This document shows, in pieces, positions 1 through 64,000 of a DNA stretch of 64,000 nucleotides. Both the position numbers and the translations under genes were made by a program. Location of the stretch: positions 1-64,000 of the forward strand of contig MQRK01219232.1 in assembly GCA_001938485.1 (NCBI GenBank), given 5' to 3'. The notes below the pieces were generated by a model, which saw only the letters and a list, made by a program, of their open reading frames with translations, made no database searches and was not told the origin of the DNA. This DNA is from Girardia tigrina (lineage: Eukaryota). The first letter of the stretch is position 1; each line of letters opens with the position of its first letter.

Positions 1-115
1 TTTAATTAGTAAGAATCAAAGAAAATATCAATCATCCATCTGTGTAGGAGAGGCACAATCCGAATCAACATTCTACATGCACAATATCAATACACAATTC
101 AAAACATTCCTCACA
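1..115. mobile_element. LTR terminus (...ATTCCTCACA) running off the window edge, interrupting the host Gypsy integrase C-terminus
   Basis: The integrase tail (F*IGDEVLV, minus) stops at a TG/CA end at 115. A related segment with the same end (ccatctg.gt.ggaga...attcctcaca) is at ~51258-51357. Confidence 0.5.
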
Positions 116-1695
116 ACTAGTACTTCATCTCCAATTTAGAAATTTCTTCTGGTTGTTGTGTCTTCTTTTTCTTGTTGTAACTTTATGTCTTGACTATGCC
201 ATCTGTCGTGTTCCCTCCGTTTCAAGATACCTTCGTTGGCCCAGAGCCCCCATCCGCTTTCCTGAGTTAAACGGCAACTGACGCTTATCTTACACCTTTT
301 CCTACTCCCCTCGGTGATTGCTCTCTGTCTTCTTACTGCTTATGGGAACAGACGCGTCTCCTCCGCGCACATCAAAAAGTTGTGTGTGCATCGGAGCGCC
401 TTCGGATGCAAACCGGTAGCGAGTATTGCCCGACCGGTGGTCTCAGCTTCCTGAGGGGTCGATGTTTTTATCCTTTACTAACATTATTCTAAGCTTTGGG
501 CTTCCATTTCATGTTGTGAACGAGAAGAGCCTCAAGAAAATAAGCGACGATCGAACGACGTGCCCTTATGCATTCTATGGTCGACCTGCACCATCTCCAA
601 AAGGGTTCCCGTCACTGTTAATGTTTTCCTTAATTAACGAGATTTTTCTTTTATTCGGCTTCAACGTTACCTTGAACTTCCAACTCGACTCGGAGTCATA
701 ATCAACGAATTTTAACCTTGAATTTATATTGGTATTATATTGTGACTCTGAGTATTACTACATGACATTCCATATTTCTTGACTACAGTTTCAAATTTAA
801 ATCACTTTATCTCTTCTAATTTGATTTTGATTTATGAATGTTGTTATTTGTACTTTTCGAATTTAAATTCTTGTTATTTTATATTTCCATTATTAATTAT
901 TTATTAATAGTCTGTTTTGTTGAATGAGTTATTTTAGATTCAGAATATTCGGTTTCTCCGATCTCGTATTCATATTATTTTATCTATATCAACGGGATTT
1001 TCCTTTTTATATTACTTTATAAAACTGGATCTAGTATTATATTTGCGCATATCGATATTATATTCTAATTATATTATTATATTCTAATTATATTATTATA
1101 TTATTATATTATAATTATATTATTATATATTATTATATACAGTGCTATATTTATTATCATTATTCATCGTCATTATGCAAATCATTCGGATCCTCTATAT
1201 GCAATATTTACAAAGAATGTCTCTCTCCTATCTTGGTCCTCTTCATAACGAAAATAATAAAACTTTATATGGGTAAATAGTGGTTTTATTATTTATTTCT
1301 TTTATTACCAGTAGAAGTTAATAAATTTTGAATAGTTAAAATAAATTAATAATAGAAAATTATTTAGATAATTTCAAAGGATAAAGTTTGATCATTTGCA
1401 GATTGCTTATCACATATTGAAGAAAATTTATTAAACCATCAAATAAAAGATATTTTATTTCCATAACTTGGATAAGTCGATAAAAGAACGAGTTATATCC
1501 CAGAAAAATTCCACCTTTTTACCGAAAATATCTTAGATAGAAGAAAATTTATTTTGAATATTTTCATTATTTTATTACTCCCTAATGATAATTGTAAAAT
1601 AATGAATAATAATAGTCTATCAATTAAGATTTTTTTTAAATAACATCCTTGTTTTATTTCAGTAGCGAGAATTAATACTGCATATAAAACACAAC

Positions 1696-4600
1696 TCATC
1701 CTGAAACGCGCACACTCTCACACATACACGAAGCACAGTAAGGGAAAAATTGTTGGAATTTCTCTTGTAATTTGTTGTAATGTTCGTCGATTTCTTGGAG
1801 ATGATACTCATCCTGTAATTTCGTCAGAATCGCTTCACAATCCTGCCATTTTGATTGATTTGTATTGAGAATATTCAATAACACAGAAAAATCACATATT
1901 TTGGTATCGTTAAAAATCTATCCATGTGTCACACATAAAACTGATGTAAAATCGAGTCTCGGTTTCTTGCTCCAAACTCACGATTTATCACTCGACTTGA
2001 TTCATCGATCTTCTTCAAATCAAACGGTAAGCCAACGAGCGCTTGTTCCATCACCATTTTCACAGTCTCATTCAAATTCTCCTTGATATTATCTCTCACA
2101 AACCACCCAAATCTCGACAAATACTCGTGAAATTGCAGATAATCTTGCCTTGACGCGATTCGCATACCCGCTTTAATCGATTTCATCATCATCAGAGGTT
2201 TATTCTTTTCTCGTATACCGCAAACGCGAGACACTGATAATCAATATTGCCCGGGGACAAAGTCAATAACGGCTGGAGAAATCGGATTGCCTCTTCAAGC
2301 GGCGCCTGTATTCGGACTAATTTCCACCGTCGATCTTTTCTTCAACGGCTTCCTGTTCTTCATTCTTCTCTTGGGTTTTCATTTTCTGGATTTGTTCCCT
2401 CGTGTCCTGCTCTTGCTGTTTTTTAATCGCCTCTTTTTCCGCTTTCCTCTTCTGTCTCCTCTGCTCACTTTTCAACTCTTCGCCTCTCCGATTGATAAAT
2501 TCTCCAAAATTATCTCCTCCTCTCTGGTCTCTTTGTTGATCGGGTGTTCAAATAAATGTAAATAAACTTCAATCGCAGTTTTCGCCGCCTCAAAATAGAT
2601 TCCATGCTGTCTCAATTGATCCTCAGTCCTCAAAAACTCGATATGCGATCTAAGAGTCGTTTTTCTCAAAAAATACGAATAGAAATCGAACTGATAATCG
2701 ACCATCATCAGGAAATGTTTACTGACTTCATGATATTTCTGAAGCGAGTCGGCATACCGATGTAATTTCTGACAAGACCGGACCATCGTATTCAAGAACC
2801 ACATACACGGCATCTCATTCAAATTATCAATCGATCGCATTCTTTCCCGGGTGAATTTCGCGGTCATCTCTTCGGTATCGGGAAACCGTCCCGACTCCAC
2901 CAAATATCTCGTACAAAGACAATTTACAAACTGATCGGCCGTGTCCAACGATTGCGCTTCATCGTAATTGCCGAGCAAGTGTTGTGCCACGACATAACCC
3001 AACCACGAGGCCTTTTGTGTCGGATGTAACTGAAACAATTGGCCGCGAGTCTCGAGATAACCGTCGAAATTTCTCATTTGGGTTTGCAGTAGCGATAAAT
3101 CATGAAGAATTTGAATGTTGTGTTTGTCCATTTTCAATGCTCGCAAGTAACATTTAATGGCCTCGTCGTATTTGCGATCGGATTTCTGTACGAATCCGTA
3201 AACGTGCCAACAAATCGAACTGTTGATGTCGTTTTTGATGCCACGCTGGGCACACTCGTACGCTTCGTCTCGCTTGTCGGTACAGCTCAAAATCAATCCT
3301 TTGATGGCCAAAGTTTCGCCACGTTCGCAGAATTTTGCGTTTGAGAGAATTTGTTTCGCTTATTTTAGACCGTTTTTAAATTGTTTTTGTTCGTAACTGT
3401 AGTGATTCAAAATCATAATCTATATTTATAAATATTGAATATATACTAAAATCTGATATTTTTTATTTATAAATACTATTGCCGGAGTCTATACAACAAC
3501 GATACAAAATCAGAAAATTATTCGAAAAATTCCCCCAAAATAATTAAATCCATCAAATCCAATCATGGAATTTCTGAAAAAAACAATTATGATCACTTTG
3601 TTTAAATGTTCTTTTTGTTAAATGGCAATTGGAAAATAAACAAATATACAATTATTTTTTGAATTGAATTTCATATAGATTTTCAGATTTTTGAAAGTCA
3701 TTCGTTAATTAATTTNNNNNNNNNNNNNNNNNNNNNNNNNNNNNNNNNNNNNNNNNNNNNNNNNNNNNNNNNNNNNNNNNNNNNNNNNNNNNNNNNNNNN
3801 NNNNNNNNNNNNNNNNNNNNNNNNNNNNNNNNNNNNNNNNNNNNNNNNNNNNNNNNNNNNNNNNNNNNNNNNNNNNNNNNNNNNNNNNNNNNNNNNNNNN
3901 NNNNNNNNNNNNNNNNNNNNNNNNNNNNNNNNNNNNNNNNNNNNNNNNNNNNNNNNNNNNNNNNNNNNNNNNNNNNNNNNNNNNNNNNNNNNNNNNNNNN
4001 NNNNNNNNNNNNNNNNNNNNNNNNNNNNNNNNNNNNNNNNNNNNNNNNNNNNNNNNNNNNNNNNNNNNNNNNNNNNNNNNNNNNNNNNNNNNNNNNNNNN
4101 NNNNNNNNNNNNNNNNNNNNNNNNNNNNNNNNNNNNNNNNNNNNNNNNNNNNNNNNNNNNNNNNNNNNNNNNNNNNNNNNNNNNNNNNNNNNNNNNNNNN
4201 NNNNNNNNNNNNNNNNNNNNNNNNNNNNNNNNNNNNNNNNNNNNNNNNNNNNNNNNNNNNNNNNNNNNNNNNNNNNNNNNNNNNNNNNNNNNNNNNNNNN
4301 NNNNNNNNNNNNNNNNNNNNNNNNNNNNNNNNNNNNNNNNNNNNNNNNNNNNNNNNNNNNNNNNNNNNNNNNNNNNNNNNNNNNNNNNNNNNNNNNNNNN
4401 NNNNNNNNNNNNNNNNNNNNNNNNNNNNNNNNNNNNNNNNNNNNNNNNNNNNNNNNNNNNNNNNNNNNNNNNNNNNNNNNNNNNNNNNNNNNNNNNNNNN
4501 NNNNNNNNNNNNNNNNNNNNNNNNNNTATTACCGGTCGATTGCGTCGCCATGGCGATCGAGCGCGCGTGGAACAAGAACAACTTCAACCGCAACTGGGAG

Positions 4601-4717
4601 GACAGTCTGTGTCCCAAGTCCGACGTGATCGAAGAGGCCACCAAAGTAACATTTGACAATTCGATTGAATAACGACAAATCTTTGTGGGGTAAAGTACTT
4701 TTGATTTGATTTTTCAT
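1696..4717 (-). pseudogene. NAA15: NatA auxiliary subunit (NAA15/NAA16, Nat1) pseudogene with frameshifts, an in-frame stop, an internal deletion and an insertion
   Basis: STLPHKDLSLFNRIVKCY (4717-4646), YEQKQFKNGLK*AKQILSN..GETLAIKGL, CWHVYG, DEAQSLDTAD, LNEMPCMWF, QFDFYSYFLRKTTLRS, PLEEAIRFLQPL and C-terminal FPYC all match NAA15 motifs. No introns are seen in the visible parts. Confidence 0.9.
3398..4645. mobile_element. Insertion in the NAA15 pseudogene flanked by 5-bp direct repeat GTAAC; mostly N-gap
   Basis: GTAAC at 3393-3397 and 4646-4650. Removal gives the uninterrupted codons AAA TGT TAC GAA (KCYE). The left end is TGTAGTG and the right end is a degenerate CACCAAA. Confidence 0.6.
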
Positions 4718-6651
4718 TGTTTCCTCCTTAAATTTTCGCAAAAGAGTGTCATTTCATTTTTAAACATGCATAAGTTCCCAACATTGTAATTTTAAAATAT
4801 TAGTTACTTTTATAAAAAACAAAATATTATTTCACGTTCTCATTAAGACTGAAAACAAGAATATCATTTAACCCATCTTATTTCGTAATTTTTAAATAAA
4901 GTAAAGTAATAAAAAATAAAACATAGGAACTAAAATATAAAACTGAATATTATTAAACGATGGGTAATCTTTTTACAAATAAATTTAAACTTATTTTAAT
5001 TTCATTTTATCCAACAGTTCACCAATACTTATTACTAACTAAAACTCGATAAGAAACCAAACTATTATTTTCAAAATATGTCCTTTGCACATGTTCTAAA
5101 TTCGGACAGTTTAATGTTTCGATATTATTTAAAGTCTGTCAACGAAAAAAATTTTCAGTAAAAAAAATCTAAAAGATTTTTTAAGTAAATTTCGTATTAT
5201 TAACAATTTTACTCGCATTAAAACAAAATAATCAAAGGAAATTCCTTAAAGTTCATCCATTAATTCTTTCCGCTTTTATATACAAATATATACATGGGTT
5301 CTAGCGATCGTTACGTATCATATCTTTTCAAACTTCCTCTTCATTTTGCAATTGATTTTTTTTAATTTTTATTTGATTTGTTCTATTTTAGAATTTACTT
5401 TTAAAATTTTTATTTGTTTGCAACTATTTCTCACCATTATATACTCCTCAATTATAGTTATATTTTATATACACAATATACATATTACACTCTCTCTCTC
5501 TCACAACACGACCCTCTGCATGCCTAGCTCGCCACCTGTCTTAGTTCTGTCCCTTCTCACTCCGGCTTCTGTACGGTCAACATTAACGTTGAGATCCTCA
5601 ATTCTCAAGGAACCTTCCTTCAGCATCGCTTCGCAAGATAATAGACTCGATTAAGGACCAGTGATGGTTATTTAACAGACAAACTTTAGATAATCGAATA
5701 AGAGAACAAGTAAATTAAATGAATAAGTACTCAAATAAGTAGATTAAATGAATAAGTAATCAAATAAGAAATAAATAAAATATATTCGAGTAGCACAAAT
5801 ATTTGTAAACATTAGGATGTGATAAAATTAAATATCATTAACACAAAATATTAATATAAATAATAGGATAATACTTAAATAGTAAACAGATAATCGAATA
5901 TTACTTCGAGAATTAGGAGTCGATCCGTTTAAATTAAATAACGTAAAACTGGATTCAGGTTAAGAATAGTGTGAAGAATTTTTATGCAAATTTTGGGCTT
6001 TTCAAAAATTGTGTGTGTTTATGTATAACCATTCTCGGGTATTTATTCCCTACAGGATGTTATTTGCAAAGGCAGGATGAGGGGAAAAACGATTTCCGTC
6101 ATCACAATGTTAATTGCAAGTAAATTAATTGTTTCAGAATAATTTTTTGATTAATTATTTTAGATTATTTTAGATGTTGCTGCCCTGCCGGATGCCGGTC
6201 AATTACGAATTGATAATTATCGCTCGCCGGCAATCGAAACAAACGGCAATAATCCGAGACAGGATGTGAGGCGGAAACAGGGAGGAAATGATTGCGAACG
6301 TTTGCAATCGACATCCTGGGTAATTACTGGCGTCTAATGATTGAAGGGTAATTTATTTTATAAATCAAAGTTTTTAACTAATTAAAATTTTTTTTAAAGG
6401 ATTTCGAAAGGTTCTACAACAGGTCCCAACAACATCCTCCGGCCACTTCGGGGTCTACGATCACCTTCAAGACGCGTTCATAGATCCCTCCAGACCTCGT
6501 CACTTTGTTGATGCACGGGACACTTAAACGTAACGGGAATAGTCGAGTTTGACTATTCCCAAATTTCACAATAATTCCGTGCTCACGAGGTGGTGTAGTG
6601 GATGGAGGGGTCTGACGGGCGGTGTCTGTCGTAATACTCTCGATCGTAACA

Positions 6652-7554
6652 CATCTTTCTCTGTATATTTTTTTTACCGAATATAATTTCCGCTGGGCTC
6701 TTCCCTATTGTTTTCTGAAAAGTTGCGTTTAATGTGAATTCTATTTCCGGTAGTAGTTCCTCCCAGTCTGATCCTTTCTTTGTATGCAACGATGCGTTTA
6801 AATATTCTCCAATCGTCCGAAATTGTCTTTCTACTATTCCATTCGTGTTATGATGGTACGGACTCGAGTAATACATTTTTATATTCATTGATTCTGCCAT
6901 GTCTTTGATTACCTTTGATTCGAATGTCTTCCAACAATCTGTATGTATTTCCTTCGGTGCTCCAAATCTCAAGATCCATGTGGTCATTATGGTGTTTTTT
7001 ATGGTTATTTCATCCTGCTTGCTAATAGCTGTCAAAGATATGTACCTACTAAACTGATCTATGATTGCAACAATATACTTTTTTCTTCTCCAAGTCTCCT
7101 TTAGTGGTCCATATATGTCTATGTACACTTTCTCAAATGGTTCATTTGCGACCAATGTCACCCGTTTTTCCTTCATAGTGGTCGTTAATGTTTTACTTTT
7201 TTGGCATGCTTCATATTGTCAAATTACTTCTTTTATTCTTTCATTCCGATTGATCATGTCATAATTTTCTGCCATGTATTTCGTGACTTTCTCTGCGTCT
7301 GCGTGCGACAATAGCGTATGTATTTGTATGATCATTTCTTCTCTTTTTGACTTTGGTATCCAAATCTTCCCCATGTTTGTTCTTATTATGCCGTCTTCAA
7401 TCGTAAGCTTTCGATCTTTACCTGAACTTGGGTCTCTTTTAATTTCTTCTTGTTGATATTTGAATATCTGCGATGTGTCCAGCACGTTGATTCTTCGAGT
7501 CTTTATCTTCATCATTTTAGCATCTTCATGAGCCATTAAGCATTGTGTACATGT
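6652..7554 (-). pseudogene. Gypsy integrase (HHCC remnant + rve core) of the host element
   Basis: PFEKVYIDIYGPL, IIDQFSRY, FGAPKEIHTD, SPYHHNTNGIVERQFRT and SPAEIIFG; upstream IHTLLSH..C. Confidence 0.92.
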
Positions 7555-8129
7555 GTAAGAAAAAAAATAATAGCGATTCGAAATAATTGTCGATTGCCTA
7601 TTCTTTTTTTTCTTAGTAAGGAATAGAAATATCTAACAAATTACAATTTTTCGTAAAAAATATCCTTACTGCAATTTATAATAATAAAAATAAATAAAAA
7701 TTACCACTTCAATAATAACTTTATTAAACTGAATTTACAACATTTACACTGCAGTGTTATAACATATACGGTATTTAATCAAATTGTTTCTTAATTCGCT
7801 TTTTCTGTTTTATTAAAACAACGATATAAATTCTAATTTAATCCAATGTCATTTATTTCTAATTATTAAATTTGCATGATGTTTGACTATTTATATTTGG
7901 ATTAATAATTATTTTGAAGTGACAGAAATTAATGGAGTTGTTATTTGCTGTCACAAAAATTCGGCTTTTGAATAAAAATTTTTTATCAATTAATCCAATG
8001 AGACTTGGATAACTTTGTGATTGATCTTCCATGGAAACCAAATGTTGATTGAAAAAATATAAAGTTTATTTTTGTCATTAAGTTTTTAAATGGAAAAATG
8101 AAAGTAAATTTCGATAAAAAAAATGATTC

Positions 8130-9636
8130 TGAAATTAGTAAATTTGCGTTGATTTATATTCGGAAATCTCTCTCGGGAATTAATTAGACTTTATTCGATC
8201 AATGTGAATTTAATAACATTTTAGTCATTAAAATAATTATCCAATAATTGTAAATACCATCTATTCTCCGGATGTTTGTGATTAATCGTCGACAAATACG
8301 AATACAATCTGCATTGATTAAAGTATATATTTTGTATATATTTTTTGTATATATTGTATATATTTTGTATATATATATTTTTTGTATAAGGTTAAATGAA
8401 AGTTGGAGTCTGAGTCGGACATTTTAAAAACAAAGGAGTCGGAGTCGGGCAATTTTAGTCCGACTCCGCAGCCCTGGTTTTATCCTTCTTTGGTGCGATT
8501 CAATCCATTGTTTTGGCTGTTGTTTTGTTTTGTGTTGTAACTTTTGCAAGAATTCGTTGATCATCAAATCTTATTTTTTTATGCATGAAATTATGTAGAT
8601 GAAAATTTTAAATGTAAATTTAATTATGTAAAAAAATTTTATACGCAAATATTTTCTATGTAAATTTTTATGTGATAAAAAGCGTTAACAAAAAAATATT
8701 TATTTTAAAAAAACCGTATATATTTTGTATTAAAAAAGTTTTTCATGTTCCTTCTATTATTTATTCTGATAATTGATCATTATAAAAACGTTTTCTTTAA
8801 AAATTTGAAAACACATTTGATAATTTAAATTTTTTTAAAACGTTTTCATACTATTGATTTTAAATCACATTATTGGAAAATTGAATGAACAATAATTTAA
8901 ATTTTATATAATCAATTTTGAAAACAAATATTAGTTTTTGTTTAAATGTTTTGTTATGTATATTTTCAGATTTCAATGATTACAGTTAGAGTGCGTTGTG
9001 TTTCATTTATTGATTATTTATTATCAAAAATGATATATTGCAGTATATTCCTTTTATAACTGCCTAAAATAAAGATCTTAACGTAACTGAAAAGTACCTT
9101 TAGTTCCTTTGTTACAGTAATAAGATTACATTAACAAATTCGGTTAAATTAATTGACTTTTTTGTCTCTTTATGTAACGTCTGTTATTAACTAAGTCATT
9201 TATCTAATACAAAATAAATCTATTGACGTTGTGACTTCATTAATAATTTAATTAGAGACGATTTCTAATATAATATTTGCAATAAATTAGAAAGTGGTTA
9301 TTGATTAATTTAATTTAAATCAATCAATATTAAATTGATAAATTATATAATTATTACTTTTTAAATTCATTTTTAAGCAACTAAATAAGATTTATTTGAT
9401 TAAAGAACCAAAATTAAATCATATTCGGGTAAAACATGATTATGAAATTAGTAAATTTGCGTTGATTTATATTCGGAAATCTCTCTCGGGAATTAATTAG
9501 ACTTTATTCGATCAATGTGAATTTAATAACATTTTAGTCATTAAAATAATTATCCAATAATTGTAAATACCATCTATTCTCCGGATGTTTGTGATTAATC
9601 GTCGACAAATACGAATACAATCTGCATTGATTAAAG
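8130..9636. repeat. ~195-bp direct repeat pair (about 8130-8325 and 9444-9636)
   Basis: Identical text gaaattagtaaatttgcgttg...gcattgattaaagt at both positions. Confidence 0.9.
8404..8476. mobile_element. Single terminus of a hAT-type non-autonomous element
   Basis: GGAGTC subterminal repeats and the end CCGACTCCGCAGCCCTG. The partner end was not found. Confidence 0.6.
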
Positions 9637-9751
9637 TGTCGGCGATAATGGACATGGCGGATGTTGTTAAAAAGACATAAAAGACATTTTCAATAATTTT
9701 GCTCGATAAAATAGCCAGTTCATAGAAACCTGATAAATTACCGATTTTCTT

Positions 9752-10796
9752 TGTAAAAAAATGTGATAAAATAAAAAAAAACTAAAGTAAATAAATATTC
9801 TACAGATCACAAATAAAAATGTAAAAAAAAATAAAACAAATAAATACCCTACAGATCACGCGAATCAAAATCACACGCCAAAAAAAACAAATTATACGTC
9901 ACAAACAAAAAATGTTAGCATAAGCTCTCTATAAAAAAAATTAGATCGTACAAAAAAAAATAAAAAGTTTATACAATAGCCCCCCTTCAGAAGTGGAACG
10001 TATACTAAGGGGTATTATTTTTAAATTTCGATGACTCTGTAAACCATTAAATGAATTAGATATTACTTGTGCTGTGTTGTTATCAAAGATGGTTGCTTTA
10101 AAAGGTCCATTAAAACGATTCCCAAAAGTAGACGGCTTGTTTATTTTTACATATACATGTGCGTCTTTGGTTTGTATGCTCGGTGAGTCAGAATTAATGT
10201 GTTTAAAGATTTTTATAAACGTTTTTTTACCGCACATTCTTTCTAAAGGTAAAGTTACCAAATTGTAATTAGGTTTTAACCGTAAAAGATTATCCAACCA
10301 ATTGGAATCGTTCCCTTTTAAGCGTAGAGATTGTTTTAGATACCTATTAAAGATCTCTACTTTACCATTAGATCTTGGATTGTAGGGAGTTGTTCTAATT
10401 TTTTTTATCCCGTAGGTCTTGCAAAACATTTTGAATCTTTCNNNNNNNNNNNNNNNNNNNNNNNNNNNNNNNNNNNNNNNNNNAGGACCGTATCGACATA
10501 TCCAATTTTTAAAAATTACATTGATCATTTTATCTGTAGAGATCTCTTTGACAGCTATTGCTTCAAACCAAGAAGAAAATCGGTCAATGATGGTGACTAT
10601 ATATTTTTTATTTCTGTTAGGTGGGAGGGGACTGATAATATCTACATGTATTATATCGAAAAGTTCGCCGTCTTCTAATTTTAAACATTTAATTCGCTGT
10701 CTTCCCTTAGATTTTTTTTATTACATTCAGCGCATGAATTTATATAATTTTTAACGTCTTTGCGCATGTTGTACCAACAGGTATCTCTATTTTTTT
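9752..10796 (-). mobile_element. 3' end of a second Gypsy family: integrase, PPT and short 3' LTR
   Basis: WYNMRKDVKNYINSCAEC, IHVDII, IIDRFS, TTPYNPRSNGKVE and a GPF motif. The PPT GAAGGGGGC is followed by TGTATA at 9975 (LTR about 9752-9975). Confidence 0.82.
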
Positions 10797-11713
10797 TACA
10801 TGTTCCAAAAATTTAATTTCCGTTTTTAAGATATGGTACTTTTCCGGATTAATTCTTAAACCTGCTTTCCCGATTTGGTCCAATACTTTATCCAAAGTTT
10901 CGTAATTTTGTTCCAACGATTTTGAAAATATAAGATTGTCATCTAAATATACCACTGTCTGTTCTATGCCTCCGAGCACCTTTGTCATGAGTTCCTGAAA
11001 CGTTCCCGGTGCCGCTGCTATACCAAACGGCATTCTATTGAAACAAAATTGTCCTAACTTTGTGGAAAATTCTGTTTTTAGCTTTGAATCTTTCTCTAGT
11101 TCGACCTAGTAGTATGCATTGCCTAAATCAATTGATGTGAAGTATCTGGTTCCATACAATCTGTCCAACATTTCTGTCATATTTGGCACAGGAAATGCCT
11201 AACTCTCCGTGACTAGGTTTAGCTGTCTAAAATCCAAGCACATTCTAAAATCATTCTTTTCTTTCTTCCATACACAAATCATCGGTGTATTCCATGGTGA
11301 AATAAATTTCTTAATAATGTTGTTTTCCCACAAATTCTTAATAGTCTCGTCGATCTTTTCTTCCAGATTAACTGGTTGCCTATGTGGTCTAAGGTTAATT
11401 GGAGGTCCTTTCGTGTTTATTCTACGTTTAATCATCGTCGTACATCCGATATCCCATTTATCCGCCATAAAAACTCTTTGATGTTTTTTAACAATATCCA
11501 CAATCTTTGGTTTATCTGCAATTTTCATAATTTCCATGGCTCTTTTGAATCTTTCTTCGTTTGTAACCTTACGTCCAAATTTGGCTTCTAAGTTACATAT
11601 TTGATAAAATTGTTCGTTCACATCATTTTCTTTCTTTTCCAATGTAACTCGATTCCAAACGCCATCTGCAGTTCTATTCCTCCTATTATGTCTGGTTTTA
11701 CTTCATTTACTAC
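10797..11713 (-). pseudogene. Gypsy reverse transcriptase of the host element (stops present, RNase H missing)
   Basis: SPWNTPMICVWKK, RMCLDFRQLN, IDLGNAYY, RMPFGIAAAPGTFQ and VYLDD. Confidence 0.95.
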
Positions 11714-14274
11714 TGTTGGAAGTTTGATACGTTTAATGCTGGGTATAATAAATTGAAGTGACGTTTAAAATAATTCTGTTCAAGCAAATATATAATTCTG
11801 AGTTAAATCAACTTTAATCGAAGGCTGCGTTGCTTGTTCGTAGCTCGAACCCAGCTCAATATTTGATACTGTAAATTTTATTTGCAATTGAGATCAAATA
11901 ACAAATACTATACAATTTTATATTTGATAATCACAAAAATTGTACATGGAACTTTGAAATGATGATTGAGGCTAAATAAAAATTTGTTTTGAACTTCTTT
12001 GAAGTTTTATATTTGATTTTTGCTTTGTATTTTATTTAAATTTGGTGTTTAAATTTTGTGCGTGTTTTCTAAATTTTTTGAGGGTATTTATACCCGATTT
12101 TTATTTTATTTAAAATAATAAAAATATAAAAAAATATTATTTAATTAAAAAAAATATTTAAAATTATTTTAAAACTTTTATTATTATTATTTTTTAAATA
12201 TTCGCAACATTTGTTACGAACAATCAAACAAATATTGTCTAATTAGTATAATTTCAAATCACCTTTTTTGAATATCAGCAACATTTGTTGCGAACTTATC
12301 ATGGATAAAAATAATTATTGTAGATGAAAAATAATTATATTCAGATGATTTATGCATTCCTTTGGGCGATGAAATGACACCGATTGGTGATACCGATCAC
12401 TCATCGCCCAAGAGGAAAATTTCGGATTTAATTTTCATTTTTTTTCTATTCTTTAAGGTAAGTAAGTTATTCTTTTTTTTAATAATAATTAATAGTAATA
12501 ATAATAATAATAATAATTTTAATAACAATAATAATTTAAATCCCAATCACAATAATAATAATAATAATAATAACAATCTACCACTACAATTTCCATAATT
12601 ATAATAATAATAACATAATAGTAATAATAGTATTAATAATAATAATATTAATTTTAATAATACAATTATAATAATATTTTATAAATAACTAATTGTAATA
12701 ATAATGATAATAATAATAATAATAATAGTAATAATATAACTTTTTATTTATATTTAATTATTTATTTATTTTTTTTAAAACACCACAATCCTTTGGCGAA
12801 CTTTTCCGCCCAAAGCAGGAGTACTCTCATAATGAATGGGTACCTGCGGAGGAAGGAAAAACTCGCCGTAAAGGAATAATATAATAATTTTAATTCAAAT
12901 TATAATAGTAATAATAATAATAAAATAAATAAAGATAAAACTAATAATATTATGAATGAATNNNNNNNNNNNNNNNNNNNNNNNNNNNNNNNNNNNNNNN
13001 NNNNNNNNNNNNNNNNNNNNNNNNNNNNNNNNNNNNNNNNNNNNNNNNNNNNNNNNNNNNNNNNNNNNNNNNNNNNNNNNNNNNNNNNNNNNNNNNNNNN
13101 NNNNNNNNNNNNNNNNNNNNNNNNNNNNNNNNNNNNNNNNNNNNNNNNNNNNNNNNNNNNNNNNNNNNNNNNNNNNNNNNNNNNNNNNNNNNNNNNNNNN
13201 NNNNNNNNNNNNNNNNNNNNNNNNNNNNNNNNNNNNNNNNNNNNNNNNNNNNNNNNNNNNNNNNNNNNNNNNNNNNNNNNNNNNNNNNNNNNNNNNNNNN
13301 NNNNNNNNNNNNNNNNNNNNNNNNNNNNNNNNNNNNNNNNNNNNNNNNNNNNNNNNNNNNNNNNNNNNNNNNNNNNNNNNNNNNNNNNNNNNNNNNNNNN
13401 NNNNNNNNNNNNNNNNNNNNNNNNNNNNNNNNNNNNNNNNNNNNNNNNNNNNNNNNNNNNNNNNNNNNNNNNNNNNNNNNNNNNNNNNNNNNNNNNNNNN
13501 NNNNNNNNNNNNNNNNNNNNNNNNNNNNNNNNNNNNNNNNNNNNNNNNNNNNNNNNNNNNNNNNNNNNNNNNNNNNNNNNNNNNNNNNNNNNNNNNNNNN
13601 NNNNNNNNNNNNNNNNNNNNNNNNNNNNNNNNNNNNNNNNNNNNNNNNNNNNNNNNNNNNNNNNNNNNNNNNNNNNNNNNNNNNNNNNNNNNNNNNNNNN
13701 NNNNNNNNNNNNNNNNNNNNNNNNNNNNNNNNNNNNNNNNNNNNNNNNNNNNNNNNNNNNNNNNNNNNNNNNNNNNNNNNNNNNNNNNNNNNNNNNNNNN
13801 NNNNNNNNNNNNNNNNNNNNNNNNNNNNNNNNNNNNNNNNNNNNNNNNNNNNNNNNNNNNNNNNNNNNNCAAAGAGTAAAATATTTATAATTTTTGATGA
13901 AGTAAAACAAATATTTATAATTTTAATTCCAAGTTTTGTTAGACTAAATATTATTTTATTTGAAATTAATAATTTTATTAAAAGAATTGTTTAAAAATTT
14001 TCCTTTATAAAATTTTATCAAAAGTGTTCACATGTATTTTTTCAGAACCCTAACATTCCTATATATTTCTTTATTGTTATTATCCCAATTAACCGCCTCG
14101 CGTCCCTGAGCAACGTGCCAAAAAAAGGGAAGGTTAAAATGGGATTATGCGTCCTGTTTATTAATTTATTTATTTGATTTATTTATTTATTTATTTTTAA
14201 ATTTATTTTTATTTAGGAGAGCGGAATACTAATTTTATATATTTTATTATTTTCCTATTTAGAGAATCCCAACA
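11714..14274. mobile_element. LTR-type insertion (probable solo LTR, spans an N-gap) with CTAC TSD
   Basis: CTAC|TGTTGG...CCAACA|CTAC has perfect terminal inverted ends and interrupts pol between protease and RT. A related copy starts at 63769. Confidence 0.88.
12480..12760. repeat. (AAT)n-rich low-complexity tract
   Basis: Visible aataataat runs. Confidence 0.9.
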
Positions 14275-14830
14275 CTACAATGAACGTTATGTTTCTTCGT
14301 TTTTCTTTAATTTCTACGTCCACTGAAATTTTACCCATACAATCCAGTTGACTACTGTTCGCACAGTTTAATTTAATATCTGCCTTTTCTAATTTTACTT
14401 TCGTTAGTTTCTCAAATATCTTTCTGTGGATTACATTTACTCTTGCACCTGTGTCTAATAAATAATCCTCCACGTTACCTTGTATCATCAACTTTATACT
14501 CGGCCGGCCTTGCATTCTATCATACAATATATTTTCTGCTTTCCTTTCATCTATTGACAAAATCCTGACATTTTCTTCTGTGTTCTCTTCTTCAATTGTT
14601 CCCACTAAACATCGTCCAAGCTTTTCCTCAAAAGTTTCTTTCTTTATAAATTTCCGTACTTCATCATTTACTCTTGCTTCACTTATCTCAACATTCCTTT
14701 CGTCGTCTATCACTACGTCTATAATATTTGATATATTACTTCTACTATAAATACCAATACTTTGGGAGTCGCTGGTATCCTTTAATTTATTGCCCCGACT
14801 GGCTCCACTTCTGTCGAGGTGTTGCCTTTT
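14275..14830 (-). pseudogene. Retroviral-type aspartic protease, start of pol
   Basis: YLLDTGARVNVI motif. The frame is open upstream and overlaps the gag end in the -1 frame. Confidence 0.9.
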
Positions 14831-15926
14831 GGATGTTCACTTCCTGTAACCGATTCTTCATATTCTTCTTCAATATTATTCACGAATCTTCGATTATCTC
14901 CTAGTCTTCTGTCTTCTCTCTCTCTATATCTTTGTTGATTGTAGCCCGATCCTCGATAGTTATTGCCACCTGTATTTTGCTGTCGTCTTCTGCCATTTAG
15001 GTTTGTATAGCATTCACGTTCACTGTGGCCTTTATCTTGACATCGTTTGCATTCGATGTTTGGACAGTTTCTTCTTACGTGTCCCTGTTGTTCAAACCCA
15101 TAAAATTTTATTGGTCTCCTTTCCGAACAGTTTCTTATTATGTGTCCTTCTTTTCCACATCCGAAACACTTGATTGGTTTTCTTTGTCTATACGTTTCAC
15201 TTGTGTGTCCTACTTTTTCACAATTACTACATTTGACTGTTTTTCTGCCTTGAGAGTATTCTGTATTCTTTCTACCAATGCCTGTCTGATTTTGTCCGTA
15301 TTTACTGTATCCTGTTACTACTCCACTTTAACTCCGGGTCTGTTTTGCATCCCCTGGTCTCTTACTACATTCACGTCTTCTGTAACACTTTTGACGTCAT
15401 GTACTGCCTTTATCTTTTCTTTTATCTCATCTATTCCTTTCACTTTGTTAAGTCTCCCTTCCTTTTTTATGTCCACATCATCACAACAATGTAACAATAA
15501 TGCTTCTGTGAGGGCCTCTTTTGACACGTCATGTTTCAAGATCTTGACTGCCAGCTTTTCTACTTTCTCAAAAAATACTTCCGGTATATCTTCCTCCATC
15601 CTGTACCGGCATGCCTCAGTCAGGTCTTCGAATAGTGAGGAAGTTCGAGCGAATGTCTTTCTCAATCGGTCTTTATAACCTACTATTGTCTTATCTACCA
15701 CATTGTATCGATCTTTCAGATCTCTGTCCAACAAACAAACGACTATTGTCTCTTGTTTGGCCTTCGCTATTCCTGCAAAATTAAAGAATGTTTCACATTC
15801 TTCAATAAATGTCTCCACATTTTCGCCTTTCCAGTACTTTTCAGGTAACAGTTGACTCGTGAAGATATTCATTGCAGCGTTAGTCGCCATGTGAGAGGTG
15901 GTTGCAACATCGATATTCGAGTTCAT
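14782..15926 (-). pseudogene. Gypsy gag with four CCHC zinc knuckles (some degenerate)
   Basis: ORF 15926-15318, then CSNCEKVGH, CFGCGKEGHIIRNC, FYGFEQQGHVRRNC and CKRCQDKGHSEREC. Confidence 0.85.
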
Positions 15927-16212
15927 TTTTTTAACACCAAAATTTATTTCTATAACAATTCACATATTTAAAACAAATTTTCCTGTTAATTTATTATCTC
16001 GCCACAGATTAATCTATTAAATTCTTTTCAATTCAATTGTTAAAATCCTGAAAATTTATTTCAAAAATTTATTTTAAAAATTATTAAAAATTTATTTTCA
16101 AAATTTATTTCAAAATTTATTTAAAATTGTTTATTAAAAATATTTTTATTTATAAATAAATATTTAAAATTTTATAGTTTTCTTAACATTTATAATTTTA
16201 AGATATTTAATA

Positions 16213-19200
16213 TGTTGCGGTCGAAAAACCTATTTACATTCTAGCATATTGACACAAACACGCAAAACACAACACCCAATAAACAGAAGAAAAAGAAAGA
16301 TAGCAAAATTTAATACATATATTCAAAAGATACCAGATAGATCATACCCCGATAAAAGTCATAACCAGATAAGTCCAGAGGCCACCTCGATGCCTTCATA
16401 GTCTGACGGAGCAGTGAGGACGTCACAGTGAAACTACAAACATAACCTAAAACAAATAGACGACATTAAATAAAAACACACCTGATAGAAGAAACCGAAC
16501 GAATATTCCCCTCGAGATAGAACATTGATAAGTGAATTCGTGACGATAAACCAACAGCTGGTCACATCACCCGGAGAAGAAGTGTAAACCCTGAAAGAAT
16601 AAAAAAATAATCAATAACTAGATCGAAAATGATGAAGCCTCTCACCGGAATACCCAGTAGAATTATGGGGTCAACCGACTCTCTCCGCGTAGCCCCTCAC
16701 ACGACGAGTCCCTGAGTGGAACTCGTGAGATGACGGCAGATCCCCGAAAGAAGTTATCAATCCTGAAAGAGTAATAATTAATTAAGAACCAGACAGAAAA
16801 TAACAAAGTTCCTTACCGAGGCACCCAACAGGATTAAGGAGTCAGCCGACCCTCTCCAAATAGATTCCTCTGAGTATAATCCATGAGCGAACCCCGTAGC
16901 ACAATGGGACATTCCCTAGCCCAGATATAGCCCCTGAAAGATCCAATAATTAATTAAGAAATATAGAGAATTAATTAAAATTACCATGAGTCAGCCGTGA
17001 CTCCAAAACAGGCATCAGGTGATGATTCCGTATGAATCACCGGTGAATAATCCGCGCGTGTGTCCTGGAAAATATTAACGTATGTGTCAACGAAATTCTA
17101 TAGTAAATCAAAAATTATTAAAAATTTTGGAATCACACGGACAAGCCTGACCAACCAGCATCGTAGAATTATGCAGACTTCTTGCTGGCACGAGGTAATT
17201 GGCCGAGAAGAGATAACAGAATAGTCCATCTACGGTATAAAAAGAGAATCATTTTTGCAATTAGCTCGCACATTTTGAGACAAAAAAAATTTACACTTAC
17301 GTGGTACGACGAGAAATCACATTACCAAAGAAACTTCGAACGAGAACAGTTATTCTACGAGCATCCCACAGACGAAAGGAACGACAAATTAATAGTGAAG
17401 ACCGGCGACCTCACCGAGCGGAAAATCAATTGACGAATTTACGACACCGAGGGAACAACCGAGAAAGACATTTCATGTAATCGACGTGTCAACAAGCGAA
17501 GAGGATGAGTAAATCGACAGACACTGTTTATTGAGACATTCTTCGGATCCCATCGAACTCCTGTTTATCTGTAAATATTTTTATTGTGGTCATTTATTTA
17601 TCATTGCTTAATTGATTAATCTGAATAAATGCGTTCTATGATGGTGATTTTCTTTTTTAAATATCAATAACCTGTAAATTCGAGTCTTGACCGTCTAGCG
17701 CCCCGATCTAGGCGGGTTTCTCCCCGGTCGTCGTCGCCGCCTCATGGTTTTCTCACGCAATTTCGTGTGGGATTCGGCGATCAGCCGTAAATGTCCTTCA
17801 ATTCAAATCCGTGTATCATGTTGGGGATCCAGAACAGCAAACTAAAACAAACAAAATTTCCCGAGAACTAAATTTTACTGATTAGTGGTTTTTACAGGAT
17901 TTTGTTACCAAATAGAATTTTTATAATAATTGATTTTATTGATTTTATCAGTAGAAATTATAAAAGAGAACTTTTATGATAATTAAATTAGTAAATTTTT
18001 TAAGTTAACAAATGCGTGGTCAGTGAATTTGAAGTTTTTTAGAAGCAATTACATAATTTTATAACTTTATTGAGTTAATTTTGATTGAGAGTTGGAATTC
18101 AATTTAGTTTAACCTGATTTTAAGCCCAATTGCGAATTTTAATGAAAAATCTCAGCCGACTAATATTTGGAATTTTATAATTTTAATTTTATAAAGAATT
18201 CATCAGTTTTATAATGCAATGATTTTATGAAATTATCAATTTTATAAGGAATTAATTTTATAAAGAATTCATTAGTCTTGTAATGAAATGATTTTACGAA
18301 ATTATCAATTTTATAAGGAATGATTATTAGAATTATTGAATAGATATTAGAAATTTGTAATGGATTTTATGATTTACGAGTTGTTAATGGGAGTTGTTAT
18401 GAATTGTAATTGGCTAAATTCGACATTATTGTCGAAAGAAATTTTAAATGCAGTTGAGAATTTTCTTTGAGGAAATCTTCTGACCATGATCTCACTCTTA
18501 AGAGTCGAAAATAGATATTGGCTTCCAAGGTTTAGTTTCTATCCTAATAGATTATCGATTAATGAACAATTGATAAGTTGGGGAAGTCTAAATTTGAATG
18601 AATCAATAACTGTAAATAAATAAGCATGTTGTTGGTAGGTCCATGCTACTCTAAGACAAATATACCGATGATATTTAAGTAATGATACTCTAATGATGGC
18701 CTTTTAGCGTTGCTAAGCGATCCTAAGGTGAATCGAGGGACGCCATCGAATAAAACGACAATGCAATAAAATTTAAGGATCGATATAATGAGTACCGTAT
18801 TTAATAATTTTCTTTAGAAATACATCAACACCACTAGTCCGCATGTACCCACCACACTACCGAAGTTCGACAAGATATACCACACAACAGTACAGGTACA
18901 ATGCCGCCAGTATGACGGTACACAAAAAAACGGCAGCGCGACAAACATAATAGTGACAGTAGATACGTAAAATCATTCCCTATCGATACTGACCCAGGTG
19001 GGGGGCCCATAGTCCATCCCATCTCGAAATGAACCCGAAGGCCCTTCGAGCTCGGCACTGCCAGTCAAATGTCGAGTAAGAAGAGGCGTCCGACCCTATT
19101 ATTGACAAATATACTAAACAGTAAAAAACTTCTTAAAATGACATTGGATTGTGGTTGACTCTTAACAATCACTGGTGGCTCTTGTGCTTGCAAAAATGTT

Positions 19201-19222
19201 TTCAATCGAGAGGGTCGTGACA
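16213..19222 (-). mobile_element. 3.0-kb solo LTR with AATA TSD and an internal multi-intron unit
   Basis: AATA|TGTTGCGG...GTCGTGACA|AATA, with similar AT-rich sequence on both flanks. Confidence 0.75.
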
Positions 19223-19582
19223 AATAGATACATTAAAAGATATTTTTTATTTTTAAATAGATATTTAATTTTTTATGATTTTCTTTTATTATATCATTTT
19301 TAATTTTTTAAAATATTTAAAAACACATTAAAAAATATTTTATTTTAGAAACGTTTTTGATTTTTTAATATTTGTTTTATTATATCATTTTTAATTTTAA
19401 AATATTGAATAAGCACAGTAACATTAAAATATTTTACCCTATAAAATAAAAAATAATAAATTATTCAGGCAAGATAAAAATTTAAATTAACCCCTCATAA
19501 CCATGATGAATGCCGGATTAATCGGACTCACGGAGTCATTTCTAAGTAAGCGAAGAGTTTTATCAGTTAGCACCGAAGTCGT

Positions 19583-19809
19583 GGGGAAAAGGAAAGTCAT
19601 AAAGGCTGGCCTCCGACATTGTTTCGGGCCAGACTGAGAGGTACTCGTTAATGCATAACCAATTTGTTCTTTGTAAATAGTGTGTAAATAATGATTGGGT
19701 CTATCCCCTTCGTTCGTGTTTATTTTATTATTTGATGTTATTTTAATTTTTCGACTTTATTTTTATTACAATTTGTTTTCTCCTTTAATTATTTATGACT
19801 GGTGACCGT
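19583..19809 (+). mobile_element. Short LTR (19595-19800, AGT...ACT ends) with upstream PPT and downstream PBS-like motif
   Basis: GGGGAAAAGGAA|AGTCATAAA...TTTATGACT, a 9-nt perfect inverted end, overlapping TGGTGACCGT. Confidence 0.55.
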
Positions 19810-21091
19810 AAAGATAAAGGACGTTGTTAAATATATGTGATCAAGTTTAACTTCAAGTTTTGGTTGAGCATAATAAGTGATGAATTTAATAATTAAATTT
19901 GCTAATGAAGAAATTTTGATAGTTCGTTCTATTATATCTCTGATCCTGTTTTAGTAAAAATTTTCTTTTGAGAAATTGTTATCCTATTTAATAAATATCG
20001 TAATCGTCATTTAATAAATTTCGTTTATAGATTTCTTTTATGGAATTCATTTGATAAACCTCTCTTGTTTTGTAAATAAACTTTTCAATGAGATGAAGCA
20101 ATTAACTTGATTGTCTGATCAAAATTGGGTGTTCAATGAAATTGTGTTAATGGTATTTGAATTTAATCCTTTGTAAGAACGCAGGTGCAACTATTGGCTC
20201 GTTATTCGAACTAATTTGTTCAAGCGACTCCATATAAGTTTCTAACAATCTCTCTGACCTAGCTTTGTCGATAGGCTTCAAGGCCATGGAATGACAGAAT
20301 TTAGAGGAATCTCCTCTCAATAGTCAATTTTGAATTATTATCTCACAATTTGCGAATTCATCAAATAAATGAGCATGGTTAGATATAAAGTATAAGCAAA
20401 TTAAAGGTAGTCAAGTAGAGTAAAGCCTTGTCACATGCAGCCAAGTTAACCAAGAACAACATGAAATGAGTTTCCGTTATGAACCTTAATTGAATCTATG
20501 TTTAGAGCGAAGAACCTTTTGGAGACGGTGCCGGTTAACCAAAGAATGCATATGGGCACGTGGTTCAACCGTAGCTTGTTTCTTTGGGGTTCCCTTCGTT
20601 CCTTGTATTCTAAAATGATGAGTTGTATCAGCTGAAAGTAATAATATCTACCTCTCAGTATCTGAGCTACCAGTTGGGCCATACTCGGTACTGGTAGAGA
20701 ACCCGAATGTACACACAACGTGTTGATGTGAGCAAAGGAGATGCGTCTGTTCCTCGAGAGGATATAGTTTAGTGAATCTTGTGGTAGAGTCGCCGTTGAA
20801 CTCTACTTGTTACTAGAGCAGTTGATCGTACGGTCCATCGTGGAACATGATTGTCGGAAGCTCTTTATGTGTGGTCCACAACTGATCCACCAATAGTTCA
20901 GCTGTGAGATGGTGGGATCGTGTGTGTTAACTTCTGACAGGCCTCAGGCGGAAATCCATTTATTCGAGTCATGTGCGCGCTGAGCCGTACTCATCAGGAA
21001 AGAAAAACGTGTCTGGCAGTGACAACGTATGCAGTCCAGCAGGTGTTGGCGTTTGTGATGGCCCTATGTCGACCGAGAAGTCAGAGACGTC

Positions 21092-21315
21092 ATCTGGATC
21101 CCCCAACATAAAAGATGTGGCAATCGAGAGCGGTGTCGGTCAAGATGCCATATTCTCGGAGTAAAAGATTAAGATGTAGTGATTTAAACCCATGATACAA
21201 CATTATTGGGGGCCCTGTGCAGTCGATAAAGGGTTTTAATTAAGTCGCCCATGCGGTCATAGGTTGAGACTCGACTTGTCGTAATGACATCCCCTTTGAT
21301 GAATACGGTGATGCT
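21092..21315 (-). pseudogene. Ubiquitin-like domain ending in diglycine (one frameshift), within a longer decayed ORF
   Basis: ITVFIKGDVITTSRVSTYDRMGDLIKTLYRLHR/PIMLYHGFKSLHLNLLLREYGILTDTALDCHIFYVGG aligns by eye with the ubiquitin pattern (L.DYNI...TLHL..RGG). Confidence 0.55.
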
Positions 21316-22689
21316 TTTGAACGATTGGTTCGGTGTGCCTATTCCACAGAGTGTCTATAAATTGTCGTGGAGCGGTGTGCATAAGAACCTGTAAAGATGG
21401 TGGTAGATAGAAGAAATAATGTTTATTGTGATGCGTGTGGGACAATTATTGTGTTTTTAAATCAGAACAGCTGCCATTTGACAAATAGTAAATTACCGTC
21501 GTCTGATCAGTGATACATTTCTCAGTCGTTTGCCCATCCTCTGAAAGTCGGCCGGATCTTCCAATAGCCCTCAGACAGTGAGCGCATGCCGGTCCGCTCG
21601 TCATTTTCGGCCGTTTTCAGAACATGTGCAAACTTGAAAGATTAAAAGAAAATGACACGATCAAGTATCGACTGAAATCCAGGACGAGAACGACTTTTGA
21701 GTCGGTGATAAAATAATATTTATTTCCAAAAGAAATAACGAACATGTTTGTTTATTTATTAATTCAAATTTTACACTTATTAGTGTGACCTTGTTTGTTG
21801 TTAATGCCAATTTTAACTTTCTTGGCCATCTCTCGCTCTCCGACATCTTGGAGCCACCACCTCCAACCATAATTTATGACCCTAAAGAGGACCGTCGGGC
21901 GTTCGCTGTGGCCTTCAATAAATCGTGTCCCGACAACCATTACGTAGATCAAACCAGAAACACTCTTGAAACCACCTTTTTTCTTGATACCACACTAAGA
22001 TATTATGTAAAGGGAGTCGTAGAGTTAATATTTTAAACATAATCACGAAACAATATTGTTCAGTTGTCTGAATGTTTAAATTAATTCTTATGTAGGTAAA
22101 TCAATTTCCATGTAAAGATCCTTTGTATTAATAAATTTGAAAATCTCATTATTTGACTCCTAAAATTACCATAGATTTAAAGGTTATGACTAACAACCTT
22201 AATGTTTTTATTATAAAATGTAAAAATTGATTGTTTTTCAGGTTTTCAATTCTTATTGCCAGTTTTTATTTACTTTTTACAAATCATATCTGATCAATAA
22301 TAAATAAAACGAAAAAAAAACACGTAAAAAGATCCAAACGTTTTTTATCAATAGTTTCTGAAATTAAAAATTCTACTACTGCAAAAAATACCCTGAAACT
22401 ATCTCAATTTCACAGATTTGTTTTACTGAATAACTTTAATTTACTTTTTAAATTAATAAATTCATATTTCACAAGTGTTTTGGAAATCATTATTTCTCAT
22501 TTGTGATATAAAGAAACAAGAACATATTTTTATCCGTTTTGAAAATTAAGAAAAGAAAAAAATCGTATGAAAAGTATTTAATATATGTTTTTTTTATTTT
22601 GTTTGTTTTTATTTTTTTTTCAATTGGTATTTTTGAAATTAGTTTTGACGAAAGAAACTAAAAGTAACACACCGTAAATTAAAACTCAA

Positions 22690-25600
22690 ATGAATTCCGA
22701 GTCGATAAAAAACTCTTTCAACGATTGTCCGAATAGTAAATTGGAAATCAAAGCGAATAATTATAATAAATCGAAGACGTTTAATGTGCAAGAGAGTGTC
22801 GATAAACATTTGAGTCGAGTCGACAGCCAGAATGATCCCGATGTCACCGAGAACCTCGACAATATCGCCCGTAAAATGGGAATCAATCAATCAAATAACG
22901 TAAATCGATAAAATTATTATACAAATTGTCCTTTTGAATCTCTATCAAGAAAGAATTAATTTTTTTTAAAATAGTTTTTTTAATAATTTCCATTTTTATT
23001 GTGATTTTTTTCAATCAATTTTTTATCACAAATTTATTTGAGAATATTTTTTTAAAAATAGAGATATTAATTTTGTATAATTAAATCCGATTTTATTCGA
23101 ATAGAAAGAAATACTAAAATAGCATTCTGTCATCAACCGTAATACATGTTTTTATATATAAATATTTATGAAATTTTTGAAATAATTTTATAGTTTATTG
23201 AACTTTTTTAATTTGAAATCGAAAATTCAATTTTTAAAAATATTGATTTATTTTCATTAATTTTTTAATAAAATTCAATGTATTTTTTACTTTTGCAATT
23301 ATTGAAAGAATTTTTTTGAATATATATAAATTTATCTTATTTCATTCGCTTTTTTGAATATTTTTGAATCAATATTTATTAAAAACTAAAATGTATTGTA
23401 AATAATGATTTAGTGATAAATTTGATGATTAAAATGAATAATTAAAAAAAATCAGAGTTAAAAAAAGTAAATTATTTTTAAAGTTAGAAATAAAATTTTT
23501 GTTAATTTGTTATTGATATTTTTTCACTATCAAATCCGAATAAATTTAAACAGAATTAAATGGGAAACTTAGGTGAAATATCTTTCTGACCCATATCAAT
23601 AAATCAAATAATGTAAATCGATAAAATTCTCTACGTGTTCTCTATCGAAATAGAAATATATATTTATAGCAGTCCCTAAATAATTCCTAATCACCTAAAA
23701 TATGTTTCCCTTATTACAATCACTATTTTTTTTAATATTGTAATTTATCAATATTTATTAAGAACTATAATATATATTAAATTATGATTTAGTATACTTA
23801 AGTTAGAAATAAAAATTTTGTAATTTTAAAATGATAATTTTTTTTTCACTATAAAATTTGAATATATTCCAACAGAATTTAATGGGAAACTTGGGTGAAA
23901 TACATTTCGGTCCAATCAAATAAGGTAAATCGATGAAATCATTATACAAATTGTCGATTTGAATCTCTATCAAGAAAAAATTAATTTTTTAAATAGTTGT
24001 TTTTAATAATTACCATTTTTATTGGGAATTTTTCGCAATCACTTTATCAAAAATTTTAATTTATACGAACGGAATCAAATGTTAACATACCTTTCTGTTC
24101 TATACTGAAATCGAAATATTTATTTATGACAGTCCCTAAATAATTCCTAATTCGCAAAAATATAAATTCCCATTATTAAAATCGTTATTTTTTCATATTT
24201 TTGAATAAATATTTATTAAGAAATATAATCTATATTAAATTATAATTTTGTGATTTTTGATGATGAAAATAATTAATTTTGTTAAAAAAGTAAATTATTT
24301 TTTAAGTTTGAAATAAAATTTTTGTTATTTTAATCCTAACGTTCTGTCGCATATCAATCAAATGAATAATGCAAATCGATAAAACTATTGTACGAATATT
24401 CCTTTTGAATCTCTATCAAGAAATAATTAATTTTTTAAATAGTTTTTTTAATAATTATTATTTTTGTTGTGACTTTTGGCAATCAATTTTTTATCGCAAA
24501 TTTATTTGAGTATATTTTTTAGATTAGGAATAATATTTTTGTAGAATTTTTGTTTACTCTATCAAATCCGAATTTATTCGAAAGGAATTAAATATTTATA
24601 TACCATTCTGTTCTCTACCGAAATAGAAGTATATATTTATAGTAGTCCCTAAATAATTCCGATAAATTTTTTTTGAATGTTTGAATCAATACATTTTAAG
24701 AACTATAATGTATATTAAATTATGATTTAGTAATAAATTTGATGACTGAAGCGATATTTAATCAGAAATTTAATGCATATAAAATTATGATTTGTTACTT
24801 TTGAGGTTGGAAATGAATAATGTTGTTTAAAAACAAAACTAATATTTTATATGTATTTTAAAATACTGTAATTTTTCATCATTTAAGAGTAAAACGAAAG
24901 AATACTTAGCTTTTAAAAATGTAGTCAATGAAATAAGAGATGAAAATTATAATTCTTAACAGTAACAGTAAATATACATATGCTTGACCACGAGTATATT
25001 TTTAATTTTGGTAGGGGCCAGAACGCTATTTTACCATCAAACTTTCAAAGAGATTTTTCAATCAATTAATCTAATTCTAGTAACTAATTATTTTTCTAAA
25101 TAAATTTCCAGTAAAATCCGTGCTAAAAGTTTTCATTTAATTCAAAAAATTAAAAGCCTTGAAATGAAATTGAAAAAAAATATAAATTAACATACAATCT
25201 ACATGTTTACTGTTTGATAGAATATTTCTTCAAATATTTAAAACATTTTAAAGAAATTTAGATTACATCAAATTTACAAAAGAATAATGAAGAATAGCTC
25301 TACTTCTTGGTCGATGTCTATCATCTGTAAATGTAGTCATCAAAAAATGTTAGCTCGGTATTAACTATTGTTGGACTGTTATGGTACAATTTTTTTAATC
25401 TTAGTAACTCAGGAATAATCAAGTTTTTCTACATAATGTTTTCTACATAACCTGTCTATTCCTGCAAAATGATGTTTCGAATGACGTCTATCTTAAAAGG
25501 GATGAAGTAGTACTGTCTTAGATTTAATGTGTCCGAATGAAAATCTCAGTTCCAAATTATTTAGACTAAACGAATTCTACTGCAAAAATATTTTAGATTA

Positions 25601-28600
25601 TCCCTTTACATAGATGATTATATTTAATAATCAATTTATTAATAATAATTATATTCAAAAATGTCCAGAGTAATTTTAAAAATAAAAATGATTTATTCAA
25701 TAAACAATTGAAAACAATTTTACAAATATTTACTTAATCCGCCAATGAATTACTAAACGACGTAAGTGAAATCAGATACATTTACAAAGATAACTTACCG
25801 TATAAATTCTAATAAATTTTGTATTCCATTTAACGCCACACCAACAAACATTCCTAATATAAATAGTTACCAATAACTTTGATATATTGTCCATAAGATG
25901 AACATACAATAGTTATTTATAAAGATGATAATTGCATAAGAATCTTAAGTTAATATTTGTTCAATGTATATTTACGGAATAAAATTGAAACTAACTAAAC
26001 TTTATGAAAACATAATTAATTTATGAAATATTTTTATTGTCTTGAACTTGTATCCTTCTATTAAGTAGTTTATCAATATCTGATGTAAAAAAATCATTCT
26101 GCCTTTTTTGACTCAAGAAATAGTTAATGTCAGCAGTGATGGTTTGAGCTGATGGTATTTTATAAGAGATTTTGCAAAATAGACCAAGTGAAGAACATTC
26201 TTATTCGTTAGGTCTTTTTTTCGTTAGGCTTAGGAACCGTTGAAGATTTTCATAAGTCTAATATTTAATTTTTTGAATTTCAAATTGTCATTGGATATGT
26301 AATTTTAGTCTTCTTTTAAGACCAAAACTTGAGTCTTGCCAACCAATAAGAACATTGTGACTCGATTAGTTAAGTTCACTTTGGCAAGTTCATTCAATAT
26401 CCATCTTCCAACCTTTGAATATTGCCTAATTTTTTTGATGTCACAATTTTGTTTTATGGTTAAAGCACCTTCATTCCTGAATCTCTCTAGTTGTTAAAGG
26501 TATCTTTAGTTAGTTAATTATTATTAACATTATTATCGAAATCAGTGTCATTGTCCATTTTTAGCTAATTTTTATGAAAAGCTAGGATCACTTAATAAAT
26601 AGTAAATTTAAATCAAACTAATATGAACACCTATTGGTGTAATCCGAATTAAGTTTGTCTATTTATACTTTTTTTGTATTACTTTTATTAAGCTTCAAAT
26701 TATGAGCAAATTGATTATCATTAAGTAGTTATGCTTTTTAATCCAAGCGTTGAATAAAATCAGATTAATCCAACCAAATAAGTGTCACGGTCCAAATTAG
26801 ACTTTACGGTATTACACAATCAAAAATAATTTTAATTTAAAATTATTAATTTTTATTTTTATAATAATTTCTTGAATAAAGTGTTAAAAATTTGTTTCTT
26901 TTGTATTTTAGAAGATTGTTTTATATTTTTTTTAAAATTAAAAATTTAAGTTTTGAAAAATCTTTTAAAATTAACAAAAAAATAACTGTAAAAGTTTTTA
27001 ATAAATTAATTTGAAAAAAATTTAAAAAAGGAAAATAAAGAGACATACAAATATTATATGTTATATTTTGGTTCCTGCAATAGAGTAGTTAACTTAGCAA
27101 CGGAATATTCTCTATACTTTTATTGAAATAAAAATATATTGGGATAACATTTTCTGTATTTTATATGAAATTAGTGACACGTCATTGTCGATATGATTGT
27201 GAAATTAAATATCTTAAAAATTGTAACAATAAATGTAAATAGTGGAAATAAATTAGAAAAACATAAAAAATTCATTCTTGATGGAAATTATTCAATAGGG
27301 AAATATTAGAGAAATTTATTTGAACAAAATTGTTTTTAGAATTCCCGCCCGACAATGAAAGTAAAACTGAATAAATTAGATCGATGTTCCGAGGAGAAAC
27401 TGAACGAAAAAGATATTTCGAAGTCCTTTCAAATCCCAAATAATAAACTGTCGGAAGTAACCGCCAGTAATAAAAGCACACCGAAAAAAACCAGTTTTAT
27501 GTCGAATATTATTCGTCGACTATCAATTTCCACGCCGAAAATACTTTCGAAAAATCGAAAATCAAAAAGCAGACGATCAAAACAAAATCGGGATAATGTA
27601 GATAATGTAGATAATCAAAAAGATGAAACGAATGGCAACGGTAAATTGGCTAATATGGACGCGATCGAAGACAATCCTAAACCGAGTCAAAATGGGAAAA
27701 GTATAAAAAATATTCTTCATAAATTAGCGAAACGAAAAGTCAAAACAAAAATCACATCGGAACCACCAAGCAGTATCGGTAAATAATAATTAATTATTTT
27801 ATCAATCTACCCGATTTATAATTAAAATTATTAACCTTACCAAAATTACGTCATTTGTCAGTTATTATTTTTATTTTTTTATCATAATCTAATGTTTTAT
27901 AATTATTAAAATATTCCAAGAAAATCGTTATTTATTGGTACTAGTAATCATTTTTACCTAATTGCTTCATTTATAATTATTATTAATATTTATTAATATA
28001 ATTAATAAATATTAATTTTAATTAATTTAATAATTATTAATAATTTAAATAATTATTAATATAACATGATCGCTAAATAATCGTTAAAACTAAACGTTCT
28101 TATTTTTTATTATTTTTATCTTGTGTTTTTTAAAGTTTTCTTATATCCTGTACTATGAATAATCTGATTTTTTTCATTTCCGAAATTCGGTTTTTTTCGA
28201 TTTTAAGACCACATGGTTTGTTAAAAATCTTTAAAAAATTACACATTTTTACAATTTTGACACCAATTACAAATATACAGTGTTTAAAAAGTCCTTGTGC
28301 AACTTTAATACGTCCAAAGTCGCGTGAAATGATCAGAAGCTCTTGTCATTTTACAGGTTTCCATCCCATAAAATTTTCATACCGCAGCGTCTTTAATTAG
28401 TTTCTTCATAATTTTTTATCATACTTCAAATTTTATCATTTTCTGAAGCTTTTTTACTTTTAAAATAAAATATATTACACATACAATTAATTTATTCCAT
28501 TTCTAATAAAATCTTATTAATTGGTAAATAAAAAATAAAAAAAATTAACTTAACAATAATTTATTACATTCTATAACATATTTTTGAACTTTCTATTTAG

Positions 28601-31600
28601 TCACACTTCTTTTTATTATTTTTTAAATGCGTTTATATTGCAAATAAAATTATAAATAAAATTCAATGAATTTGTAAAACTTAAAAAAATATTTTATTAT
28701 ATCCTATACCAGGAGTCTCCAAACTGCGGCCGGCCGGTCAAATCCGGCAATTATAATTTAATATTTTGATATTATTTATAAACCTATCGTTTATCTGATT
28801 ATGCGCTTTTAATACCATAATTTATATATGTGATTCGCGGGACTATCTTCAAATGCTCCGCCCGGCCTGCGTTGGAAAAAAGTTTGGAAACCCCTGAGCT
28901 ATACAATTTTTTGAAATGTATTTTTAAAATATATTCTAAGCACAAAAAATATTTTTTTCCATTTATATAAATATCTAATTTTAAAATTGATTTGTAAAGA
29001 ACTATTTAATTTCTTAAAAATACTTTAGTTGTAGTTTAATATTATAGATTTACGCTATAACTTTTATTTATTTTATTATTTTTTTTAAAGTTCTTATTTT
29101 AAAAATTTCAACTTTCAAATTTTAAACTCTGTTTTTGTCTTATATAATTATTGACTTTTTGTCACAATTTTAAATTAAAAATTATAAATTATTCGGCGAA
29201 TCGAAAATTTCAACTAACTCCTCATATACACACATCTTTCCGTCACTTTTGGGGAGACTTAACTTATTAATATTCAACATAACCGAAATGTTTTTTGACG
29301 CTCTGTATGAGTCGGTTTTTTCATTTCCATAATTGGGGTTCGCTAATCTCTCGAATGATAAGTTCAACTCTTCCCCTCATTTCTTCTTAACTAATCTATT
29401 TGTTCGACCAAGTGTAATTCAGAAACATTCTCACAGACAAATTTTTGTCAAAAATTATTTAATGCATAATGTTAAAGTTATGAAGTTCTGGATTAATAAA
29501 ATATTTCAGTATTGTAAGACAGATTGCACCATTGATTGGGTGTCCTTGAAATACAGAGTCGAATAATGTGTGTTTTCCTTTGAACACATTAAACATTGAT
29601 TTTCAAGAACCTCTTTCATATTGCCAAATTTCATGTGAATTTTTGTTTTCTCAAATGTGGCAATTATGGCATTTCATTTTCCCCATGAAGCATTTCTTAA
29701 TCGGAGATAGTCAATTCGTCAATTCGTTTTTAAAGGTTGAAATGAGTTGATAAAAGTCCAATCTGGAATTAAAATCATCTCTGGACAACTTGAATTTTAT
29801 AAACAAGCCTATGTAATTTGTGAACAAATGAAAAATGATCAGCACAGAAAATGTACTTTGCAATAATTCTTTTGGACTCTAATCGAATGCCTTCTCAATC
29901 AAAGCCTTCCTGTTCGAATTATATACTAGGTTAGTTAAAAAGTTCGCGAGCGGGGATAAAAAATGCAAAACTAAAAAAATACCTTTAGTCTTCAGTATAT
30001 TCTCCCATAAATACAATACATTTTCTCCAACGATTTTCCAATTAAGTTATACCATCTCTAGAGTGGTTTTCTGAAAGCTCGTCAGAATATTGATTCACAG
30101 TCGCTATAACTTCTTCATTTGAGGAAAAATGCTTTCCGCGGAGAATTTTTTTAAATTTGGAAATAGATGTAAGTACGAAGGGGCTAGATCGAGAGAGTAA
30201 GGTTCGATCAATTCATACCCTAAACGCATTTGTATACTGTCGAGTTATTTTTATCTAAAAATTTTTTTTCTTCAAGCCATGTCTCTTCTTTAATTTTTGT
30301 ATTTAACTTATCCAATAAATTTGAATAATACTCTCCTACTCATTAGAAGTATGTGACCTTGAATACAGTCGAAATTGTAGCTCTATCAACGAATTAAAGT
30401 CTTCGCTCCGCGAACTTTTCAGCTAACCTAGTATTTCACTGATCCTGTTCATTTAAACTTGTCATCTAATTTTCAGAAATATTTATGGGTGGTGCAGCTT
30501 TCTCTTAATGAGTCTGAAATCATCGCCTCATTGCTGCGACAGACTTCTACTCAGTGAGACCGGGCACACATTTAATTTTCATGTCAGTGGTTGTCATTTT
30601 AAAGGATTAAATTTTTTTCAATGTATTTTTCCTAGATTAGAAATTGAATATTTATTTATTATTTATAGCGAATTCCAAACCAACGATGAATTTTGCAGTA
30701 ATGCACTTTTTAATACACTTTAAACGGTTTTTCTATCGTCTCTTCATCATAAGTTATTTAATTCTGGAGTTACACTTTAATAAAGACCTTAAATATTTTT
30801 TATGCATGCTATGTTGAAAATTACTTCTAATTTAAATATTTTTTGACATCAAATCTTGTCTAATAAAAGCTAACCCATTTCGAAGCATATGATGCTCAAC
30901 AGTAATAATCGATTTTTTAGAGATCTCAAAGATAAAAATGTTATCAATGAATTAAAAAATAATGTCTTTGAGGCAGTGATTTAACCACTTACAACTATTT
31001 TTTACAACCACTAGATGTTCTTTAAATGATTTAAAGAAAGTTTAAAAAGAACAGAGAAATATAATTTATCAAAAACCGAAAGAAAGTGACCACCGGGGGA
31101 TATAATTTTCTTTCTTTTTTTTAAGAAGTATAAAAATTTAATGCGTTTGGACGATTGTTTCTTTGTATTCTTCGTATGTATCTTCGAAATAATTAATAAC
31201 TGGGATCAGTTCGTTATCGATGACAACAACTTCACAACAATGTAAGAAATGATTACATTTTTATTGAGTTTAAAAGTATTGGAGGCCAAACTTAGTGGAC
31301 CGTTTTTAATGCCTTCTATACGTGTTACATGTGATAATCAGTATTTCCTGAATCATTCGAAATTAAAAAACAGGTACTCGATATTCTAAATTTTAATTCG
31401 AATTAGGATGTAGACAAATATAACAGTCTTGATTAAAAGACCAGATGTAATATAATCAAGAGAGTTAAATTGAAGGATAACTATGAAATTTCACTAATTT
31501 GAGATGGTCTTATAAACGAGAGAAATATTCGGTTAAAGATCGATTTAATAGATATAATGCGTATTCGAATGCTCAATGTTAGTTATTCTGTGCAGAAACA

Positions 31601-34600
31601 AGTTAACACATGTTTGACAAGGTATCGCTAGATAGTGGGGCCAAAAGAAAACAAATAAATGATTGTTAAAAGTAACCGCGTAAAAGTGAGTGCTCAGGAA
31701 GCTCAAATGACACATTCAGTTTATATATCTCAGCACTTGTCTAGCCATGCATTATCAGTTTCGACTAGATAAATAATAAATAATAAAATAAACTTTTAAT
31801 AATCAATAACTGTTTCTTAGAAAAAGATAAAAATTTGTAATAAAAATGAATGCTTTATAACAGTAATAATGATTTCTTTCGTTGATCGTCCATTCTCACT
31901 TCCAGAATCCCGACCGTCACTGTCCAGCGTCGTGAATCACGGACTCAACCACGACACGACGACATCTTGCAATGATATTTATCTTAACAAAATCTCCAGA
32001 AATGAATTCCCAAATTACGACAACTGCGCCTCGGTCGACTGTATTCTCGACTATGCTAAACAAAAGAAATTGGTAAATTAATTTACTGTTTTCTTCCATT
32101 GACAATTTCTGAATTTATTATCGATTTTGTTGTTGCTTGTAACTGGTTCTGTTTACTTTTGATCTCGGTCATTCTCTGCAAATCGCTGAGTGCACAGCGA
32201 ACTTGAAGAATTTGTGACACGAGTTCGAATATTACGATTGTTATTATTATTTCTTACTATTATATTGTATTTCGTGAAGATATTTGACTTATTTTCATTG
32301 GGAAATACCGTTCCAATTTATTGCATCTAAATATTAATTAAATTCATTGTCATTATTTTGATATCCTCAATTGGATTATTTATCAAGAAGAAATAAAGTT
32401 ACTTTTAAATTGAGTTTTCAAATGAATTTATCACATTGCGTCGAGTTACTTTTGGATGAAAACTGAATTAATTTTCGGTTGTGAAATAGAGGTTGAGGAA
32501 TACTAACGGAGGAATCGGATCTCAGTTTATCAAATTGGCACGTGAAATATGAAAACTTTTATTTACCGTTTCTGGTTTTAATATAATTTAATTTTCAAGA
32601 GAATGCTTAATGATGAGTTTATCCTAATGTATCTCCATAGTCTGAGCCCCCTTGATATTATCAACTGGTTTTATGTTCAACTCCCTACCGAGTATCTTCC
32701 TGTATCAGACAATAAGATAATATAAAAGCCCAGAGGTTCGTCTGCGTAACGCTCGAAGTTTGCTGTGACCAAATATTTTTCTTGCTTTTGTATGGCTTAA
32801 TTTTTTAATCAATGCATAATAAATCCGGCTAATATGAAATTACAAGCCAGAAATAAGCAGCGTCTGCGGAACTGCTATATATATATATATATGAATCATA
32901 TGATAGAGCGATTGCAGACTTTTAAAATAGTATCTAACACATGCATATAAAAATATTTATTTATTTTAGAATGACATAAAATTTCCGAAAGAACTTTTCG
33001 GTCACCATAATGATTTATATGAATTATTCAAAATTGTGAGTTAAACTCAAATTCAAATATTTTAGAATTTAAATTTTAAAATTAAAACAGAATCTTTCAA
33101 AGAAGAAAATTCAGCTCTTCTGTCATATATGACGGGTCTTTTTCTAGTAAAAAATTATTCTTAGTTACTATAATGTTTTATATTCAATTGTCATGATATA
33201 TGATATTTAATAATGATATCTAACATCTGTTTGGATTTTTTTATTTGCAATTAATTATATGGGAAAAACGAATATGTTTTAATAATAAAATATGCAAGAT
33301 TGAATATCAGTGGAGTTTGTTATATTGTACGGGAATCATTTGGTTTATGTGGCAGTTCCGTTTCCACAAAAGCCGAAGTAAATCGAAATCATGTGAAGTA
33401 TTAATGTGAAATTGTACGGCTTTGTGTTTCTTACATTTAATAAAAATTCCATGACAGATCTTATTAATATTACAGTTACACTTTTTTCCCTATCGTTGTC
33501 TAACTTACAAAGTTATTCCGTTATGTTGTTGAAAGGATACGCTTAACATCAACTGTTTTCATAACTTTCGTTGTCTTCTTTTTTTTGAATGTTGACAACC
33601 CTATTCTTTTAATAATTTAAGTTCTTCATTCGAGATTGATCATGGCTTTCTAAAAATTCTTTCACATTTTCAGCGGTAACATCACCAACTCCTTCGTAAA
33701 TTCTCAGAGTAGGAAAATTGATAAGTCGCACTGGTTTATTTATTCGAATTGGCGCAAAGGGAATCTGTGTAAACTATGAGCTATCTGTACTTACCATTTA
33801 TGTTTTTTGACTATTCAAAGTATTTACAGTTACAAAAAATGTTGTATCAATAAAAAAAAAGATTGATCACAAAATGACCATTTAATCTATCTAAAATTTC
33901 GGTATTCGCTAAACAATTTGCTGCACAAACTTATTCCTGGAAAAAATCTTATTTACACTTCAAAGCCATTCGACCTTTGTTCCTATCATGTAGTTTAGCT
34001 AAAAATTGGCTAATACACGCTGACATAAATACCCTTGATTTTGCTTATACATATCTTTAAGTCATAATTATCTGGTAAAAATAAATTCTAGTTATTATTC
34101 CTGCAGCGCAAGCCAAATATTAACTTGTTTTGAAAAATCAGCACGAAGTTCATAGGTATTACTAATAAATTGATAATAAATAGTAGAGCTTGTTTACTCA
34201 TCAGTGAGTCACTATGGCGCGTGTGTGTATAAGCATCAGTGTGTGTGTGATCATCGGCATTGGCCAGTCTCTTTCACCTGTTGCTGCAGTCTGCAATGCC
34301 TACTGCGCCATCAAGTACACTGTCTGGATATTCTTCAGACGCTCTGTTACTTTACTTCTACTTCTCACAATAGTAAATTATTGGAGATATTTAAATCAGT
34401 ACTCAATGCCATTTTGTAATTCATAATTAAAAGTTATTCTTTTTCGATTTTATGTAAAATAAAGATACCGTATACACATTGTATATATTACCGATCAAAC
34501 CATTACGTTATTGAAATCTTCACTCTCTGAACGATACATACTGAATCAAATTCTTCATTGGATCTTCACCTTATATAAACGGATCGATCATTCAGCACCT

Positions 34601-37600
34601 GGAAACTTGATTTATCGACATATCTTCTCATATATATTACAAATCTTCAGTTTAAATGTGCTTTAGTCCAACTATATTGTTTATTAACGATTGTGAGGAA
34701 AGTATCCCCGAACAGAGTAACTCTTGAAGGGTTCTCCGCTTTTTTTTCTGACCGCAAAGCTGTAGAAACCTTTTGTAAACATAAAATAGACAATTTTAGG
34801 CTATTCAGCACATCGCACTTGCTTTTATGATATTACGCTTAAAACTTCTTTGAACAGAGGACTGCAAATCTGTGACTGTGTATTCCTAAGAACAAGAGTA
34901 GTTTCTGTCATTGATTTATCACGTCTTTTACGTATAATAAAGTATTACGAATCTAAATATTCAAAATTCTATTAACCGTTAATAATTTTCGAAAAGCATC
35001 CTTCTTTTTTGACAATATAAATAATTAAATAAACAATATCAATATTTGGTTATTGTTGTCAATATTGTGTTTGGAATAAAATTTTTGAATAAATATATCA
35101 AATACTACAAAAACACGGTAACTTTTGGACACATTGCTTAACGCTATCAATTACTTCTTTGTCTGAGATTTTTTAAAATATAGCAATTATTCTAATTTAG
35201 TACTTTTTGTAATTTTTGTACTTTTAAAATAATTAGAAAGAAATCCAAAAATATATTTATCACGAAAAAATACTAAAAAAATGAAGAAGTTATGAAAAAA
35301 TGATAAAAAATATTTTTATTAATTAAATAACTTAAACATTTTTATGGGTAATCGTTAAACATTTTTGCAAAAATTAAACTCATTAATTATTTATTTAATA
35401 AATCATTTAATTGATTCATGTGTTGTCATTGGGATTATTTAATTGTGCACAATTTTAGCTCAATCGAACCACGAGAAGGGGGTTAAAATCTATTGCAAGA
35501 ATTGTATCCAATATACAAATAAACATAAGCTTGGTAAAAATATATTTTGACGGAAAACATTTTTAGTTCAAAACAATAACAATATGTCCTAATAAAACTT
35601 TCTTCCTTTCAGGAAATCGTACATAAAATTCTTCGAGTAACAGTTTATAAATTAGAAAAAAATTCTTATTCAAATGGTGACAATTTCACACGTTTTGAAA
35701 TCCATTTGATAAAATTTTTATAATTATTTTTTTAACAACGTTGACTTGAAATATTTTAAACTGATCAATACGTTTAAGTATCATATTCTCGTTCTTAGCA
35801 CACTCTGGACTGTTCAGTTTTCATGATATTAAATTAATTGATTAATTTTTGTGATAAAATATGACTAAGTCGATTTTCATTTCTGCAATAATAGCTGCAA
35901 TTATACCAAACTAAAATTTGAAAGAATTGTTCTGATGTATTGTTGAAAAGGTATGGTAAACATAACAGCATTTTACATTTAATTGTATGATATGAGTAGC
36001 TTATATTATATATAAAGTAATTAGTGAAATAGCTAAGAAAAAGATAAATTAAAACCTAATAATGTATTTAATGGATATTTTAATATAGGATATATTTTAA
36101 TTTTTCCATTCTTTTTATTAGCTTGTTATCTATATGTATCCATGGAATTTAGAAACCTATTTTTGAAGGTTGATCAATTTTCTCCAAACATTGCACACTT
36201 CATTCTCGATAATAATGAATGATTATGTGAAAATTAGATCAAACTTGTAAATTATAAAAATTTTTTTGCAAACAACGTTTTACGATTATCCAAAAATTTT
36301 TAAAATGTTTTACATATAAATGTTGTGGTTTTTTTCCTTCCATGCTTCATAATAAATTTATTGTGTTATTAGTAACGATTTAATTGAAAAATGGACTTGT
36401 CAAATTTTTTTGTATGAAATTTTCCCTTCTACAAGAGATAACAAAACAATTCTGTTGGTCAAGTAGAGTTCTGCCAGCATAAAGAATGCATATAAAAAGT
36501 TTTTTTTATTTTTTTTATTAGTTCCTTATTCAGAAAGTTTTATAATATTAAAATCTTCCATTTTTAAATGAATCGTAGAATTTAAAAATTATTAAATCTT
36601 GCAAAAATTCATTATTTGGAGAGACTTTGTTATCTGTAATCAGATTCAGGACCATAAACGATTGGATAATGGTAACAGTATGGTTGGAAAAATTGAGGAA
36701 GTTTGTTGACCTATTGTAGAATATTGTGTATATAACTAAGAACAGCTGTTATTAATTTTACGTGAAGATGATAGAAAAATTTAATGAACCATTTTTTCGA
36801 TATCAATGATGATAACAAATATTTCCCTTATATGTTCTTTGATAGATGGTATAAATTGATCTTTATTCTTAAAATATCTGTAAATCTTAGCCATTGAAAC
36901 TGTTTTAGTGTAGGTAAAGCTAAAATGATAATCTAATTATTTTTAAGAAATCAGTGAATATATAATTCATTCCGTCTGTAAGTACTAGTATTTATAATCC
37001 AATCTTGTGTGAATGTCTATGTAAATTAATTATACTTTTAATATTTATTATCAAATAGTTTTGCAAAATTCTTGACAAAATAATATTGTTCATTCAAATT
37101 AAACTTTTACAATAAGTTTTAAATTTTACAATCAGAATATAGTGCGTACTTAATGTGGAAATAAACATTACTTTCGTAAAGTTTTCCCAAACAACTCTTC
37201 CTATCATCATGTTCTATAAAGGATAAGTAAATGTTTTTTAAAGTAAGATAAGATATAAAATTTTCCTTAGAAATGCAACTTGAATTTAATTGATGTGATA
37301 TTTAAAATATTTTTTCATGAAAAAATACCGAAAAACAGTTAAATATTCTAAATATCCACTAAGAATCTAATGAATGATGGAATATTAGGAAAATTTCAGA
37401 TTAGTTATCAGATTATTATAAAGCAGATTCACAAATGATTTAAGGACAGTTTGCCAATTGTTGCAATGAATGACTGCAGCGAAACATCCTATTTTGATCA
37501 AATCATCGGGATTCTGATATAATAATTGTTATATACGTAATAATTTAACCCTAAATGAATATAAAAGATATATGATATGTAATATTATATTATGTTATAT

Positions 37601-40600
37601 TAAGAATTACGTATTATAACTTTAAGAAAATGAAGATATTTATTTTCTATAGTAATTGTAAATAATATTGTTGAACTTTACAAAGGAAGTTGTTCATTTC
37701 GCATATTTTTAAAAATCTTTTTTATTGGGTTGGTCAAAAAGTCATTGCGTTTTTGAGTGCGTCCTAATAAAAAACTTGAAAATATAAAACGATGTGATAA
37801 AATTTAAATTCAATTATATATTCTGAAACCTTAATTTTTAGACTATGTTTAAACAAAATATTAATTGATTTTGTTTTAATTTATTACTTTACCGTCAATT
37901 CGAAATGGAAAATAAAAATGAGCATATTCGTCATGTTTTGTTGCATTATTTTCGCAAAGGGAAAACCGCTGTGCAAGCTCATAAGAAGATATGTTTTGTA
38001 TATGGTAGTGACTCCTTAAAACTTCGACAGTGTCAATACTGGTTTTCTAAATTTCGTTCTGAAAAATTTCATCTGAAAGATGCACCACGCTCCGGTCGAC
38101 CAGTTGAAGTTGATGGCGACTAAATAATAGCACTGATCAAATCTAATCCACATATGACGACAAGAGAAGTTGCAGAGACTATGGAAATATCAAAATCAAA
38201 TGTTGGAAGTCATTTAAAGAAACTTTGATTCGTCAGTAAACTCGATATGTGGTTATCACATGAACTGAAAGAAATTCATTTTTGGTGAAACGTATAGACA
38301 TTTGCGATTCCCTTTTGAAGCGCTTGATTACGGGTGACGAATGTGGAAAGTCGACGATCATGGAAAAATCGTGGTGAGCCTGCCAAAACGATCCCAAAAA
38401 CAGAAACTCACCAAAATAAGGTTATGCTTTCCGTCTGGTGGGATTTTAAAGGAATTGTGTTTTTTGAACTCCTTCCGAAGAATGAAACCATCAATTCAGA
38501 TAGATATTGTGGTCAGCTGGAGAAATTGGCTCATTCAATTCAACAGGAACGTCCTAAATTGGCAAATCGAAAAGGAGTTGTAATACAGCATGATAACGCA
38601 AGACCGCATACAAGTTTGACCACTCGTCAGAAACTCTTATCACTCTTACTTGAAGCAAACATAATGAATACAATACTTTATAGAAAGTTTAATTTTCAGT
38701 TCAATTTTTATATTTAAGGTGAGTGAAATGGTCGTGCCTCAAAACAACACTAATTCTAAATTGTATCATTTTTTGGTATTTAATATTTTGTAATGTAACT
38801 TTTTAACAAATAATTCATGTCGTAATTCAATACAGACTATAATAGTTATATAATTTTGAAAAAATAAATTCAATGAATATGTTATTATCACTTTATTGGA
38901 TTAAAAATAATTAAAAATATATCATGAAATATGAAAGTGTATAAAGTGTTTTGAGAATTATCGTAATGATTATATGCATAAGTAAATTTACATGTATAAG
39001 TATTAACGTTCATTCACTAAATATAACTAAAAATACTGAAATGCAACTAAACCTCTATCAAATATATTGTTTCACAAGGAAGAAATTTTCGGCATTTACC
39101 GTTATATTTATAAGCTTTCTTTGTGCATCTAACGATGTACAGTAGATTCTTTTTATGCGGTAGATAAGTTCCACAAGAACCGCATAAAAAGGGTGCTAAT
39201 TATATAGTAAAACCATATATACGTTCTAAAATTTCTAAGGACCGCATAAATATGATATATTGCAATAAAATCACATAAAATGGGTACTAATTTAAATTGA
39301 AAAAAAAAAATAATTTCTGCAGTTTATATTTCTTCTGGTACGCTTTTACCTTTACTGCATTCCGACCAAATCGTTTTCCAGCAAGCATTTAAAGTTTGTC
39401 ATTTTATAGCTCTAACAGCCAAATCAAGATGATTTATGCAATTCAAAATGTACATTTTTTTCCAGACATCCATAACTGTCATCTTTTCATTGTCTATCTT
39501 GTCCAAAATATGCTGAAATGTCCACTTTACTAAATGTTTTTTAAAATTTCAGATGATGCCAATGGTTGATCCAATGGTTGAAAATGCTGGTTGTATTTGG
39601 TGGAAGAAAGACTATCGTTACATTGGGATGTTCATTATGCTGATAATCTGGCGCATTATCGATAAGCAAAATCATTTGAACTCGAGACTTTTATCTTGCA
39701 AATATTTCTTAACTTCTGGAATAAAATATCGATTGAACCACTCTGTGTAAATTGCGGTAGTTACCCACGCTTTCTTGCTGACCATCCAATGATCTGAAAG
39801 CTTTTTAATACGTAATATTTTTTTTAAAAATCGCTCTATTCCATAACCGCATAAAAACAGAATCTACTGTTTACAAACAAAGTTACCTTTTTTTATGATA
39901 AACGAATTCCTACTTATGTAAGTCATGAATTCAAGAAAAAAATCAGTATTACATCCTTAAAGGATGTACATATTTCCCCTCTGGGCATATTGATCACGGC
40001 GAGAACTGTGTAAAAATAGTTGATTTGAATATTTTGATAATATAAGGTTAACTTTATATAAACAAATGTCCAAATATGTTCAAATACTATCAACTATTTG
40101 AACTCGTTTTCCACCATTATGGCCCAGCTCCAGTGGGGAAATATATAACTGATAGGAAGAGACTGGGATCATTTTGGTACCGGTCCTAACGGGAATTGTC
40201 AAGGTTCTGGGTATCAAATCAAATGATCGGTTGATAGCATCATGTGACACTATGAACCTTCGCCCCGCCTATTATTGTCAAAATAGTGAAAATAAAGGTT
40301 CATTAGTTCCCAAAGTGTCCTTTAATCTCATCTGATATCTTTCCCGATATTTAATGATATAATCAGTATTAGTCACAATTTTTATTAAATAGTTTTTTGT
40401 TTATATATTTGATAAATAAATTTAGCTAATGTTTATATTTGACAATTTTTGTATTTTTTTCAAAAAATTAAATTAATGTCGAATGATTAATAAATATATT
40501 TGAGAAGAGTAATTATTAGATTAAGATTATTGGATTTTGATAAATGGATTTCGAATTTTTTTGTGCTAATCAATGAAATATTGTAGATGAAACACCGAGA

Positions 40601-43600
40601 ATCGAATTCGAGTACCTCGGAAGATCTGATCGAACAGGAAGTCAAACTGAACGCTGGTATCAATCCACTCAGTAATGATGTTATAAGTGATGTTAGTTAA
40701 ATTGTTTTGGGAAATATACCAATAATATTTATGTGGTTTGTTACTTAGGAGTTCCCTGATCTCGAAAACACAAGTCCTCAAACCGATATTGGTAATTATT
40801 TTTTTTGTAAATTCGTCGTGATATATAATTTTAATTTTGTATTTATTGAAATATTTTTCAATGTTTATTGATTCTAAACTTATTTGGATTTATTCTGAGA
40901 CAAGTTTATCAAAATCGTTTTGTTTTCATAATGAAATGTATGATAATAATAACCGAATGCTTGTGAGAAATATTAAAGTTTTCAATGACTATCATTAAAA
41001 TATATCTATTATGACATACGTTCGTACGTCTGTCTGTCTATTAATCTGTCTGAATTAATCATATTCTCGACAGCATCATTTGATATATCGATGCGATACA
41101 TTTGTTATGAGAATAAACATCACTGATCGGATAATTGATCGGGTTCCGCCATACAATTTTGTTCTCTGATTTTTTTGTCCTGCTGATTTAAAAAATGTAA
41201 ACTTAATTTTTTTTGTAAATTAGTAAAATCTGTTTATTTTTTTCGAACATTTGATTCAATATTGTTCAAATTAATAATTAGTATTAACAATTAATTAAAT
41301 AACAAAAATTGTCCGACAGTTTAACCGTCATTAATTAATTAATTATTAAAATATTCATTAACATTTTTAGTTTCTTTTTCATTATATTAAAAAACCAGGA
41401 TTTAATCCAAAGGACTGGTTTGTTAAAGGACTTAGTTCACAGAGTTTGGAATTTGTCTTACAATTTAAAATGGTTTAAATGTTCTTAGAGGACGATTGAG
41501 CGCAAGCAAACAGATATAGATTAAGGTTACATTTGACAACTGATGTAGCACAAACAAATTATCAAAATGCTCTATTCTGAAGGATTTAAAGCATTTAAGA
41601 AGAGTATTTACAAGAATACAAGTAGTGTCAAAGTGGTTTTAATGACATTAAAAGTTCAAAGCTTCCTCTCTAATAAATTGAAAACGATTTGTGGATGTCA
41701 AGCTAATCTGATTTATTATTTTAATTTTCACTGGTGTAAAAACTCGCACAATGAAGATACAAATCGTAATTTCAAAACCCAGATTAGTGAGCATTCACAA
41801 TCAAGTCGATCGAGTAAGGTTCTTGATCATTGGTTACATTGTAAGATTAGAATCTCTTCTGTTTCAAAGGATGAGTTTTCTGTTTTACAGAAGCGCTTTG
41901 ATTCACACTATGAGCGCCAATTTTGTGACATTTAATTTTCAAAATTGGCAGGGTTGCTCAGTCTCAACTCTTAAAATTTTTTTTGCGATTAATATCCAGT
42001 AAAATCTTTATTTAAAATTTCAAAATTAATTAAATTATTTTAAAATTTAATATTTACTGATAAAATCTACAATTATTTTACACATTACATAATTGCAGAT
42101 GATTGAAAATGAAGTTCCTAAACATGTACAATAATCAATTTCTTTAACAAGCTTTAACAAAATTATTGTTGATATATATATATATATATATATATATAAT
42201 GTTAACAATTGTTAATTTAAGATTAAATTAATTATCAAAAAGTGAAGTAACATAAAACCAAGATACAAATTAAAAATAAATTTCATTCACAGTTGTCTCG
42301 TATCATAGGACAGGAAGCCTAGTATGAATAATTGTCCTCATATATTACTTGTCCATCCGTGTTTAATTTATTCATGGAACAAGTATGATTTAATCATGAT
42401 ATTAAGGCCTGTTTTCATATCGTTATTTATTAGCTTTGCTTTCTTTGAGAGCAAAAAAAAATCTAAAATGAACAATATATAAATTTTTTTTCATCTATTT
42501 TTGAAAAAAAATTGTGAAGATTTGTTTTAAAATGTTATCATAGACCTAATAAAATTTTATAGCTATTTTTATGACATAGTTAATAAAAATCACATATTTT
42601 GCTTGGTTATCGCATTTTATTTACTTAAATATCATAATAATCAAATAACCGTAACATCATTTCAATATGAAATGTAATAATATTCTTAGAATAATTAGGA
42701 ATAACGTAAATCTTTTTTATTTTGTTCTCTTTTCATCGGTACGTTTTTTAAATAAGTTTGTACCACCTTGAACTCCTTAGTTTATTCATATTATTCATCT
42801 CTAAGTTTATTTGTAATATTAAGAATTCGAATTTTGTATAGATTTGGTTCACTGCGGAGATGCCTTGAATTTTCTGTTAAGGTACTATTTTTAACTATGT
42901 TTTCCCATCGCATGTTACTTATCTATATTCTTGTTTGATTTTCATGGTTAAATGGTCTTTCAAAAATTAGACTGATCCATTTCCATTATCGTAAACATAT
43001 AATAATCAAAATTTTAAATCGATTGAATTGAATTGTTTTGGGAGATACCAATATACATGTAATGACCGCAATGATCTAGACATCGGAGAGACATTCCGCC
43101 ATCTCAGTCAGAGAATCGAAGAACCTGGGTATTGATGAACACAAATATTTTCACAAATATAATACTCCTCTCGGTTTGTATTCCAATCTTGTTTATAAAT
43201 ATACATGTAATGGGTGTAAAACCACATACATTGGAGAGACATCTCGTCATCTCTGCAAACGGATCAAAGAGCATAGTCGGTTGGATAATGGGAGCAATAT
43301 TGCCGAACATAATTTAAAATGTAAAAAGAAAATCGGAGAAAATGATTTTAAAATTCTGTGTAATCGATTTAAAAATTACTGGAAGAGAGTAACGTGTGAC
43401 GCCTTATTAATAAGATCCATGGATCCAAAAATTAATATTCAAGCTTCACACTCAACTTCAAATAGAGCCTTTATTACATGATTGATTACATAATCATCTT
43501 TCTCATATATAAGCTGCAAAAAGCCAGTGTTAATTTAGGTAACCAGACAATTCGACACAAGACAATTCGACACACGACAATTCGACACAGACAATTCGAC

Positions 43601-46600
43601 ACAAGACAATTCGACACAAATTTTTTAATTCGACACATTTTTAATTCATTTCGACACAATTTTTTTTAATTCGACACATTATTTTAATGGGACAAATATT
43701 TATTTCGACATTTTTAAATTTCGATTAGTTTTTTTTTAATTCAACACTTTTATTTAATTCGACCAATAACTAAAATGAAATATTTTCATTATTACTATAC
43801 ATATTTTGAAACTCGACATTTTCAATAACTATATTTTTGGTTAGACTAATGAGTTTTTCTGTTTTTTAATATGAAAAAAATCAATTTTTATGAAAAAATA
43901 TGTATTTACTATGAAAAATATGTATTTAATATAAAAATATGTATTTAATATAAAAATATTATTTTAATATGAAAAAAATCAAATTTTATTAAAAAATATG
44001 TATTTAACATAAAAAATATGTATTTAATATAAAAATATCAATTTAATATGAAAAAAATCAATAAGACCCAAATTTTTTAATTCCACACATTTATTAATTC
44101 AACACAGCAAAAGTTAATTTTTAACATTTTATTCATTGCAAATTAACTAGCCAACGCAAGTATTTCCGTTTTTCATCATTCTATGCATTCAAATTGTATT
44201 CTTGCACAGCCATTGCAATAGCCTCACTCAATTATACATATTTTTTCTTTACAACCACAGGGCGACCTGACAGAGCATTTGCCAAAGTCAGTCTGTGACA
44301 AGCTATATCTCTTCCAAGTCCATCAAGCAAGGTCCAAACACTGGGGTGGCTGCATTGAAATATAGCATTAATAGCATTGTGGAAACCTTCACAACAATTT
44401 GTAGTTTTTCGTGTCTGCTCACCAGCAGAATCGAAATGGTTCCAGCATTTTATTGGAAACCGAGGAGCTCTACCAAGAGCACCCTCAATATAAGTTGATA
44501 AGAAATATGTGAGAATTGATTTTTTTCATATTAAAATGATATTTTTATATTAAATACATATTTTTTCATGTTAAATACATATTTTTTAATAAAATTTGAT
44601 TTTTTTCATCTTAAAATAATATTTTTATATTAAATACATATTTTTATATTAAATACATATTTTTCATAGTAAATACATATTTTTTCATAAAAATTGATTT
44701 TTTTCATATTAAAAAACAGAAAAACTCATTAGTCTAACCAAAAATATAGTTATTGAAAATGTCGAGTTTCAAAATATGTATNNNNNNNNNNNNNNNNNNN
44801 NNNNNNNNNNNNNNNNNNNNNNNNNNNNNNNNNNNNNNNNNAAAAAAAACTAATCGAAATTTAAAAATGTCGAAATAAATATTTGTCCCATTAAAATAAT
44901 GTGTCGAATTAAAAAATTTGTGTCGAAATGAATTAAAAATATGTCGAATTAAAAAATTTGTGTCGAATTGTACGTGTGTCGAATTGTCATGGAACCGTTA
45001 ATTTAGTCTGAAGATGGCGGGTAATCCGCCGAAATTAATTACAAAAATAAATTGTGAAAAATGGCGTTCACTTTTTAATAATGAATATCAATTGTCATTA
45101 TTTTTTACATTCCTTAGTAAATATATATAAATATAAAGTTCGAAATTGTGTTTATTAAAAACCTATTTCGAGGGAGTTTGTCTGTAAAGCATTTAATATC
45201 ATGTCCTGAGTAATTAGTATACGTTTTCCAAACTACTTCTTTATTTACAAAATTAAATATTTTAGGAACTTTTATACAAATGATTCGGAAATGACAGAAA
45301 ATATTAATGTACAAGCGGCTCTCTCAACAACCTTATTGAATGACATAATTATTCATTGATTATACAATTACTGCTTGCATATAATCAGATTTGAAATTCG
45401 TGTTTATTCTCGATGTCCTGACGAAATTAATTGTCAGAAAAAATAAAAATTTGTTTTCTAAAGGTCGACTTTCTACATTTAAATTTAACATTACTAATTC
45501 TGAATTAAAATGTTTATGAAATATACGAATAAATGAATTTTGTGAAGTTAGAGTTGATAATTTTTTTATTCTCAACATCCATGACTAAAGTTTAGTTTTT
45601 TTGAAGGTCATAGGGGTTCAATTGTCGTCCTGCAAATTAGTGACTTTACTTGACTTCTTTTACACTTGTTTATATAAACATTGAATGTATTTATATTAAG
45701 TATATTTTAACGTTTACTACTTAAGATTTTCATAGTCGTTCTTTATAGACATTTTTATTTATTGAAAAATATTAGTTTATATTCGGGTAATATTGCAGAT
45801 AAGATATCACCCCTTTCAATCAAAACTTCCGAATTCAAATTCGAATCACAAAGGTCCTGTCATTCAACAATTTCAGGTGCATATCACACAGGTATTTTAT
45901 TTGCATTATTTTGATTTTATTCTTAATAATGACATTTTATATCTTCTAAAATAATATAATGATGGATATCTTCTTTGCCGGGAGGGTTTTTCAATAATAA
46001 TATTTTTAAACTCATTTTCATTTTCGTAACTTTCTAATTTTTAGGACATTGAGCAAACTAATTTATTAATATTAGCAAAAGACAAACTGATTGAATTTAT
46101 TTTATAGTGCGACTTTTGTATACATTACATTAGTTTTGTTGTAAAGTAAATTTACGAACGTACAAAAGTAAATGAAAAACATGAATACGATTTCGAATAA
46201 GTTTTTCAACTGTCCAGTTTGGTATAAAGTTCAAATGAGAGTCGACAATTTGTCAAACGCGTCACACTTCGTCATCCCTGTACCGCCTTACGGAACTAAA
46301 GTGTCTGATGTATTTCATGTATGTTTTATAGTATTTCCGAAATGCATATTTATACAATTTCCAGTTCTTTGAATCTACGTGAGTGTATTTTAATTAAGGT
46401 ATAAGTTGGTATCTATTATACTACCCAAATTCAAATGTATTCGGACACGTAAAATAATTCTTATTAAAAATTTTAAATTATAAATAATATGTACTTAATT
46501 GTATTATAGATGAATTAATTTGATATTTTACGATATTTGAATTTGAGAACAAATTTTTAAATGCGAATAAAATTTTTATTAGTTAACTTTTTTATTTGAT

Positions 46601-49600
46601 TTCTTCAAGTTATTTTAGTATTGTATTTAGATTATCGTAAAATATCAAATTAATTCATCTATAATACAATTAAGTACATATTATTTATAATTTAAAATTT
46701 TTAATAAGAATTATTTTACGTGTCAGAATACATATGAATTTGGGTAGTATTAGGTCAAAAGTAATGTTGTTTTTTTATTGAAGATTAATTTTATTTTTTT
46801 GGCAAAATACAAGTATTTACAATAAAGTCTTCTTTTATATCTACTATACCTAATTTCTGATAATATTTCGATGCATCTTCGAATTGCTGTTTCTGAGATA
46901 TTTTTCTTCGAAAAATAGGATTTGTATCATCTGAATAAAATATTCTATTTCTCACTTATGAAAAGAGGAAAATCAATTATTTTCATACTTAAGCAAAGCT
47001 TGTAATTAGGTATAGTTTTATACGAAAAGGTTGCATGATTTAGTTGGAAAATTTAATATGTCCATTTATACGTTGTTCCCTTTTTAGCAAGATCAAAAAG
47101 AAAACTCCCTTTTACTATAAGTGAAAGTAATTACATACTTAAAATCGTTTAGATCTTGAAGTATTTTCTTACGCAACACAATAAACTCTCTGATTGATAT
47201 TTCCTCCGGAAACAAATTAGTACTGAAATTGTGTGTTTTCTTCAGTAATAATTTACATAAATTATTAATCAATATGTGTTCCTCAACATCTTATTATGTA
47301 TTTTCAAGAATTTCAAACAGAATATTTGAAATAATAAAATAGTAACAATACAATAATAACGTACTAAGCGAACTTATCTTCAGGATTTCATGGGGGATAA
47401 TAATAAATGCGTAAAATAATACGTACATTCATTTGTCTGGAGGTTTGGTTGAATATTGGACAGTGTAGTTTTGACCAAAAGTTAATTTTCAAACTTTCAG
47501 TAATATATAATACAAAAAATCAAATAAATCATAGATAATTTATTTCCAAATAAAAGTAGGATTTAGTAATAACTACTAATAGAGATTGGTAGTGCGACTT
47601 ACTAGAATGATTACGAGTTGAGTAGATGTATGTAGTAGATGTTCATGTGTTTTGATCAAATTGATTTGATAGAATTATACACTTATCCTGCTCATTTAAT
47701 TAACTTGATCGTACATGTATGAATGCCCATGCTTTAAACTCAATTTGTTGGTATTGCTTCAATGAGTAATATTTTGGACTCTTTTAATGTGGGTAGTAGA
47801 AAAACTGCTCACAACCCCACATTCGATATTGCAGAAACAAATCCAAATCACCCGCTATCTCTTTCTTATAACAACATATTATTTTATCTGTAATTTTTTT
47901 TTCAGTGTTCGTGGTTATTCATGACATTTAAAAAGTACTTGAGAACATTCATCTAATTAAATAGGTGAATTTTAATTAATCTCGCAGTACATTTGAAATA
48001 TTTATCACCGAGAATAACTTTCAGAAATCTGACCAAACTTTCTCTTGCAGTTACATCAGCGTGATTAGAAGATTTTAATCGACACGTACCTGAACACTTT
48101 ATTCTTAATTGGGTACTTTTGGATTTTTATATGTTTTTACTATTTTCTTGCATTTTTCATAATTCAGCTTGGCATGCTTCCACATACCTTTTCGTTTCTT
48201 TGTCGATACTGCCGGAAAACACCGAAGAGAGCGCCGTGTTATTACTTACAACAAGGATTTTGCTAGTTATCTTCAATCGCCTCTTCTAGATATTTCATAA
48301 TAATTCATCGCTCTTAAATGACGAATTTCATTTGACTGTCTTTATATATAACTTTGCTTCCAATATCTAACAAGGGAGAACTCATGTAAGAGATAGTGGC
48401 ATATTGTTACTGACTTCTACGGCATTTAAATCAAGAATACTCTGCATTTGTCATTTTTATGTATTTTTTGTCTAACATAAACTGAAAGCAAAAGCGAAAA
48501 TGAAATATAAGTTTTATTTGAAATACAATTTACGAAAATGAAATAGAATTTTTATCTTTCGAAAATTCAATGAAAGTTATTCAAAATACCTATTATATAC
48601 ATATTATCTATTAATGTACATCAAACATTTTGTCAGACGTAATTGTTTATTTTATTCATGCAATAGAATTATTTGTTTATTAAATAATATTTATAATTAT
48701 TGTATTCTGATTTTATTAAATTAATTGTTCTATCAGTGTATCAATCTTCAAATTTGATAATTTTAATTTCGATACGTTCATTTTTGGGTTGTTTATTTAA
48801 TTGCAAAATTGCTTCAGATTCTAGCAAAGTTAAACTAACTCTTGCTTTATATGGGTATTCGAATTACGGACTCAGTTCGTCACGCTTGACTAGTAAATCG
48901 TGTATGGAATTTCGATCACACAGTAATACTGATAAAGTAAAACTATCTATGGAAAATATTCCTATGGATAAAGCGACGGAAGCAAATGAAGCTGTTGACA
49001 CAATAGAAAAGATCGAATCCAATCAAGAAATAAAAGTTGAAAATGAAAACATCAGATCAAATATTAACGGTGATAAAGAACTTGAAGTAAAGGATACTGA
49101 AGTAAAGGAAAATGAAATAAATGAGGTTCAAATTCGACCAAGTGAATTGAATGAAAATAATGAACAGTCAAATGTCGTTGTAAGATTTGATTTATCATAT
49201 TATTTAATTTAGCCTTTTTTACCATGCTTAAAATTTTAATAAAAATTATAAAAATTATACTAACAGTGGTAAAATTTTGTGGACATGGTTTCTATCATGT
49301 TTATATAATGTTAAAAATTATACTTCATTAATATATTTAACTCAAATCATAAACAAGTCGTAATAACTATTATAATTATAACAAATTAATTATTAATCCT
49401 TAATATTAAATACAACTTATATTTTTGTTTCTCTAATCTTTGAATTTTCCATTTCTACTGCAAGTTCATCTAAGACATCATCGCGTCCATGTTCAACTTC
49501 CGCCACTCTTAAATACCATCTTCGTATACAATTTCTAATTCATCAATAATATCCTTTCCACTCATTTTCAGCACCAAGTACCTGATAACACTTCTGAGTT

Positions 49601-52600
49601 CGGCGTCTCGAGACATTTTTCGAATTCTACGAACACTGAAATTTCATAAGTTTAACAATTATCGATTATTACTATCGGACATTTAATGACACAATATTCC
49701 ATGTGAGATTTCTTTATCGTACTACACATATATGTAAATATTATTATAATAAAACTATCTGTGAATTGAACAAAATTATATTTTCTATTGTGGAAACACA
49801 TTAAATATGTGCATATTAAACTATCAAAATCGTTATTATTTAATAACTTATGTAAATGATCAATGACAGACAAGAATTTGTTTATTTTGTGGATTTCGAT
49901 CGCTTTATCTTTAGTGGTCAATGAAACCCTTGTCTGGTGAAAACTCGCGTAACTCAAGTAGGAGATTGGATCTGTCATTCCATAAGAAATTTAGATACCA
50001 ACTTTGATTAACGATTTAGGATTATGAAGGACATTAAGACAAGTCTCATTTGAATTTTTATTACTATCACATTTAGAGTCATTACAACTCTCAGAAGATC
50101 TTTCACCGTTTTTTGTCCTCTTTGTGAATATAAGTGCGTGCTGGTATCCGTTTCCAAAATAATCCAGTTTCATCAACATTGAAAATCTGTTCTATTAGAT
50201 ATCCCTCATCTGTAATTAATTTATCCAGACTATCAACAAACGTACGTGCTCCTTCCTCATCTGCACTCGCTGCTTCTCCAGTCACTCGAACATTATGCAT
50301 TTGAAATCTTTTCTTGAATCTCTGGAACCAGCCAGTACTTGCTAAAAATTCTTGACTGCAATCTTCTCCAGCACGCTCCTTCAGAGTCTGAAATAGACTT
50401 CTCGCCTTCATCTGCACAGTAAAAAGACTTAATGGTGTCTGTTTTTAAATTTGTTCTTCCATCCAAATATATAACAATTTCTCTATTTCGTGGATGTGCC
50501 CGCTTCTTTGCTTTGTTATAACTGTTGATCGCATTGGTGCAGAACCTTTCACAGCTTCACAAATTCTTTCTTTATCTTCCAAAAACGTCGACACAGTCGA
50601 GTGTGATAACTTCATATCACGTGCGATCACATTCACTTTCTTTCCTCCTTCGTACTGCTTAATTACACTCATTTTCGTATCGAGATCGATGACCTTTCTT
50701 TCCTTCTTGGCAGGCTGAGGCGTAGACAAAGACAACTTCCTCTTGGTAGACATCTTGGGAGGGATTTGATGAAAAATATCTAAGACAGATATTTATTAAA
50801 CCAATTTAAATACGTCTTGTACTATTAGTTTCTCACACTCACAATTAAATTAAAAAGAGGAAAAAATGAATATGAATATTAAGTAATTAATATTTAATTT
50901 ATAATGATTATAATAAATAAATTCATTTTTTTGCTTATAAACAACTCATGAGGTGCCTGGAGTGTCTGCAGACCAGATCCAGTTGAAATGGTACACGCAT
51001 ATATGGTAGTGCTACCGGAACCTGGTATGCACTGTCGTACGCCGCGGCTAGCGATTGTGGTTGTAAGTTGCATAGGTCGTAAGTCGACGACTACCTGTAT
51101 TTAATTTCCAAAAATATTAATTAAAAAAATAATTTTAACCATTTCTTAATAAAACACAAAATAATAAAAATGTTATCAAATTATTACAAGTGAATTTAAT
51201 TTAAATCTTTTAAATCTAATCACTTTTCTTTTCTTAAAAAATAATAAACTTAATTTCCATCTGGGTGGGAGAATCACCATTCTAAGTTGAACATACTCAA
51301 ACCAACATACATCATCCATACTTTTACACATTCGAACAATTAAAAATATTCCTCACAAGGATATTGATGATTACTTGATCAGACAAAAGATACTGTTTGT
51401 ATTTGAATGAAAACCATTTCTTAGGGTTGGTTAACCATGAACAATGAGCCTATCGAATGTAGAAAGAACTCATTAGTGCTAGTAATTTACTGTAAACGTA
51501 TTCCGTTAAAATAATTTATATTTTAATCAGTTTTCGGACTCTGAACCATTTGTTATTTTATCTAAAATGATTTTCATCGTCGTATATTTTTCTAAATTTA
51601 AATGATTGTTATTATTTAACATAAGAATTACGATTTCATGTTGGAGTTAGGAAAATGATGAAACCATAATTAAAAACTGGAAAAAACGTATAACTTAGAA
51701 TGGGATGTAAAAAAAATTTTAAATTGATTAATTGAACTACATAAAATTGTAAAATACTTTTCAATCAAGGATAAGTTACATGTTTTTAACATTAACAAAT
51801 AGTCAACAATATTAATTCCTAATTTATTTCTTGGTAATATGAAGTTAACTCTTCCACAAAATAATACTCCTGTACTCCTCAACCATTTTTTCTACAAAAG
51901 GTTCGATTATTTAATTGTTACTCAAAATTGAAAATAAGAATGAAATTTACAAAAAGACAAATAATAATTCTCATCGAAAGAAACAGGAAAAATAAAGTTT
52001 ACGAAAAAGCAATTTATGGAACAGTAATTTCCATGGCTCTTCATGACAACCTTATTTATCGAGATTAATTTAGTTTTAATCAACATACCTAGAAGACTTT
52101 GTAGATATTCTCCTATAACTATAGATATTTATATAACTGATTATGCCTATATGAATTTAAAATAAAAGCCTAACAAGCTCATGTAATAAAAAAATCTTCA
52201 TTTACTTTGTGTTAGTCAAATTTATTATATATTTTCAAAATAACCTTAATTTCACCATTTTAGTGTTGCTCGGCAGTTGTTAGTCATGTTCTTAGATTTC
52301 TGGTTTCAATATCACCAGAGTTAAATTCACTTGTTTTTTTCACTTGCTTTCCTCGCTCCTTTGTAGATGCTCCCATGCGACTTTTAAACGCCAATGTTAA
52401 TTAGTGCCAAAAGCTTTTACACCAACATCAGACAGATGAGCAAGGCATTTTATTTTGAGTAGTTATATCATTCATAGCCGTTCGTAATCTCATAATTGTA
52501 ATCATGTCAATATTCAGAAAAAAATTCTGAATCATTTTAATTTACATCCGCAAATTACATTTCTTTATTTTTATATAAATACAATAATTACCAATTTGAA

Positions 52601-55600
52601 AATATTTAAATATTAAATTACATATTATTTTATACTTAACGAACATGACATTTTTATATTTAATTATCGTTCAGCTCCGAAAATCACAACGTCCGCATGA
52701 TATAAAAATCCGAAAGAGTCGAGTATGTTATATTTTTATTACAATTTGTCTTGAATTAGATCTTGAATTGATTTATATGATAAGTTTTCAATGTTGATTT
52801 TTTTTCCTAACAAAAGGCTTCGAAGTTATGAATCTGATTTCCGTAATTAATTGCTTTTACAAAATATGTTGGATTTGTTTTGTCATACAAAATATGTCTT
52901 AACAAAAATAGCTTTTTCACAATAAAATTTTTTTTAATTTATTATAATTTAATAAGTAACCCTTTTAACTCTAGAGTAATCGAGTTAATTCGTTGTATAA
53001 ATAGAAAAATAAAATAATTATAATAGCGATCTGCACAAATGATTTCTAAATCAGCAACCGTGTAAGGAAAGAATACTGTACTCATTACATATCATGGTCT
53101 TTAAATAAATTTATGGTGGCGACTATTAAATATATGACAGAGAAAAATTGGCGCGATGCCAACGGGCATAACCAACCTGTTTATTTATATAATATTTGTA
53201 TATTCCACAAATCGAAACATGTCTGAAAGGATTTGTTTGATGATTCGATATATTTTCTTCATAAAAGAAAACTACTGCAACAATTAAAAGCATACAAATA
53301 TTTGACTTTAAAAATAAAATGTCCGAGAATCTTAACATAAAACATGTCACCGCAAACTAACGTTTGAACAGGCATGGTCACGTATTTGTGTCAGCGGCAA
53401 CGGATGTGGTAAATAAAAAGTAAATAAAAAAAATAAATAAAACATTCTCAATCTAATTTTTATTATTAATTATTATTAATTATTATTATTATTAAAAAAA
53501 ACTTTTGGAGGGATATCAAGATTTTGTTTCTGGGGATTATTATGAATTACCTTTTGCTACATTGTAAAATAAGGATACACCCTTTTATCAAATGACAATT
53601 GATAATGAGTTCNNNNNNNNNNNNNNNNNNNNNNNNNNNNNNNNNNNNNNNNNNNNNNNNNNAATTTTAAAAATTATGGTAAAAACACACTTATTATGAT
53701 GGATCTTGAACTCATTATCAATTGTCATTTGATAAAAGGGTGTATCCTTATTTTACAATGTAGCAAAAGGTAATTCATAATAATCCCCAGAAACAAAATC
53801 TTGATATCCCTCCAAAAGTTTTTTTTCTAAAGTAACAAATTTACGATCGATTTTGATCTCAACTTAAGCTGATAACTAGATGGTGAACTCGAAAAATTGT
53901 AAACCTATTTTTTTCAAATTTATAACAATAAACAAGCAATTAGGTTTATATTCCAATGTAAACTCCGCTAACTGCCATTGATTTTGATAATCGTGACACC
54001 ACACCAAAAATGCCTTGTTGGTTCGAAGCCAACAAATTCCAAACATAATCAAAAAATTTTCCTTGCAAGTATTTCTTCAGTTATCGGAAGAGCTGAAAAT
54101 CACTAGTGGCGAATGGGACTGTCTGGTGGGTGAGACTTCAGATATAATCTACATGACTCAGTTGTTGCTGTTGTCATTTGGGATGTGTAAATTTGGGAAT
54201 TGTCCTACAATAACCCGAAATCATTCTTTTCTGTTTGGTTCCTTAATCAGTTGTACATAAAAAAATTTAAAATTATTTTGACATTTGATTTAGTGAAATC
54301 CTCTACGGGTCTTCCTGGTTTTCCAAATCAAAAACAGTAGTGTGCTAACTTTTAAAAATACGAATATAGTTGTACATAACTGCTTTGCAAGTGAATTGAC
54401 TTTTGTTAGCGTTGTTCAGTTGTGCAATAATCCATTAGCTGCTAGTTTTCTTCAGGACCAAAAACTTTCTAATGCTTCGAAATTCAGCGTTATCTAACAT
54501 ATTCTGGCGAAATAATGAAATAGCTCGATTATTTTGAATATATAAGTAGCTTAAAACAACAAAAACCACTTTTCCGTACCTGCATATATATATATATTAG
54601 GGATAAAAACAAGACGACGCGTTTCGAGATAATAAAAATCCCATCATCAGGTCACAAATTACACTACGCAAGTACACTATATGGTAGCTTGCCGAAAATN
54701 NNNNNNNNNNNNNNNNNNNNNNNNNNNNNNNNNNNNNNNNNNNNNNNNNNNNNNNNNNNNNNNNNNNNNNNNNNNNNNNNNNNNNNNNNNNNNNNNNNNN
54801 NNNNNNNNNNNNNNNNNNNNNNNNNNNNNNNNNNNNNNNNNNNNNNNNNNNNNNNNNNNNNNNNNNNNNNNNNNNNNNNNNNNNNNNNNNNNNNNNNNNN
54901 NNNNNNNNNNNNNNNNNNNNNNNNNNNNNNNNNNNNNNNNNNNNNNNNNNNNNNNNNNNNNNNNNNNNNNNNNNNNNNNNNNNNNNNNNNNNNNNNNNNN
55001 NNNNNNNNNNNNNNNNNNNNNNNNNNNNNNNNNNNNNNNNNNNNNNNNNNNNNNNNNNNNNNNNNNNNNNNNNNNNNNNNNNNNNNNNNNNNNNNNNNNN
55101 NNNNNNNNNNNNNNNNNNNNNNNNNNNNNNNNNNNNNNNNNNNNNNNNNNNNNNNNNNNNNNNNNNNNNNNNNNNNNNNNNNNNNNNNNNNNNNNNNNNN
55201 NNNNNNNNNNNNNNNNNNNNNNNNNNNNNNNNNNNNNNNNNNNNNNNNNNNNNNNNNNNNNNNNNNNNNNNNNNNNNNNNNNNNNNNNNNNNNNNNNNNN
55301 NNNNNNNNNNNNNNNNNNNNNNNNNNNNNNNNNNNNNNNNNNNNNNNNNNNNNNNNNNNNNNNNNNNNNNNNNNNNNNNNNNNNNNNNNNNNNNNNNNNN
55401 NNNNNNNNNNNNNNNNNNNNNNNNNNNNNNNNNNNNNNNNNNNNNNNNNNNNNNNNNNNNNNNNNNNNNNNNNNNNNNNNNNNNNNNNNNNNNNNNNNNN
55501 NNNNNNNNNNNNNNNNNNNNNNNNNNNNNNNNNNNNNNTGATGATGGGATTTTTATTATCTCGAAACGCGTCGTCTTGTTTTTATCCCTATTATATAGAT

Positions 55601-55611
55601 TTTACTTTGCA

Positions 55612-55659
<48 letters not shown>

Positions 55660-58600
55660 ATTTAGTGAAGTAATTGTGTCTTGTCGAGTCTAAGTACTTA
55701 TTCTATCTTTTGATATTTTATTGTGAAAATTAATTTAAATATGTTTGTTATCAATTGAATGTTATCTCTTCCACATACCAAATGTTCTTTTTCGTCGCGC
55801 TATTAGTCTTTTTTGTGTTGTGTAAATTTGTTGGTTTTCATAATACATCATTTATAACTTAATTGTCAGTTTAGTTTAATTATTTATAAAAACGGAAGTT
55901 GATCATACCGGAAGTTACGTCATAATTTATCAGCTACCTTATAATATAAATACAAGTTCTATCAATTTCTGCTTGTTATATATATCTTCATATGACTTTA
56001 TATAACCTTTGTTTTTTGCATTTTCTAAGGGATGAAATCCTCCTTATAATCTCTATCTTCTACAATCGATTACTTGTTATTTATTGTCCTTTATTCCCCA
56101 TTAATTTCTTTATTTTCTTCCTTGTGAATATTTTGACCAATGAGTTTTTAGATATTTCTATATTATCATCAAGCAAAAACTTTTTGTTCAGTTTTGTAAA
56201 AATGTGTAATTTTTTTAATGATTTTTATCAATTTAACTATTTAAAACAAAGTTGCACACAAAATTTTGTATAACAAATTTAGTCTTAAATTATTTTTCAG
56301 GATTTGATTATTTTGTTTAAATCGGTCAGTTTTATATAAACAAATGATTCATAGTTTTGCTGATTCTGATTTAGTCATTTTAAAAATAAATTATCTGCAT
56401 AATAAACTTGTTTGTTAGGAACCCAGTCAAACTTTAGTAGCGAGGTCATCAATGATTATGTTGGTTGTTGCCCACAACAGTCCCAGGAATAAAATAATCA
56501 GCAATCAACTCGTAACTCCAAATAAGGATTTGGATTTAAATGCCAGTTTGAATGGATCCGTCAACATTCCCGCTGTTAAATTAAATTTCGAAAGTTTTTC
56601 TAATAAGGATCCGAAATCTCCGAATTATGAAATGAGTTCAGTCGAGACAAATTCTGAAGTTCTTCCAGCAAATCGTGACGGAACATCAGTAGAACCTTCT
56701 GCCAATGCAATCGAGAACGGATTCACGACCGAACCCAACGAAATTTGTAATGGGAATTATTTCTTGAATCTTGTGCACAAACACGAAAATGAAATTCTGA
56801 TGAAAATCGATGTCGTCCAAAAATATTTGGACACAGAAAATCTCAAATTCGACGACGAAGGTATTTTATTTCATTTTCTTGTTGTATATTGTTATAAATG
56901 TGATTTCTGAATATTTTTAAAAAGTAAACATTTAAGAGTACAAACAGATCGATAAAAGAACTTATTCTGAAGAGTTTAGAGCATTTAAGAGGAGTAATTA
57001 GATGAAATTTTAAATTTGAAGATTTATACTCTTACAACTTTTTTAAAATATCTAATTTTTTATGAATTTAAAAGTAAATCTTTCCCACAATTATTCAATG
57101 TGTATCTATAATTAGATTAATAAATTATAATAATTATACCAAAAGGCAATCTTCATTGTACTTGTCAACGCCATCCAAGATTTTGTATTTCAGCGATACA
57201 AATTGAAGTCTTTACTGATGGACAAGTCGTGGAAACTTCGATGTTTTAAAAAACTCGATGTAGAAAAACTACACATTGATTTTCTTAATCTCTAAACTTC
57301 AGTTGACTCATCAAACGCCAAGTCCAAACACGACAAGATCAAGGATGAACTCGCTAAATTCCTTCGCAAAAAATTCGGCAAAGGCACCGTCTTGACCGAA
57401 AAAGCACACACTTTCCTAGATAAAACATGGAAAATTATGGACATTTTTTTCGACCTTGGACCCAACGCCTGGATAATCGAAGTAAAAAGCCCTTTGGACA
57501 CAGATAGACAATTCAAAGACGCCTACACAAGAGCCTGCGACCATTACCTCGATGTTCCAATGGACCTCATAAAACGTTTCCACAAAACTGAAGTTAAGAT
57601 TTTCCCCTTTGTCATCGGGTGCCTTGGAAGATGGCACCTGGACAACACTTCCCTACTTCACGCCATTGGATGGAATGACGATGAAGTCAAAACATACGCC
57701 ACAAGAATCGCAAAACGAAACATTGAAATATGCGCCAAACATTATAGCCGACACCTTTTATCTGACGAAGAAATAATCAGAGACGGCACTGCTTAACAAA
57801 CATGCAGTCAAAAACCCCTAGTTGCACCCTGTAAAAGAGTGCAACTCTTCGCCGTGACGAAGCGAAGGCAGAGGCGCAAGCCACTTGTCGGTTATCAAGG
57901 CATCTTCATGAAAATGTCGATGTATTGCATTTGATTTAACTTCACCTAAGCGGTGCGATTAAATTAAATTAAATAATATTTCAATTGATAAAATATTTTT
58001 CATCTATAATTAGTGTATTAGAAAAGATTTTTATTTGTATTTTTATAAGTGAATAAAAATTAATGAAAATTTACAAACATGAATAGAATACATTATAAGT
58101 ATTTAAGCATTTATACAAAATGCCTAGAAGCATTTATTAAATGACTACGTGAGTAGAAACCCCTGAAATGGTTGATGATGAGTAATATTCGTATAATAAT
58201 TCGATATTCGAAGACCCATAAAGAACTTAGTCTGGTAGACAGTGTCTGAAATAACACAGAGAAACTGTATTAAACGATATTTGTATGACATATTTTCTAT
58301 ACGTTACCAATTTTAATTACTGTTGGAATGTATGCAAATATTTTTATATCTGCATAGATTGAATGTCTAATAATAATTTAGTGAGAATGTTATTATGAAC
58401 CTCGTAGATTTGAGACGTCGATAATCTAACTGCTTCTGTAATTTGCGATGATAAAAACTTACAAAAATTGTTTAAAATTAATTTATGCTTGCATGATTAT
58501 GGCGGTAATGATATTCGCTGCTTCAGTGATCATGTCGTGCTCAAGTTAGTTTTAAACAGTGCTTACTTTAAGACAATAATTCCTATCGACCTGATTCTTT

Positions 58601-59808
58601 CCAGCCCCTCTCCGATTGTTCGGATCAAGCAATTTAGTCACAAAAACAGAGTCAATAGAATTATTGGTGCAAAAATGTTTCCTTGCGATCGGTAATGACC
58701 GCTTGGTTGTTCTAGTGTTAACACTCCTTTAATTCTATCCAAATGATTATGGTCCTACTTCAATGCTCCTTTGACTGTTAACAACTATGTAAAGACAAAA
58801 CAGATTATGACAATAACAATGAGACAAAGATACTTCGTCTAAATCTATAGTATAATGCATAAAATTACTTTTGTAAACCGTCTGACAGTGTAGATCAAGT
58901 TCCCGAGAAATAAGGGCGGTTGTCATTCATATTTGCCCGTTTAGATCACAGTGATTTTAGTTAACCTTAATTATTTTGAAGAAACAAATTCAACATTAAA
59001 GTCCAACAAAAGCAGAATCTGATTAATTCGCATTTGATGATTCATATTTTATAAAATGTTTATCACTTTTTATTATAAAAAAACTGTCGCTAATTTTAAT
59101 TGAATCATTCGCAATTTCCAACTGAACTTTTGTGACTAAATGAAGGACATTTCCGTGCGATTTGAGGGATATAAATTGTATTTATGGCTGAAATTTATTG
59201 AAGCAAAACAACAATGACTTGATCCACGAATGATTTATGTATCTTTAATTATTTCATATACAATTTATATTTCGTTTTTTACTTTTCCCTTCATTTCAGT
59301 CTCGGGACAATTATTGGTCACAGTTGGAAAAGCAAGATTACTATTGTCTGAAAAGATGCTTCAGTTTAAAGGATTGTGTGAGAAAAATATCAGTGGTGTT
59401 ATTGAAGAAAATGAATTGCCGACTTTACTATCAGACTTGAATGGATTTTGGGATATGGTTTTTGGACAAATCGAAGATATTTACAAAAACTTTGCACTGG
59501 TAGAGAAGATTCGATTGAACGATTGGAAAATGGTTACGTTTGATGAAAACGATAGACCGTCAACGAATACACCAGCACGATCGAAACGATCAACAACCTC
59601 CAAAACTTCAATAGGATCTCAAAGAAAATCGTCAGCAACCAACACCCCTCTTGCAATGAAAAAGAAGCAATCCTCAGACACTCCAACACATAGTAAATAT
59701 TCCAGTGCCGAAAAAAGAAAGAATATGATGCAATTCAAATTGAATCAAAAAGCGAATATGGTTCAAAACTCAGATCCGACTATGAACAATGATATAACTT
59801 TCTATTAA
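22690..59808 (+). CDS. DLGAP: GKAP/DLGAP (SAPAP/HURP) family protein, ~805 aa. Exons: 22690-22899, 27340-27778, 31906-32072, 40587-40691, 40749-40791, 45799-45891, 48818-49179, 52675-52722, 56419-56860, 59300-59808
   Basis: The C-terminal GKAP homology domain (GNYFLNLV...VGKARLLLSEKMLQFKGLCEKN...DLNGFWDMV...NDW) lies in the last two exons. All introns are GT-AG with matching phases (0,1,0,0,1,1,0,0,1). The 5' exons are low-complexity and less certain. Confidence 0.8.
22885..24800. repeat. Mosaic, degenerate tandem duplications of AT-rich blocks
   Basis: atcaaataa.gtaaatcgataaaa recurs near 22890, 23603, 23915 and 24357; agtccctaaataattcc recurs near 23671, 24131 and 24644. Confidence 0.75.
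28710..28896. mobile_element. hAT-Charlie-type MITE
   Basis: TIRs CAGGAGTCTCCAAACT / AGTTTGGAAACCCCTG; 8-bp flanks tcctatac / agctatac. Confidence 0.8.
29926..30431 (-). mobile_element. Internally deleted mariner
   Basis: TA-flanked TIRs CTAGGTTAGTTAAAAAGTTCGCG / CGCGAACTTTTCAGCTAACCTAG; C-terminal PYSLDLAPS...RWRKCIVFMGEY. Confidence 0.88.
33308..33780 (-). mobile_element. Degenerate Tigger/pogo 3' remnant
   Basis: GVGDVTAENVKEFLESHDQ resembles the Tigger1/TIGD1 C-terminus. Confidence 0.4.
37725..38640 (+). mobile_element. Mariner transposon, 3'-truncated, with stops and frameshifts
   Basis: TA|TTGGGTTGGTCAAAAAGT TIR; MENKNEHIRH, DAPRSGRP, WLSHEL, ITGDE, KVMLSVWWD and HDNARPH. Confidence 0.93.
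39140..39869 (-). mobile_element. Internally deleted Tigger/pogo element
   Basis: TIRs CAGTAGATTC..TTTTATGCGGT / ACCGCATAAAAACAGAATCTACTG; DDE_1 remnant KKAWVTTAIYTEWF...LNACWKTIW. Confidence 0.82.
41390..42132 (+). mobile_element. Old Penelope-like element 3' end (degenerate GIY-YIG) with a decayed hammerhead
   Basis: NLIYYFNFHWCKNSHNEDTNRNFKTQISEH...DEFSVL; ATTG-CaGATGA...tAAACATGTA-CAAT at 42092-42132. Confidence 0.65.
43538..44996 (-). mobile_element. Mutator-like (MULE) non-autonomous element with ~500-bp TIRs and 9-bp TSD
   Basis: GTTAATTTA at 43529-43537 and 44997-45005; AATTCGACAC subterminal repeats; internal remnant KTTNCCEGFHNAINAIFQCSHPSVWTLLDGL. Confidence 0.92.
45006..45042 (+). 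ncRNA. Minimal type I hammerhead ribozyme (Penelope pLTR)
   Basis: GT-CTGAAGA-T-GGCGG gtaat CCGCC-GAAA-T TA A TT-AC, with palindromic stem III. Confidence 0.8.
46421..46747. mobile_element. MITE with ~115-bp TIRs and TA TSD
   Basis: TA|CTACCCAAATTCA...TGAATTTGGGTAG|TA, with near-perfect inverted arms. Confidence 0.8.
49450..49620 (-). mobile_element. Mariner transposase N-terminal remnant
   Basis: MSRDAELRSVIRYLVLKMSGKDIIDELEIVYED...HGRDDVLDE. Confidence 0.5.
50103..51097 (-). mobile_element. Tigger (pogo/TIGD1-like) transposon, 3'-truncated
   Basis: TA|CAGGTAGTCGTCGACTTACGAC TIR; CENP-B-type HTH domains, FLASTGWFQRFKKR and IFNVDETGLFWKR; one internal stop. Confidence 0.92.
53494..53826. 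repeat. Perfect ~119-bp inverted repeat around a small N-gap (MITE or assembly artefact)
   Basis: 53494-53612 is the reverse complement of 53708-53826. Confidence 0.8.
53950..54500 (-). mobile_element. Highly degenerate mariner remnant
   Basis: SHPPDSP/FATSDFQLFR*LKKYLQGKFF resembles HPPYSPDLAPSDFHLF. Confidence 0.55.
54613..54653 (-). ncRNA. Minimal hammerhead ribozyme (Penelope-type)
   Basis: GAC-CTGATGA-T-GGGAT ttttatt ATCTC-GAAACGCGTC-GTC. Confidence 0.85.
55539..55575 (+). ncRNA. Minimal hammerhead ribozyme, inverted identical copy (5' end lies in the gap)
   Basis: TGATGATGGGATTTTTATTATCTCGAAACGCGTCGTC. Confidence 0.8.
57296..57975 (+). mobile_element. 5'-truncated R2/NeSL-type non-LTR retrotransposon end (restriction-like endonuclease + 3' UTR)
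   Basis: KHDKI...IMDI...IIEVKSP...HY...PFVIGCLGRW fits the RLE RHD/PD-(D/E)xK/GxLGxW layout. The 3' UTR is structured and ends in a (TTAAA)n tail. Confidence 0.75.
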
Positions 59809-61667
59809 TACTATTATCCATAGATTTTCATTAATTTGTTGATCAAACTTCTTGAATGTGTAATTTATAAATTGTATATAAATTTTGATTTCTTTATTGT
59901 ATTATAGCTTTACACATTTATATAAATATATATAAAGTTTATTTTGCTATTTTCTCTTTTTTAATTAAAACTTGATTTCACCTTTGAATTTGTAAATAAT
60001 TTGTGAAGATGAAATTTTGTATATGTTGTATAATTATTTATATTTTGTAATGAGAGTTGTGGTGATTGTTTTGACTTGTCAACAGTGGGTCGTTCATTAG
60101 GGGATGTCTTGTTGGAACAGTAACAACTGATTTGTTACCTTTCAATCACTTCCAAGCAATTTATTTTGAATCTTTCCAATCATTTTTGACTCTTTCTCTT
60201 CATTCTTAATCCTTTTAACGTTATGTTTATCACTTCATTTTGGGGGGACACAGTATGTTTTTCCTACTTATAATCATGTGAGTGTTCTTCTTGTGTCTTT
60301 AAGAACATTATTTGTATCGGATGAGGTTTTTCAAAAAAAAAACGTATTTCTAGAGATTATTGAATTTTGTTAATGATTTTATTTGATTTTTTGGTGAATT
60401 GTGTTGGTAGAAATTGTACTTGTATAAAGAGGATGAAATGGTTGTTTTATTTTGTATTTTTTGTCGTAAATTGGGCTACTTTTTTATTTGTCTTAAGCAA
60501 ACGATTTTCTTTGGTTGACGAAACAAAAATATGTTTTTAGTTGTGTGACTTGAAATCGTTCCGCGAATCTCGAAACAAAAAATATCGGGAATTTTGTGAC
60601 TTAATAAAAACGAATTGAAAAGTCGACTTTTTGTTAGGGATAGAGGAAAATTTTTTAGACTAATGGCAAAATATTTCAGTTGGGCGTGTTTACTTGAAGT
60701 GGCAGTTGGAGAATCGCCCAATGCGTAGATGGAGAGATACGTACATCTATCTATCGCTGGTGTTCAAGTTGGATTCAGAATTCAGTGACACGCGAAAGAT
60801 AGACACATCACGTCCATTATGGCATTGCAAATTGGTTAAAACAGTTTCTGAAAAAATATTGCTGTCACAGAAGTAATGTGAAAGCAAATTGGTCAATGTG
60901 CTTGAACATCGCCGGTTGATTTGATATTAATGTTCTTAAAATTGATCTGCATTGTGAAGGGCAGAGCTTGTTGATTGTGTTTGCAATCTTTGAGTAACAG
61001 ACGTTAGATAATTGCTGGAGCAATGTACGCGTTTTTGACATAATATTTTTATTTATATAATCGATATGCTTTATGTATACAATAATTTTGTGACATTATT
61101 TACTTTTCTTGTAAGTCTTAAACATTGCAATTTAGATTTTTGTACATACATTTGAAAAATAATGTCAAATAATCATTAAATAATTCTGCTGAAAAAAAAA
61201 ATAATGGAACAAATTATTTTTGTAATGATTCGGATTTTATCTTTTCTATTTGGAGTTTAAGAGTCATTGTGAAAAATTAATCATATTGATTAAATGAGAA
61301 ATTGTTTTGCACTAGCTTTCCAATATTCAATAAATAAACTTCGATCCCACCAATAAAGGAATTTTGGTGAACAATTTGCGCTGGAAATACCGGTATTATG
61401 GAGCTTGAAGAACGGTAGTAAAAATTAAGAATTAAAATTTTTTTTCTTAAAACAATATTTGCACTATTTATGAAATTTTTATTTATATTATTTTTAGTCA
61501 ATTTTATTTTAATTAAAATTGGTCTAATAATTAAAGATATTTTTAACGACTATTTTAAAATAAATTTTCATCGATTAGTAAAAATGACTTTTTTTTAATT
61601 TTATTCAAAATTTTTATTAATAGATATAATCTTTTTTCTTAATTTTCTTCCGCTAATATTTTTGAAC

Positions 61668-62884
61668 TAAGGAATTCAATCCTGGTATCCCGAAAAAAAT
61701 TTTCCTCCAATCCTGGGATTGATATATAAAGTTCTTTATATAAAATTTATAATAAGAAAATAATATTAAGAAAAACTTTATTCCACAAATTATATATTTA
61801 ATACAACTTAATTCAATTGAATACAGTCATCCACATGTAAAAAAAAATAAAATTTCAATAAGGTGAGTTTACTAAGAGTATCAGCACAAAGTCTGGAGAG
61901 AAGTTTTGTCATAAAAAGACCATTGACAGAGAAAGCAAGCTCTGCATCAATAGTTGTAGGTGGAATGGTGATTAAGGCTTTATATAGAAATTCCACTATT
62001 TTGCCATGCTGACCAGTCGATTGATTAAAAGCCATTTCTCTTTTGATAGCGACTTTCCCATTGTCATCAGCTGGAGAATTCGATAAAAGATGACACTTTC
62101 AGTACATCCGTCAGCCTTTCAGTGATAATGAGTTCCTTTGGAGGTACTTTATCCGCAGTGCTAATTTCATCCGTCCCAGGCACCAGGTGAAGTTTCTCAG
62201 TCAATGTGATCAGAGTTTCTATGATTGGTGTGAGATCAGCATCGTTTGAATTCGGTAATTCCTGACGAGACAAGTCATTAATTGCTGACATCAGGACGCT
62301 TTCTCGGTCTGAGATTCTTTTTTTAACTGTGGCATTAACATTAGTATTAACTAGGGCAATCACCATGTTATTCTTCTGCCTTTGGAGCTCCTCAATAGCA
62401 ACTTGCTTAGTGAAAATCGCTTTCCTTCCAAACGTCTTCTGTTTATATTCTTTTTGATTGACTCTTCAATAATAGTTGTGAAATTCATCACTCTGACGAA
62501 TAGTATCAGCTGACTTTGGAAGGTCAATTTGGCGAGCTGACAATGCGATGCAAAGATCTTTAGAGGTAATAAATGTATTTTAAAAAAAGCAATTGTATTT
62601 TAAAGAATAAAAATGTATTTCATTTTAAAATTATGATTCACTGTATATATTCACTGCAGAAAACGTAAAAATTCAATGGTAAGAGATATTTCTCAGTTTA
62701 AAATGCTTCTTTTTTAAAAACTCCTAAACACATAAAAAAGTATGTAAATGTACGAAATACGAAATATATAAAAACAAAGAAAGCGAAATTCATAACTGAA
62801 GCCCGAGATCCCGATAGTCTAATCCAGGGATTACAATCCCGGTAAAATATCCGGAATCGCGGGATTCCGGGATTGAATTCCCTA
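61668..62884 (-). mobile_element. Internally deleted hAT element with perfect 8-bp TSD
   Basis: TTTTGAAC on both sides; TIRs TAAGGAATTCAATCCTGG / CCGGGATTGAATTCCCTA; dimerisation motif IPPTTIDAELAFS..TKLLSRL. Confidence 0.92.
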
Positions 62885-62989
62885 TTTTGAACTAATAATT
62901 AATTACTTTTGGAAATATATAAATATAAATTAAAAAGTTTGATTTCACGCTTAATATAGATTACCTAACCGATATATTTTCAATTTTTA

Positions 62990-63596
62990 ATGACTTTAAT
63001 TTTTCATTTCAAGGGCCAGAAATGACAATTATGGAGGCAAATGAAAAATAAGATTTCATTGTACACAAGAAGAGTAAAACCTGAAAACCTTATCAATTTT
63101 TCATATCTTGACTATGTTTTAAGAGACAACAAATATTATTGCCAGACAAAATAAAGAAATGCTGCAACAAATTACAACACTTCAAGCATCATTTGAGCGA
63201 TATTTCGACACTTAAAACAGGGCAAATGATCTTTGCATACGAAATCCTTTCATTATTAGTATGGATATTGTTCTAGTTTAAGATGAAATCAATGAAGATT
63301 TAATTAATTTTCGAGCTCTTCTAAAAGCCGAATTTGATTTCAAATAATTTGCAGATTAATTAATTTGGTGCAGTTTAAAAGACGCGAATCCAGATTTATT
63401 CAAAAGAGCAATGTTATTATTCATTCCGTTTTTCAATACCTAATTATGTGGGAAAAGCTTTTTACAATTGTCTCAATTAAAACAGAGGATAGAAATAAAT
63501 TGGAAACCCTAAGTGACATGAGAGAAGCTCTATCCCTTACTGAACCTTGATTTAATAAACTTTGTGATTATAAACAGCTGTAACCATCTCATTAGA
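62990..63596 (+). mobile_element. hAT Buster/Charlie transposase C-terminal remnant
   Basis: LNFSFQG, WCSLKDANPDL, KTEDRNKL..SDMREALS and a terminal Q..PSH*. Confidence 0.75.
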
Positions 63597-63768
63597 TTTG
63601 AATAATTTATGTATTGTAACAAATTGAAATTTTTTTCAAAAAGTTTAACAATATTATCTTTCTTTAAATCAAGTCACCTAAATTGTTTTGGTTCAGTATT
63701 AATCCATCAACTACAACATGCATTATTAACTTCAGTATCTTCGTTATTTCGTTTATTGGTTAATATAC

Positions 63769-64000
63769 TGTTGAGATCCTGTAGATAAGAAGTATAAAAT
63801 ATATATAAAATGATCTTCAATAAAATATCAATATTGTCCTAAATAAAGAATTAAAAAGATAAAAATAAATTAAATTATAAAGAGGTATAATCCCATTTTA
63901 ACTTTCCCTTTGTTTGAGCCGGTTGCTTAGGGACGCGGGGAGGTAAATTGGGATATTAATAAAAAAATATATAATTTAATATATATATATATATATATAT
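63769..64000. mobile_element. Start of an LTR of the same family as 11714-14274 (opposite orientation)
   Basis: TGTTGAGATCC... aligns with the reverse complement of 14274-14075, including the ATCCCA...TGGGAT hairpin. Confidence 0.75.

Follow-up and report, generated by a model that had tools for sequence, protein, structure and literature searches.

The window analysed here is a stretch of 64,000 nucleotides from Girardia tigrina (contig MQRK01219232.1, positions 1 to 64,000 of the forward strand). It contains, on the minus strand, a dead copy of a CsRN1-like Ty3/gypsy LTR retrotransposon, which cannot itself make the protein described below and which adjoins another repeat at about 20805-20818. 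The following features were assigned:

21521..21798, minus strand: remnant of the 5' LTR of the element (about 440 bp long and bounded by TG..CA in copy L020)
21509..21520, minus strand: deletion junction, at which the 3' end of the LTR and the PBS were lost from the window copy
21319..21508, minus strand: leader between PBS and ubiquitin-like domain, A/C-rich and G-poor in relatives
21099..21318, minus strand: ubiquitin-like domain (UBL) of about 73 codons with a frameshift near 21230, its fold being known from relatives
21008..21100, minus strand: acidic, Pro-rich linker from the di-glycine (GG) to the Gag core, in a frame different from that of the UBL in the window copy
20818..21007, minus strand: N-terminal part of a DUF7041-like Gag capsid, with three stops
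19500..20805, no strand assigned: internal fragment of the other repeat, a unit of about 2.9 kb bounded by TG..CA, outside the finding

Searches of the own genome at the DNA level split the interval into two repeats, 19500-20805 and 20818-21798, with different sets of copies. Relative to copy L016, about 105 bp are deleted in the window; the LTR 3' end and PBS are retained in L016, L020, L021, L043, and L107. The LTR remnant contains an ATG-started frame (ATG at 21745-21743) with one stop, which is 56% identical at the amino acid level to the stop-free LTR frame of L020, and the counterpart of this frame in other copies reaches the LTR end and enters the PBS. A splice-donor-like GTAA is located near 21496 (minus strand) inside the leader. 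The di-glycine codons of the UBL occupy 21104-21099 (minus strand), and Gag breaks off at about 20818, the remainder of gag and all of pol being missing.

The first-pass annotation had listed five minus-strand peptides around a decayed, UBL-encoding frame. Six-frame translation located all of them on the minus strand, at 21312-21229 (ITVF..IKTL), 21209-21099 (PIML..YVGG), 21100-21041 (DPDD..TPTP), 20908-20828 (LTAE..DGPY), and 20260-20216 (RSER..SLEQ), but spread over three frames, and comparison with open-frame relatives revealed two frameshifts instead of the one proposed, at about 21230 and in a G-run near 21100-21112. The acidic/Pro-rich linker and the further protein-like frames mentioned there are real and correspond to the linker and the capsid N-terminus, with the exception of RSERLLETYMESLEQ, the RSERLL peptide, which sits in the 19500-20805 repeat and not in the UBL element.

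This second repeat is probably the long LTR of another family. An LTR/PBS boundary had been placed near 19800, with the UBL as an accessory gene antisense to it. Such a boundary is unsupported and was rejected, because the motif varies among copies (TGGTGACC at 19801 is replaced by TGATGACC or GGATGACC in five of the five other copies in which the motif was found) and the ~2.9-kb repeat runs on through it, the supposed PBS being its mid-part. The UBL lies in sense to its own element, whose LTR is found on the other side, at 21521-21798. Judged from its relatives, it is the front of ORF1, the Gag ORF, and thus an N-terminal module of the element itself rather than an accessory gene.

For characterization of the UBL, a copy with an unbroken domain, P0001, served as query. 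At least 130 matches were obtained in the own genome (150 of 366 candidates scored), and at least 151 with a sister sequence (150 of 933 candidates scored). On the basis of these numbers, the LTRs, and pol, the possibilities of a host gene present once and of a gene resembling Ddi1 were rejected. An alignment of 25 natural genome copies, 74 to 78 residues in length, has GG at the identical place in 18 copies. The own-genome UBL has an identity of only about 20% to ubiquitin. It was detectable by profile, fold, and Atlas comparisons, but not by single-sequence searches: neither the window pieces nor P0001 matched a ubiquitin family in Pfam, and phmmer against PDB returned nothing useful for the UBL. 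In the profile search of PDB (E<=10), all 24 matches were ubiquitin-like (best E 1.9e-4), and the GG of the family was aligned onto the LRGG of ubiquitin. Atlas assigned ubiquitin families with a score of 0.93. The AF2 model of an open-frame relative has the expected beta-grasp topology (pLDDT 87); the top Foldseek rows were all ubiquitin, SUMO or ISG15, VIA returned the same kinds, and fold comparison gave a Z of 11.5 and an rmsd of 1.7 over 70 residues. The C-terminal piece of the window UBL matches the family profile with a probability of 99.0 (E 6.8e-18). A divergent, TE-borne ubiquitin-like domain ending in GG, as first suspected, is thus confirmed on open-frame relatives, with a predicted beta-grasp of about 75 aa. 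The lysine aligned with K48 of ubiquitin is invariant in the 25 genome copies, and methionine at ubiquitin position 1 is found in none of 36 domains. Since the UBL has no Met1, translation must begin further upstream.

In open-frame copies, GG is followed in frame by the acidic/Pro-rich linker, a DUF7041-like helical capsid, a coiled coil, and CX2HX9CX3C knuckles, after which ORF1 ends. A structure model of ORF1 consists accordingly of UBL, flexible linker, helical capsid, coiled coil, and knuckles; in fold searches with the whole model, matches to the UBL part took up the results, so that no solved structure was matched to the capsid. Downstream of the knuckles, protease, RT, RNase H, and integrase follow in this order. 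In L071, RVP is weak, RVT_1 is detected with E 1e-32 and integrase with E 1e-14 to 1e-16, while RNase H was taken from L075. When loci were chosen by Gag similarity, a UBL was located directly upstream in 21 of 25, four of the 25 having also contributed to the UBL profile, and the frame is shared in 13 of these 21. At the G-run, the frames of UBL and Gag are offset by one base in all five other copies examined from the window's sub-lineage and from L054, which is closely related to it, so that the in-frame fusion is established for sister sub-lineages only.

LTR pairs are 4.2 to 5.3 kb apart in L020, L074, and L088, consistent with an element of about 5 kb. The PBS, TGGTGTCAGAAGT, follows after the LTR end; it is putatively of the tRNA-Leu type and differs from the Trp-type sequence. 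A G-rich tract precedes the 3' LTR in L020. With Gag followed by PR-RT-RH-INT, and with LTRs, PBS, PPT, and target-site duplications, the family displays traits of Ty3/gypsy elements.

Within this superfamily, the CHCC Gag knuckle defines the CsRn1 group, whose PBS is of the tRNA-Trp type (PMC2582038). With CsRn1, PwRn1, and AgCR, as described there, our family has in common the compact LTR element, the CX2HX9CX3C knuckle, PR-RT-RH-INT, and gag and pol in overlapping frames. A DUF7041-type Gag is probably shared as well, the match to DUF7041 being below cut-off in own-genome copies (E 3e-4) and above it in many relatives. The family differs from the clade by its N-terminal ubiquitin-GG, the word 'ubiquitin' being absent from the main text of PMC2582038, by an ORF1 whose open frame starts within the LTR or at the PBS, and by the number of knuckles: two are present in 26 of 36 proteins, one in five, and none in five which are shorter or truncated. 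It differs also in the PBS, which reads TGGTG/ATCAGAAGT(GGGAT) and is not of the tRNA-Trp type, and the family was therefore filed as CsRN1-like and not as a CsRN1 member. Burro/GYPSM1, as described in PMC6431247, is likewise gypsy-type and combines a Ubi2/SUMO-like domain with domains captured from the host, but measures 25-30 kb and has Gag first, the UBL being internal among MATH, BCL2, and env in an ORF of ~4,900 aa. Membership in Burro was rejected, as the element is only about 5 kb long, carries UBL-GG ahead of Gag, and has an ORF1 ending after the knuckles.

A profile search over 1.84 billion representative proteins produced 188 matches, of which the best 150 were examined. Among these, 47 relatives extend 90 aa or more upstream of the Gag core, and 39 of the 47 have the motif [LIMVF]xGG 19 to 56 residues before the core, compared with 9 of 543 control windows; in the shorter relatives (<90 aa upstream), it is present in 8 of 103. 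Where the match excluded the GG column, GG was still found in 9 of 15. From these numbers, chance occurrence of GG was rejected. Eleven relatives (P0013, P0018, P0050, P0061, P0081, P0133, P0153, P0160, P0162-P0164) passed the Pfam cut-off for ubiquitin. Compared with a ubiquitin unit excised from P0161, the UBLs of the relatives are 14 to 70% identical, and GG persists even where identity drops to 14-30%. A quick tree of Gag (117 columns, SH-aLRT support only) places 37 of 44 GG-bearing rows in one group with the window's family (support 92), five in a second group (99) that lies among ordinary Gags, and one row apart; near-canonical ubiquitins are nested among divergent ones. This arrangement suggests that ubiquitin was captured more than once and later refreshed. 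As far as these protein comparisons indicate, the UBL-Gag fusion is old and widespread across the clade. One scan of metagenome contigs with P0013 detected no locus.

Of 27 distinct copies, selected in part for long open frames, 15 have PBS and UBL spaced in frame. The in-frame leaders fall into eight length classes (203, 218, 221, 233, 293, 587, 1076, and 1082) and are free of stops in 11 of the 15 copies; in L074, L122, and L123 the leader is an open frame of 1 kb. Of 39 database proteins, 15 have peptides derived from the PBS ahead of the UBL, with 0.2 expected. The LTR type of the window has a frame of about 100 codons that begins with ATG and extends to the LTR end; over the last 90 codons, 13 stops were counted in the PBS frame versus 34 and 28 in the others (9 copies). 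When all LTR types are taken together, only a weak bias is seen ahead of the PBS (64/73/87, 27 copies). In other sub-lineages, an ATG is made by the last LTR base and the PBS. A site resembling a splice donor is conserved among sub-lineages at 15-35 nt after the PBS. In a read run, X1 (176 contigs), LTR depth was far above internal depth and DNA-like, and no GT..AG joint was seen; the run is uninformative on expression and splicing.

Some of the upstream frames encode pieces of host genes. In one sister sub-lineage, the region upstream of the PBS is an LTR of 1.25-1.37 kb, and matches stop at the PBS. The INTS7-type LTR contains an ATG-started frame of about 290 codons that includes an intronless fragment of host INTS7 and runs on through the PBS into UBL-Gag; solo LTRs of this type are flanked by a perfect 5-bp TSD in 10 of 11 cases. 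Copies whose internal regions are nearly identical have different LTR ends. In database proteins, pieces of H2A, CNOT1, Rrp44, SCC3, 5'-nucleotidase, Hsp90, Arp8, and LRRC47 were detected ahead of the UBL; these are known here from protein sequence. In P0050 and P0153 the cargo piece comes after the PBS peptide and not upstream of the PBS. The LTR frame found in the sub-lineage of the window gave neither a Pfam match nor a usable Atlas match to host cargo.

The residues around GG may be indicative of processing. Ub-Pro bonds resist cleavage, and small N-terminal residues are stable under the N-end rule. Against a background of 9%, proline follows GG in 0 of 39 rows; in 33 of the 39, the following residue is S, M, A, T, G or V, for which the background is 38%. 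The rows are mutually related, so that these statistics overstate independence, and one of them (P0133) is mis-called. Arginine at P3 is retained in only 12 of 39, and with ~20% identity to ubiquitin this makes recognition by host deubiquitinases uncertain. The conserved GG is a plausible deubiquitinase cut site.

From these observations we consider it likely, with a probability of about 0.68, that host deubiquitinases cut after the GG of the UBL and release Gag with a defined N-terminus. The ribosome would start at the first suitable AUG upstream and read LTR or leader cargo, PBS, UBL, and Gag in one frame; a host deubiquitinase would cleave after GG, and Gag would gain a fixed, stable N-terminus regardless of the sequence upstream. 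Cleavage at this position would allow the element to tolerate changing cargo in LTR and leader. The released leader-UBL piece would probably be degraded, and the invariant K48-aligned lysine could aid its disposal.

The leader could, however, be an intron, through which a short first exon comprising LTR end and PBS is spliced to the UBL; the open leader frame would then be a by-product of the G-poor composition, and cleavage at GG may still occur. GTAAG or GTAAC at the donor-like position in several sub-lineages, TTTAG immediately before the UBL in one sub-lineage, and near-canonical relatives starting with FQIF, IQIF or VQLF, a start compatible with an acceptor site (proteins only), are consistent with splicing. 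Joining that donor to that acceptor, though, is out of step with the PBS frame running open from the LTR, and the unspliced frame is kept across all eight leader-length classes, including leaders that are open over 1 kb. We regard this explanation as unlikely.

Rather improbable is a UBL that stays attached to Gag as a type-II domain, either as folding aid, as proteasome degron limiting the dose of Gag, or as docking site for ESCRT or ubiquitin-binding proteins in particle assembly. The invariant K48-aligned lysine would fit such a role, low identity to ubiquitin could evade deubiquitinases, and internal UBLs are known from Burro (PMC6431247). What the clade conserves, however, is GG and a small non-proline residue next to it, not the ubiquitin surface, and uncut Gag would bear variable N-terminal extensions of 100-500 aa.

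Cleavage by the element's own aspartic protease, or conjugation of the freed UBL-GG to host proteins as a modifier, is very improbable. A protease is encoded downstream and the cut would expose a C-terminal GG, but LxGG is a signature of host deubiquitinases and E1 and is not known as a retropepsin site, and the divergent surface makes E1 activation doubtful. An antisense accessory UBL gene inside an element with its LTR/PBS at 19800 is scarcely credible, for although the UBL sequence does adjoin that repeat, the two copy sets are separate, the PBS-like motif is not conserved, and the frames downstream are Gag.

Release of Gag by host deubiquitinases would have parallels among known systems. 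Fusions of ubiquitin or FUBI to the ribosomal proteins eS31, eL40, and eS30 are processed; they also have a UBL-GG in frame with a structural protein, but are host genes that start at Met1 of ubiquitin with no upstream leader. By analogy, the closest working precedent for the mechanism would be the cytopathic BVDV strain CP Rit, in which a fragment of RPS27a and ubiquitin without MQI are cut by cellular UCHs (PMC8310069). There, as in our family, a host-gene fragment and an N-terminally truncated ubiquitin precede a protein of the mobile element, which obtains its authentic N-terminus through cellular hydrolases. The BVDV insertions are sporadic, arising by recombination in an RNA virus, and their ubiquitin is nearly intact, whereas the fusion in our family is old, clade-wide, 14-30% identical to ubiquitin, and placed before a retrotransposon Gag, with cleavage only inferred.

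Capture of spliced host mRNA pieces by LTR elements, often read in frame, has been described (Tan et al. 2016, PMC5131818). In such LTR-mediated retrocopies the cargo is located between LTR pieces of defective elements, whereas here it is contained within the LTR of a gag-pol family, upstream of ubiquitin-Gag. Fixation of extra domains in such elements is rare according to PMC9289625. A literature search, with Repbase, GyDB, closed journals, and supplements outside its scope, returned no paper on ubiquitin-Gag fusions of such elements, and 'ubiquitin' is absent from the main text of PMC13524379.

A more far-reaching proposal, which we consider doubtful, is that LTR and leader form an exchangeable host-gene cassette for which ubiquitin is the release tag. 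One translation would then yield free Gag and a ubiquitin-tailed host fragment. The fragments (Integrator INTS7, the CAF1-binding domain of CNOT1, Rrp44/Dis3, cohesin SCC3, Arp8, H2A, and Hsp90), largely from transcription, RNA-decay, and chromatin machines, would act as decoys against host silencing, and ubiquitin would have been captured on more than one occasion in this group and renewed from the mRNA of the host.

The usual assumption for LTR retrotransposons is that translation of Gag begins at a Gag AUG located downstream of the PBS and that the protein is matured by the protease of the element. The lineage described here appears to leave the first cut of Gag to the host ubiquitin system, translating through LTR and PBS. 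For annotation, caution is advised, as many proteins of the type 'ubiquitin + DUF7041' or 'host domain + DUF7041' represent these elements. If release by deubiquitinases is true, it would explain how LTRs carry changing host-gene cargo without harm to the capsid, and host deubiquitinases would be a required factor, and possibly a restriction point, for a large family of transposable elements. What is a sporadic trick in BVDV would then become an old, stable, and probably repeated evolutionary strategy.

At the run of G residues joining the ubiquitin-like domain (UBL) to Gag, all five copies compared (L016, L019, L030, L013, and L054) show a register mismatch between the two coding parts, and its sense does not differ among them. 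The shared break may reflect either descent from a founder that was already dead or programmed frameshifting. An in-frame ATG (MVSE..) is spelled by the last base of the LTR together with the primer-binding site at L074:434, L076:7568, L122, and L123, a start codon found only at the 5' LTR junction.

Repeat A (window 19500-20805; also L090-L095) is a TG..CA unit of approximately 2.9 kb without a long ORF and is probably a long solo LTR. A copy of it is inserted in the UBL of family copy L020, and it also interrupts an unrelated second UBL-like frame at L024, whose upstream neighbour is a zinc-knuckle Gag-like frame. The latter two frames possibly belong to a Burro-type element. The position of the L024 frame and further features within the window and beside elements were as follows:

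L024:2691-3230 (G000:C152309), minus strand, the second UBL-like frame (Pfam OTU1_UBXL, E 0.0024)
Window 9941-11702 and 14255-15959, minus strand, other gypsy-type element fragments (integrase, RT, protease, and CCHC Gag-like frames, by eye)
Window 21800-22036, plus strand, GC-richer open frame (..PPPPTIIYDPKEDRR..) adjoining the LTR remnant, possibly a host exon or other insertion
Window 22880-24810, 43550-44970, 46418-46750, and 53494-53826, a degenerate tandem array of about 450 bp and several long inverted repeats, some enclosing N gaps
L074:4880-7958, minus strand, small-ORF cluster beside the element, including an FtsK/A32-like ATPase-looking frame; by eye, it resembles a polinton-like insertion

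INTS7 gave 87 Pfam matches across the genome. Intronless INTS7 pieces of differing length are contained in LTRs with a fixed TGTAGTGACAC cap (L141-L154, L184-L203), which end in TG..AA, not TG..CA. Their frame extends up to the LTR end, and therefore read-through into flanking DNA would be expected in solo LTRs.

The UBLs of three proteins, P0013, P0018, and P0159, are 68-70% identical to a ubiquitin unit cut from P0161. In a quick Gag tree (117 columns, SH-aLRT only), these proteins are nested among relatives with 14-24% UBL identity, an arrangement suggesting that fresh host ubiquitin may have been substituted for an older domain.
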